NCBI GenBank assembly: GCA_041906765.1
Contig: JAYRIP010000008.1
Span: 2,898 to 66,897, forward strand
Length of the DNA stretch: 64,000 nt
Source of the DNA: Candidatus Saccharimonadales bacterium
GTDB lineage: Bacteria > Patescibacteriota > Saccharimonadia > Saccharimonadales > JAYRRP01
Reading direction: 5' to 3'
The notes below the pieces were generated by a model that made no database searches, was not told where the DNA came from, and worked only from the letters and a program-made list of their open reading frames with translations. The translations under genes and the position numbers were made by a program. Positions within the stretch are counted from its first letter, which is position 1; every line of letters begins with the position of its first letter. This document shows, piece by piece, positions 1 through 64,000 of this stretch.

Positions 1-862
1 GACCAGCTTTGTTCACCCCATAAGGAATTTCAGAGATAATAATCTGGTGTTGGCCTTTTTTCGACTCCTCAATAGCTGCCACCCCTCGAAGAACCACTCC
101 ACCTTTTCCGGTTGCAAAGGCATTACGGATCGATTCCTTCCCATAAAGAACGCCACCCGTCGGAAAGTCCGGTCCTTTGATGTGTTTCATGAGCTCATCC
201 AGCCCAGCTTCCGGATTATCGATTAATGTCATCGTTGCGTCGACAACTTCCGATAAATTATGTGGAGGGATATTCGTTGCCATACCGACGGCAATACCCA
301 TTTGACCATTTAGCAACAAATTCGGCAGTTTTGCCGGTAAAACAGCTGGCTCCTTGCGTTCACCATCGTAGGTGTCAATGAAATCGACAGTGTCTTTATC
401 AATATCACCCAGCAGCTCTTCGGCCGCCCGCGCCATACGCGCCTCGGTATATCGCTCGGCAGCAGGCGGATCACCATCCATTGAACCAAAGTTACCCTGC
501 CCATCCACTAGCGGATAACGCATTGACCAATCCTGTGCCAGTCGCACCATTGCATCGTAAATAGCAACATTCCCGTGCGGGTGATAACGGGCCATAACAG
601 TACCGGTGACATTCGCACTCTTCCTATATTTCCCACTAGGACGAATACCCTCTTCGAGCATCGTATAGAGAATGCGCCGATGCACCGGCTTCAGGCCATC
701 TCGAACATCCGGTAGGGCACGAGCAACAATAACACTCATTGAGTAGCGGAGATAGCTATCCTCCATGATATTTTCTACCGAGCGGAGCTCCACGGTACGC
801 GAATGATCGGCTTTCACCAGTTCAGGAGCCGTTTCTTGTCGGGAGTTGGTATCAGGGTCCAT
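1..862 (-). CDS. gyrA: DNA gyrase subunit A, N-terminal 287 codons (gene continues past window start)
   Basis: Absent from the ORF track because no stop falls inside the window. My translation of the minus strand from the ATG at 862-860 gives [10 protein letters not shown]...[12 protein letters not shown]...[23 protein letters not shown] (GyrA active-site Tyr context). It starts 1 nt after the gyrB stop. Confidence 0.93.
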
Positions 863-863
863 T

Positions 864-2846
<1,983 letters not shown>

Positions 2847-2980
2847 TCACAAAGAATTATGTCGTTTGTCCACACTTGATACATATTTTAGATGAAATTA
2901 CCGATTTGAGCAAATTCCCATACTTGTCTTAAGGGACTGTTTTATGGTTCAATAGTCATAAGCATTTAAAACTTCAAAAA

Positions 2981-4288
2981 ATGTTTAACAAACTTATTTC
3001 TAACTTGCCATTTAACCCGAGTCTCATCGGGCAAGTTGCTTATTACGGCCGGAGATTACGCCAAGAAGCTCGTCTTCGTAGGCTTGGTTTTCTTCTGATC
3101 GCACTGAGCATGATAGTGCAAGTTGTGGCTTTCATGGCGCCGCCTGAGCCAACAATGGCAAGATCCGGTAATGACCTCATTCCTGGAGGTGTGCAATCAA
3201 AGGAACAGCTTGTTGAATATTGTAATACCAACGCCTACCAAATTGGTGAGATTTTACGTTACTTTGGTATTAATTGCGGTCACGTCGCCAATGGACAAGT
3301 CGGTTCTATCCGTTCTACTGACTACAACCGTGCGCTTTATTCTATGGGTAGACTGCCTTACGGCAAAACTGGTGAAACAGCAGTGCCGGTGGGAGGAGTT
3401 GGTGTCTTTTATATGCGACCCTTGTGGTCATGGGATAGCCATGCCTACTCTACTTACACAGCGCTGACCGGCAGAACTGAAAGCGGCTTGGTTTTCATGA
3501 TACTGTTCAGCTGTGGCAACCTGGTTACCGTAGGCTTGCCAAGTCCGCCGCCACCGCCGCCACCACCTCCAACCCCTCAGCCAGTTTGTCCACTTGATAA
3601 TAAGTTGCTCCAGAAGGACCCCCGTTGCACGCCATGCCCTTATAACCCGCGAATCTTAAAAGATAATCCTGCCTGTAAGCCTTGTGACAAAAGTCAAAAC
3701 ACAAATGATAATATCTCCTGCCTTATCTTAAGTAAGAGTGCTCAGAACGTCTCAGAAAACGGCAAAGACGCCAATAATACAACTGCAAAAGCCGGTGACA
3801 CCATTCAGTACAACTTAACCGTTAACAATACCGGCAAGGGTACCGTAAAAGGCTTCGTGGTTGAAGAAAATATTACTGATGTGCTCGATTACGCAGAAGT
3901 AGTTAATTTGCATGGTGGAACAATAGACGACCAACATGTAGTCCGTTGGCCAGGTGTGGACGTTAAAGCTGGTGAAACGGTCAAGCAAGTCTTGACAGTT
4001 AAAGTAAAAAGTCCCATTCCCCAGACTCCTGCCTCAACTTCAAACCCAGGCACTTTCGATCTCAATATGACCAACGTATACGGAAACGTTATTAACATCA
4101 AGTTGCCTCCGACAATAATAAAGACAACCGAACAAGTTACAAAGGCATTGCCAAATACCGGCCCAGGAACCAGCTTAATCATAGGTTTTGTAGTGACTAC
4201 CGCTGTCGGTTACTTCTTTGCCCGTAGTCGATTGTTGGCTAAAGAACTAACAATTATCAAAAACGATTACAGCGCAGGAGGATACTAA
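2981..4288 (+). CDS. LPXTG-type cell-wall-anchored surface protein with poly-Pro linker and DUF11-like repeat region
   Basis: 435 aa. It has an N-terminal TM/signal anchor and a PSPPPPPPPPPTPQP linker. The C-terminus has LPNTGPG followed by a hydrophobic stretch and a basic tail (ARSRLLAK), which is a sortase sorting signal. Confidence 0.75.
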   Translation: MFNKLISNLPFNPSLIGQVAYYGRRLRQEARLRRLGFLLIALSMIVQVVAFMAPPEPTMARSGNDLIPGGVQSKEQLVEYCNTNAYQIGEILRYFGINCGHVANGQVGSIRSTDYNRALYSMGRLPYGKTGETAVPVGGVGVFYMRPLWSWDSHAYSTYTALTGRTESGLVFMILFSCGNLVTVGLPSPPPPPPPPPTPQPVCPLDNKLLQKDPRCTPCPYNPRILKDNPACKPCDKSQNTNDNISCLILSKSAQNVSENGKDANNTTAKAGDTIQYNLTVNNTGKGTVKGFVVEENITDVLDYAEVVNLHGGTIDDQHVVRWPGVDVKAGETVKQVLTVKVKSPIPQTPASTSNPGTFDLNMTNVYGNVINIKLPPTIIKTTEQVTKALPNTGPGTSLIIGFVVTTAVGYFFARSRLLAKELTIIKNDYSAGGY

Positions 4289-4291
4289 ATT

Positions 4292-4864
4292 ATGTCTGAG
4301 CACTTGCCACAGCACGAAAAACCAACTCAACATAAGCATGAGGCAGCTGAGAATTTTCGTGATAATCAGGAGGCTCCACCACCTACGCGCCACGAGAAAA
4401 AGCAAACCGCTGCTGAAGTAGAAAAGGTTGGTGAATTAAGACGACAAGCAGAACGAATCGCTTCCAGTAGCAAGGATTATGAAAAAGAGGAAGCCCCAGA
4501 CTCTACTACCTCACATCGCTTACCGGGGTCCGAGTTAAAGAGACACATGCTCGAGCGAACCATAGTAAAAACACAGAAACGACTATCATCACCGGAGAGG
4601 CTTCTCAGTAAAGTCATACACCAACCGGCTGTAGACAAACTCAGCACCTTTGGTGCACAAACCGTTGCCCGCCCTATCGGTCTTTTGACCGGCGGCATTT
4701 GTGCCTTATTTGGTACCAGTATCCTTCTCTTTGCTGCCAAACGCTACGGCATCCCTTATAACTGGCTTGTGGTGCTATTACTTGTGGCTGGCGGTTATAT
4801 CATCGGCTGTCTGGTGGAATTGTTGATCCGCGTTGTACGTCGCACAAAACAAGCTACTGAATAA
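4292..4864 (+). CDS. hypothetical membrane protein (charged N-terminal half, two C-terminal TM helices)
   Basis: 190-aa ORF that starts 4 nt after the upstream stop. The C-terminal hydrophobic segments are GGICALFGTSILLFAA and WLVVLLLVAGGYIIGCLVELLI. Confidence 0.6.
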   Translation: MSEHLPQHEKPTQHKHEAAENFRDNQEAPPPTRHEKKQTAAEVEKVGELRRQAERIASSSKDYEKEEAPDSTTSHRLPGSELKRHMLERTIVKTQKRLSSPERLLSKVIHQPAVDKLSTFGAQTVARPIGLLTGGICALFGTSILLFAAKRYGIPYNWLVVLLLVAGGYIIGCLVELLIRVVRRTKQATE

Positions 4865-4893
4865 AAGCCGAGCGTAGCTAGGATGTCCGCGCC

Positions 4894-7842
4894 TTAGTCC
4901 TTATCGATAAATATAGTGTGCTCTTTTTTTGCCGAGGGATGATTTGGCTTTAGGTGAAACTCGTTTTCAGGAACAACAGCAACAGCGTCTTGGTCTTCAT
5001 GCTTTGGCGGTGAGGCTTGTGTCGGATTCGATGCAGTCTCATCTCGCGGATGGTCAGCAGCAGGGGCTGGCGATGAGTAATGGTGTATGGGCGCTGCACT
5101 ACTCTGGGCTTCCTGAGTGGAAGGTGGATTTGATAACTCAGTTCGCTGCCCAGGGGCATCCGTTGCATAATCGGCAGAAGGATCCATCTTGGGGGTAGTG
5201 TGCGCCTTTGGCGGAGGCGGAACCTGGCTTGAAGAGGAAGGCACACCCTGGCGTTTTTTGGCAAGCCATTCATCAAGGAAAGAAGAACCTGTTGAGGGCG
5301 CCTTAGCTGGAAGCGGTTGTCCCGAAGCAGCGGGCATAGGCCCTCCGAACTGCTGAGGTCTAGGCTGGCTGCTTCCGGCAGGAGCCGCAGGAGTGTAAAG
5401 CCTCGTAGTTACTTCCTTTTCAACTACTGCTCTAGGACGTCCATACTTGGCCGCAGAGAGCTGTTTGAGTGCTTTAGCGAGATCCGGGTTTTCTGATCCC
5501 ATAGGTGGCACTGTGGCCATGCTGAACGGCTGTGTAGGCACTCCCCCGATTAATATCTGTGTAATAGTATTGTAGTTGGGTAATCTCAAAATGTCTTCGC
5601 GATCAAATACCGGCTGGAACTTCCTACTAAGCGCATCGGCGTCAGCATCCGCTCCAACCCTAAAAGCTGTTATGGAACCGACATTACCAAAAACAGCGTC
5701 TCTTATTTCATCAGTAAGCTGAGTGGTGAACTGGTTTGCCACAATCAAGTTCAGTCTATATTTTCGTGCTTCGGAAAGAATGGTTGCAAATGAATCAGTT
5801 GAAAAGTTTTGAAACTCATCAACGTATAAGCAAAAATCATTCCGTCGGTCTTCAGGCATGTCTGCCCGGCTCATAGCTGCCGCTTGAAACTTCATGACGA
5901 AAATCATACCCAACAACTTGGAATTCAACTCGCCTGTTCTACCCTTACTTAAGTTCACAAACAGAAGCTTATTATTATCCATAACGTCTCGCAGGTTAAA
6001 CGCACTCTTGGATTGACCAATAATGTTGCGCATCATGGAGTTACTCAAAAATGCGCCAAATTTACTGACAAACCAACTCTTCACCTCACCAAATTCGTTT
6101 GACCGTTCTGAGCCAGGCATCTCTTTCGTCCAAAAGTCTATCACTGTCCGATCTGTGACATACTTCAACTTTTGCCGCACATAAGAGGGGTCCGAGAACA
6201 ACTTAGGGATATCAACAAAGGTGCCCCCAGCTGGGTCGGACATGACAGTAAGTGCCGCGTTGCGGAAAAGATGGTGGTAGCGTGGACCAACGATTCCCTG
6301 ATGGTTGGGATCATAGAGCTTCTCGAGCATATTAATGGCTTCCTGAATAATGAAATCTTTTTGGTCTTCATTGTGATATTCAAAGAGATTAAGCCCAAGG
6401 GGGAAATCCGTTTCTCCCGGTGAAAAATAAATCACATCTTCGGTTCTCTCTTTTGGAACCATACTCATTAGCCTCTCTGCGCTCTCCCCATGAGGATCCA
6501 CAAAAGCAAAGCCACGACCTTCAATCATATCCTGCAATGCTAAGTTCTCTAGATATACCGATTTACCCACGCCAGTTTGTCCGACCACATACATGTGACG
6601 CCGTCGGTCTTCCAAGCTTAAGCGGACAGGTTTTTTCGTGCCACGAAAAATGTTGTAACCAAGCAATAAACCTTCGTCAGGCATATTGCGAGGCCCATCA
6701 ACTTGCTTAGAGCCTTGCCTTTCAACTTGTGAAGTAGGGATATTCCGCTGGTCAGGAAAATGGAATAACGTTGCTAATTCAACAGCATTTAAAATACTTT
6801 TGTTACTTTCCTGCGGGAAAAACCGCAGAATAAATGCAGTTACGAAACTCTCTATATCCTTAGATTCGGTATACTTGAAGCCATTCTTGCCCGGCGCATC
6901 AAACAGAGAGAACGCTGCCACAATATTGCTGAGTATTGCTTGAGAGCGTTGTGCAATATTCGACGATGCCACTATCCGGATCAGCACTTCATAGGCCGGA
7001 TAACGAGTCTTATCATCAATGGCATCCACGATTGCCTGGTCCAGGCTTGAAAGTTCCGGTTTTGGCGGCGATGATTCCCCGCCTGACTTTGGTTCCGGAG
7101 GCTTGACTACCGCCAGGCCGAGCTGGCGCGCCCAACCCCAGGATCCACCTTCACCCCCTCCCTTGCCAGAGCCTTTACGCTTTTGGTTAGCTATCGCTTG
7201 AGCACTCTTTCTCCAATCTGGGCTAGCCGGGCGCAGCATAATTTGAATGCCTGCCCCATCTTCTTTATCCAATGCCGACAATGCACTCAATATAGCTTGA
7301 ATCGCGTCACGCTTAATCTCTTGATAAGTTGCAATCGGGTACGCATAGTGCTCTTTTAAGGTGAGTTCGCCTCCTAATGTGCCGCTAATGCGGCCCACTG
7401 GGCTAAAGATATTATGCTCAGGTACTTCTTCGAGCTGGGCCGCCGGATATGCGCTGACAACAGCTTGTTTGACAACGTCCACCATCGCAACCGGAACTGC
7501 CGCGTAAAAGTGTACAAAACCCTTCTCGCCAATAATTTCAAAGGCAAAGTGGCGCTGCCCATAAAACTTACTTTTAAAACCCTTCTTTAATGTACTGGCA
7601 ATAATGCTGTAGAGCACCTGTGCTTTGGATATATTCTCATCTATTACATCACGCACATCACGACCACTCTCTTCGGTATCCTCGCTGATTGGCGGCAAAT
7701 GGATCAACAATGGAATCATTTTGAGGCCTCTCTCAAAATTTTTCTGCTCGCGCAACAGCTTCCTTGATTGGAAGTAAAAGACAATACCAGTTGCTGCCAC
7801 CAGCACAAGAAGGATAACGATAACTGTCAGAAAAAAAGGCAT
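4894..7842 (-). CDS. VirD4/TraG/TraD-like type IV coupling-protein-family ATPase with N-terminal TM anchor and disordered Pro/Ser-rich C-terminus
   Basis: 982 aa. It has an N-terminal TM (FFLTVIVILLVLVAATGIVFYF), Walker A VGQTGVGKS, Walker B-like FCLYVDEFQNF, and ARKYRLNLIVANQ typical of T4CP/TraM-recognition-domain ATPases. The last ~200 aa are low complexity. Confidence 0.7.
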   Translation of the reverse strand: MPFFLTVIVILLVLVAATGIVFYFQSRKLLREQKNFERGLKMIPLLIHLPPISEDTEESGRDVRDVIDENISKAQVLYSIIASTLKKGFKSKFYGQRHFAFEIIGEKGFVHFYAAVPVAMVDVVKQAVVSAYPAAQLEEVPEHNIFSPVGRISGTLGGELTLKEHYAYPIATYQEIKRDAIQAILSALSALDKEDGAGIQIMLRPASPDWRKSAQAIANQKRKGSGKGGGEGGSWGWARQLGLAVVKPPEPKSGGESSPPKPELSSLDQAIVDAIDDKTRYPAYEVLIRIVASSNIAQRSQAILSNIVAAFSLFDAPGKNGFKYTESKDIESFVTAFILRFFPQESNKSILNAVELATLFHFPDQRNIPTSQVERQGSKQVDGPRNMPDEGLLLGYNIFRGTKKPVRLSLEDRRRHMYVVGQTGVGKSVYLENLALQDMIEGRGFAFVDPHGESAERLMSMVPKERTEDVIYFSPGETDFPLGLNLFEYHNEDQKDFIIQEAINMLEKLYDPNHQGIVGPRYHHLFRNAALTVMSDPAGGTFVDIPKLFSDPSYVRQKLKYVTDRTVIDFWTKEMPGSERSNEFGEVKSWFVSKFGAFLSNSMMRNIIGQSKSAFNLRDVMDNNKLLFVNLSKGRTGELNSKLLGMIFVMKFQAAAMSRADMPEDRRNDFCLYVDEFQNFSTDSFATILSEARKYRLNLIVANQFTTQLTDEIRDAVFGNVGSITAFRVGADADADALSRKFQPVFDREDILRLPNYNTITQILIGGVPTQPFSMATVPPMGSENPDLAKALKQLSAAKYGRPRAVVEKEVTTRLYTPAAPAGSSQPRPQQFGGPMPAASGQPLPAKAPSTGSSFLDEWLAKKRQGVPSSSSQVPPPPKAHTTPKMDPSADYATDAPGQRTELSNPPSTQEAQSSAAPIHHYSSPAPAADHPRDETASNPTQASPPKHEDQDAVAVVPENEFHLKPNHPSAKKEHTIFIDKD

Positions 7843-7850
7843 CGGTATTA

Positions 7851-8291
7851 TTAACCTTCTTTGTTTATTTTTAGCTCTTTATCGTAGCGTTTCTTGATGT
7901 AAGCCGCTTTCATCTTGTTGATTTCTTTGTTTTGACGGTGAGGATCATCTTTGGTGGCATCCACCAGCTGTTTTGCCTTTATTACCCACTCTTTCTCAAT
8001 AATGTCAGCGTCTTCAGCCGCTGCAGGCAAATTATCATCGTTATCACTTGCAACAGCCGGTGTCGAGGCTGGTGCATGAACGGGTGGTGGAAAGGCTGGG
8101 ACTGCATGAACACCAGCATTGGCATCTGCCTGACTAGGTTTAGTCGGTGCAACCTCCACAGCTTGCCCCGCTTTTTCAGCGTAATATCTCGGCTCCTCCT
8201 CTGGTGTTTCTGGAAGTTCAGGTAGAACTTCTGGTACTTCAGGTGGAGGCAGCTCCATATGTGGTTTAGATGATAAAGAATCTATACTCAT
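7851..8291 (-). CDS. hypothetical protein (Pro/Ala-rich N-half, conserved-looking basic C-terminal helix region)
   Basis: 146-aa ORF co-oriented and tightly packed (8-nt gap) upstream of the T4CP-like gene. Confidence 0.5.
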   Translation of the reverse strand: MSIDSLSSKPHMELPPPEVPEVLPELPETPEEEPRYYAEKAGQAVEVAPTKPSQADANAGVHAVPAFPPPVHAPASTPAVASDNDDNLPAAAEDADIIEKEWVIKAKQLVDATKDDPHRQNKEINKMKAAYIKKRYDKELKINKEG

Positions 8292-8350
8292 CTCTGTTCC
8301 AATTATATCAGAAGCATAGTGAAAGCATTAGGAGCAAGAACTATCTGTTC

Positions 8351-8710
8351 TTATGTCTTTAACTGCAATCTACTAATATAAAAAGAGACCAGTAGCGCAA
8401 AGATAAACATTAACAGTATATCCTTCAAACTAAGCTGATCAATCGACTGCAAAACCAGCAGACTTGTGGGGATCAAGGCAAAAAGCGAAGCCAGCACTAT
8501 AAGTCGATTACTCCGGCCCTTAGTACCTCTTAAAAGTCTCCTTACTCCGTACAAAAGAAAATAGAACCCTACGAGCAAGCAAAGATATAACCAGAGAAAA
8601 GGTAGCACCAGTAGCGGTAACGGCAATGAGGCAGGATTAGTGGTAAGTAGGAATAAAACCAAGCCACCATAGAGTGCAATAAAGAGAGAGGCTTTTTTGA
8701 TACGAGGCAT
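8351..8710 (-). CDS. small integral membrane protein (4 predicted TM segments)
   Basis: 119 aa, almost entirely hydrophobic. It is the first gene of the 8710->4894 minus-strand operon. Confidence 0.55.
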   Translation of the reverse strand: MPRIKKASLFIALYGGLVLFLLTTNPASLPLPLLVLPFLWLYLCLLVGFYFLLYGVRRLLRGTKGRSNRLIVLASLFALIPTSLLVLQSIDQLSLKDILLMFIFALLVSFYISRLQLKT

Positions 8711-8766
8711 AGTTATATATTTCTCTTTGAGCTTCTGAACTCACCATGTATTATCAAGCAATTTGG

Positions 8767-8831
8767 CCAAAAAAAGAAGCTGGACGGTAAATCCGCCCCT
8801 TGTAAAAATGTTGGCGCTTACCGTCCGAGCT
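8767..8831 (-). terminator. intrinsic terminator/attenuator hairpin in the leader of the 8710->4894 operon
   Basis: Minus sense: AGCU(C)GGACGGUAA...UUACCGUCCAGCU followed directly by UCUUUUUUU. It lies ~60 nt upstream of the start codon at 8710. Confidence 0.55.
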
Positions 8832-8918
8832 ATGACTGACCGCTCTTTTCGCCGTTAGGCGAACAAAGAGCGAAATCTTATTAATGAAGTGAGTTTTTGT
8901 TTTATCACTTACGTTAAA

Positions 8919-8947
8919 ACCATACTACTATAAGCATGCTGTGTCAA
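8919..8947 (-). promoter_or_regulatory. sigma70-like promoter (TTGACA-17 nt-TATGGT)
   Basis: Minus sense: TTGACA (plus 8942-8947), an exact 17-nt spacer, then TATGGT (plus 8919-8924). It points toward the hairpin/terminator leader and the 8710 operon. Confidence 0.5.
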
Positions 8948-9535
8948 CTAATTATTGTTGTGCGTTATACATTTTTAATCTATTCTGGTTGGTTTGTCTC
9001 TTATGCAAAGAAAATATTTGTATAGTAATTATCTCTACAACATTCCTATAATTTTTGATTTGGCAAATACATAATCCTTGTATAAAAAATGGTTACATCT
9101 TCTAGTAATAACTTGGTCATCTTATTTTTGAATTTCGATATGTTTAAAGAAAAACTTATCGGTAAGTTGGTACCTTGTAAAATATGTACTGGATCGTAAC
9201 TCTACGATCACGCCTAACCCATAAAACTTCACTCATAGTGTTTCCCACTGGTTCACTAAATAAATTCTGCACGCACACAAAATTAAACAACATAACGATT
9301 TGTTAAATGGTTCATGCGGAATGCGTATCAACACGTACAAAAAGGTTCTAGTGCTATTCACCGGCACCTTATGTAAGACATATCCCTTGAATAGATTTTA
9401 CTAACGAATACGTGCAGCAAGTTTAACTACACAAAGGTTGTTATTCATAAGTTCAAGCTCCTTAAAATGAAGCAATTCTGTCTTAAGCACAAGGAAAGTT
9501 ATACACAGGGTCCAATTATTTTAGTCATAAACGTA

Positions 9536-9564
9536 TTGACAGAAAAATAAGCACTTTATAAGAT
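9536..9564 (+). promoter_or_regulatory. sigma70-like promoter (TTGACA-17 nt-TAAGAT)
   Basis: TTGACA at 9536-9541, a 17-nt spacer, and TAAGAT at 9559-9564. It lies upstream of a ~150-nt hairpin-containing leader that ends in a terminator before comM. Confidence 0.5.
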
Positions 9565-9687
9565 AGGATCAGCACTGAATAAAAAAAGTGCTCAAAAACA
9601 AAAAGACTAAAAACAACGGCTTCTCGCAAGCCGTTGTTCCATTAAAACCTCCCAAACACTAAAAGCTCCAAACCAAAACTCAAAACT

Positions 9688-9722
9688 ATCCCGCCTGAAA
9701 ATTAAGGCGGGATTTTCTTTTG
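9688..9722 (+). terminator. intrinsic terminator
   Basis: AUCCCGCC-10-nt loop-GGCGGGAU followed by UUUUCUUUUG. It ends 49 nt before the comM start. Confidence 0.65.
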
Positions 9723-9770
9723 TGCTACTGCTTTCAATCTAATTAAATTTGGAGTATACAAACAATTACT

Positions 9771-11306
9771 ATGCCGGGGAAAGTCCAGTCAATTACCAGT
9801 TTTGCTATGGAGGGTTTGGTTGTTGATGTTGAGTGTCACCTATCCAAAAGCTTGCCCTCAATTGTGATTGTAGGTTTTGCCAACAAAGCGGTTGATGAGG
9901 CCAAGGAACGTATCCGCGGCGCTTTTACCAACTCCCAGCTTACCCTGCCCCGACAACGTATTACCATTAACCTTGCACCGGCTGACCTGCCAAAAGATAG
10001 TACGAGTTTTGATCTGGCTATATGCGTGGCTATTTTACTGGCCAACCGCCAGGTGCCTCCCTCCGTTCTTGACAATAAACCTATTTTTATAGGTGAACTG
10101 GCGCTTGATGGCAGTGTGCGCCCAGTAAGAGGCATCATTGGCAAGTTGATCGCCGCTAAACGGCTTGGCTACAACGTCTTTTATCTTCCTGAAGGAAATC
10201 TGGACCAGGCCCACCTTGTCCCAGGTCTTCAACTATTGCCAGTAGCAAATTTACGTGACCTGTATTTGCATCTAACCAGTACCGTTCAACTACCTCTTCA
10301 TTCATCTGGTAAATCTCCCGTACAAGTACAGGCAACTCCGCACTTTGAGGTTGATTTTAGGGACATATCGGGTCAGGCTATGGCCAAACGGGCGCTTGAA
10401 ATTGCTGCCGCCGGCTGCCACAACGTCTTAATGAATGGTCCGCCAGGCACGGGCAAAAGTATGCTCGCTAAAGCAGTTGCCTCTATCCTGCCTCCAATGA
10501 CTAACGAAGAAATGCTTGAGACAAGCCACATACATAGTCTTATCTCAGCAGATTACAACACCATCCAGCGCACACGACCCCTTCGGGCTCCCCACCATTC
10601 TGCAAGCCACACAGCCATTGTGGGCGGAGGTCAACAAACTCGGCCGGGTGAGGTCAGCCTAAGCCATCACGGTGTACTTTTCTTAGACGAATTACCTGAG
10701 TTCGGACGTGCAACTATTGAAGCACTCCGCCAGCCTCTTGAAGATAGAGTTATTACGGTCTCCCGAGCCAAGCAAAGCATCACTTATCCAGCACACTTTA
10801 TGTTAATCGCAACAGCTAATCCTTGTCCTTGCGGATTTTATGGCACCACGAAACCTTGCGAATGCTCACCCTATCAAATTAATAAGTATCGCCAGAAACT
10901 GTCTGGGCCAATTATTGACAGAATAGATATCCATGTCCCGGTCAATGAAGTCATCCATAAACAGCTATTGCACACTGAGCGTTTTGAAGAACCAAGCAAA
11001 ATGATCGCAGAGAGAATATATCGAGCACGCCAAATACAAGCAAAGAGGTTTGGCGCTGCTCAAAAGAACAATGCACAAATGGATAACCAAGACATCAAAC
11101 GGTCCGGTGCCCTCAGCTCCCAAGCTGAGGAACTGCTCAATCAAGCATCTGAGCGCCTACAGATCTCTGCCCGAAGTTATATGCGCATTATCAAAGTAGC
11201 TCGAACGATAGCCGACTTAGAGGGTGCCAAACAAATTGAACCAACTCACATTAGCGAAGCTATCCAGTACAGACCGCATCTACAAAGAAATGCCCTCGCT
11301 TATTGA
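9771..11306 (+). CDS. comM: YifB/ComM-family Mg-chelatase-like AAA+ ATPase
   Basis: 511 aa with an N-terminal Lon-protease-like domain, Walker A NGPPGTGKSMLA, GVLFLDELPEF, and the C-terminal Mg-chelatase ChlI-like region (RSYMRIIKVARTIADLEG). Confidence 0.9.
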   Translation: MPGKVQSITSFAMEGLVVDVECHLSKSLPSIVIVGFANKAVDEAKERIRGAFTNSQLTLPRQRITINLAPADLPKDSTSFDLAICVAILLANRQVPPSVLDNKPIFIGELALDGSVRPVRGIIGKLIAAKRLGYNVFYLPEGNLDQAHLVPGLQLLPVANLRDLYLHLTSTVQLPLHSSGKSPVQVQATPHFEVDFRDISGQAMAKRALEIAAAGCHNVLMNGPPGTGKSMLAKAVASILPPMTNEEMLETSHIHSLISADYNTIQRTRPLRAPHHSASHTAIVGGGQQTRPGEVSLSHHGVLFLDELPEFGRATIEALRQPLEDRVITVSRAKQSITYPAHFMLIATANPCPCGFYGTTKPCECSPYQINKYRQKLSGPIIDRIDIHVPVNEVIHKQLLHTERFEEPSKMIAERIYRARQIQAKRFGAAQKNNAQMDNQDIKRSGALSSQAEELLNQASERLQISARSYMRIIKVARTIADLEGAKQIEPTHISEAIQYRPHLQRNALAY

Positions 11307-11366
11307 CCCCTGTTTCAAGATTTGTTACACTCTCAGTAGCCTAACAGTTATCAAGGAGTAAAAGTA

Positions 11367-11897
11367 ATCGCCAAAAAGACCCGCCTGAACGGCATGATTC
11401 GGGCACCACAGTTGCGAGTAATCGATTCTGAAGGAAAGCAACTTGGCATACTTGCGCGGTCTGAGGCATTACAGGCAGCCGAGGAACAAGGCTTGGATCT
11501 GGTGGAGATATCACCTGATGCCAATCCCCCGGTTGCGAAGATTATCGACTGGGGCAAGTACAACTACCAACGAACCAAGCAGTTACAAAAGAATAAACGT
11601 AACGCCAAGTCGATGGAGTTAAAACAGATGCGGTTCGGCTTAAAAATAAGCCAGCATGACATGGAGGTGAAGTTGCGCAAGGTCACCCGGTTTTTAGAAG
11701 TCGGCCATAAAGTCAGACTGACAATCTTTTACAGGGGCCGCGAACTGGCCCACAAGGATTTGGGCTTCGCCCTCGCCGATAAGATAATCAAAGAGTTCGG
11801 AGATAGCGTAGTAGTGGAACAACCCCCACAACTCGCCGGCAAGCAGTTAAGTTTTACCATGAGGAGTGCGACAAATGCCAAAGCTAAAAACTCATAG
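11367..11897 (+). CDS. infC: translation initiation factor IF-3, probable non-AUG (AUC) start
   Basis: The ORF-track Met at 11394 truncates the conserved N-terminus (..KTRLNGMIRAPQLRVIDSEGKQLG). The frame is open back to 11340. An AAGGAG SD at 11353-11358 sits 8 nt upstream of ATC at 11367. Confidence 0.85.
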   Translation: MAKKTRLNGMIRAPQLRVIDSEGKQLGILARSEALQAAEEQGLDLVEISPDANPPVAKIIDWGKYNYQRTKQLQKNKRNAKSMELKQMRFGLKISQHDMEVKLRKVTRFLEVGHKVRLTIFYRGRELAHKDLGFALADKIIKEFGDSVVVEQPPQLAGKQLSFTMRSATNAKAKNS

Positions 11898-12069
11898 CGG
11901 TACTAAGAACCGCGTCAAAGTAACGAAAAACGGCAAAGTGCTGCGGCGTCACTCTATGGGCAATCACTTTTTGCAAAAAAAGAGCGCTTCACGGAAACGC
12001 AAACTTGCTACTCAAAGCCAGCTTGAGGGCAAGGCGAAGAAAAACATTAAGCTGAGCCTCGGAGTATAG
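11875..12069 (+). CDS. rpmI: 50S ribosomal protein L35
   Basis: [22 protein letters not shown]... A GAGGAG SD lies 8 nt upstream of the ATG at 11875. The gene overlaps the infC 3' end. Confidence 0.93.
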
Positions 12070-12070
12070 T

Positions 12071-12415
12071 ATGCGTGTAAAAAGAGGTGTAACAAGCCAT
12101 AAAAGACATCAAAAAGTCCGTCATGCAACCAAAGGCATGACGAGAGCGCACCGTTCAAGCGTAAAGCGAGGTAAACAAGCAGTTACCCGCGCCCTTCAAT
12201 ATGCATACCGCGACAGACGCAACCGAAAGCGAACTTTCCGGGCTTTGTGGAATACCCGCATCAATGCAGCTGCAAGAACTCATGGTGTAACCTACAGTAC
12301 CCTGATTGCTGGCCTGAAACGCAAAAACATCACCCTTGACCGCAAGATCCTAAGTGAGTTAGCGGTTAATGAGCCAACTGCATTTGAAGCCGTAGTAAAA
12401 GCTGCCCATAAATAA
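12071..12415 (+). CDS. rplT: 50S ribosomal protein L20
   Basis: 114 aa, [16 protein letters not shown]...[24 protein letters not shown]. Confidence 0.96.
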
Positions 12416-12449
12416 TTCCTACCAACTACAAACACCGCGATTAAATAAT

Positions 12450-12480
12450 AAACCGCCCGGATATGGGCGGTTTATTTATG
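12450..12480. terminator. bidirectional intrinsic terminator between rplT and rnpB
   Basis: AAACCGCCC-GGATAT-GGGCGGTTT with T-rich tracts on both strands (ATTTAT on plus; ATTATTTAAT on minus). Confidence 0.7.
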
Positions 12481-13053
12481 CCAGATAATCTGTAAGCCGG
12501 GTTCTGTCTGCTTCGGCATAAGTACCAAAGCGCGCTGACCATCTATCTAGCCCAGGCGTTGCCGCCTGGATCAAGCGGATAATCGACCGGCTCTGGCGGG
12601 AAACCGCAACCATAAAGATCACTTGCGAACCGATCTCCTTGCAGCAGGCAGGGTTTACCTCTCCCAACGGTCACCCGCTAGGACTGTGGGCTCTTACCCC
12701 ACTCTTTTCACCCTTACCCAGCACCTTTCAGAGCTGAATGCTTGCCTAAATTGCACGGAAGAAGCGAAGGGCACAATAAGCCGTATATGTAATACGGTGA
12801 AGAGCACTGGAGCTTCTGACAAAGCAATTTGCCAAGAGCGCGAGCAGAGTTTGAGCTTTGCTCAAAGCAAGCTCGCTCGGCATTTAGAACTGAAAGGTAC
12901 TGGGCGGTTTTGTTTCTGTGGCACTTTCCCTAGAGTTTCCTCCGGTTGCCGTTAACAACTGCCTTTCCCTACGCTGCCCGGACTTTCCTCCCCGCACCTC
13001 AAGAAGCTCTAGCACAGCCCCTTAAGGTGCGGGGCGATCAGCCAATAATCTGG
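12481..13053 (-). ncRNA. rnpB: RNase P RNA, bacterial type A, unusually long (~570 nt; ends approximate)
   Basis: Minus sense contains GAGGAAAGUCCGGGC (plus 12976-12990), GGUAAGAGC, and CUAGAUAGAUGGUCAGCGC...ACAGAACCCGGCUUAC (plus 12492-12507). P1-like pairing CCAGAU../..AUCUGG occurs at the two ends. The overlapping ORF-track entries look spurious. Confidence 0.9.
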
Positions 13054-13061
13054 CCCTACTA

Positions 13062-13913
13062 TTATACCTCTTCTTCTTGGGCTGCGGTATCCAAGATATT
13101 ATTCACGACCCCATCGGCTAATTTGTTGAGCTCACGTGGCACATGGGTAAATGTTGCCTTCTTAAAATGAGGCAATAGCTTACGAACACCGTCATGTATA
13201 GGCAATAAATCTCTATTTTTTACCTTGTAGATCGATTTCATTTGATTAACGACCAGCAAACTGTCCATATAGATGTGCACGACTTGTACGCCTCGTTTGA
13301 GAGCTTCTTCAAGGCCTATTTTAAGTGCTTGGTACTCAGCTTGATTGTTTGTGGTCACACCCAAGTAAAGGCCGTTTTCGACTATGACCGTATCATTCAT
13401 GTCCATCAAAACATAACCGCTGGCTGACGGGCCAGGATTGCCCCGCGAACCGCCATCCGCATACAATTTTACCTCTGTAATTACTGTTGATTTTTTTACA
13501 TCTCCTTTTGCCAACGGCCGGGGTTGCTGAGGATTAAACGTAAAGGTAAGAAACTTGATCGGTGTACGCTCATCTACACTTGGACCATAAAAGTTCTGAC
13601 TGGCTTTTAGAATGTTTTCCTTGGTCGAATACTCTTTGTATACAGCTAAGTCTTGTGCGGTAATGCCACCAATCCGTTTCTCAAGTATTTCGGTGATGTG
13701 GGCTTCCCCGATAACCTTCCAGCTATCTGGTTCCAGCGGACTTACTTTATCAATTATCAAGACAGCATCATTTACATGGAGGTCTTTATCGTCATTGACC
13801 CGCCAAGTGGCTATCTTCTCGCCTTTCACAATTTGTTGTGCAGTTTGATGGTCGACTTTGAGTGTTTTCATATATAGAAGCGTACCACAAAACGGCACCT
13901 TAACTTTTCGCAT
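13062..13913 (-). CDS. rnhA: ASCH-like domain fused to RNase HI (type 1 ribonuclease H)
   Basis: The C-terminal half (VKLYADGGSRGNPGPSASGYVL...TNNQAEYQALKIGLEEAL...MDSLLVVNQM...NKLADGVVN) carries the RNase H DEDD-type motifs. The N-terminal ~130 aa look ASCH/PUA-like. The true start may be the internal Met (MKTLKVD). Confidence 0.75.
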   Translation of the reverse strand: MRKVKVPFCGTLLYMKTLKVDHQTAQQIVKGEKIATWRVNDDKDLHVNDAVLIIDKVSPLEPDSWKVIGEAHITEILEKRIGGITAQDLAVYKEYSTKENILKASQNFYGPSVDERTPIKFLTFTFNPQQPRPLAKGDVKKSTVITEVKLYADGGSRGNPGPSASGYVLMDMNDTVIVENGLYLGVTTNNQAEYQALKIGLEEALKRGVQVVHIYMDSLLVVNQMKSIYKVKNRDLLPIHDGVRKLLPHFKKATFTHVPRELNKLADGVVNNILDTAAQEEEV

Positions 13914-13949
13914 TGAGCAAATGAGCTAAAACCATGATACCTAGGAATT

Positions 13950-15095
13950 TCACTGAGGGAAGGTTAGCCATTCCTCTTGTTGCTGAACCCCTTGGTTGCG
14001 GATTTTTATCACCGGCTCATTAGTTACTACCCCTATCTTTTTCGCAGTAATCCCATGGGCTTCTGCTTCGTTTAATACGTTCCCTGGCTCAGGTGTAGCG
14101 ATAACCATACCAGGTCCCATGTGCCACTTCCCATAAGCTTTTTCATCAGTAAATCCTCTCAGTCTTTGCACCTCTAACATAATCTGAGGAGGTGCTATCG
14201 GATCATCTATGGTTACCCCGAGACCTGACGGTTCAAGCATTCGCCCTAACTTACTAGGCTGCCCACCACCCGTTATATGGGCAACACCCGTGACTTTTGC
14301 TTTTGCTTCCTTTTCAATATCGTAGCCACCGGTAAGACCTGATACAAAACGAGAGTAAATAATAGATGGTTTTTGCACTAAACGCCCCAGGGAGAGCTTT
14401 CCAAGGCTATCTACTATCTCATTCTGCCACTGAGAGCCATAGTGCTCGAGCATAGCCTTCCTGACATCCGTAATACCATTTGACCGGAAACCATGTTCTG
14501 CAAGACCGATCAGTGCGTCGCCCGGTTGCATTTGATGGCCCGTAAGAATCCGTTCTTTATGAGCTAACCACAGTACGCTCGCACCCCAATTGTAATTAAA
14601 ATCACCATATCCGCCGACGCGATCGCCTAGTTCTGCAACCTCGCCATTGACCACAACCACCCCGGCAGCTTTTGCAGCCTCTACGTAACCATGTGCAAGT
14701 TGTTGAATAGCCTCACGAGTATGCGGCGTGTCATTCAGCTGTCTAACATCAAGAATCGATCCAATGGCTACTGGCTCTGCACCCCGGACCACTGCATCAT
14801 CACAGACCATCGCGAATAAATCATGAGCCACCGTGGAGTGATCATCCAGACGTTCGGCGACCTCAACTTTTGTGCCTACCCCGTCAAAAGCCAGGTTCAT
14901 GTACAAATTGCCAATGTCTTTAAGCATAGTACCCGGTATAGCTCGAAACCCAGAGAATGACTCATGAAACTCTACGAGGAGTCCTGGCCTGTTGTCGTGC
15001 GTTAACTTGGAAGCCTCATAGAGCATACGCGAGACATCATCACCAAGCTCAATATTCACGTCTTGTATATGTTCTCGAGGCAGTGGCTGTTCCAT
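13950..15095 (-). CDS. PurM-like AIR synthase-family protein
   Basis: 381 aa. AFDGVGTKVEVAERL...DLFAMVCDDAVVRGAEP matches the PurM N-domain signature (DGVGTK..., CxNDxxxxGAEP). No other pur genes are nearby. Confidence 0.65.
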   Translation of the reverse strand: MEQPLPREHIQDVNIELGDDVSRMLYEASKLTHDNRPGLLVEFHESFSGFRAIPGTMLKDIGNLYMNLAFDGVGTKVEVAERLDDHSTVAHDLFAMVCDDAVVRGAEPVAIGSILDVRQLNDTPHTREAIQQLAHGYVEAAKAAGVVVVNGEVAELGDRVGGYGDFNYNWGASVLWLAHKERILTGHQMQPGDALIGLAEHGFRSNGITDVRKAMLEHYGSQWQNEIVDSLGKLSLGRLVQKPSIIYSRFVSGLTGGYDIEKEAKAKVTGVAHITGGGQPSKLGRMLEPSGLGVTIDDPIAPPQIMLEVQRLRGFTDEKAYGKWHMGPGMVIATPEPGNVLNEAEAHGITAKKIGVVTNEPVIKIRNQGVQQQEEWLTFPQ

Positions 15096-15196
15096 TCGTT
15101 CAGTGTACGAAGAACTCGCAACAATTCAAAGCATAGGCATAACAATGTGTACAAACAGCGGAAGAAAGATAAAGAACAGGAGGATACTACTTGAGC

Positions 15197-15832
15197 TTAA
15201 TTAAGAGTAATAGTTCCAAGAACTTTGTCATAGGTAGCCGAAGCAGCAGCCCTATTGGGAAAAGTATCTAACACCAAGGTAACTATCTTACCATTTGCTA
15301 AGAAAAATACAGTTGTTCGGCTATCACCCTGATAATACTGGATAGCTTTTTTACCATTTACAGTTAATACCTTATAATCACTATAAGGATTTGGACCGGC
15401 ATCAAGGTGCTTAGACTTGAAATTATCAACAGTTAAGCCGCTCGGTGTAAATTGGGCTTCATCCACCGTAATTTGCTGGCCTTTTGTACCATCATCAGTA
15501 AATTCAGGGCTAGTTAGAGTAGTTGATGTAGATTGTGTATTGTCATTCGCCTTAAGTCCCCAATCTGTTGGGTACTTAAGTGTAATCCCATATCTTGTAT
15601 AACTTTTCCAGTTCTGAGTCTCATCTATTGGTTTCGCGGTTTGTGCTTCAGAATTTTGTTGCGGAATCGGTTTGGTTTTGCTTGCAGAGTCTGTATTTTT
15701 CAAAGAATTATTCGCTTTATTATTCTGACTATATACATACCATCCAATAAAACCTAAAAGCCCCACCACTATAACAATTAAGAGTATCTCAATAATGCTA
15801 AAACCTGCGCCGTTCTTAGAAATTTTTTTCAT
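15197..15832 (-). CDS. type IV pilin-like protein (prepilin N-terminal cleavage/methylation motif)
   Basis: N-terminus MKKISKNGAG/FSIIEILLIVIVVGLLGFIGWYVY shows the G-F-x-x-x-E class III signal. It stands alone, 27 kb from the pilus locus. Confidence 0.75.
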   Translation of the reverse strand: MKKISKNGAGFSIIEILLIVIVVGLLGFIGWYVYSQNNKANNSLKNTDSASKTKPIPQQNSEAQTAKPIDETQNWKSYTRYGITLKYPTDWGLKANDNTQSTSTTLTSPEFTDDGTKGQQITVDEAQFTPSGLTVDNFKSKHLDAGPNPYSDYKVLTVNGKKAIQYYQGDSRTTVFFLANGKIVTLVLDTFPNRAAASATYDKVLGTITLN

Positions 15833-15960
15833 TTTTATCCTTGTGATGCTTTAAATATTACCTACAGAATAGCACAGTTGGGCTATACTCCTTGTGTTCA
15901 CTTTAATGTCTATTATTACCTCTCCATTATAAGCACAGAGGAGCATGTACCTTGCTTACA

Positions 15961-16005
15961 TCAAAAATCCTCCATAGCTCCGCAAGAAGCGAAGCGACGG
16001 AGGAT
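15961..16005 (-). terminator. intrinsic terminator ending the tRNA-Pro/E1 transcript
   Basis: Minus sense: AUCCUCC...GGAGGAU followed by UUUUUGA. Confidence 0.65.
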
Positions 16006-16151
16006 GGTCGGGGTGACAGGACCCGGTCACCTCTGGCGACCCCGCAATTTTCATACTTGCAACAAGTTACAAATCTGAAAAATTGCCTTGCGGGCTGCCA
16101 CTGGCAGTCCTCACCTGCGACATCACGACCCCAGCCGTAAACGGGGTACTT
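16005..16151 (-). ncRNA. structured RNA element E1 (unknown family) ending in a tRNA-Pro-like 3' end ...CACCCCGACCA
   Basis: It is homologous to 37010-37139. The joiners are identical (GGUGA, GCAAG, GAU, GUA, GGG, GUCCUG) and the four helices show compensatory changes. See findings. Confidence 0.6.
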
Positions 16152-16227
16152 TGGTCAGGGTGAGAGGACTTGAACCTCCGCTCTCTGGACCCCCAGCCCA
16201 GCGCTTTACCAACTAAGCTACACCCTG
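16152..16227 (-). tRNA. tRNA-Pro (anticodon GGG), CCA encoded
   Basis: Hand-folded cloverleaf: CAGGGUG UA GCUU..AAGC G CUGGG CUGGGGG UCCAG AGAGC GGAGG UUCAAGU CCUCU CACCCUG A CCA. Confidence 0.92.
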
Positions 16228-16246
16228 TCGTTTGTAAAGTTCTTAT

Positions 16247-16282
16247 GGGGTAATGCGCGCTAGCCAACTGCGCCACACCCCG
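16247..16282 (-). pseudogene. 5' fragment of a second tRNA-Pro-like gene (acceptor 5' strand + intact D-arm, no anticodon/T arm)
   Basis: CGGGGUG UG GCGC AGUUGGCUA GCGC G CAUUACCCC. Its acceptor strand is exactly complementary to CACCCCG-A-CCA at 16005-16015. Confidence 0.6.
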
Positions 16283-16325
16283 AGAATCGGACTCCCTTAC
16301 TATACCAAAATGCCTTACTCTTAGC

Positions 16326-16354
16326 TTAAAAAGGCACTCTGATAAGAGTGCCTT
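16326..16354 (-). terminator. intrinsic terminator downstream of the M50 protease gene
   Basis: Perfect 10-bp stem AAGGCACUCU-UAUC-AGAGUGCCUU followed by UUUUAAGC on the minus strand. Confidence 0.7.
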
Positions 16355-16517
16355 GGCAGCTGGATTACCAACCTGATTAATCTGCCTAGGGCAGATGGGT
16401 GCCTTCACTTACCCGCCACGGCCGGCAAAAATATTAGGCTCCCTTTTGTTAATCATTCAGATAATCATTGCGTTGGCATGTTCCAGCCAATAATTATTAT
16501 ACTCCCTGGATTCGCTG

Positions 16518-17153
16518 CTACCCTAACAAAAATCTATATAGAATCTCAATGGTATTGCTAAGTAGCGGTGCTCCAAAAGGAAATAGCACCAACATAAACA
16601 CAATTATCGTCAGGAAACCAGCTGATTCGATCTGAAGCATAAGCCGCTGCAAGGGTTCCGGTGCAAACGCATAAAGCAGCCGCGAGCCATCCAGCGGTGG
16701 AAACGGAATCATATTAAAAGCAAAAAACGCCAGATTGATAAGAATAAAAATACTAAAGATGTTGTAGGTGCTCGTACCAACTGCAATGCCGCCTAACTTC
16801 ACAATAGCAGCTGCAAACGCAGCCAAGGCTAAATTAGTCAGTGGTCCGGCAATGCCAATCAGGGCGGCACCATATTCCCCAAAACGAACACGTGAGGGAT
16901 TAAATGGTACTGGTTTAGCCACAAAAAATGGCGGAAGCCTCAACAATATCAATACAATCGGCAACAACACAGTGGTATAAAGATCGATATGTTTGAGTGG
17001 GTTGAGAGTCAACCTTCCTTCGTCGTGCGCCGTGGTGTCGCCGAGAGAATGGGCTACAAAAGCGTGCATCGCCTCATGGATACCCATGGACAACAAGATA
17101 GTAATAAAGACAACGAGCAAATCCGCTGGACGTAGATCAAGCAACATACCCAT
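16518..17153 (-). CDS. site-2 protease-family (M50) membrane metalloprotease
   Basis: 211 aa, polytopic, with HEAMHAFVAH (HExxH) in the first TM region and a PFPPLDGSRLL motif. Confidence 0.85.
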   Translation of the reverse strand: MGMLLDLRPADLLVVFITILLSMGIHEAMHAFVAHSLGDTTAHDEGRLTLNPLKHIDLYTTVLLPIVLILLRLPPFFVAKPVPFNPSRVRFGEYGAALIGIAGPLTNLALAAFAAAIVKLGGIAVGTSTYNIFSIFILINLAFFAFNMIPFPPLDGSRLLYAFAPEPLQRLMLQIESAGFLTIIVFMLVLFPFGAPLLSNTIEILYRFLLG

Positions 17154-17204
17154 GTAGTATACCAGTCCTGCGGGTAATGATTGGATGAAACATCTTATAA
17201 GTGA

Positions 17205-17233
17205 TTGACCTCTGATAAATTATCGGGTAGAAT
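17205..17233 (+). promoter_or_regulatory. sigma70-like promoter of rpmB (TTGACC-17 nt-TAGAAT)
   Basis: Hexamers at 17205-17210 and 17228-17233 with an exact 17-nt spacer, 30 nt upstream of the rpmB ATG. Confidence 0.55.
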
Positions 17234-17263
17234 TACACCTTGAATCTAATAGGAATACCCTTG

Positions 17264-17452
17264 ATGCAACGATGCGAACTTACTGGTAAAGGAAAGCAAT
17301 ACGGACATAATGTCAGCTTTTCACAGCGTCATACCAAAAAGGTCTGGAAACCAAACCTACAGACAAAGACATTGACTGTAGACGGCAAAAAAGCGCGGAT
17401 GAAAATCAGTACCCAGGCTCTACGCACCCTCAAGAAAAAAGAGCTACTGTAA
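17264..17452 (+). CDS. rpmB: 50S ribosomal protein L28
   Basis: MQRCELTGKGKQYGHNVSFSQRHTKKVWKPNLQ... An AGGAA SD lies 8 nt upstream of the ATG at 17264. The ORF-track start at 17240 is a TTG extension. Confidence 0.92.
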   Translation: MQRCELTGKGKQYGHNVSFSQRHTKKVWKPNLQTKTLTVDGKKARMKISTQALRTLKKKELL

Positions 17453-17519
17453 GATACCCATACGCCCTCCTATTGGGGTTGAGACAACAGAATTACCTGT
17501 GCCAAATAACGAAGAATAG

Positions 17520-18149
17520 TTATTGGCGTTCGAGCACGATCATCTGCGTGGTATCGCCGATGAGGTCAGTTGTCTTCATCTTGAGCTTACTTGCTGTCTC
17601 TTTCGGCTCCATGGACATTTCCTTCAGAGCAGCTGGTAATGCCACAGGCGGCACAGGGAAACGCATCTGGTCGTCAGCATAATAGGTTGGAATAATAATC
17701 TTTGGTTCAATCTTTTTAATAACTTGCAGCGCACCAACCGCATCAAGGGTGAAACCACTACCACCCACTGGCACAAACAGAAGGTCAATCGTACCCATAG
17801 CTTCGAGCTGTGCTTCGCTGAGTTCAGGATAGATATGTCCGGTGACCCCAATACGCATATCATCAGCAATGATCCGATACATGGTAGCGGATTGCTGGCC
17901 CGGCTCGTCAATATGAGCACGAGCGGCAATCCCCCGTACTGAGACGTCAGACACCTCATATTCACCTGGCTGGTCAATAACTAATTTGACCGTAGCTTTT
18001 GGCGAGGCATGTGAGCCAGTAAAAATTGCGATCTCGTCTTTTTTGGCTTGCGACGGGCGACCAAGTTCATCGAGGTTGTCATCAATTATTACCGAGGCTC
18101 GCTTGGTAATTATGCGGACACAGTTTGCACCGTAGTATTGTACTTCCAT
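17520..18149 (-). CDS. metallo-beta-lactamase-fold hydrolase (UPF0173-like)
   Basis: 209 aa. MEVQYYGANCVRIITK...DLLFVPVGG resembles the MBL-superfamily metal-dependent hydrolase pattern. Confidence 0.65.
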   Translation of the reverse strand: MEVQYYGANCVRIITKRASVIIDDNLDELGRPSQAKKDEIAIFTGSHASPKATVKLVIDQPGEYEVSDVSVRGIAARAHIDEPGQQSATMYRIIADDMRIGVTGHIYPELSEAQLEAMGTIDLLFVPVGGSGFTLDAVGALQVIKKIEPKIIIPTYYADDQMRFPVPPVALPAALKEMSMEPKETASKLKMKTTDLIGDTTQMIVLERQ

Positions 18150-18152
18150 TTG

Positions 18153-18776
18153 TTATTCCTTATTTTTTCCACCCTTTTTATCTGGACTAAGCAAACCTTT
18201 TTTATCAATCAGTATTTGTTTTTTAGCAGCCAGCACGTTACTTAAAAATTTGTCATTGACCTGTTGACGGTAATGAAACTCATCAAGTGCCATCACAGTA
18301 TAGCGCACTTCCTTACCCTCTTTTGTCTCCAGCTCATTGATAAACTTTGTAAGTTTTGTGGGATTGGTATCGCCCACTATCAGGAGATCGATACCACTGG
18401 TTTCATCTCGAGTAAACTGACCGGTATAGAGGGCCATTTCGACGTTACCGATTACGTTTATCTCTTCATTGGGTTGCACGGGTAATACAGCCTTCTTGGA
18501 TTTGGCCGCCGGCTTGGCGCCTCCAAAGATCTCTGATAGCGGTTGGTAAAACTCATACTTCTGGTTCACTTCGTAATATAAACGGTTGTTGTTGGTATCC
18601 GAGGAAATGATACCAACGCTCAGCAAGTTGGCCAGCTCCCGACGGACTGAGTTGATCTGTTCGTCTATCTTGCGCGTAATCTCCCGAACATAGAAAGAGC
18701 GGTTAGGATTCCTATAAAAAAGCTGTAGCAATTTTACCCTGGTTTTCGAGCCGAAGAGTTGCTCAATCATACTCAC
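18153..18776 (-). CDS. winged-helix transcriptional regulator-like protein
   Basis: 207 aa. The N-terminus FGSKTRVKLLQLFYRNPNRSFYVREITRKIDEQINSVRRELANL is typical of ArsR/MarR-like wHTH proteins common in reduced genomes. Confidence 0.6.
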   Translation of the reverse strand: MSMIEQLFGSKTRVKLLQLFYRNPNRSFYVREITRKIDEQINSVRRELANLLSVGIISSDTNNNRLYYEVNQKYEFYQPLSEIFGGAKPAAKSKKAVLPVQPNEEINVIGNVEMALYTGQFTRDETSGIDLLIVGDTNPTKLTKFINELETKEGKEVRYTVMALDEFHYRQQVNDKFLSNVLAAKKQILIDKKGLLSPDKKGGKNKE

Positions 18777-18804
18777 ATTGTAGCAGATAGCCCAATGAAA
18801 CTAT

Positions 18805-19578
18805 CTATAAATTGTTCAAAAACGTTGTGACTATATCTACAGATTCCTTGGGGTCGTTCACCCAGTGAATACTTTTGTTTCGCTTAAACCAAGTGCGCTG
18901 TTTCTTGGCTAATTTTAAGTCTGCACGAGCGAACAACAACCGTGCAGTTTCCAGGTCATACTCACCAAACACATAGCCCCTTGTTGCAGCGTAAGCAGGT
19001 GCGCGCATCGGTTCAACTCCCCATCCATATTTACTGCCAAGTGCACGCGCCTCGGCCTCTAACCCAGCCTGGAGCATGCTATCAACTCGCTCTTCGATCC
19101 GTTTTTTTAACTTTTCTCTGTTTATATCAAGTCCAACAATGATAGTCTTCGGCCGAAGGGTACTTTTGTGCTGAGACACTTCTTTGTCCAGATGACGAGG
19201 ATTATGAGGGTCACGAGGCGCTTTACGAGGCGCAAACTTGTAGTCAAATAACACGGCGTCAATATATAGCCCGCTTCCCCCCACCATAATTGGCAACTTT
19301 CCTCTGTCGTGGATATCTTCTATCGAGGTTAACGCGAGTCGTTTGAAATCAGCTACAGTGAATGCCTGATTCGGTTCAGCAACATCGAGCAAGTGATGAG
19401 GTATATGTTTTTGCTCTTCTATTGATGGCTTGGCGGTGCCAATATCCATACCCTTGTAAACAGTTCGCGAGTCCGCACATAGTATCTCGCCGTTAAACTT
19501 CTCAGCCAGTTTAATAGCCAACGCTGTTTTACCCGAAGCGGTTGGGCCCACAATCACTACAAGCGGTCCGGTGCCCAT
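18805..19578 (-). CDS. miaA: tRNA dimethylallyltransferase
   Basis: 257 aa with P-loop VIVGPTASGKTALAIKLA and CADSRTVYKGMDIGTAKP. Confidence 0.9.
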   Translation of the reverse strand: MGTGPLVVIVGPTASGKTALAIKLAEKFNGEILCADSRTVYKGMDIGTAKPSIEEQKHIPHHLLDVAEPNQAFTVADFKRLALTSIEDIHDRGKLPIMVGGSGLYIDAVLFDYKFAPRKAPRDPHNPRHLDKEVSQHKSTLRPKTIIVGLDINREKLKKRIEERVDSMLQAGLEAEARALGSKYGWGVEPMRAPAYAATRGYVFGEYDLETARLLFARADLKLAKKQRTWFKRNKSIHWVNDPKESVDIVTTFLNNL

Positions 19579-19907
19579 AGCAGTTCCTCTATCTTCACCA
19601 TATAATTCTCATCTACTTTCACGCCTTCTGCTTCTAAGTGCGCTTTGTGGCCTCTTCGACCGCCTGGGTAGCCTGATGCTAAGCCGCCTCGTTTGTTCAC
19701 CACTCGCTGCCAGGGTAAAGCTGTATCGCCAAAATGAGCGATACCGCCCACAATCCGCGCTGCTCGAGCATTTCCGCAGATGGCTGCAATCTGGCCATAC
19801 GTCATGACTCGCCCCTCGGGTATTAGTGCCACCAGGGCTTCTACCCGCTCACGAAAATTACGGTCTGCTAACACCAAAATGCTCCAACACGCCATCCCAA
19901 TTTTCAT
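19557..19907 (-). CDS. alkyltransferase-like (ATL) / MGMT DNA-binding-domain protein lacking the acceptor cysteine
   Basis: 116 aa. IPEGRVMTYGQIA...LPWQRVVN replaces the PCHRV active site with PWQRV. Confidence 0.75.
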   Translation of the reverse strand: MKIGMACWSILVLADRNFRERVEALVALIPEGRVMTYGQIAAICGNARAARIVGGIAHFGDTALPWQRVVNKRGGLASGYPGGRRGHKAHLEAEGVKVDENYMVKIEELLWAPDRL

Positions 19908-20463
19908 ACCGTACTACCCCATTCGGTAACTCATCGGCCTGATTCCAGGGATAGTCACCGAACAATATACCTTGTATACCCGTCCGTGCGCACTCAGCAA
20001 CATGTGTAATTGAATCATCCACCAGAGCAATCGCCCCGAGCTCATGACAAACTTCGGCTTTTGTTCGTAAAATATCTATCCCCGTATCATGACGACCAAG
20101 AAGAGCAATATCAGTAATCACACCCCCGAAGTGTTGCAAAAGGTATTGTACAGTGGGATCCTCAAACTGGGGGTGACGAGCGGTAATCGCTACAATTTCA
20201 TATTGTTTTTCTAGCCTGGCAATTGCTTCTTGCGCTTCTCCAAGAGGAGGAACGGCCAAGTGGCTGTGCTCAGCACCAAAGAAAGTGTGCACCCTATGGA
20301 CAGCTTCTTTTACCGACACCTCAAGTACACCCGAGAATTCATAGGAGACAAAATCTCTGGTCTTTAGCTCAGTTCCGTACTCTGTGTTGTGCCATACCGC
20401 AAACTCATCGACAAACGGGAAAAGTACCTCATCAATATCCGTGGCAATCACCTCTTTACTCAT
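19858..20463 (-). CDS. HAD-superfamily hydrolase, 5'(3')-deoxyribonucleotidase-like
   Basis: 201 aa. It has the N-terminal DxDxV motif (ATDIDEVLFPF) and a later VDDS motif. Confidence 0.65.
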   Translation of the reverse strand: MSKEVIATDIDEVLFPFVDEFAVWHNTEYGTELKTRDFVSYEFSGVLEVSVKEAVHRVHTFFGAEHSHLAVPPLGEAQEAIARLEKQYEIVAITARHPQFEDPTVQYLLQHFGGVITDIALLGRHDTGIDILRTKAEVCHELGAIALVDDSITHVAECARTGIQGILFGDYPWNQADELPNGVVRYENWDGVLEHFGVSRP

Positions 20464-20483
20464 AGGGTCATAATAGCACAGGG

Positions 20484-22340
20484 CTAAAATGAGATTTGGC
20501 GGGTACGAGACTTTGCTTCATTGGAGACTTTTTGTAGAAAGTCAGCAATATCATGGCTCTCGTGTGGGTTTTGTGCCTGTAAATCGCTACGCAGGCGTGG
20601 CACAACCTGACCAGAGATAATTTCTTTTTCTCCTACGACAATCGTATATGGCACCTTCATTACCTCAGCATTACGAATTTTTTTGCCGACAGATTCATTG
20701 TCGTTGTCTAGGTGTACCCGCAAGTCGAGTTCCTGCGCCTGTTCTACCACCTTATTAGCAAACGCAAGTGTTGCTTCCTCCTGATTGACGGTAATAATAC
20801 GGATTTGTTCCGGCGCTAGCCAAACCGGAAACTTTCCGGCAGTGTGTTCAATATATACCGACAAAAACCGCTCAAAAGATCCAAGCAGTGCTTTGTGTAT
20901 CATGACAGGCTGCTGTTCTTTTCCTTGATCATCTACGTAGATTAGGCCAAACCGCTGCGGTTGCACAAAGTCCAGTTGTTCAGTCGCGCATTGCCACTCG
21001 CGGCCCAGCGCATCAGTCACCAATATGTCAATTTTTGGCCCGTAAAACGCTGCTTCACCCTTCGCTACAAAGTATTCGAGCCCTAGCTTTTTAGCTACCG
21101 TCTCAATAGTATCCTGTGCTCTTTGCCACACCTCGGGATCACCTAGGTAATCATCCGATTCATCCCTAAAAGACAGGCGTGCCTGAAACTTCATATCAAA
21201 CACCGTATACATCTCCTTGATCATATTCATGATAGTGGTAAATTCTGCCTCAATCTGGTCAAGTCGGCAAAAAATATGCGCATCATCGATAGAAATTGCC
21301 CGCACGCGTGAGAGTCCGTTAAGTTCGCCCTTTTTCTCGTCACGATACTGGACAGTCGACTCCATATAACGGATAGGCAGATCACGGTAGCTCCTGGGAC
21401 GCGAGGCATAAATTTGAATATGATGTGGGCAGTTCATCGGTTTTAGTACAAATTGGTCGTTCGTTTCCTGGCTCTTGACCAAAAATAATTCCGTACCAAA
21501 CTTGTCCCAGTGCCCAGACTTTTCATATAACACCTGCTTGGTGATGTGAGGAATAAATACTTTCTGAAAACCGTTTTTCTTTTGAAGTTCTTCAGAGAAG
21601 CCAAGTAGTTCATCGCGTAAGATAGTGCCCCTAGGAGTGAATAGTGGCAGACCCGCACCAACTACTTCTGAAAAGGTAAACAAGTCCAGGTCCTGGCCGA
21701 GCTTGCGGTGGTCGCGTTTTTTGGCTTCTTCAAGCATTTTCAGATGGCGATCAAGCTCCTCTTGAGTAGCGAACGCAACACCATACACCCGTTGCATTTG
21801 CGGCTTTTTCTCATCACCGCGCCAATAAGCACCTGAAACACGTATAAGTTTAAATGCCCCGATTTTACCAGTCGATGCAACATGTGGCCCCCGACAGAGG
21901 TCAACAAAATCGCCGTTTTGGTAAAAAGAAACCTGTTCAACCGCACTATCCCCTTCAGTAAGGGTACCGAGTTCAGCCGGATCCAGGTCTTTCTCGAGCG
22001 TGGTGCCAGCTCGTTTGAGGTCGTTTAATAGTTCTAATTTATAGGGCTGGTTAGTCTCCTGCGCCCAAGCAATAGCTTCATCAATGGGTTTTTCACTGCG
22101 GACAAAGGGCTGGTCTGCGGCATTAATCTGCTTCATTTCAGCCTCAATGCGCTCAAAGTCTTCCTCTGATACACTTGACTCCCCTAAGTCTATATCATAG
22201 TAAAATCCATGCTCCACCACTGGGCCCACACCAAATTTGGCCTGTGGCCATAGTCTCTGCACGGCCGAAGCCAGTACATGTGCTGCACTATGGCGCATAG
22301 CATGGAGTTCATTGTGATTATCCATATCATCAGCTCCCAT
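20484..22340 (-). CDS. thrS: threonine--tRNA ligase (no TGS domain)
   Basis: 618 aa with HSAAHVLA (editing/SAD domain), class II motifs (FRDE, GLSRVRAISIDDAH) and the anticodon-binding C-terminal domain. The more likely start is the Met at 22325 (MDNHNE), where GGGAG lies 8 nt upstream. Confidence 0.95.
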   Translation of the reverse strand: MGADDMDNHNELHAMRHSAAHVLASAVQRLWPQAKFGVGPVVEHGFYYDIDLGESSVSEEDFERIEAEMKQINAADQPFVRSEKPIDEAIAWAQETNQPYKLELLNDLKRAGTTLEKDLDPAELGTLTEGDSAVEQVSFYQNGDFVDLCRGPHVASTGKIGAFKLIRVSGAYWRGDEKKPQMQRVYGVAFATQEELDRHLKMLEEAKKRDHRKLGQDLDLFTFSEVVGAGLPLFTPRGTILRDELLGFSEELQKKNGFQKVFIPHITKQVLYEKSGHWDKFGTELFLVKSQETNDQFVLKPMNCPHHIQIYASRPRSYRDLPIRYMESTVQYRDEKKGELNGLSRVRAISIDDAHIFCRLDQIEAEFTTIMNMIKEMYTVFDMKFQARLSFRDESDDYLGDPEVWQRAQDTIETVAKKLGLEYFVAKGEAAFYGPKIDILVTDALGREWQCATEQLDFVQPQRFGLIYVDDQGKEQQPVMIHKALLGSFERFLSVYIEHTAGKFPVWLAPEQIRIITVNQEEATLAFANKVVEQAQELDLRVHLDNDNESVGKKIRNAEVMKVPYTIVVGEKEIISGQVVPRLRSDLQAQNPHESHDIADFLQKVSNEAKSRTRQISF

Positions 22341-22400
22341 TACTTCTCATCATATCACTCCCCACCTAGCAGCCAAAACAGTGTTCTCACTTTAAGGTCG

Positions 22401-22444
22401 CAAAATAAAAACTGGTTAAACACTCTCGCATTATGTTTAACCGG
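22401..22444 (-). terminator. intrinsic terminator inside the thrS leader (candidate attenuator)
   Basis: Minus sense: CCGGUUAAACA-11-nt loop-UGUUUAACCAG followed by UUUUUAUUUUG, ~60 nt upstream of the thrS start. Confidence 0.6.
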
Positions 22445-22674
22445 TTCGTTCGAGCAAACAGCTCGCAAAACTCACCTGACAACAACCATCATAGCAGTAT
22501 TGGTAATATATGGCTAGTACTTAAGTATTGTTTTTTGTACAAAGCAGCTGGGTATAAGTGATATATCACACATGACATATTATGTCACATTACATAGAGA
22601 AATCTTTCCCCTCTACTTGACGTCTTCTTTGAGTTATTGTATTTTATCTATACAAAATTAGTAAGGACTGATCG

Positions 22675-23004
22675 ATGACGAACAGGATGAGTGAGCTCGC
22701 TAATAAAATCTATGAACAACACATTATCGAAGATGTGGGCCTAGAGAACTCCTACAGGCAACAATTGCCTCTCCTTTCCCTCGAGGAAAGGGTTGCCTTG
22801 TTGGAAGAAGTTGTAACCCTCTCTAATCCGATCGATGAACTTGACGAAGCCGAACAGCATCGATTCGACACTGTTACAGGTTTATTAGGCAAAGAAACTC
22901 TCCATCATGCCTCAGTAGATTACTACTTGAATGCAGAAACTGATAAGAAAACTACCCAATATATAGGCGACAAAGAAACGAATAAACTACGAGACCTCAA
23001 ATAA
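22675..23004 (+). CDS. hypothetical acidic protein
   Basis: 109-aa ORF in its own intergenic island. I recognise no motif. Confidence 0.4.
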   Translation: MTNRMSELANKIYEQHIIEDVGLENSYRQQLPLLSLEERVALLEEVVTLSNPIDELDEAEQHRFDTVTGLLGKETLHHASVDYYLNAETDKKTTQYIGDKETNKLRDLK

Positions 23005-23028
23005 AGGTAAAAAAGTAACTTATTATAA

Positions 23029-23466
23029 CTACTGCTCTTCGTAAACAGGGGCAATATTCACTATCTTGTTGTTCTTCGCATCCAGAAGATATGCTACTGA
23101 CCGGTATTTCACCACTACATCCCCGTTTTTGGCTTGTTTATAAAAACCGCTGTTCTGTTGACGAGCCTTGTCGGCATCAGAAACAATTGCAATAGTTGGC
23201 TTTTCTTTTTCGGGTGGATACGTTAAGTGTTGCAGCTGCTTTACATACTGCTTCTCTTCATCCTGCTGGATAGCCTTTGGGTTGGACTTATGGATATTGT
23301 TTTGGTGTTGCAGGCGAAAGAAGTTGATAACTACTGCGAGCACCACCATACCAGCTACCGCCATCAACCCAATCTGTAGCCTACGGTTCGTTATCACCTG
23401 CCGCCAGCTGCGTTTGGCTGTGCCCTTAAGGTCAGCTTTGCGTAACAAGGAAGTCACTTTCTTCAC
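23029..23466 (-). CDS. hypothetical membrane-anchored protein
   Basis: 145 aa with a single N-terminal TM (LQIGLMAVAGMVVLAVVINFF). It lies downstream of the giant gene. Confidence 0.5.
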   Translation of the reverse strand: MKKVTSLLRKADLKGTAKRSWRQVITNRRLQIGLMAVAGMVVLAVVINFFRLQHQNNIHKSNPKAIQQDEEKQYVKQLQHLTYPPEKEKPTIAIVSDADKARQQNSGFYKQAKNGDVVVKYRSVAYLLDAKNNKIVNIAPVYEEQ

Positions 23467-23481
23467 CTCTACCCTTTTTCT

Positions 23482-26400
23482 CTAATTTGTAACCTGATTG
23501 TCTTTACTATTATACGACTGTGTATCTTTGATTTGGAGTGCAGTCCAGCTGAACTCAACTTTTTTGTCGAGTGGTTGATCGAGTTTTATCACAAAGCCAT
23601 CAGGGGTTTCATCTTCTACGTGGTACTGAGCCGGGCTCTTAGGTGAGACTGACACGACTGGCTTATCTGAGTAGGGCTTTTTATATTTTATCTTCACCTT
23701 TTGGTCTCCCGCTTCAACGACTGCGTAGCCAGCAAAGTCCTGATCTTCATACCAGAGTCTTCCCTTAAATGTTACGTCGTCATGGAAGATTACTTTGCCA
23801 ATGAAGTTAATATTCTTCAAAAAGCGCCAACCGCCATCTGCTGTCACACTAAAGGCATCCAAGAGGGATATTTTGCCGTCGCGCAGGGCAAGCTCATACT
23901 TATCCTGGTCGGGCAGAATTTCCCCGCGCGCAGACACGCTGTTGGTTACAAAGACCTCTATACTCGTTTTATCCGATCCCTTCTCCCAGCTCTCCAGCGC
24001 CTTGGCAATAATAAATCCGTTGTTTTGATCCTTGACTGCCATACCTGGTCTAGGGCTTGCCGTCAGTAAATCGCCCGGTTTAATGGGTTCAGAGTTAGGA
24101 TCAATGCGCACCGGAACACGTCCAGCCAGAGCCACCGGAACAGATTGCGCACCGGTTGATTCATCAAATTCTTCTTTTTGCGAGAGGCGGAAAGCCGGAT
24201 GGGTGGAGTATATACCCAACAGACGTAAACCATCACCTTTTGAAAGATCCGCTCGGCGCACATAGGCAGTCGGCTTATCGGGATCTATGGCAACTACATC
24301 ACCCGGTTTTAGCTCATCATCATTTGTTTGATAGTCCTCGGCAATATCGTAGGCACCCGCCGAAGTGGTAAGCCCGTGAGATAGTAAGAATTGACCGGTG
24401 CTTGAACTATTGCCGCCCGCCTGCGGACTACTTATAAAGCTGAAACTTCCGATATTATCATAGCTTCCGTCACTGCCGCTAGAGAAGTTTAAGCCATAAC
24501 TTTGTGAGGCATTTTTTGTAATTGAGAACACGTATCCGTTAGCTGGAGCAGAATTACCAAGAAACAATTTGTCATTATATTGCGCCATAAACAATATACC
24601 ATCCACTCCTGTCACATTGTTCGTGCCTGATGCACCTCCAAAGTTACCTTCGCCTTGTGTACCGATAATGGACCAACTGCGATTACTGCTTGAATTACTA
24701 TCGACATCTTTGAATTGATACACCGCCGCAAGACCAGAACCTGTGGTATCACCAGTCGTAGAATTGTTATTGTCAGAAGCGGCAAGCAACATACCGTTAT
24801 ACACCCTTAATGCGCCTATACGGTCTACTCCCGTAGTACCAGCTGAAGATATTTGACCCAATCCATAGGATATACGCTCAAATGACCCAGTACCACTGGC
24901 GCCACCGCTTGGTGAGCGATAACGATAAATTTCGGCTTTGTCTCTGCTACCAGCCGCCGTTTGGGCACTGCCGGTTCCCAGTATCAAGGCACCGTTATAA
25001 ACAGTCATCGCAGTGACGCCGTCAATTGAAGCTGTTGACTGGAAGGTACCCCTTGTTCCATTCACCATACTCCACGAACCACCATCGAAGTAATAAAGTG
25101 CGGCATGTCCAGTGGCCGCATCAATACCGGTCTGCGACGCTGCATAAAGCCGGTTAGCATAGTTAATGAGTTGCAAAGAATCAATCTCAGCCGAATCAGA
25201 ACCGATCACCTTGCCGGCAGTTGAATCCGAGATTTTTGTGAACACTGCCGCCCCTTCGCCACCCTCATATCGATACACTTCTGCAGCGTTATTCTTTTTT
25301 GTAGCCACATATAGCTGGCCACCTACCACAGACATACTTGATATGCCATCAATACCGGTAGTAACTCCATCGAGACTGCCAAGGGTCGTATTGACCTGTT
25401 TCCAAGTAGAGCCATTATAGTAAAATATCCCGCCTTTGCCTTGGCCTGACCCAGTATCAGTACCAACGAATAATTTGTTGTCATACACTTTCATTGCCTG
25501 AACCTGGTCAACGAACTGATTACCACTATAACTTTCGTTACTTATTACACCTGCCGCTGAGCTTACTCTTGTCCAACCATCGTAGCTACCTGTATATTTA
25601 TATATCTCTGAGGAGTCAGTCACTTTGGTAGCGGCATAAAAGCTGCCATTATAGACGACGCCAGAAGCATAGCCATCCAAAACATCAGTAGCTTTATAAT
25701 TCTTTGCCGCCCAAAAATGGTAATTATCAGAAGGAGCCAGACCATCATCATAGTTTGCATAATTATTTGTTCCTACTGAAAATCCCGGACTCAAAAAACC
25801 AGTAATAGCATTGGTAAATGGATAACAGGCGAAAGGAGAATTGACACATTGGTCACCGGGTGAAGGATTATTATCTACTGAGTTGCCTTGTATATGGTTG
25901 GATTCATTCGCACCCATACCGGTCATCCTGTACTGGGCTGCGCCAGAGGTACCAAATGTACCATTATCAACTTTTGTGTATACAAAGTCTGGCTGGAATG
26001 ATATGCCTTTTATGACATTTGCATTACCAGTGGTGATATTCTGCGGGCTGTTGGTACCGATATATTGCCCTTGCTCCAGGTAGCCGGTATATTCCTTGAA
26101 AGCAATGTAGTAATACGTGTAATTTCCTGGGGTTGCCAGTGCATTCGTGACATTATTATTGCCTACTACGAATTTTCCGTTACCCAAGCTCGTAATAGCA
26201 TCCGATATAAATGAGCCGCTCTGAGCCATCGAAGAACCGGAACTCTGGGACTGCATTTGGGTTGTTGTCCATACGGTAGATAAATCTCCAGAAATCCCTC
26301 CGCTCCTCAAAATCATTACCATATCCGGTTTCCAAGTATAGGTGCCCGAACACGTCGGTGGAGTACCCCCGTTAATACAGACCGTACGACTGCCGCTGAC

Positions 26401-43862: not shown

Positions 43863-44293
43863 ATCTTCGCCTTATATCCGATACTTAACTGCCCCGTACC
43901 ACCGTTTATTTGTGGCCATGTAATCGCGATTGTAAAGACATCTGTAGTAGGGGTATCTTTTGCAATTGCAATATTATATCTTGCGCCGGGGTTCTGGTTT
44001 TTGCAGTGGGTTACATCAGCACTTGTTACTGTTGTTACCGTCAAGCCAGAGACATACAAGCAAAAAGAAGGTGCCGGATAAGTAGGCGTCGGCGCAGTAG
44101 CGGCATAATATTTCAGCATTTCTAGTTGGCCCTCGGCAATTTTGAGGGCTTCTGCCCGCTCCTGACTGGCTCGCACCCCATTTAAGCTGCGGCGGGCACT
44201 AGCGTATGCTCCAGTGAGCACCACGCCAACTATTGCGACGGCAATTAGCACTTCTACGATAGTGTCACCTCGGCTGCCTAGCTTCATGAGCAC
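43859..44293 (-). CDS. minor pilin-like protein (PilV-like)
   Basis: 144 aa, GSRG/DTIVEVLIAVAIVGVVL prepilin motif. It overlaps its neighbours by 4 and 10 nt. Confidence 0.75.
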   Translation of the reverse strand: MLMKLGSRGDTIVEVLIAVAIVGVVLTGAYASARRSLNGVRASQERAEALKIAEGQLEMLKYYAATAPTPTYPAPSFCLYVSGLTVTTVTSADVTHCKNQNPGARYNIAIAKDTPTTDVFTIAITWPQINGGTGQLSIGYKAKI

Positions 44294-45126
44294 TCCGCTG
44301 GTATTGGTGATGCATTTTTGATGGTAACACTTGTAGTGAGGCTACCGCTCGTGCCGCCGATAGTCACTATGCCATACTGGTTAGTCCCCCCGCTTTTAAA
44401 GCATACCGTAGCTTTATCAACCGTAGAATCAGGGATATCGGGTGGAGGAAGTGGAGATAATTTATTTTTTATCGCGGTTACCATACTAGCGCTATCCATA
44501 TTCAGACCACCAAACGCCGTGAGCTTTGCTTCTAAACTACCCGACACCAATCCCCCGCTTCCTAATGGTGCGGTAGTGGCATTAGGGCTAGACAAGAAAC
44601 CAATTGCTCCCACGTTGACACCGTCAGCCTTGATTCGTTGTATCTCGAGTCCGTATTTGAGCTTTTTCACTTCTGTATTATCTGCTGCCGGATCTACGAG
44701 GGGTCTAGCCATTGCTTCTTGCCACGTTTGCACAGGGCGCTTTGGGGTGGGCACGGTCTCTCTCAGGCCGACAATTGAAAACACGTTTATGTCTTCGGGC
44801 TGGCCATCTACGCCAAACTGCATTACTCTACCCAAGAACATACACCCCTTGTTCTCACCCTGATTAGTGCTACCAGAAGAAAATGATGGGCCAGATGAAG
44901 AAGAGCTGCAGGTAAAATTGCCCAGACTTGGATAATACCCGGTTTGTACGTTACCGATAACATCTTGAATAACCTGGTCAACATCACGAATAGCTTGGGC
45001 AAATTCGGTTTTGCGCTGTTGGCCGCCAATAAGATTGAAGGCGCTGACCAGCAATACACTGGATACTGCCAAGAATATCATTACCTCAACAATAGTATAA
45101 CCTTGGGCTTGCCACCCTGTTTTCAT
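44284..45126 (-). CDS. minor pilin-like protein
   Basis: 280 aa, WQAQG/YTIVEVMIFLAVSSVLLV prepilin motif. Confidence 0.75.
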   Translation of the reverse strand: MKTGWQAQGYTIVEVMIFLAVSSVLLVSAFNLIGGQQRKTEFAQAIRDVDQVIQDVIGNVQTGYYPSLGNFTCSSSSSGPSFSSGSTNQGENKGCMFLGRVMQFGVDGQPEDINVFSIVGLRETVPTPKRPVQTWQEAMARPLVDPAADNTEVKKLKYGLEIQRIKADGVNVGAIGFLSSPNATTAPLGSGGLVSGSLEAKLTAFGGLNMDSASMVTAIKNKLSPLPPPDIPDSTVDKATVCFKSGGTNQYGIVTIGGTSGSLTTSVTIKNASPIPAECS

Positions 45127-45193
45127 ACGCCTCAGTATAGCATAAGCAACATCTTGGCAATACCTTAGGCCAAAAGGTTAACGACTCAGTACT

Positions 45194-45232
45194 TTGCAAG
45201 GAGACTCCCTGCTACAGGGAGTCTCCTTGCAA
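45194..45232. repeat. REP-like perfect palindrome, copy A
   Basis: TTGCAAGGAGACTCCCTG-CTA-CAGGGAGTCTCCTTGCAA. Confidence 0.95.
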
Positions 45233-45234
45233 TA

Positions 45235-46065
45235 CTAATAGCTAAGGAGCAAGGTATGTTTAGCCCATACTATTAGACTTGCGCCGAATAGATACACAAT
45301 AATCGTGGCCACAATCAGAAATGGACCAAAAGGCACGCGACTGCTGGCTTTGGCTTTTCCCATAAGCATTAGAGGCAATGCAACCAATGTGCCGAGCAGC
45401 GAAGCGGTAAAAATCATCAGCATACTTTGTACAGGGCCGCCCAGTAAGAGACCTAATACTACTCCGAGTTTCACGTCTCCACCGCCAATCCATTTGCCAC
45501 CTGATATCTGGAACAATAGATAAAACAACCCACTGGCAACCAATACACCCCAGATAGCCGTGGTAACCGCGTGTAGGCCACCACCATAAATTGTTGCTAG
45601 AACCAACACTTGAGCTAATGCCAGCCATACGAGCGGAAACACCACTCTATCTGGCAATAGATACCAGAGTAAATCGTATACCAAAAGGATCATAAAGCCG
45701 ATCAAAAATACTAGCCATAAGCCAAATTGCAGTAATCCACCGGCATTAAAACCATGTGGCCACCAAATGTACGAAGCAATAAAGAGTAGCGCGGTTACCA
45801 GCTCTACGGCCGGATATTGCCACGATATCGGTTTTTTGCAGTAGCGGCACTTACCTTTCAGTTCTAGCCAGCTCAAAACCGGTATAAGGTCTCTGGTGGC
45901 CAAGGTGTGCTGACAATGCGGACACATGGAGCGACCGCGTGTGATGGAGTACTGTTCCTTTTGCTTTTTGGACTTGGTTACTTCTTGTTTGTGCAGACGC
46001 CACACGGCAGCGTTTACAAAACTCCCAAAACACAAGCCCAATAACCCTAAAATTATATATATCAT
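45235..46065 (-). CDS. pilD: prepilin peptidase (A24 family)
   Basis: 276 aa, polytopic, with an N-terminal Cys-rich segment (CPHCQH...CRYCKKPIS) and GGGDVKL / PFGPFL motifs. Confidence 0.92.
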   Translation of the reverse strand: MIYIILGLLGLCFGSFVNAAVWRLHKQEVTKSKKQKEQYSITRGRSMCPHCQHTLATRDLIPVLSWLELKGKCRYCKKPISWQYPAVELVTALLFIASYIWWPHGFNAGGLLQFGLWLVFLIGFMILLVYDLLWYLLPDRVVFPLVWLALAQVLVLATIYGGGLHAVTTAIWGVLVASGLFYLLFQISGGKWIGGGDVKLGVVLGLLLGGPVQSMLMIFTASLLGTLVALPLMLMGKAKASSRVPFGPFLIVATIIVYLFGASLIVWAKHTLLLSY

Positions 46066-46093
46066 TGTGCTTAACTATAGCAGCTCCTCTGTT

Positions 46094-46132
46094 CTGCAAG
46101 GAGACTCCCTGCAACAGGGAGTCTCCTTGCAA
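46094..46132. repeat. REP-like perfect palindrome, copy B
   Basis: CTGCAAGGAGACTCCCTG-CAA-CAGGGAGTCTCCTTGCAA, 10 nt from the transposase stop. Confidence 0.95.
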
Positions 46133-46141
46133 AGGTTGGGG

Positions 46142-46783
46142 TTAATAGTTGGCTAGCTCGTGTTTTAGGATATCGAGTTCTTCCTTGGCTTCCTCGTAAT
46201 CTTCGACGAATTTTTTGTACTCTTTTGATGAATTAAAGTCACCTAAAACATAATCGGGGGTCACCCACTCCTGCCCTGCCTCGCCCAGATATTGAGTTAA
46301 GCTGCTATAGGGCCAAGTTTTATATTCCTTGGGATTTAAGTGAATATAACGTGATATATGCGCAAAATGCGTATCATCAGTGATGAGAGAGGCTCGATAA
46401 TTGTTCTCAAACAGTGGTCCGTGCCTATCGTATTTTTTGTTGAAATACATAGTATAGGCTGTGCAAATACTGCTCATAAGTTCAGGTAAAGCCCGGGGAT
46501 CATCTTTTTGATATAAAAACAGGTGATAGTGATTAGGCATCCAGCAATAAGCAAGCACATCAATTTTTGGCTTCAACCACTTATAGTCACGGCCATACCG
46601 ATCCTGGGAGGGTTTAAGGTCTAAATGGCGTGCAAATAAATTAGAGAAATACTCGTAGTCAGTCTGATCAAGGAAAATAGGTTGTTTATTCACCCCTCTG
46701 TTATAGACGTGGTAATAGCTATGTTCGGCAAACTCCCGCAATAAATTTCTCCCTGGCATAGCTGAAGTATAAGAGTCATCCAT
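46142..46783 (-). mobile_element. IS200-like Y1 (HUH) transposase, REP-associated tyrosine transposase (RAYT)-like
   Basis: 213 aa. YHVYNRGVNKQPIF, the HUH motif in MPNHYHLFL, and the catalytic Tyr context SRYIHLNP. It is flanked on both sides by the REP-like palindromes in inverted orientation. Confidence 0.85.
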
Positions 46784-46796
46784 CTGTCTTACAAGA

Positions 46797-46830
46797 GCAA
46801 GGAGACTCCCTGTTGCAGGGAGTCTCCTTG
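46797..46830. repeat. REP-like perfect palindrome, copy C (loop inverted relative to copy B)
   Basis: GCAAGGAGACTCCCTG-TTG-CAGGGAGTCTCCTTG, 14 nt upstream of the transposase start. Confidence 0.95.
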
Positions 46831-46897
46831 TATTGCCTATATTGTAGGGTGTGGGTTTGTGGTGGTTGCGTTTGCGGTTGTTATGGTTGTTGGGGGG

Positions 46898-46933
46898 ACA
46901 AAATGAAAGTATAGCTCCGGAGAGCTATACTTT
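46898..46933 (-). terminator. intrinsic terminator after pilA
   Basis: Minus sense: AAAGUAUAGCUC-UCCG-GAGCUAUACUUU (12-bp stem) followed by CAUUUUGU. Confidence 0.7.
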
Positions 46934-46976
46934 GCGCTGCTATTTCAGCTTGTTTAGAGGTTTAACCTCTTAGACT

Positions 46977-47483
46977 CTACGAGCCTACTGTACACTGAGG
47001 AATGAAGCCTGCTGGTGCTACACCATTAGCGGCTTGGTTAGGAGACTCTATTAAATATGTCACCGTAACCTGTCTCTGAGATCCTCCAGTTAAGCCTGCT
47101 TGACCGCTACCATTTGCTCCACATACGGAGAAATTTCTAACGTAAAGAGTGTCTCGTGCAATTGTTGCGCCCAAACTCTGGAATGCAGTAGCATGAACAT
47201 TATAATTAACAGCGCTTACTTGTCCATAATTCGCGTTTGCTGGGTCAACGGCTTGAGGAGCAGTTGTGCCAGTCGGTAGTGTGCCATTGTTATTATTAGA
47301 CGTTTCTTGAAGTGCCCCTGCAGATTTTGACGCATCATCCTTTACTCTAGTATTACGGCTATTCCTTTGTAAAGCTGGAACCGCCAAGAACACGATCAGC
47401 AGTATTAAACCGGCAATTGCCAGCACGATCAGGACTTCGATGATGGTGAAGCCTTGTGAGCGTTTTTTTAGATTTTTAAGCAT
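46977..47483 (-). CDS. pilA: major type IV pilin
   Basis: 168 aa, KRSQG/FTIIEVLIVLAIAGLILLIVFLAVPALQRN. It sits directly downstream of pilC and has its own strong terminator. Confidence 0.85.
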   Translation of the reverse strand: MLKNLKKRSQGFTIIEVLIVLAIAGLILLIVFLAVPALQRNSRNTRVKDDASKSAGALQETSNNNNGTLPTGTTAPQAVDPANANYGQVSAVNYNVHATAFQSLGATIARDTLYVRNFSVCGANGSGQAGLTGGSQRQVTVTYLIESPNQAANGVAPAGFIPQCTVGS

Positions 47484-47583
47484 TGATTTATGCCCCCCTA
47501 TGGTTATTTATAGTTATGCTTATGAAAGCATATTAATGTGCTTGTGTTTAAAAAGCAAGAGGGTTTTCCCCAACCCCCAGAGA

Positions 47584-48801
47584 CTACTTAATAATTGTCT
47601 TGCCAGCCAAGCTGTAGATAGGCAGTAATACCGCAGCCACGATAATGAAAGCAAATACTCCGAGCACTATCATCAGCACCGGCTCGATAATAGTCGAGAT
47701 GTTCTTAATAGCTGTATCCACTTCTTTTTCGTAATAGTCTGCAACCTTATTCATCATCTCTTCCATGGCACCGGATTGCTCGCCGATACGCAACATGTTG
47801 GGCACCAGTTCCAGAATGTTTGGGTCGCCCTCGAGCGCATCAGACAGCGCCTTGCCACCTTTGACCTTCTCTATCGCTTTTTTGATAGTGGCTTCTATGT
47901 GCACGTTGTTGATGGAATCAGCCGAGATATCGAGCATTTGGATGAGCGGCACACCACTGCCAATAAGGGTTGCGCCAATGCGTGCAAATCGCGCCATATA
48001 TAGCTTCATAAATAATGGACCAATGGGCCACCAGCGCATTTTGGCTTTGTCTATAAACTGTTTACCACCAAAAGTGCGGGCCCAGCGGGTTAAGAAGAAG
48101 CTGCCAATTCCTGCACCTATTATAATTACCCACCAAAATTTGGTGATAAAATGCGATATTGCCAGCAATATTTTGGTAATCAAAGGTAAGGTAGCGCCGG
48201 GAAGATCTTTATACATCACCTCAACTTGTGGCAGCACTTTGACGATCATAAAGCCCACCACAAGTACCATGACGACCAAGACGACTGCCGGATATATCAT
48301 CGCGCCCCGGACTTTGCTGAGGATTTCGGCGTCGCGCTCTTGCTGGTTTGCCAGCCGCTCCAGTGCTTTATCGAGCGTACCGGAGGCTTCACCAGCCGCT
48401 ACCATACTGATAAACACCCGGTTGAAGACCGCGGGGTGCTTGGCTAACGCGGCCGAAAAAGATGTACCGCCTTCTACGTCAGTAATTACTTCGTTAATAA
48501 TAACCTTGAACATTTTGTTTTGTGTCTGGCCGCTGACATTTTGCAAACTTTGCACCAGCGGCAAACCAGCGTTAATTAGTGTCGCCAGTTGGCGTGAGAA
48601 TAACACCTTGTCTTTGACACTGACACGATTGAAAAGTTTGCCGATACCCTTGCTGGAAACATTAAGGGCTTTAATATCAATCGGGCTCAGACCTTCTTCG
48701 TGTATTAGTCTGGCAGCAGCCTGTGGGTTTTCGGCCTGCACCTGGGCCTTGACCTTTTGGCCGGTTTTAGGGTCGCGGGCAGTGTACTCAAAAGTGAGCA
48801 T
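47584..48801 (-). CDS. pilC: type IV pilus platform protein (GspF/PilC family)
   Basis: 405 aa with two T2SF repeats (FSRQLATLINAGLPL; FARIGATLIGSGVPL) and three TM segments. Confidence 0.92.
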   Translation of the reverse strand: MLTFEYTARDPKTGQKVKAQVQAENPQAAARLIHEEGLSPIDIKALNVSSKGIGKLFNRVSVKDKVLFSRQLATLINAGLPLVQSLQNVSGQTQNKMFKVIINEVITDVEGGTSFSAALAKHPAVFNRVFISMVAAGEASGTLDKALERLANQQERDAEILSKVRGAMIYPAVVLVVMVLVVGFMIVKVLPQVEVMYKDLPGATLPLITKILLAISHFITKFWWVIIIGAGIGSFFLTRWARTFGGKQFIDKAKMRWWPIGPLFMKLYMARFARIGATLIGSGVPLIQMLDISADSINNVHIEATIKKAIEKVKGGKALSDALEGDPNILELVPNMLRIGEQSGAMEEMMNKVADYYEKEVDTAIKNISTIIEPVLMIVLGVFAFIIVAAVLLPIYSLAGKTIIK

Positions 48802-48808
48802 GATGTGG

Positions 48809-49879
48809 CTATCCTCTCATCATCCTATCCAGCTCTTCGAGATCTACCGCATAGTTGCGAGCTTCGTCATAGGTAATAGTACCGCTGTGAATAAGATTTA
48901 CTAACGTCTTGTCCATGGACTGCATACCGTGTTCTGCGCCCGTTTGAATCACTGCTTCCAGCTGATGACTTTTGCCTTCACGGATAATGTTTCGGACGGC
49001 AGGTGTGGCTATCAAAATCTCGGCTGCAGCAATGCGCCCGCCACCGATAGCCGGAATAAGCCGCTGTGAGCAAATTGCCATAAGCATGTTTGCCAGCTGG
49101 GCGCGAATTTGTGGCTGTTGGTGCGGTGGGAAAACATCTATCATGCGGTCGATACTCTGGGCAGCCGAATTGGTATGAAGCGTTGCCAGCACCAAATGGC
49201 CGGTTTCGGCGATAGTAATAGCAGAGGAGATAGTCTCCAGATCACGCATTTCACCAATGAGTACCACATCGGGATCTTCACGTAAGCTGGAACGCAAGGC
49301 CGCAGAAAACGAGTAGGTATCATAGTGGACTTCCCTCTGAACAATGACTGACTTTTTGGATTTATGCGTGTATTCTATCGGATCCTCGATGGTGATTATA
49401 TGTGCAGCACGTTCGTTGTTAATCTTCTTGATAATACCGGCAAGTGATGTTGATTTGCCCGAGCCAGTAGGGCCAGTAAAAAGCACTAGTCCACGCGGGT
49501 AATCAGCGAACTTGTTAACAATCGGTGGCAGGCCCAGTTGCTCGACACTTAAGATTTCGGTAGGAATAAGCCGAAAAGCTCCTGCTAAGTTACCGCGCTC
49601 ATGGAACGCATTAACACGAAAACGGCCCAAGTCACCAAAGGCAAAACTAAAGTCAAATTCTTTATCTTTGAGCAAAATCTGTTTTTGGTCTTCATCAAGA
49701 ATGGAAAATATAAGCGATTCAACCGCTTCTTCGTTGAGAGTTTCGGAGTTGGCTACTGGTGTTAAGGAGCCATCAACCCTGAGCATCGGCGATAGGCCAA
49801 CCTGGAGATGCAGGTCCGAGGCTTTCTTTTTGATGACTTCTTCAAGTAATAATTCTATACGCAGTTGCGGCATCTCCAC
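48809..49879 (-). CDS. pilT: type IV pilus retraction ATPase
   Basis: 356 aa with Walker A GPTGSGKST, EDPIEY, the AIRN-type motif PAVRNIIREGK, and His-box ATLHTNSA. Confidence 0.9.
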   Translation of the reverse strand: MEMPQLRIELLLEEVIKKKASDLHLQVGLSPMLRVDGSLTPVANSETLNEEAVESLIFSILDEDQKQILLKDKEFDFSFAFGDLGRFRVNAFHERGNLAGAFRLIPTEILSVEQLGLPPIVNKFADYPRGLVLFTGPTGSGKSTSLAGIIKKINNERAAHIITIEDPIEYTHKSKKSVIVQREVHYDTYSFSAALRSSLREDPDVVLIGEMRDLETISSAITIAETGHLVLATLHTNSAAQSIDRMIDVFPPHQQPQIRAQLANMLMAICSQRLIPAIGGGRIAAAEILIATPAVRNIIREGKSHQLEAVIQTGAEHGMQSMDKTLVNLIHSGTITYDEARNYAVDLEELDRMMRG

Positions 49880-49921
49880 CCCCTTTGTAAACCTTCTGTC
49901 ATTCTTCTAAACATATACTTC

Positions 49922-51721
49922 TTACGCACTCTCCATTGACGCAACACGGTTGACTTCACCCAAAGTAGTGTTACCCACCAATGCCTTGAGGTAACCATCC
50001 TCACGCATGGTGAGCATACCTTCCTCTTGGGCGGCTTTTTGGATTTCGCCACTCGTAGATCGCTTGAGAATAAGCTCCTGGATTTTTTCTGTTACCTCAA
50101 ATACTTCGTACAAACCCATACGACCTTTATAGCCTCCTGGAGTATCGGGATTATCTTTGCCCTTAAACAAAGTATAAGCGTTTTGCCCCCGCAGTGGCAA
50201 GCTCTCATAGCCCAAATCTTCGCCAACACTGGCTCGTTCGGCTTCGGTTGCTGGCAGCAATTTGCCAAGGGTCTGGCGAACCGCCTCAGTTTCGGCTTTG
50301 TCTGACTGATAAGACGTGTGATCTTTGCTGATACGACGCACCAGCCGCTGGCCGATGACCGTGTGCACGGTACTGGCAATCAAAAATGGTTCCACACCCA
50401 TGTCGAGCAGACGTGGCAGAATGCCAGCCGCCGAATTGGTGTGAAGCGTCGAAAACACCAGGTGGCCAGTCAAGGCAGCTTGCACCGCCAGATTTGCAGT
50501 TTCTTTATCACGAATCTCCCCTACCATCACCACATCAGGGTCTTGCCTCAAAATTGAGCGCAGGCCGGTAGCAAACGTCAGTCCCACATCAGTATTCACT
50601 TGAATCTGGTTAACGCCTGGCATTTTGTATTCTACCGGATCCTCGAGTGTCACGATGTTTATCGTGTCCTTTTTTATCTCCTGGAGTAAAGCATACATAG
50701 AGGTCGTTTTGCCCGAGCCGGTAGGACCGCTGGTGAGGATCATGCCATGGGGTTGTTCAAGCCCTTTGCGAATAGCCCGCAGCGCCCGGCCATGATATCC
50801 CATATCTTCAAGCCGCAGACTAGTACCGGATTTATCGAGTAAACGAATAACTACCTGCTCACCCCACACCACCGGTGAAATGGCAATACGCAAGTCAATC
50901 GGATGAGAATCTACCGCTATCGTGAATTGACCATCCTGCGGAATACGGTGTTCGTCAATTTTGAGATTGGATAAAATCTTTATGCGCGAAACCAGTGGTG
51001 CTTCGGTGCTTTTAGGGAGTTTCATAATCTCGCGTAATACCCCATCAACCCGCGCGCGGATTTTCAGGGATTTTTCCAGTGGCTCAATATGGACGTCGCT
51101 AGCACGGTTTTTGGCAGCATATTCAAGAATAGTGGTAAGTGCTTTACTGATGGGCGAATCCTGCACGATAGTACGGATATTGGTATGGCTGCCTGCCATT
51201 GCCTCTTTGGCAAGATTGGTATTGGCAAGCACCTCATTACCGACGGATTCGAGATCGCCGGCGATTTTGCTGTCAATTCTACCCTGGTACTGCTTGAGTA
51301 CGCGCTTAATTCCTGCCTCGCTGGCCGCGTAAACTTTAAGCGGACGACCAATCTTGTTGGATAAAAAATCTGCCGCCTGCACGTTATCCGCATCAAGCAT
51401 TGCGACGACCAACCGATGCTGCATTTCACCCAATGGCACTGCCATGTAACGCTCGGCAATCTCTTCTGGTAAAAGCGTCAGTACATCAGGATCAATATGG
51501 GCATTGCTCAGGTTTACATACGGAACCCGGGCGACTTTGGAGATAACTTTAGTCAGGTCTTCCTCAGACACATAACCGCTACTTACTACCAGACCGAGCA
51601 GGGGCATATTGTCGTGCTCAGCTTTGGTTGTTAACTCTTCCAGACGTTCACGGGTAAGCAGGCCTTGAGCCACTAATTCATCTTCTACCTGCTTTTGAGT
51701 GGCTGCGGATAAGACGCTCAT
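49922..51721 (-). CDS. pilB: type IV pilus assembly (extension) ATPase, GspE/PilB family
   Basis: 599 aa with N-terminal T2SE_N repeats, Walker A GPTGSGKTT, LEDPVEY, and STLHTNSAAG. Confidence 0.93.
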   Translation of the reverse strand: MSVLSAATQKQVEDELVAQGLLTRERLEELTTKAEHDNMPLLGLVVSSGYVSEEDLTKVISKVARVPYVNLSNAHIDPDVLTLLPEEIAERYMAVPLGEMQHRLVVAMLDADNVQAADFLSNKIGRPLKVYAASEAGIKRVLKQYQGRIDSKIAGDLESVGNEVLANTNLAKEAMAGSHTNIRTIVQDSPISKALTTILEYAAKNRASDVHIEPLEKSLKIRARVDGVLREIMKLPKSTEAPLVSRIKILSNLKIDEHRIPQDGQFTIAVDSHPIDLRIAISPVVWGEQVVIRLLDKSGTSLRLEDMGYHGRALRAIRKGLEQPHGMILTSGPTGSGKTTSMYALLQEIKKDTINIVTLEDPVEYKMPGVNQIQVNTDVGLTFATGLRSILRQDPDVVMVGEIRDKETANLAVQAALTGHLVFSTLHTNSAAGILPRLLDMGVEPFLIASTVHTVIGQRLVRRISKDHTSYQSDKAETEAVRQTLGKLLPATEAERASVGEDLGYESLPLRGQNAYTLFKGKDNPDTPGGYKGRMGLYEVFEVTEKIQELILKRSTSGEIQKAAQEEGMLTMREDGYLKALVGNTTLGEVNRVASMESA

Positions 51722-51733
51722 TTTTGCGCCTTA

Positions 51734-51982
51734 TTATTGAGGTTTATTATAGGGGTCTTGATTGTCTTCCGGACCTATCTGGATAACCTTTGTCGGGTTA
51801 ATGGATGATGCGTTGAAATACCTTTTGTCCGGTTCTTTGAACTCGGCGTTAATTACCTCTACTACTTCGACTTGCTGGTGACGGTTTTTGGGTGGTGCAA
51901 TAAAGAATTTGGTTGCCAGGATCGACAACACGCCACTAACAAAGGCTACGACTATTAAAAGTATGATATCTTTTTGTTTCAT
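51734..51982 (-). CDS. small single-pass membrane protein of the pilus operon
   Basis: 82 aa with an N-terminal TM (IILLIVVAFVSGVLSILATKFFI). A 4-nt overlap joins it to the upstream pilO-like gene. Confidence 0.55.
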   Translation of the reverse strand: MKQKDIILLIVVAFVSGVLSILATKFFIAPPKNRHQQVEVVEVINAEFKEPDKRYFNASSINPTKVIQIGPEDNQDPYNKPQ

Positions 51983-52659
51983 TGCACGTCCTTTGTGGTG
52001 ATTTTGAGGTTCTTTTTTGGTTGATAGTAGGTGCTCAGATCCATTTTTAGATCCAGCTTACCCTTATCTTGTGCAGATAAAGTTATTTTCTTCAAAATAA
52101 ACGGACGGATGGAAAGCTCGAACATCGGCACTAGATCCTGGATAGGTTTATATGCACCGGTCACAGAAAAGCTAATGGGCATCTCAACAGCTTCCGGTTT
52201 CTGACTGGCTTCCTTACCGGATTGGTTGGCTTCATCATCTGTGCCAGTAATATCATTAATCATAAACCCTTTGTCAGTCAGTATTTTTTCCACACTGCTC
52301 GCCAGCGCCGGATAGTCATATTTGCTCGGCAAAGCATCGAGGACGATCTTGGCGTTGTCACCATCCTTCTCTCCTGCCCCCGTGGAGCTGCCACCGAGTA
52401 CATTTTCTGGAGCAGTAACAAATTGTTGATAGGACTGAGCCAGTTTGCTGACAGTGTCGATATTTTTCTTTAACTGATCGCGGGCTTCTTCTTTGCTTTT
52501 GATCACTCTGGCCTGGTAACTGCGCTGACTCCAAAGTGCTTTGACAGCAACTACTGAAAATATTAATACAAAGACTGCCACAGCAATAGAGATAATCATC
52601 GTTGCGTTAGCGCGGTCAATTTGGAGCCTTTTGGATGAGAATTGTAATTTGGGTACCAT
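51979..52659 (-). CDS. pilO: PilO-like pilus alignment protein
   Basis: 226 aa with an N-terminal TM and a coiled-coil segment. Its position after pilN supports the call. Confidence 0.6.
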   Translation of the reverse strand: MVPKLQFSSKRLQIDRANATMIISIAVAVFVLIFSVVAVKALWSQRSYQARVIKSKEEARDQLKKNIDTVSKLAQSYQQFVTAPENVLGGSSTGAGEKDGDNAKIVLDALPSKYDYPALASSVEKILTDKGFMINDITGTDDEANQSGKEASQKPEAVEMPISFSVTGAYKPIQDLVPMFELSIRPFILKKITLSAQDKGKLDLKMDLSTYYQPKKNLKITTKDVQ

Positions 52660-52667
52660 AAAAATCC

Positions 52668-53375
52668 TTATTGCGCCTGATTATTCGTTTGTTGCTTAAA
52701 TATGTCCGAAGCCGTACTTGGTTTCTCAGTTGAAGAACGAGTGGAAATTTGATTTGGCACTGTCAGCGTTATCTGTTTGTTGACCCCAAAAATAACCGGG
52801 TCGAATTTGAAATCAATCGCATAACTTGCTTCTTTTTCAGAGCGGGAGATACTAGAGACGACATTAGAAAACGCATTGCCGGTTTTGGTCTCGGTCTTTC
52901 CGTCGGCAGTGGTCTCCGGATAGCTGAAAGTAGTAAATTTGATGGTATCGACATACTTATTTGCCATGTTTATCTCTTTAGTCGCGCCGGTAATCCTAAT
53001 TGTACTGGCGGCAAAATCCACTTCAACATTAGAGATAGTGACGTCCTTGGGCGTAATCTGTGATAAGTATCCAAACATCCTGGAGCCAATCTTTTTGCTA
53101 TCGTGCAGACTTGAAAGGCTGGAAAGCTGGTTCTGGATGGTCAGCAGCTTGTCGAGGTCTTTGGTGTCTTCGAGTTTTGCGGTGGATTCCTTGATATCTT
53201 TGTTGATATTATTCATATGTTTCTTTTGGAACACCTGCACGGCCAGGAAAAGTAACACCATCACTGTCAGGCTGGCGATTATCACTACTCCGCTCACGGT
53301 TATCATGGTTTGTTTGAGACGCTTCGCACGTATGTAGTGCAACTTTACGTCAGGGAGAAGATTAAACTGGATCAT
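52668..53375 (-). CDS. pilN: PilN-like pilus alignment protein
   Basis: 235 aa. It has the MIQFNLLPD (INLLP) N-terminal motif followed by a TM, and overlaps pilM by 4 nt. Confidence 0.75.
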   Translation of the reverse strand: MIQFNLLPDVKLHYIRAKRLKQTMITVSGVVIIASLTVMVLLFLAVQVFQKKHMNNINKDIKESTAKLEDTKDLDKLLTIQNQLSSLSSLHDSKKIGSRMFGYLSQITPKDVTISNVEVDFAASTIRITGATKEINMANKYVDTIKFTTFSYPETTADGKTETKTGNAFSNVVSSISRSEKEASYAIDFKFDPVIFGVNKQITLTVPNQISTRSSTEKPSTASDIFKQQTNNQAQ

Positions 53376-54412
53376 TCTGTTCGCTCCGCCAGGCCTGCCG
53401 CTACGCCAAACTGGCTAGCTGCTGCCAATAATTCGTTTTGCCTATCTGCCGGAAATGCGACGTTCCGCCATGCATTACCGATTTCTACATTCAGACCAAA
53501 TTTGTTAGCGATAAATAGGGGAAATTCGGGCAATGATGAGGCGCCGCCAGTCACGATAATCCGATCTACCCGGACAGCCGTATAACGGCTCTGGAAAAAC
53601 TTAATGGACTTCTCTATCTCGCTTACTAAAATCTCAACCGTCCCAGTAATCGCATTGTAAATCTGGCCTTCTAGCTTGTCTTTGCCAAGCCCAAATTTAC
53701 TTACAAATTGCTGAGCTTGTTTGTCGTCGATATTCAGATTTTGGGCGGCCGCTTTAATGATTGCTTCCATGCCTGTGGGAATAGTTCGTGCCAAACGTGG
53801 CGCACCATTAAACGCAACAACGATGTCGGTTGCCTTAAAACCAAGATCCACCACCATCTGAGGAGTAGTAGCATCAGCCGGTATAACAGCTCGAGCCAGT
53901 GCCATCAGGTCCGGCTCAAAGGCAACGACATTCAAGCCGATAGATTCAAGCATATCCAGACGGGATTCAATATATTCATTGGTCACGCTACTGAGTAGCA
54001 CCTCTACTTTGTTTTTGTCTTTGGGCGAATCACCCAAGACCGCCCAGTCGAGCTTTGATTCGGCGATCGGAGTGGGAATCAGCGAATCAGCCTGAAGCTC
54101 TATGGAATGGGCAATTTCACTCGGTGTTAACCGGTCGATATCTACGACGGTGCTAAAAACCCGTTGCGAGGGAATCCCTACCGCCACATGCCGGGTAGCA
54201 ACATGTGCCTGGGCAAGCAGGTCATGAACAGCCTGCATCAGCTTTTGCTGATCGGCTTTCGAATCACTCATAGCAATTTTTGCCTCTACCGGTACATGGG
54301 CATAACGGATGAGTGATTTGTTGCGCCCACTACCCTGCAGCTGCACCAAACGGATTGCTGTAGTGCCGATGTCTAGTCCGAAAAAGTCAGATACCCCACT
54401 CAGTAAACTCAT
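53372..54412 (-). CDS. pilM: PilM, actin-like ATPase of the type IV pilus alignment complex
   Basis: 346 aa. FFGLDIGTTAIRLVQL and IIVTGGASSLPEF are actin/FtsA-fold motifs. Confidence 0.88.
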   Translation of the reverse strand: MSLLSGVSDFFGLDIGTTAIRLVQLQGSGRNKSLIRYAHVPVEAKIAMSDSKADQQKLMQAVHDLLAQAHVATRHVAVGIPSQRVFSTVVDIDRLTPSEIAHSIELQADSLIPTPIAESKLDWAVLGDSPKDKNKVEVLLSSVTNEYIESRLDMLESIGLNVVAFEPDLMALARAVIPADATTPQMVVDLGFKATDIVVAFNGAPRLARTIPTGMEAIIKAAAQNLNIDDKQAQQFVSKFGLGKDKLEGQIYNAITGTVEILVSEIEKSIKFFQSRYTAVRVDRIIVTGGASSLPEFPLFIANKFGLNVEIGNAWRNVAFPADRQNELLAAASQFGVAAGLAERTE

Positions 54413-54465
54413 GTTGACCCGATTATACCATAAGCATTATTTGTTTTTGCACTGTTTTCACCCTT

Positions 54466-57279
54466 CTATAATACAGGTGGCAACGTAGTTGCGCTATTAT
54501 ATTTTCCTTTACTCACTCCTCCAGTCAATGGTAACGGCAAATCATTAGCTAAATATACTTCGGGGCTGAAGTTGAATATCTCTGCCGCGTTGCTTGTTGC
54601 TGACGACTCCGTATATTGTGCATTCCGCAGACTACTAAAGGTACGAAGCAACTTGACTCGCTGGGCAATAATTGCACCGTTGAAGGTGAGTTTTTTGAGA
54701 CAATTTATCTGCCCAGGATTCGTTAAATCACCCATGTTCGTTATTGGTGTAGGTAAATAAAACGTTATTGGTGTAGGTAATAATCGTGTCTTGGGGGTAG
54801 CGACGACACAGGTATTAAGCGTACCGCTGCCTAGCTTAGCAGGGTCAGGCTGGGCAATATATACCCCGTCAAGTTGGGTTACGTCTTTGCTAATGTAAAT
54901 ATTCCCCTTGGCGATCACATATATTGCCGGAATATCCTCCCGCTTAGTCCATGTTCCGCTGTAGGTAATGTTACCTGTTATTAGTACATCACCCTCCACA
55001 TACAACACTTTGCGGGCACCCGTACCATAATTACCACCCCCTAAGCTTAGCGTTGTGGTGTACGGTGCAGAAGGTTTAATATAGATGCTTTCTTTAGTAG
55101 GGGTATTTGGAATTTGGTACACATCAGTGTTAGTGGTTGGCGTCGTGGGTTTACTCGAGAAATAATCAGGTATACAAGAGACCGCGCCAAATTTACCGGA
55201 TTCTCCGCCCCCAGTGTTAGCGAAAGCAAGTCCCTCCGGCTGCTGAGGAGCAGAGACCAGCCCGTTCCTTAATATAGAGGTCGCAAACTCTTGGATAGCT
55301 CCGCGGGCAAATGCCGCAAACTGCACACCAGCCCCAGCAGGAGGAATATCAACACCTTGTCGATGAAAGGCCGTAATGTTACCCGTTGCCTGATCGCAAG
55401 AACCATCATTTTTTGTATAACCTGAGCCCGCCCGTACATCATTACCAAAGAATTGCACATAAGGCTTGTTTACTACCCGCTCACATGTAGGTGTACCTGC
55501 AGGCACGCCGGAGGCTAACGAAGGTGTAGTTACCGAGGCGACATTCCCAAACGTGTCTACATTGCCAGCAGCCGGAGATATTGTTAATACTACACAGAAT
55601 TGGTCACCGGCTTGCCAACCACCCGGTGGACTGGCAATAATATAGTCTTCATAGGGAGGGATGGGAGTCTGGTTAGGGCCAAAACGCCGCGTCTCCGAGA
55701 TAGGCGAAACTAAATTGGTATAGGGAGAAGACCCCCGCTTATAGGTTATAGTGCGTGTAGCCGTAGCCTGTATACCGACACTTGGTATACCGGTACTGCC
55801 CGTAACATAAGTACGGTAGTATTGTGCTATCGGATTCTCTTCATTGCCTCCTTCAGCTTCAGGTGTTTGGGCAACGGGTGTAAGAGTAAAGGCGTTGCCT
55901 ATAGGTGCATAAAACCACCAAATGTGTATATATCCGACCGGTGGATTAAAACCGGCCGTATCGTTATTGTAAGGATTAGCGCGCGGATCTTTGGTTTTGT
56001 TGCAAGTACCATCATCTACTTGGGTACGGGTAAACTTCCCCGGGCCTGTTCCTACGTCGTTGTTGTCACATCTGGTATAACCCACTAACTGCCAACCTGG
56101 CGGTGGTGGATCTGGGGCTTGAAGCCGTATAAAAGTAGGTGCTCCAGTTGGGGTGTAAGGTCGGACTTCCCAGCTATAGGGATTTGTTGTGCTGGACCCC
56201 CCAATTTCACCCATAATGTTAATTCTAGTGTTGGAGAACGGACGACCCTGTAGATTTTCTGTTTTGGTAGCCATATCGGTTCTCCAGCCATCAACAACTG
56301 AAGTGCACTTAAAGGTGACCGGAGAGCCATTGAGCTGCCAACTATTAGAATTATCACGAATTAAGCTGTAAACATAAGCTGTGCGAGTAACACCATCACG
56401 GTACTGGTCTGGTATCCTCATATGAAACCCATGCCCCGGACTACTATCCCCTCCAGGATCCCTGCGGTAGGTATTAATGATATGTGCCTGGACCCCTCCC
56501 CAAGATTGGTTGGCAGTTGTGCCGATGACGTGTCCACCGGGAGCTGCCGGGGCATTCCAGTACACATGCACCGTGGTAGAAAAAGTTGGCGACCCTATAT
56601 CAACTGCCCAGCCGCTGATATAGCATGTGTCATTATTGTAATACTGTTCAAATATTGACCAACCATCGCCTAAAAGAGGAGGTTCGATGTATGTGATAAC
56701 AATTTTAGCTGTATCTCCATTGGGTGCTCCTATGTTTACTGTAGTCCATGTGCCACCTGGCCTAGCTCCATCCGGAACACCTTCACCTGTCACAAAGAAG
56801 CTTTGCACCCAATCCGAGTGTAGAGATAAGTCACAATCTAAGGCCCATGGACCTGCAGCAGTCGTAGACGGAGAAGTATTGTTGTACCCCAATACTGTCA
56901 CATAGTTATCTCCCCATGCACATTCCCCATTCCAAACTTGTCCAAAAACCTGCTCCCGCTCACGTGCTATGACTCCCGAATTACTACTGTTTAAGCGGAC
57001 TATGTTACCTTCGGGGGTCGCAGTGTTAGGGTGAGTCGTTATTCTTACTAAGGTATTATTGGACTGCTGAGTGGTACCAGACTCCCAATCTATATATTGC
57101 GAATCCACAACTAGTCCGGCCATGCTATGCGGACTGCCGGTATACACTCCACAATCTGCGAAAGCACGTCCAGTTTTTAGCCCAAAAACAGCACAAGCTA
57201 TCATCAAACTAACTCCTAGAGCAATGATGCGCCATTTCCGCGAATATGTAATTAAGTTTAATGTCTCACTTATACCCAT
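54466..57279 (-). CDS. large secreted protein, paralogue 3 of a three-member family (unknown function)
   Basis: 937 aa with a signal peptide (..TGRAFA/D). The central GW-x-D/HVY module is ISGWAVDIGSPTFSTTVHVYWNA...GHGFHMRIP...AYVYSL. The conserved ~430-aa C-terminal region ends in ..TTLPPVL. Confidence 0.8.
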   Translation of the reverse strand: MGISETLNLITYSRKWRIIALGVSLMIACAVFGLKTGRAFADCGVYTGSPHSMAGLVVDSQYIDWESGTTQQSNNTLVRITTHPNTATPEGNIVRLNSSNSGVIAREREQVFGQVWNGECAWGDNYVTVLGYNNTSPSTTAAGPWALDCDLSLHSDWVQSFFVTGEGVPDGARPGGTWTTVNIGAPNGDTAKIVITYIEPPLLGDGWSIFEQYYNNDTCYISGWAVDIGSPTFSTTVHVYWNAPAAPGGHVIGTTANQSWGGVQAHIINTYRRDPGGDSSPGHGFHMRIPDQYRDGVTRTAYVYSLIRDNSNSWQLNGSPVTFKCTSVVDGWRTDMATKTENLQGRPFSNTRINIMGEIGGSSTTNPYSWEVRPYTPTGAPTFIRLQAPDPPPPGWQLVGYTRCDNNDVGTGPGKFTRTQVDDGTCNKTKDPRANPYNNDTAGFNPPVGYIHIWWFYAPIGNAFTLTPVAQTPEAEGGNEENPIAQYYRTYVTGSTGIPSVGIQATATRTITYKRGSSPYTNLVSPISETRRFGPNQTPIPPYEDYIIASPPGGWQAGDQFCVVLTISPAAGNVDTFGNVASVTTPSLASGVPAGTPTCERVVNKPYVQFFGNDVRAGSGYTKNDGSCDQATGNITAFHRQGVDIPPAGAGVQFAAFARGAIQEFATSILRNGLVSAPQQPEGLAFANTGGGESGKFGAVSCIPDYFSSKPTTPTTNTDVYQIPNTPTKESIYIKPSAPYTTTLSLGGGNYGTGARKVLYVEGDVLITGNITYSGTWTKREDIPAIYVIAKGNIYISKDVTQLDGVYIAQPDPAKLGSGTLNTCVVATPKTRLLPTPITFYLPTPITNMGDLTNPGQINCLKKLTFNGAIIAQRVKLLRTFSSLRNAQYTESSATSNAAEIFNFSPEVYLANDLPLPLTGGVSKGKYNSATTLPPVL

Positions 57280-58273
57280 AATAGTCTGCTTTTAACTCTT
57301 TGACAGCATTATCTAATCGATTTTTATTAATAGACCTGGCCGCTTGGTCCAGCACAACGAAATAATAAAATGTCTCCTGGAATTCTTTATCTGATGCAGG
57401 GGTTTCCGTAGTAGCAGTTTTGCCAGTTCTTATCTGTATAGCACCCTGTGGTTGCTGACTTTTGATCTCGTTTATTACGTCTTTATAATAAACTTCTTCC
57501 TCCCATCTTGTATCGGATTTTGTGCCAAAATGCGAACTTTTGTTGGTATTTACCACATAGTCGAGACCAAGTTTTGGATCTTTTTTGACCTCATTATAAG
57601 CTTCATCCGGCGTCATTTTATGGTTATCCAGCTGTAACTTATAGAATTCTGACCGCTCTTTAGCATATCGCTTATCTGCTTCTATCAGTTCTTTATTGCC
57701 GAATCCTGGTACCTGCTCTTTTTCAAACGGGCGTCTTTCTAACTTATTCCCAAAGTAAAATATCAATGAATAGCCTTTGGGGGAGCCGCCAGACTGAATT
57801 AAAATCTTGTCATTTAACGCATTTGAGTATGCTACCAACTGTATCCACGGATCATTTTCATTAATTGAACCGATGCCAGTCTTTTGCATTTTATTTAGAG
57901 CATTACCTATATCTTGTTGTGTTAATTCTATGCCTATGTTACGAGCGGCTTGTTGCTGTTTTAGATAATCGTAAGCAAGCTTACTGGCTTCATCTTTGGA
58001 TTTGCTGCGTTTCACAGGCCAATCTATAAGTTTATCAACTTCTTTATCGGTATAGTTTTTGCCGTTAATCGTAAAGATAATTTTTTGTCCAGGCAATAAC
58101 TCTCTATGACCTAAATAAATTAGACTTCCAAGTAATGCTATAATCGTGACCAACAAGATCAATAGTTTGCGCTTACCTGTTAATAATCGCTTGAGTCTGG
58201 ATCCTCTTTTGAAGCTTGAGGATTCAACCTGAACATTTGTTTGCTCTTGGGGTAACTTTTCTGTATTTTCCAC
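57266..58273 (-). CDS. membrane-anchored protein with SurA-N/PpiD-like chaperone-type region (GTG start)
   Basis: 335 aa with a TM (LLILLVTIIALLGSLIYL) and then KIIFTINGKNYTDKEVDKLID.. typical of chaperone N-domains. I recognise no PPIase motif. It overlaps paralogue 3 by 14 nt. Confidence 0.5.
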   Translation of the reverse strand: MENTEKLPQEQTNVQVESSSFKRGSRLKRLLTGKRKLLILLVTIIALLGSLIYLGHRELLPGQKIIFTINGKNYTDKEVDKLIDWPVKRSKSKDEASKLAYDYLKQQQAARNIGIELTQQDIGNALNKMQKTGIGSINENDPWIQLVAYSNALNDKILIQSGGSPKGYSLIFYFGNKLERRPFEKEQVPGFGNKELIEADKRYAKERSEFYKLQLDNHKMTPDEAYNEVKKDPKLGLDYVVNTNKSSHFGTKSDTRWEEEVYYKDVINEIKSQQPQGAIQIRTGKTATTETPASDKEFQETFYYFVVLDQAARSINKNRLDNAVKELKADYYGYK

Positions 58274-58282
58274 AATTACTTC

Positions 58283-58420
58283 TTAGCTGTTATTTAATGC
58301 GTAAATGCTTAAGATTATACCAATGCGCCACTTTACTTGTAATTTATTTTTTATTTCTATAGCCCAACATAAAAATTTATTTAATGAACTGACGAATTTG
58401 TCTTTCTCTGTTGGATCCAT
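58283..58420 (-). pseudogene. 45-codon remnant/short paralogue of the 60928-61500 gene
   Basis: My translation is MDPTEKDKFVSSLNKFLCWAIEIKNKLQVKWRIGIILSIYALNNS*. It shares the start context and MDPT(D/E)KD with the 190-aa protein, then diverges. Confidence 0.45.
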
Positions 58421-58507
58421 AGTTATTCCGAATACCCTCGTCCGCTTATATCAATAGTAGCCAGTTCCATCCTAAAGCACAAGAGTTTTAGGCCTCATCA
58501 GGAATTG
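58421..58507 (-). repeat. conserved non-coding spacer, copy 1 (paralogue of 61501-61589)
   Basis: ...atcaatagtagccagttccatcctaaagcacaagagttttaggcc..atcaggaattg is near-identical in both copies. Confidence 0.85.
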
Positions 58508-60931
58508 TCACAGCACTGGCGGCAAACTGGTGATGTAGTCGTACTTCTTCACGGACGAGGCGGTACTGGGAGGTGGCCCAGGAGCTAGGTAGGTTTCTGG
58601 GCTGAAGTTGAAGACTTCAGCGGGTTTAGGAGTAGGCGTGACAGAGTCACGTAAGCTACCAAAGGTACGGAGAAACTTCACCTGGTTGGCGATGAAGGCG
58701 CCGTTAACAGTGAGCTTATTGTTGCAGTCGGCATACATGGCGGCAGGCACCGTTCCTGAAGGTGCAGTGTACTTACTTGCTGAATAATAAGTGTTTGGTG
58801 CGGGAGAGAATCTGAATAGTGGAGTAGAACTCACGCAGGTATAGATTTTGCCGCCATTGGTACTGTCTATAGGCTGAGCTATATACGTACCATCCAGCTG
58901 AGTGACTGATTTATCTATGTATATGTCGCCTTTCACTACGATATAGATGGATGGGATATCATTTTGTGTACCCCAAGTTCCGCTGTAGCGTATGTTGCCC
59001 CGTATAAGTAAGTTACCCTCAACATACAATGTCTTACGTACACCTGGGCCATAATCGTTATTACCTGGGTTCTCTAAGCTCAGGGTTGGCGAATACGGCT
59101 TGATGTAATACGGGTCTGGAGTGCTCGATTGAATGGTGAATACATCAGTAGTGCTGTTTGGTGTGGCGGGTTTCGCTGCAAAATAATCCGGCAAACAATG
59201 CGGTGAAGCACTGAAGCCGCCACCGTAGGTGCCGCTGGTGTTGGCTAGAGTCAGGCCTTTGAGGGGGGTAGGTGTAGTGGTACGTAAAGCGGCAGATACA
59301 AAGCCGTCCACCGTACCCTTGGCCATGACCGCTAGCTGGTTGCCAGAGCCACCGCTGGAACCGGGGATATCACGGTAGTACGCCATAATCTTTCCGGTGC
59401 CACTGGCGCCACAGGAGCCAGCCATTGGAAAGCTGCCACCGGTTGCAACATCATTGCCATAGAAAGAGAGGTAGGGTTTGTTGGCAAGCCGAGAGCAGGC
59501 CGTACTGGATTCGGCAGCGGTAGAAGTGAGGATATTGCCGGCAGAGTCTATTGTGCCGCCGCCAGGGGTAATAGTCAGGGTCACGCATACTTCATCGCCA
59601 GCTTGTAAATTCGGTGGCGGCACGGTAATAGGCGGATCGCTAAAATTAGTCTGTCCAGCCGTGAACTTCTGCGAAGTCACTGCGGACGGGGATCGTAAGT
59701 CCGGCGACTGGACGACACCATTGCGCTTCCAGAAGAACTTGCGCGTTGCAGTCGCCTGGATGCCAGCCGCAGGAAGGCTGGCGCCAGTTAAGTTCACATA
59801 CATGGTATCGACTTTCAGCGTGGTGGGTGCTTCTTCGTCAGGCTGCAGAATAGGATTATTCGCACTCGGCGTGAAGTCAAAGGTACTGGGTGGAGGCGGA
59901 GGAGAACAACCGGTAGTTTGCAGCCTGACCGGGTGACCACTAAGAACAGGATTAATTCCATCTTTTACACCATTTATGTCCACACCGAGAGCGTGTACAT
60001 AAAAAGTATGACCGCCGGTATTCCAGGGAGGCGGGATTGTTATGTCATACGCATGATTGCCGCCATCCACTCCAATTACTGGACCTAGATTATAACCAGC
60101 ATCATCTTTATCAGCGTAAGTTGCAAGTATGCCCGTACCGGTACCAGCCGGGCCATCAGCATACACATGTACTTCGAGACTGATATCCGGTCTGTCTCTA
60201 TCAAGAGTCCAACCTCTTAAATTTGTACAGGTGGTGCCACCGGCCCAACCCTCGGGTGCTCTAGGAAGCTGCACCCAAACATGAGTACACCAACCCAAGT
60301 TACTAAAATAGCCAGGTTTCTCACTAATAGAACCTTGAATGTCATAACATACAATATTCTCTCCATCACGCAACCCTTGTACGGTAAGGCCCACCCCCAT
60401 CCAGTTACTACCCGCCGAATAATTTGGATCGATATCTGTCATGTTCCAACCTGTACCTTGTCTGCCACTTGACCAATATATCCCTGTCATAGATGGGTTC
60501 CAAACATTCACATTGTATGTCACGTCCCATATTTGTACTGGATTTGCCGTCGGCGCACCACACCAATAGGCACCCCCCCATATTTCCGCATAAATCGTAC
60601 TGCTACGATGAACCCCCCAAGTCCAATCCCCCGGATGAGGGGTGCCTGCCATTGTAATACCACTCGGCACAAGCGCACTCCTTGCAGGACACAGGTTATA
60701 GATGGGGCCGCCGGCTGGTGGATAGTAGAAATTCCAGACAACATTATGGCCCCATAAACCACCTGGGGGCCTATAGTCATAATCTCCTACAAGAGTCCCC
60801 GGAACCCCCCATGGGGCTTCAGAGCCAGGATTCGCCCTTGCCGTTCCACCTAGAATAATAAAACTTAAACTACACAACACTAGTGTTAGGAAAACCAGGA
60901 GTCGTCTGTTCTTTAATATGGCTAGCATCAC
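58508..60931 (-). CDS. large secreted protein, paralogue 2
   Basis: 807 aa with a signal peptide (..GGTARA/N), the module LRGWTLDRDRPDISLEVHVYADG...GNHAYDITIP...FYVHALGVD, and a conserved C-terminal region ending ..ITSLPPVL. Confidence 0.8.
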   Translation of the reverse strand: MMLAILKNRRLLVFLTLVLCSLSFIILGGTARANPGSEAPWGVPGTLVGDYDYRPPGGLWGHNVVWNFYYPPAGGPIYNLCPARSALVPSGITMAGTPHPGDWTWGVHRSSTIYAEIWGGAYWCGAPTANPVQIWDVTYNVNVWNPSMTGIYWSSGRQGTGWNMTDIDPNYSAGSNWMGVGLTVQGLRDGENIVCYDIQGSISEKPGYFSNLGWCTHVWVQLPRAPEGWAGGTTCTNLRGWTLDRDRPDISLEVHVYADGPAGTGTGILATYADKDDAGYNLGPVIGVDGGNHAYDITIPPPWNTGGHTFYVHALGVDINGVKDGINPVLSGHPVRLQTTGCSPPPPPSTFDFTPSANNPILQPDEEAPTTLKVDTMYVNLTGASLPAAGIQATATRKFFWKRNGVVQSPDLRSPSAVTSQKFTAGQTNFSDPPITVPPPNLQAGDEVCVTLTITPGGGTIDSAGNILTSTAAESSTACSRLANKPYLSFYGNDVATGGSFPMAGSCGASGTGKIMAYYRDIPGSSGGSGNQLAVMAKGTVDGFVSAALRTTTPTPLKGLTLANTSGTYGGGFSASPHCLPDYFAAKPATPNSTTDVFTIQSSTPDPYYIKPYSPTLSLENPGNNDYGPGVRKTLYVEGNLLIRGNIRYSGTWGTQNDIPSIYIVVKGDIYIDKSVTQLDGTYIAQPIDSTNGGKIYTCVSSTPLFRFSPAPNTYYSASKYTAPSGTVPAAMYADCNNKLTVNGAFIANQVKFLRTFGSLRDSVTPTPKPAEVFNFSPETYLAPGPPPSTASSVKKYDYITSLPPVL

Positions 60932-61500
60932 TTTTTTGCTGCTTCCTCTATAGCTCGTTTTTCTGCGCCAGGCACAAGCTGATCATACGACTTCCCTGCT
61001 TTTTCGAGTTGCACGATTTTCTTGGCAACAACTACCATATTTGTTTGGTCATCTTTATAGACATAGGCATCGTAAAGGCTTACTAGATATTCCTGATATT
61101 GTTCAGCTGCAGGGTATTCTTTTTTAATTTGTGCTAATTCCTCCAGGAGTTTATCAATTTTGTAGGTGTTAAAATAGTAGTTTGCTAATTTTATACGCCC
61201 CAAAAGCGCCTGTTCATCAGAATCCTGGTTTAGTGCCTGCTTATTTTTGTTGACAAAGTTATCATCTTTGCCGGCATCAGGGCTTTGGGTCGGCGGGTAA
61301 GGAGAGACGGGTGTTTTAGTAATGGCCTGTTTTTTGTTGTGAGCACGATATAAAAAATATCCACTCAAACCACCGCCAATGACGACAATAGCGATAAGTA
61401 GTAACAGCCATTTCCCTGACACTCTATGTCGTCGTTTGACAAGTTTTACCGTTGGCTCACTCATCTTGCCAACTAAATTGTCTTTATCTGTTGGATCCAT
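60928..61500 (-). CDS. membrane-anchored helical (TPR-like?) protein
   Basis: 190 aa with a TM (WLLLLIAIVVIGGGLSGYFLY) and a helical C-terminal half. A 4-nt ATGA overlap joins it to paralogue 2. Confidence 0.55.
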   Translation of the reverse strand: MDPTDKDNLVGKMSEPTVKLVKRRHRVSGKWLLLLIAIVVIGGGLSGYFLYRAHNKKQAITKTPVSPYPPTQSPDAGKDDNFVNKNKQALNQDSDEQALLGRIKLANYYFNTYKIDKLLEELAQIKKEYPAAEQYQEYLVSLYDAYVYKDDQTNMVVVAKKIVQLEKAGKSYDQLVPGAEKRAIEEAAKK

Positions 61501-61589
61501 AGTTATTCCAAAAATATACTCGTTCGCTTACATCAATAGTAGACAGTTCCATCCTAAAGCACAAGAGTTTTAGGCCCAATCAGGAATTG
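61501..61589 (-). repeat. conserved non-coding spacer, copy 2
   Basis: See 58421-58507. Confidence 0.85.
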
Positions 61590-63968
61590 TCACAGCACTG
61601 GCGGCAAGGCAGTGATGTAATCATATTTCTTCACTGATGCAGTGCCTGCGGGTAACGGACCTGGTGCCAGGTAGGTCTCAGGGCTAAAGCGGAAGACCTC
61701 GGCAGGTTTGCCGGGAGCAGTTACAGAATCACGCAAGGAGCCAAAGGTACGGAGAAACTTCACTTGACTGGCAATAAAGGTGCCGTTGACAGTGAGTTGT
61801 TTGTTGCAGGTAGTGTAAAGAGAACTTAGGCCAACAGGTAGGCGGGTCGCGGTGTTCGCACAGGTGTAAATTTTGCCAGTATTAGTGGGGTTAGCCGTGT
61901 CAGGTTGTGCAATATAAACACCGTCCAGCCGGTCTACGCCGGGAGCAACGTAGATATTTCCCTTAACAATCAGGTAGTAACTAGTCACTTGATTTTGGGC
62001 TGCCCAACTACCAGCGTTCGTATAAATAACATTATTCTCTATAAGAGCATCACCATTTACATACTCGACCTCGGAACTAACAATGTTGCGTGTACCGGCA
62101 CCGGACACTCTATACCCTGTCGGTTTTGGACTAGTTGCACTGGCAAAATAATCCGGCAAACAGTTTGCAACACCAAAGTTCCCTCCCCAGGCACTCGATG
62201 GTGAATTGGCAAAAGTGAGCCCTGTCGGTGGCATAGGTGCATTAGTTCGCAAAGCGGCCGAGGCAAACTCAGTAATCGGGCCCACCGCAAACACGCCAAG
62301 CTGGTTGCCTGCTCCAGGGCTGCCCGCCCCACCACGGTTATAGGCCATAATTTTTGCAGAGGAAACCGGGCCACTGCAGTTAAACCGGGATCCAGCCGTA
62401 ATATCGTTGCCAAAGAATGACACGTATGGTTTGCTGGCCACCGTCGCGCAGACCGGAGCTGTATCTGCAGATGCTCTAGTGATAGTCACCGGATTACCGC
62501 TACCATCAACCGTACCCTCGGCAGGCGCGACTCTCAGAGAGATGCAATACCTATCCCCTGCCTGCCAACCGCCAGGTGGAGCAGCCGTAATAACATCCGT
62601 GTAGATCCCGGAAGGTTTGGGGTTCTGACCATTCTCGAACTTGCGGCTGTCGTTAATGGCTGGTACCAGCGGTAAGTACGGACCCACACCGCCCTTTTGG
62701 TAGGTTATGCTGCGGGTTGACGTAGCTTGTACAGGTGTAGCAGTCGTGCCATTCACGTAACTGGTGAAGGTGATGGTGGTAGGATTTTCTTCGTCAGGCG
62801 TGGTGGGCGTTTGAGCAACGGGCGTAAGTTTAAAAGAGGTAGTGGTACAAACCACGAAATTGGTAGACCGGAGAGCAATCAGTGGATTAAGATTATCAAT
62901 TCTTCCGCCTCTATCTACCCCGATAGCATATAGATAAAACGTCCTTGGTCCTGTCCTGAACTGAGCCGGTATACTTGCCGGCGGAATCACAAACCCATGG
63001 TTGCCCGGCACCTTAAGCGCAGCATTTACATCTGGACGTGGCTGGTTTGCCACATAACCACCGACGATTTTAGCTCCAGGCGCGCCAGCCGGCGCATCAG
63101 CATATATATGAATCGCTATTTCAGTTCCAGGACTATCCATATCCAAAGCCCAGCCTTGAAAACCGCGTGGACAGTCTATGGCATCAAGTACTCCAAGGGC
63201 ACCCCAATTGGTCATTTCTATAAAAATTGGATACGAAATATTATGTCCCGGACAACCAAAAGGCGCAGCTCCACCTGCAATATGCTGCGTTCCACCGCTG
63301 GTAGCACACCATGTATCACCCCAGTTATTATGATAAGTTAACCACTCATGCACCGTGAAATTAATTGAGATATTCTTTGATCTAAACATCGGTGCCGGCG
63401 CAATGTAGTCGAACCATTGTGTACTGTACCAATAACGGCTATTAGGGTCTTTATTAGTTGCAACATTATACGCATCGCCTATTAAGTTCGGATTAACAAT
63501 TCCATCCGGAGCGGCCCAGCTATTACTCTTCCACCGATAATCTGTGCTCATACTCGCATTTGGCGTCTGCAAATCATCCGGCAACCCGGCGGCTCCCAAT
63601 GGTCCCCAAGTGCCATATGAATAATTTGTTCTGTCATGGCAGACAAAAATAAGGTAGTTGATCTGCAGCGGTACTACCTGCGTACCAGGGTAAACCTTCA
63701 CCGGACCACGATTCGCCGTATCTCCGCGCGGTGATATCCAGTCCACTAAAAAGTACTTCTCTGCCATTCCAGCGCACCTGCCTTCATAAGCATTAATAGC
63801 AGCTTTGATATCGTTAGGAATTCCGCGTGGATCAAAGGCGGCCGCAGGTCTGGGTTTCAGTATGCTAACGCCCATCATCACTAATATACTTAGAGCTGTA
63901 AGCTTAAAAGCAAATAAGAAGGTATGGTGAAGACCGCGTTGGTGTAGAGGGCTAACGTTCTGGCGCAT
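61590..63968 (-). CDS. large secreted protein, paralogue 1
   Basis: 792 aa with a signal peptide (..RPAAA/F), the module FQGWALDMDSPGTEIAIHIYADA...GNHGFVIPP...FYLYAIGVD, and a conserved C-terminal region ending ..ITALPPVL. Confidence 0.8.
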   Translation of the reverse strand: MRQNVSPLHQRGLHHTFLFAFKLTALSILVMMGVSILKPRPAAAFDPRGIPNDIKAAINAYEGRCAGMAEKYFLVDWISPRGDTANRGPVKVYPGTQVVPLQINYLIFVCHDRTNYSYGTWGPLGAAGLPDDLQTPNASMSTDYRWKSNSWAAPDGIVNPNLIGDAYNVATNKDPNSRYWYSTQWFDYIAPAPMFRSKNISINFTVHEWLTYHNNWGDTWCATSGGTQHIAGGAAPFGCPGHNISYPIFIEMTNWGALGVLDAIDCPRGFQGWALDMDSPGTEIAIHIYADAPAGAPGAKIVGGYVANQPRPDVNAALKVPGNHGFVIPPASIPAQFRTGPRTFYLYAIGVDRGGRIDNLNPLIALRSTNFVVCTTTSFKLTPVAQTPTTPDEENPTTITFTSYVNGTTATPVQATSTRSITYQKGGVGPYLPLVPAINDSRKFENGQNPKPSGIYTDVITAAPPGGWQAGDRYCISLRVAPAEGTVDGSGNPVTITRASADTAPVCATVASKPYVSFFGNDITAGSRFNCSGPVSSAKIMAYNRGGAGSPGAGNQLGVFAVGPITEFASAALRTNAPMPPTGLTFANSPSSAWGGNFGVANCLPDYFASATSPKPTGYRVSGAGTRNIVSSEVEYVNGDALIENNVIYTNAGSWAAQNQVTSYYLIVKGNIYVAPGVDRLDGVYIAQPDTANPTNTGKIYTCANTATRLPVGLSSLYTTCNKQLTVNGTFIASQVKFLRTFGSLRDSVTAPGKPAEVFRFSPETYLAPGPLPAGTASVKKYDYITALPPVL

Positions 63969-64000
63969 AACGTGGTGTTACCTTCATATTTTCTCTTGCT

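Follow-up and report, generated by a model that had tools for sequence, protein, structure and literature searches.

The sequence analysed here is a 64,000-nt window of contig JAYRIP010000008.1 (GCA_041906765.1) from Candidatus Saccharimonadales bacterium, forward strand positions 2,898 to 66,897. Two of its tRNA loci, both on the minus strand, carry a copy of the same structured element, which we call E1 (at tRNA-Pro) and E2 (at tRNA-Arg). The features of the two loci, in window coordinates and in the order in which the minus strand is read, are as follows (R1 is the covariance model introduced below).

E1 locus
16250..16282, minus: 5' fragment of a tRNA-Pro-like gene, CGGGGUG UG GCGC AGUUGGCUA GCGC G CAUUAC (by eye)
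16152..16227, minus: intact tRNA-Pro(GGG) (ARAGORN; Rfam tRNA 66.4 bits)
16116..16143, minus: middle portion of a truncated tRNA-Pro-like copy, flanking E1 on its 5' side (by eye)
16025..16115, minus: E1 core (R1 101.4 bits, E 1.3e-19), made up of GGUGAG, P1 (8 bp, loop AGU), GCAAG, P2 (a long hairpin with G.A/A-U/U.G in its middle and a bulged U), GGG, P3 (6-7 bp including a conserved G.U) and a terminal C
16005..16024, minus: 3' flank of E1, with the T-loop rest GGGU, T-stem 3' strand CCUGU, acceptor 3' strand CACCCCG, discriminator A and CCA
15963..16007, minus: hairpin AUCCUCC..GGAGGAU followed by UUUUU, starting inside the CCA of the E1 unit (by eye)

E2 locus
37140..37192, minus: exact 53-nt copy of tRNA-Arg(CCU) positions 1-53, abutting E2 (exact repeat; local alignment score 106)
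37049..37141, minus: E2 core (R1 97.4 bits, E 8.5e-19), with E1-like architecture, P1 loop AGUU and P2 apical loop UAU
37030..37048, minus: tail of the E2 unit, CGAGUCC (sense tRNA-Arg 57-63), one U, then GGACUCGAACC
37022-37028, minus: UUAUAAU just upstream of the intact tRNA-Arg(CCU)
36933..37009, minus: intact tRNA-Arg(CCU) (ARAGORN; Rfam tRNA 49.5 bits)

The intact tRNA-Pro(GGG) lies 36 nt upstream of E1 on the same strand, an arrangement that we call type B. The 5' flank of E1 contains a degenerate anticodon arm (UUACGG CUGGGG UCGUG, one G fewer than the Pro-GGG loop) followed by the variable region, and ends in GCAGG, the 5' strand of the T-stem, whose final two G overlap the start of E1; in this flank GGCTGGGG locally matches tRNA-Pro positions 30-37. 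In the 3' flank GTCCTGTCACCCCGACCA aligns to tRNA-Pro positions 59-76 and the tRNA homology ends exactly at CCA, with 0 nt of identity past it. The 3' flank is also kept in a relative (L075:61-84; L-numbers denote loci holding copies or relatives). E1 is not a free-standing RNA gene: it is inserted into the T-loop of a tRNA copy that is truncated and stands next to the intact cognate tRNA. An earlier note on this DNA, whose minus-strand transcriptions of both loci read exactly so, correctly tied the element to tRNA units but drew it too wide: its interval for E1, 16151..16005, takes in 36 nt of tRNA-derived 5' flank and 20 nt of 3' flank (T-loop remainder through CCA). Likewise, the joiners that it listed as shared by the two copies have the sequences given, but GGUGA and GUCCUG overlap the T-stem strands of the tRNA fragment.

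The 5' fragment at 16250..16282 has an acceptor strand complementary to CACCCCG at 16009-16015, and its CAUUAC is complementary to GUGAUG at 16121-16126. Read by eye, the fragment is the second piece of the split 'outer' tRNA in which E1 sits. No tRNA is called there even with the ARAGORN intron search, which finds no extra tRNA in the whole window either, and nested fragments analogous to E1's outer tRNA occur at L013, L068, L038, L057, L060, L061 and L047. The hairpin at 15963..16007 is probably the terminator of the tRNA-Pro/E1 transcription unit. A simple terminator scan missed it because its loop exceeds 8 nt; at other loci, tRNAs and type B units are likewise followed by terminators that embrace the CCA. 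Scans for promoter and terminator consensus sequences at the E1 and E2 loci were uninformative.

E2 represents the other arrangement, type A, where the intact gene, here tRNA-Arg(CCU), lies downstream of the element on the same strand, at a distance of about 40 nt (39-42). The 53-nt copy that abuts E2 covers the acceptor 5' strand, D-arm, anticodon arm, variable loop and four T-stem G, and its match to the intact tRNA sets in precisely at position 1, with 0 nt of contiguous identity upstream. In the tail, GGACUCGAACC is the reverse complement of the uninterrupted tRNA-Arg positions 53-63. The tail makes a snap-back closing hairpin around E2, and the MFE fold pairs GGUU with AACC and GGGU with ACUC.

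A large family in Saccharibacteria

The covariance model R1, built on 45 homologues, has 91 model positions. Its search of the 64-kb window returned exactly E1 and E2, as the earlier note had it, with the runner-up at 15.6 bits, and a 21-position pattern (GCAAG joiner plus the middle of the long stem) matched the same two places against 0.00 expected in shuffles. E1 and E2 are 77% identical over the model columns. The description as a two-copy family does not hold outside the window: the further homologues that the note wished to see sought are many, as one genome scan and one metagenome scan retrieved at least 172 copies, almost all of them from Saccharibacteria. Both scans used sequence patterns, so this census is biased towards certain subtypes, and it says nothing about per-genome copy number. 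As far as sampled, the family is restricted to Saccharibacteria; in viral contigs one pattern scan gave a lone chance match, within a coding region and without a tRNA.

Rfam 15, whose families include self-cleaving ribozymes, riboswitches and introns, assigns neither copy to a family, in line with the note's failure to match them to tmRNA, SRP RNA, 6S RNA, a T-box, a hammerhead or a group I core. At gathering thresholds the whole window yields nothing but RNase P RNA and six tRNAs, a search to E = 10 around E1 and E2 gives nothing above 18 bits (E 0.2-4) against thresholds of 35-80, and nine related loci give tRNAs only. Full-text searches of open-access papers found no account of such an element. 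E1 and E2 are members of a large, apparently undescribed family of ~92-nt three-hairpin elements.

Fold and covariation

The conserved core consists, in order, of 5'-GUGAG, P1 (with a GCC-AGU-GGC top), GCAAG, a long and variable P2, GG(G), and P3 with an almost invariant G.U. Single-sequence folds of the two loci beat shuffles by far, with -52.3 kcal/mol (z -4.3) and -57.3 kcal/mol (z -5.1). For the covariation analysis we used the four helices as drawn in the earlier note (P1, lower P2, upper P2 and P3; 32 pairs) and two alignments ascertained with different patterns. In the 45 genome copies 97.6% of cells are paired, 23 of the 32 pairs have changed on both sides and the covariation score is 0.54 compared to 0.17 in shuffles; partner-slid controls on this alignment reach only 27-43% pairing. 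The 86 metagenome copies, selected independently, are 94.3% paired, show both-side changes in 31 of the 32 pairs and score 0.62 compared to 0.18 in shuffles. RNAalifold, unaided, predicts the same helices. The drawn structure and the covariation proposed for it from two copies are therefore confirmed in independent sets. The core of the note is supported, namely an RNA-type fold under selection, neither coding sequence nor neutral scar, of no known family and linked to tRNA units.

The two alignments contain 119 and 153 G.U pairs but only 8 and 44 A.C pairs, which puts the fold on the tRNA-sense strand. The conserved G.U of P3 is found in 79 of the 83 copies with letters at that pair. The same counts disagree with a DNA palindrome valid on both strands, as expected for MITE or REP elements, and terminal inverted repeats are missing as well, since the ends GUGAG... 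and ...GUGAC(C/U) are not mutual inverts. The junction strands GU, AAG and GG are nearly invariant while the helices covary freely; with these fixed nucleotides at the junction, the element would be a promising candidate for a ribozyme or protein-recognition fold of a new kind.

Two tertiary motifs were considered and rejected. A pseudoknot between the GCAAG joiner and the CUUG apical loop fails because the complementarity is missing in long-loop variants (UAU). The GAU/GUA internal loop is not of the sarcin-ricin/loop-E kind, being a symmetric 3x3 loop that is replaced in other subtypes.

Elements interrupt truncated tRNA copies beside the intact gene

The host of each element is a truncated, non-functional tRNA copy with one of its loops interrupted, most often the T-loop at 54/55, and an intact tRNA of the same identity typically stands 30-90 nt away on the same strand. 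Among 152 full-length copies, 112 are within 350 nt of a same-strand intact tRNA, and 17 amino-acid specificities are covered. The junction is in the T-loop in 67 cases, at the D-stem end (position-26 junction) in about 15, in the D-loop in about 12 and in the anticodon loop in 2-3. Between 1 and 4 target bases are lost at the junctions, target-site duplication is absent at the element ends, and the base preceding the element varies (G, A, C, T), with a G-rich context being common. A type A unit runs tRNA(1-54), element, a few tRNA bases, antisense tRNA stretch, spacer and intact tRNA, and a type B unit runs intact tRNA, often terminator and antisense stretch, tRNA(about 44-54), element and tRNA(56-CCA). 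Element orientation is that of the tRNA in all examined copies except two antisense ones. Copies also nest in the GGG joiner of other copies (L052, L096, L101, L126, L152, L164, L165), one partial tRNA-Glu holds two copies, L003 has four copies within 1 kb, and another host is the loop of a non-tRNA hairpin.

The limits of the copied tRNA segments are sharp. In 18 of 22 type A units the match to the intact tRNA sets in no more than 2 nt from position 1, and in 9 of 10 type B units it stops no more than 2 nt past CCA; therefore, the copied segments are bounded by mature tRNA ends, as retro-copied processed RNA would be. As the genes of these tRNAs already encode CCA, finding it at the end of a copy is no proof of a processed template. 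Each antisense stretch can pair with the uninterrupted tRNA right across the point of insertion and so must have been templated on an element-free tRNA; sense/antisense closure around the element is found in about two thirds of units. Gene conversion was judged an unlikely cause of the sharp boundaries, because it should homogenise the adjacent flanks as well.

Could the element be an intron of the tRNA gene, self-splicing or enzyme-dependent, spliced out or tolerated at non-canonical positions as in Archaea? The D-, anticodon and T-loop sites are those of archaeal non-canonical tRNA introns, the conserved 5' GUGAG would suit such a role and tRNA introns are abundant in Patescibacteria (PMC13011429). 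However, when the element is deleted in silico (ARAGORN, 99 boundary combinations per copy), a tRNA is restored in only 3 of 152 copies, and two of these are snap-back artefacts. The one convincing case, L046, is a complete tRNA-Val(GAC) with the element in its T-loop and no other tRNA within 1.5 kb. All other hosts are truncated, most with the intact gene nearby as counted above, and at ~92 nt, with no Rfam group I or II match, the known catalytic cores are missing: Intron_gpI is not matched at any threshold, and 91 positions in three hairpins compare with the ~200+ nt and P3-P9 core, including a G-binding site in P7, that a group I intron requires. Where the flanks pair, the partner is an uninterrupted antisense tRNA copy, therefore the insert bulges from one strand only, which is unlike a bulge-helix-bulge, where each strand has a 3-nt bulge and a 4-bp helix lies between the two at the exon-intron junctions. 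An intron is thus largely refuted, and we find this reading scarcely credible.

The resemblance to the archaeal systems is still instructive: both have extra sequence in D-, anticodon or T-loops, and both have tRNA genes in pieces with complementary flanks that join the pieces. Archaeal non-canonical introns and split tRNA genes, the subject of papers such as PMC3241643 and PMC3239211, depend on a bulge-helix-bulge. Here, that motif is absent, removal of the insert seldom gives a tRNA, the hosts are truncated and redundant, and the insert itself has a conserved three-hairpin fold. The splicing endonuclease is not known from bacteria. The known tRNA introns of Patescibacteria are at least about 200 nt long, have a group I core, occupy the anticodon loop of the sole functional gene copy and are capable of self-splicing in vitro (PMC13011429). 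They have in common with our element the phylum, a structured RNA that interrupts tRNA genes and the escape from standard annotation, but differ from it in size, in the group I match and in place, as ours sits mostly in T- or D-loops of dead copies; an element of ~92 nt is not mentioned in that paper.

The type B layout, an intact tRNA followed by a direct repeat of its T-loop-to-CCA part, is also the textbook layout of an integrase scar. The tRNA fragments would then be attL/attR from a T-loop crossover and the structured element a conserved arm. Tyrosine-recombinase genes do occur near the tRNA-Arg locus of relatives, and tRNA-Arg(CCU) itself differs in place and sequence in the closest relative. 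The repeat-bounded segment, however, is only about 150-250 nt long and contains neither an ORF nor an integrase gene, and in type A units, equally common, it is the 5' part of the tRNA, starting at position 1, that is duplicated. The element is located within the loop and flanked by both T-stem strands, not beside a crossover core, an outcome that a crossover would not yield. One family would moreover need matching tRNA fragments for 17 amino acids, and covariation rich in G.U is unexpected for protein-binding att arms. We consider integrase scars a very improbable explanation.

Presence and retention in relatives

The presence of the element is lineage-specific. In L073 and L074 a tRNA-Arg(CCU) with a homologous 3' flank lies at the orthologous NDK-bPH site without an element, and L070, the closest relative, lacks both tRNA and element at the site of E2 in the window, while its tRNA-Arg(CCU), in a different place and of different sequence, also lacks one. 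For E1, synteny was followed via the PurM-like gene: the upstream regions are unconserved in L076-L079, and only L075 is useful, its contig breaking inside the element. The E1 unit is retained in a relative with 92% PurM identity. Between the orthologous units L013 and L068 (same tRNA-Gln, homologous spacer) compensatory changes are seen in all three helices, and compensatory evolution is likewise found at the orthologous loci L033/L055. These changes, together with the retention of the E1 unit, show that the element is kept for long and that its structure is under selection at individual loci.

An RNA of use to the host would predict such retention. The main alternative to the reading that we favour below is indeed that the element is a structured RNA module useful to the host (a ribozyme, an aptamer or a domain bound by protein) and acting in cis in tRNA transcription units, with the tRNA fragments as working parts and not debris. 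Possible variants include a gate, in which the fold decides whether the antisense stretch is sequestered by the decoy sense fragment or pairs with the T-arm of the neighbouring pre-tRNA, controlling its maturation, and a processed small RNA freed by RNase P or RNase III. Near-invariant junction strands amid covarying helices are the pattern of riboswitch aptamers and small ribozymes, and a useful RNA would account for the compensatory evolution at orthologous loci as well as for persistence in streamlined genomes although the flanking direct repeats should favour loss. Certain combinations of tRNA and insertion site are found in many genomes (22 copies for Gln type A, 11 each for Glu type A and Lys type B, 9 for Gly type A). 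Type A units are in the leader of the intact tRNA, and every transcript of that tRNA has to run through them; sense/antisense closure, too, is frequent. Against this, the element is dispensable at a given tRNA, as the element-free tRNA-Arg(CCU) of L070, L073 and L074 show, and its hosts, sites and types are heterogeneous, with a non-tRNA hairpin, nested copies and two antisense copies among them. Parts of the tRNA fragments have degenerated, as seen for the D-arm (L024, L039) and the anticodon loop (L012), many type B units lie behind a terminator, and similarity between elements is nearly independent of host tRNA and locus. Regulation would also leave the exact copy limits, at tRNA position 1 and CCA, unexplained. 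We therefore regard a host function as a serious possibility, but an unlikely one on balance. If it is true, the element would be a widespread cis-acting partner of tRNA genes that has no known equivalent.

Possible mode of spread

Among the 885 ORFs lying within 3 kb of copies at 161 loci, no protein family stands out as enriched, so the element itself is taken to be non-autonomous. The recurring neighbour-ORF clusters that could be recognised are housekeeping ones (peptidyl-tRNA hydrolase, DprA, TopA, TrmD). A reverse transcriptase was found neither in the window (tblastn with a Saccharibacteria RT query) nor as a cluster among those 885 ORFs, so that the adjacent gene of a retron (msr-msd) or another RT-linked non-coding RNA is missing. 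The window search did return an RNase H homologue, at 13062-13871, as its only hit.

We give about an even chance to the following reading: the element is a selfish, non-autonomous, structure-dependent insertion element aimed at exposed RNA loops, which probably spreads via an RNA intermediate. The fold would be needed for the element's own propagation. Element RNA would be joined to a processed tRNA or another stable RNA at an exposed loop, and the resulting tRNA-element chimera would then be copied back into DNA beside the cognate gene. In this scheme mobility is the presumed cause of the distribution, and a reverse transcriptase or ligase would have to act in trans. Such an enzyme is purely inferred, given the RT searches above. 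Long retention in a deletion-prone 1-Mb genome suits a host-useful RNA, and pure selfishness explains it less easily. Finally, no model covers together the antisense arm, the loss of 1-4 bases and the placement beside the cognate gene.

Template-switching reverse transcription is known to give tRNA chimeras, as in variants of the Mauriceville and Varkud retroplasmids of Neurospora mitochondria, and tRNA-derived SINEs are of a similar nature. There, as here, genomic copies fuse mature-ended tRNA sequence to an unrelated structured RNA, therefore implying reverse transcription of processed tRNA. The present loci differ in that there is no linked reverse transcriptase, the junctions are internal at loops and not at tRNA ends, A-tails and target duplications are absent and the copies lie beside the cognate gene. 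Small structured mobile repeats are also well known, for example the double-hairpin elements and GC clusters of fungal mitochondria, the hairpin repeats of sponge mitochondria (PMC2800124) and the Rickettsia palindromic elements. Like our family they are short, non-coding, multi-copy and non-autonomous, show compensatory changes and lie in or beside structural RNA genes, with mobility inferred from distribution, as here. However, they are simple palindromes without a fixed host structure, unlike the three-helix junction with invariant joiners and strand-specific G.U fold that we describe, which has tRNA loops as targets, mature-end tRNA fragments, antisense closures and an intact cognate tRNA.

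Movement at the DNA level has to be weighed too. An element moving as single-stranded DNA, comparable to IS200/IS605 miniatures or to recombination sites recognised as hairpins, might enter the hairpin loops of tRNA genes via a transposase encoded elsewhere. It would have a strand-specific fold and subterminal hairpins, as P1 and P3 are, a few bases from each end; it could insert at loops, which are present in single-stranded tDNA as well, and leave no target-site duplication at its ends; and the nesting of copies and the lack of any coding capacity would be expected. But the duplicated tRNA segments end at mature RNA ends, which are invisible to a DNA mechanism, and the loss of 1-4 target bases is not clean insertion by a fixed target motif. 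The P3 G.U and the many other G.U pairs suit RNA better, even if G.T is tolerated in DNA hairpins. The near-uniform orientation with the tRNA also speaks against it, and no TnpA, TnpB or HUH-type gene was noticed in the 25 largest neighbour-ORF clusters, judged by first residues only. On this evidence a DNA-level element is improbable.

A bolder form of RNA-based spread, which we hold to be rather unlikely, is a new catalytic or ligase-dependent 'RNA transposon'. Its three-helix junction and antisense guide would insert the RNA into loops of mature tRNAs or other stable RNAs, and the chimeras would be fixed in DNA beside the cognate gene. The outcome would be nested 'tRNA within tRNA' loci, with the resident tRNA gene split and a replacement copy riding along.

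If spread as a selfish insertion element via RNA is indeed what happens, an abundant undescribed structured element remodels tRNA loci in some of the smallest and most streamlined bacterial genomes, which would explain the tRNA-fragment-filled tRNA neighbourhoods of Saccharibacteria and the assembly breaks there. It would be the bacterial parallel of the archaeal tRNA genes that are split or bear introns, and it raises the testable question of whether the exposed elbow and loops of tRNA are targets of selfish RNAs. The mature-end boundaries point to RNA-to-DNA traffic in a lineage reported to be without group II introns (PMC13011429). The covariance model can now be used to annotate such regions.

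Copies in the window and across genomes

Our reading of the minus strand agrees at both loci with the transcription in the earlier note:

16115 to 16025, minus strand: E1, element core
37141 to 37049, minus strand: E2, element core

The two are 77% identical over aligned model columns and fold with energies of -52.3 kcal/mol for E1 (z -4.3 against shuffled versions) and -57.3 kcal/mol for E2 (z -5.1). A pattern combining the GCAAG joiner with the middle of the stem matches the window at E1 and E2 only, with no match expected, and a covariance model built from homologues, run over the whole window, gives them 101.4 and 97.4 bits, the next match reaching 15.6 bits. That the element belongs to no known RNA family, as first suspected, is borne out by Rfam 15, which assigns neither E1 nor E2 even at E = 10; these negatives also exclude a group I intron, a group II intron and a known ribozyme.

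The window comes from a Saccharibacteria genome; the best matches of its proteins are Saccharibacteria/Saccharimonadales proteins, and it carries an RNase P RNA with large insertions. The latter, of bacterial type A (12477-13053, minus strand; 253.6 bits), carries unusually large insertions of ~21 nt in P3 and ~190 nt in the P12 region, among others, and its enlargement fits a candidate-phyla-radiation genome.

The presence of the element is lineage-specific. Scanning species-representative genomes with a pattern taken from the long stem returned 68 loci, ~48 of them true homologues, nearly all in Saccharibacteria/Saccharimonadia assemblies, while the other matches are due to chance, in coding DNA of other phyla. 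A metagenome scan with a different pattern, from the 5' module, returned at least 120 loci, ~100 of the matches listed being true. Across all fetched loci nhmmer finds 172 copies (152 full length), a census biased towards particular subtypes since both collection scans were pattern-based; the 'two-copy family' proposed earlier therefore holds inside the window, which has exactly two copies, but not beyond it. Copies may cluster: at locus L003 two tRNA-Pro genes have four copies around them in 1 kb, and at L026 three lie upstream of one tRNA-Glu. Several metagenomic contigs begin or end inside an element or a few bases from it (L075:1-64, L142, L165), as expected if a multi-copy repeat interrupts short-read assembly.

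Fold and conserved core

Pairing and covariation are strong in both the genome and the metagenome set, which upholds the original view of a structured RNA with compensatory changes.

Pairing and covariation in two sets of copies (metagenome copies are those fitted to the model)
Genome copies: n = 45; 97.6% of cells paired; 23 of 32 pairs changed on both sides; covariation 0.54 against 0.17 shuffled
Metagenome copies: n = 86; 94.3% of cells paired; 31 of 32 pairs changed on both sides; covariation 0.62 against 0.18 shuffled

The values of the genome set are not reached in any of 500 shuffles, and sliding the 3' partners lowers its pairing to 27-43%. RNAalifold independently finds the same helices, together with G4-C27 at the base of hairpin P1 and a seventh pair in hairpin P3, linking the final G of the joiner to the base that follows P3. 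The fold lies on the tRNA-sense strand, because G.U pairs outnumber A.C pairs in both alignments (119 against 8 and 153 against 44) and, at one P3 pair, 79 of the 83 copies that have letters there show G.U. Cross-validation, where each set tests the columns not fixed by the other set's search pattern, leaves a conserved core of GUGAG, the GCC-AGU-GGC top of P1, GCAAG, GG(G) and CGC/GUG in P3. The middle of the long stem P2 varies by subtype, being UUUCAGAUU/AGUAUGAAA in the window and UUCCGAUG/AAUCGUGAAG or UUCUCUUG/AAAGAUGAAG elsewhere; a subtype II, which is longer, has another central domain and an A/U-rich P3 extension.

Host sites and unit architecture

Both window copies are tRNA-linked, as the earlier note said; what it missed is that they lie inside tRNA T-loops. 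GUC GCAGG precedes E1 and GGGU CCUGU CACCCCG A CCA follows it; these flanks supply the T-stem (GCAGG/CCUGU), the remainder of the T-loop, the acceptor 3' strand and CCA. Upstream of it lie:

16282 to 16250, minus strand: acceptor 5' strand complementary to the E1 flank, D-arm and first anticodon-stem strand, upstream of the intact tRNA-Pro(GGG)
16227 to 16152, minus strand: intact tRNA-Pro(GGG) of the E1 locus

The order is thus tRNA-Pro-like positions 1-33, intact tRNA-Pro(GGG), and tRNA-Pro-like positions 27-76 with E1 in the T-loop. E2 directly follows an exact 53-nt copy of tRNA-Arg(CCU) positions 1-53, the gene itself lying ~40 nt downstream, and directly precedes CGAGUCC (positions 57-63) and then GGACUCGAACC, which is antisense to positions 53-63 without the interruption, so that a hairpin closes around E2.

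Across the family, an intact tRNA lies no more than 350 nt away on the same strand for 112 of the 152 full-length copies, and the adjoining tRNAs represent 17 amino-acid specificities. Two arrangements recur.

Unit types and junctions (numbers are tRNA positions)
Type A, 65 copies including E2, start: tRNA sense 1 to ~54 (or to 13-17, or to 24-25), then element
Type A, end: 7-11 further sense bases, antisense stretch back across the insertion point, 30-70 nt spacer, intact tRNA
Type B, 47 copies including E1, start: intact tRNA, often a terminator, antisense stretch (e.g. 63 to 45), short loop
Type B, end: sense 44-54, element, sense 56 to CCA, often a second terminator
Junction in T-loop: 67 copies
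Junction at D-stem end (24/25 to 28): ~15 copies
Junction in D-loop: ~12 copies
Junction in anticodon loop: 2-3 copies

The antisense stretches are complementary to the tRNA without interruption, also at bases absent from the sense side, and were therefore templated on an element-free tRNA; the whole unit is predicted to be able to form a long helix from one strand of which the element bulges. The second piece of a split tRNA is kept beyond the intact gene at many loci, among them L013, L068, L038, L057, L060, L061, L047 and the E1 locus, the overall picture being of a resident tRNA gene broken at a loop with an intact cognate tRNA between the pieces. The element also occupies a third kind of host, the loop of a conserved non-tRNA hairpin. 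This hairpin opens an unannotated, RNA-like stretch upstream of dprA, where again a 5' partial copy with the element precedes the intact hairpin. Elements also nest inside the GG(G) joiner of other elements at no fewer than seven loci (at least 7), and two copies are antisense relative to a tRNA-Phe fragment.

Around the inner intact tRNA-Gln of L068:1140-1290 and L013:6755-6920 the leader complements the trailer (e.g. GUUCAGCAUUCUUCUCU ... AGAGAAGCAUGCUGAAC), which places this tRNA at the tip of a long stem, to judge from sequence much like a processing stem. Terminators after tRNAs or type B units have stems starting within the CCA end at many loci (e.g. L058, L061, L064, L003; window 15963-16007), the A-rich stretch after CCA pairing with the U-run to give long hairpins around the tRNA 3' terminus.

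Origin and dynamics

The copied tRNA sequence respects mature ends: identity to the intact tRNA starts no more than 2 nt from position 1 in 18 of 22 type A units and stops no more than 2 nt past CCA in 9 of 10 type B units. Such boundaries would be expected of a processed tRNA template and not of DNA segmental duplication or gene conversion, with the caveat that CCA is genome-encoded here.

The relatives L073 and L074 carry tRNA-Arg(CCU) without the element in the interval from NDK to the bPH gene, and its 3' flank is homologous to that of the window. In L070, the closest sampled relative (84% identity in a SurA-like protein), 57 nt separate the Big_7 and bPH genes (5403-5459), and this gap contains no tRNA and no element; the window counterpart (36681-37228) holds a tRNA-Arg(CCU) starting GCCCCGGUAG. 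After NDK, L070 has a quite different tRNA-Arg(CCU), starting GUCCCCAUAG (1981-2165), where the window has none (40484-40625), and in more distant relatives the two intervening genes are missing. The comparison suggests that tRNA-Arg(CCU) was gained, lost or replaced around an inserted gene pair. Beyond the terminator of the window gene, ~80 nt (81-92 nt) downstream, a tRNA 3'-end-like remnant, GCUCCUCUACCA (36841-36852, minus strand), has its own CCA-embracing hairpin and looks like an older partial tRNA copy without an element; a diverged counterpart exists at L074:9380-9400, in a locus without the element.

The E1 unit is present in L075 (92% PurM identity) with the same P3 and CCUGUCACCCCGACCA flank and another P2 subtype, and between L013 and L068 the orthologous tRNA-Gln units show compensatory changes in every helix. 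That units are retained for long while changing in a compensatory way, and that the junction strands are invariant, speaks for the main rival reading, a cis-acting RNA module useful to the host, which we consider possible if rather unlikely. The similarity of elements hardly follows host or locus: in 25 of 112 cases an element and its nearest neighbour carry the same host label (7.5% by chance), identity is 0.68 within against 0.67 between loci, and the element nearest to E2 (identity 0.89) lies beside tRNA-Lys in another genome.

Mechanism and other readings

In the best-supported reading, to which we give an even chance, the family is a non-autonomous insertion element that needs its fold in order to propagate. 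It would target exposed loops of stable RNAs, probably passing through an RNA stage before being copied into DNA beside the cognate gene. The data show the family, its fold and strand, the loop sites, truncated hosts, nesting, mature-end boundaries, antisense closures and lineage-specific presence; from these we infer mobility, an RNA intermediate and an enzyme acting in trans. The 3 kb around copies show no enriched protein family, and no reverse transcriptase is encoded in the window. Candidate trans-acting partners are a 577-aa reverse transcriptase (RVT_1) and large serine recombinases on the Saccharibacteria contigs L078 (1212-2864 and 5332-7065) and L131 (343-2092); none of these genes adjoins an element.

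A single-stranded-DNA element appears improbable. The element ends lack terminal inverted repeats and target duplication; instead, 1-4 target bases are missing at the junctions. Scars of an integrase are highly improbable: what lies between the tRNA repeats is too short for an integrative element, and repeats of the 5' part occur too. Least credible is a true intron of working tRNA genes, as excising the element, tried with 99 combinations of boundaries, yields a tRNA for 3 of 152 copies, two of these being snap-back artefacts and only tRNA-Val(GAC) of L046 convincing. The element is not described in a 2026 survey of Patescibacteria tRNA introns (PMC13011429), and we found nothing similar in the open-access full-text literature. 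Among the known kinds considered, the only defining feature that our tests detected was the mature-end signature of retro-copied RNA, and we therefore rate the element, relative to open-access literature, as outside known kinds and its mechanism as a proposal.

Related inserts and other RNA-like loci

A type-B-like unit with a different insert (29581-29839) follows tRNA-Val(GAC) (29839..29763, minus strand). It has an antisense T-arm AGACUCGAACC (29711..29701), GAUAGG, an insert of ~92 nt (29694..29603) that begins with a P1-like hairpin, GUAAAUAGCC GGG GGCUAUUUAC, and is otherwise unlike the element, and a perfect repeat of the final 22 nt of the tRNA (29602..29581). R1, the covariance model built from 45 homologues, gives the insert only 10.2 bits, and the unit suggests a wider class of inserts sharing one architecture.

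The conserved RNA-like region upstream of dprA/topA in Saccharibacteria (~330 nt; L032:5640-6045, minus strand, L053:6250-6570, L043, L027, L022) is unannotated, matches no Rfam family and does not occur in the window. The hairpin at its start covaries and bears the loop AGGGGGUGGGCACCG, a target of the element; the region also contains ACACCCUUCAACCCACC and a long hairpin, GUUUUAGAGC...GUGGAGGGUAACAAC...GCUCUAAAAC.

Nested (tRNA-within-tRNA) or split tRNA copies also occur without a recognisable element. L073:11204-11573 has tRNA-Asp 1-41, a 72-nt insert and 42-59, with an intact gene downstream, and L012:3371-3613 has tRNA-Ile 1-35, 53 nt, intact tRNA-Ile, 37 nt and then 37-77, with no insert. 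In L070:7683-7942 the tRNA-Asp 3' copy lies 164 nt downstream, after an antisense T-arm and an unrelated insert of ~85 nt. Downstream of tRNA-Asp(GUC) and its terminator in the window, GGAACCGGAUUGG (34420-34470, minus strand) resembles the antisense of its T-arm and may be a decayed remnant of a type B unit like that of L070.

Follow-up and report, generated by a model that had tools for sequence, protein, structure and literature searches.

The tRNA-Pro(GGG) locus of the window, as the 64,000-nt stretch of DNA analysed here is called, can be interpreted with moderate confidence as a dead tRNA-Pro(GGG) gene of one sequence type (type A) that frames a functional, nested tRNA-Pro(GGG) of another type (type B) and holds a mobile structured element, E1, in its T loop. 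The whole of the ancestral type A gene is present, in three pieces on the minus strand. Taken by itself, the locus would amount to a pseudogene and its replacement gene, and its interest lies in the element family that it exposes. The E elements form a large family of Saccharibacteria that is apparently undescribed.

The tRNA-Pro(GGG) locus

The features of the locus are, in the direction of reading:

16299-16307, minus strand: probable extended -10 promoter, TGG-TATAGT (read from the sequence)
16256-16282, minus strand: nt 1-26 of the outer type A tRNA-Pro(GGG), acceptor 5' strand and D arm (sequence reading)
16140-16255, minus strand: insertion 1, 116 nt, consisting of CATTACCCCATAAGAACTTTACAAACGA, the inner tRNA and AAGTACCCCGTT
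16152-16227, minus strand: inner intact tRNA-Pro(GGG), type B (ARAGORN; Rfam RF00005, 66.4 bits, cut-off 29)
16114-16139, minus strand: outer nt 27-53, anticodon arm (GGG), variable region and T-stem 5' strand GCAGG
about 16023-16114, minus strand: E1, structured element of three hairpins, inserted in the outer T loop (covariance model R1)
16005-16024, minus strand: outer nt 57-76, T-loop remnant GGGT, T-stem 3' strand CCTGT, acceptor 3' strand CACCCCG, A73 and CCA
15962-16004, minus strand: intrinsic terminator, a hairpin followed by UUUUU (fold -28.3 kcal/mol, z = -6.46)

The clean minus-sense 5' part of a tRNA-Pro recognised in the initial annotation reads CGGGGTG-TG-GCGC-AGTTGGCTA-GCGC-G from 16282 to 16256, and differs from canonical type A (L092/L103) solely by one extra C in the D loop. 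The 3' end, GGGTCCTGTCACCCCG-A-CCA with its last position at 16005, carries the acceptor strand that had been described as the exact complement of CGGGGUG. In 300 nt of such composition, about 2e-4 occurrences of an exact complement of CGGGGTG with N-CCA after it would be expected, so this match is not due to chance. The tRNA-Pro identity features C1-G72 and A73, also pointed out earlier, are present at the outer ends together with homology to tRNA-Pro(GGG). The acceptor stem is perfect in the window, and equally so in the relative L001 (93% identity of the neighbouring protease). The CCA end runs directly into the terminator, as had been seen, and the identity of the last 20 nt to the intact tRNA, given before as 17/20, is 16/20 on recount.

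The outer gene had been taken to survive as two ends only; its anticodon arm, variable region and T-stem 5' strand, TACGGCTGGGGTCGTGATGTCGCAGG, are found at 16139-16114, between the inner tRNA and E1, and match TACGGCTGGGGGCCGTGAGGTCGCAGG of L001, L005 and L103. Because of the position of this piece, the gap comprises not one insertion but two, the first of 116 nt between the D and anticodon arms of type A and the second of about 90 nt. When the insertions are removed and the three pieces are joined, they align with the canonical Saccharibacteria type A genes of L092, L096 and L103 with 4 substitutions, a 1-nt insertion in the D loop, a 1-nt deletion in the anticodon loop, which is thereby shortened to 6 nt, and three T-loop bases missing. 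The relationship of the fragments to tRNA-Pro, on which the initial annotation depended, is thus borne out, as is an ancestral tRNA-Pro interrupted around a complete replacement. Uninterrupted versions, anticipated in related genomes, occur as intact type A genes in L092, L096, L103 and L022 and as an uninterrupted 5' half in L005. ARAGORN, proposed as a check, called the inner tRNA and called no tRNA in the outer gene after removal of both insertions, even in pseudogene mode. In view of the loop losses and of this result for the reconstruction, the outer type A gene looks dead and would be a twice-cut pseudogene.

In L001 the same nested tRNA is present, the outer anticodon arm is intact, and the outer gene reads CGGGGTG..GCGCG, the insertion, TACGG-CTGGGGG-CCGTG-AGGTC-GCAGG-T, a 26-nt hairpin (5048-5073) in the place of E1, and TCCTGT-CACCCCG-ACCA. 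The earlier observations stand, and so does the part of their interpretation that concerns an interrupted tRNA with a nested replacement; the single micro-element of about 250 nt gives way to two independent insertions, and the CCA that was assigned to the end of E1 belongs to the old type A tRNA. Hairpins of 26-28 nt occupy the T-loop site of E1 in the dead type A tRNA of L001, L251 and L264, and their stems vary in a compensatory manner (TAGCTCCGCGCGAAGCCGGAGCGCTG versus TAGCCAGGCACGACAGTCCTGGCGTTG).

The inner gene, a cloverleaf with 7-nt anticodon and T loops, is called as tRNA-Pro(GGG) by ARAGORN, exceeds the RF00005 gathering score, and has a sequence (CAGGGTGTAGCTTAGTTGGTAAAGCG...) clearly different from type A. 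A scan of metagenome contigs with an exact 36-mer of type B yielded 21 loci, in most of which it stands alone; in L245, L246, L254, L257 and L260 it follows a 6S-like RNA and precedes an RNase H-domain gene, which is the syntenic site of the window. Judged by these sequences, type B is an ordinary allele of this locus in other Saccharibacteria, and because it stands alone at the syntenic site elsewhere, types A and B would be alternative alleles of one locus across lineages. The window itself is from a saccharibacterial genome, in line with the sources of the homologues of its flanking genes. Its nearest relatives, L003 and L005, carry type A. Remnants of type A also surround type B in L249, L251 and L264; in L264, which has a mismatch in the outer acceptor stem, the type A anticodon arm precedes type B, the reverse of the order found in the window. 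A perfect 14-bp inverted repeat, CCCCATAAGAACTT/AAGTTCTTATGGGG, brackets the inner tRNA of L001; 10 nt of this repeat are gone in the window. L020 contains an apparent A/B chimera, downstream of which lie type A nt 27-76, bearing an E in their anticodon loop. The different position of type B in L264 and the chimera of L020 suggest a recombinational history of A and B beyond a single insertion. A phage origin of the inner tRNA was considered and rejected, as the similarity found was merely generic for tRNA-Pro, at most 79%.

The TGG-TATAGT box, 16 nt 5' of outer tRNA nt 1, is probably an extended -10 promoter; it was not called by a sigma-70 scan that requires a -35 box. The sequence TTGGTATAGTAA of the promoter region is also found upstream in L001 and ahead of the intact tRNA-Pro in L022. 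Further upstream, a 6S-like RNA at 16353-16492 on the minus strand (18.7 bits, cut-off 46.4), with a terminator at 16352-16328, probably represents a divergent 6S RNA; it is conserved just 5' of tRNA-Pro(GGG) in many Saccharibacteria loci (L001, L003, L017, L022, L073, L245 and others). Another structured RNA of the window, an RNase P RNA match at 12477-13053 on the minus strand, spans 577 nt for a 367-position model and thus has large insertions, which covariance model R1 excludes as copies of E.

The E family

E1 is scored by covariance model R1 with 79 bits (E = 1.6e-15), and a blastn hit led to a second copy, E2. Exactly these two copies are recognised by R1 in the window, and 135 matches in 712 kb of fetched loci. 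The two are 71% identical, at the 71st percentile of similarity, and E2 shows compensatory changes relative to E1; in three other genomes, copies from the same genome are unusually similar (92nd-99.8th percentile). A pattern derived from the conserved 5' hairpin of E returned at least 116 loci from a collection of species-representative genomes, nearly all of the matches listed being from Saccharibacteria, and found none in viral contigs. A second pattern, CAGATTT...AAGTATGA, was too unspecific, and the loci from L123 onward were left out.

The fold was predicted with RNAalifold from an alignment (A2) of 73 simple copies of E. It comprises three hairpins with 31 pairs, 21 of which show double compensatory changes. 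In A2, 96.7% of the cells are paired, compared with 76% in shuffles and 29-44% in controls with slid partners; the covariation score is 0.56 versus 0.18, and double-change cells number 433 versus 116 in shuffles. E is thus a structured family with a conserved secondary structure and compensatory changes, and may act either as RNA or as folded single-stranded DNA. In its stems G-U is common and A-C is rare, which indicates that the selected fold is formed on the tRNA-sense strand. The element is about 92 nt long and follows the scheme (G)UGAG-P1-CGYAAGG-P2-CGGG-P3, with the invariant motifs GUGAG, GCC-AGU-GGC, CGCAAGG and CGGG; CGUAAGG, a rare variant of CGCAAGG, occurs in L003 and in a single copy among the 73 of the alignment.

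A search of Rfam at E <= 10 over 15850-16500 returned the inner tRNA and the weak 6S-like match only, with no match to E, and nothing was found at the E sites of 16 non-tRNA loci at gathering thresholds. Full-text literature searches aimed at E-like elements brought up no description of one. Abundant, lineage-specific and well structured, with no Rfam entry, E would constitute a new RNA family. In L051 a copy of E is separated by about 250 nt from a lysM-TM7 RNA (5587-5735; RF03005, 88 bits).

tRNA contexts of E

ARAGORN was run on the oriented contexts of E, and 61 loci were strictly classified into two layouts. Layout 1 (38 loci) begins with a 5' fragment of a tRNA, which breaks off in the D arm (18 loci), the anticodon loop (4), the T arm (13) or the variable region (3); E comes next and, after a short spacer, the complete gene of that tRNA. 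In layout 2 (the other 23) the intact tRNA and its terminator come first, then a short piece of T arm, E, and an exact second stretch of the tRNA that extends from its T loop to the CCA. The fragments are 97-99% identical to the adjoining intact gene (1200/1237 positions in layout 1 and 533/540 in layout 2), and the flanks outside the duplicated tRNA parts are no more alike than random pairs, which implies that the duplications usually stop at tRNA nt +1 or at the CCA. The truncated side is adjoined by an inverted copy of the uninterrupted target hairpin, such as CGAGTCC-TG-GGACTCGAACC at the tRNA-Arg locus of the window and CCGTGAGG-CTCACGGCCCC at Pro loci.

E lies in the tRNA sense in nearly all adjacent cases, the two antisense to the tRNA fragment being those of L015 and L032. 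Several copies occur in one broken tRNA copy in L073 and L017, and tandemly amplified E units are found in L092, L019 and L020. At the tRNA-Pro(GGG) locus of different species, E is located in the D loop, in the anticodon loop, or in tandem units. A few copies lie outside tRNAs, each still on a closing stem. Two arrays may be mentioned in addition: in L020 (200-1150, minus strand) five copies of E are found within 1.1 kb around tRNA-Pro(TGG), followed by the tRNA-Pro(GGG) resembling an A/B chimera, and L033 (6150-6700) contains a non-tRNA array in which the spacer TGGGCACCTCT...AAAAAAGGTCAGTAGAGGG is repeated and one unit has a large internal insertion.

Two further tRNA loci of the window show related arrangements:

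37141-37193, minus strand: exact copy of tRNA-Arg(CCT) nt 1-53, a 5' fragment ending in the T stem (53/53 identical)
37047-37140, minus strand: E2, the second copy of E (R1, 73.5 bits, E = 2.5e-14)
37010-37046, minus strand: T-loop remnant CGAGTCC, inverted uninterrupted T arm (GGACTCGAACC) and a TATAAT box
36933-37009, minus strand: intact tRNA-Arg(CCT) (ARAGORN; Rfam)
29581-29710, minus strand: inverted T-arm piece GACTCGAACC, element F and a 22-nt copy of the tRNA-Val 3' end, downstream of tRNA-Val(GAC) at 29839-29763

The Arg repeat begins at tRNA nt +1, and the succession of the CGAGTCC remnant, the inverted T arm and TATAAT recurs at other loci. At the same place a relative with a 77% identical PH-domain protein (L273) has a clean tRNA-Arg(CCT), with neither E nor the fragment, and L269, an 89% relative, has no tRNA at this site. 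E is thus polymorphic as an insertion, as judged from L001 and the window at the Pro T loop, from L273 at the Arg site, and from the varying sites at the Pro locus. Between tRNA-Arg and the gene that follows it, a stretch of 250 nt (36681-36932, minus strand) contains remnants resembling tRNA ends and P3 (CTCTACCA, TTCAAGAATCC, CGGGCTCGCCAAAGG); L269 has only 57 nt in their place.

At the Val locus the 22-nt copy at 29602-29581 is exact. Element F, of about 100 nt, forms two hairpins (fold -54.9 kcal/mol, z = -4.1), has no match in Rfam and is not E according to R1; only two strict copies were found by regular expression. F-like copies follow the type B tRNA-Pro in L259 and L248, and the first hairpin of the copy in L248 carries the E P1 motif GCCAGTGGC. 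At the Arg and Val loci a tRNA segment is directly repeated out to the gene end; no such repeat is present at the Pro locus.

Origin of the locus and alternative explanations

In the model that we favour, the 278 nt would be one transcription unit built on the dead type A gene, which was cut between the D and anticodon arms by the 116-nt insertion that brought in the complete type B gene, and again in the T loop by E1. E would be a non-autonomous mobile element landing in the hairpin loops of tRNAs. Each hit by E would destroy the tRNA copy concerned, and therefore the arrangements that persist would be those with an intact tRNA alongside. This companion is usually a partial tandem duplicate, and at the Pro locus its part would be taken by the nested type B gene, so that an essential single-copy gene survives the hit by means of a different allele nested inside the wreck. 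Transcription may start at TGG-TATAGT and end at the terminator after the old CCA, and the type B tRNA would then be freed by RNase P and 3' trimming, with E1, on the old T stem, remaining in the 3' by-product. E has no linked transposase, integrase or reverse transcriptase, and neither terminal inverted repeats nor short target duplications are evident by eye at its junctions; it is thus from the distribution of E that we infer its mobility.

It could also be that E is itself the selected product, within a functional composite RNA in which the T stem, acceptor strand and CCA persist because they scaffold its processing, stability or recognition. We regard this as improbable, although several observations speak for it. 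The covariation of E is strand-specific and has the same sense as the tRNAs, in whose sense E lies in nearly all adjacent cases; copies outside tRNAs always sit on a closing stem; and the acceptor stem of the outer gene is perfect in the window and L001. The identity of 97-99% of the E-adjacent tRNA fragments beside unrelated flanks keeps the scaffold reading alive, as it could mean that the fragments are selected and are not junk. However, the 5'-fragment copies have no 3' acceptor strand, and E is absent from the Pro T-loop site in L001 and from the Arg site in close relatives. The 6-nt anticodon loop of the window, the loss of half of the flanking repeat and the acceptor mismatch of L264 further argue that the outer gene is not a selected scaffold.

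The junctions in anticodon and T loops and the repeats that run exactly to the tRNA end recall tRNA att sites, of which they are the hallmark. The fragments could accordingly be attL/attR duplications left by a tyrosine integrase, with E as the leftover arm of a deleted element, and an att-type scar was among the proposals of the initial annotation. Fragments of tRNA genes originating from integrative elements are already known (PMC9897764). The E loci resemble these in having a partial copy beside an intact gene and a repeat ending at the tRNA terminus, but differ in that the DNA between the repeats, about 100-250 nt, has no recombinase, junctions in the D arm are common (18 of the 38 5'-fragment junctions), and a structured 92-nt element accompanied by an inverted copy of the target hairpin occupies the junction. 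Moreover, the repeats are merely about 130-250 nt apart with no kilobase-scale element between them, E is located inside the loop itself, the E pattern is absent from the viral contigs searched, and direct repeats are missing from the Pro locus. The genes called within 4 kb on either side of the protease gene in the syntenic L001 locus include no integrase; the neighbouring genes are those for a peptidase, AIR synthase, RNase H and ribosomal proteins. The fit to an att-type scar is therefore loose, and such an origin seems quite unlikely. Removal of E as an intron, so that the interrupted tRNAs still work, is less credible again, to the point of being nearly dismissible. Patescibacteria are rich in tRNA introns (PMC13011429), and these group I introns share with E the phylum and an insertion into tRNA loops that hides the genes from annotation tools. 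They are self-splicing and located in the anticodon loop, with a functional tRNA remaining, and include newly described introns of tRNA-Asn and tRNA-Asp at position 35/36 (PMC13011429). In contrast, E measures about 92 nt, has no match to group I introns in Rfam at E <= 10, occurs in three different loops and marks broken copies. Its excision would leave a T loop with neither U55 nor C56, a product that ARAGORN rejects, and among the 61 strictly classified loci the copies bearing E are usually truncated and adjoined by an intact gene of the same type. The Pro locus of the window is the exception with regard to truncation, as all three outer pieces survive.

The outer gene also resembles a tmRNA, since an acceptor stem with CCA, formed by its two ends, encloses a long interior. 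Unlike in tmRNA, this interior consists of a full tRNA and tRNA arms, and a tmRNA was rejected because neither ARAGORN nor Rfam called one and the acceptor stem has G3-C70 and not G3-U70.

Among known repeats, the mobile E of the favoured model may be compared with the selfish palindromic repeats of reduced genomes, such as the Rickettsia palindromic elements and the mitochondrial double-hairpin elements. These are short, multi-copy, hairpin-forming, non-coding and lineage-restricted, and are tolerated inside genes, including RNA genes. E is likewise short, multi-copy, non-coding and lineage-restricted, forms hairpins, and belongs to a host-dependent bacterium with a small genome. It differs from them in its invariant loop and junction motifs, its three-hairpin fold with strand-specific covariation, its strong preference for tRNA loops, and the associated partial tRNA duplications. 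The link between E and tRNA loops, together with duplications that stop at tRNA ends, points toward a novel mechanism of insertion or copying. The boundaries at nt +1 and CCA and the inverted hairpin copies could mark a tRNA-templated copying, with loop insertion followed by template switching, a mechanism that would be unlike any known transposase, integrase or intron. It is a tentative and rather doubtful reading, of which this mechanism would be a part, that E and the related F represent a new class of RNA-structured mobile element using folded tRNAs or tRNA genes as landing sites.

For the annotation of these roughly 1-Mb genomes, it is of importance that three of the six tRNA genes of the window are accompanied by a partial tRNA copy with a structured element next to it, an arrangement that can mislead tRNA annotation. 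The E loci also break assemblies, and many copies of E lie at contig ends. At the Arg locus, the contigs returned by an exact-protein look-up break within the duplicated tRNA segment or just 5' of the gene.
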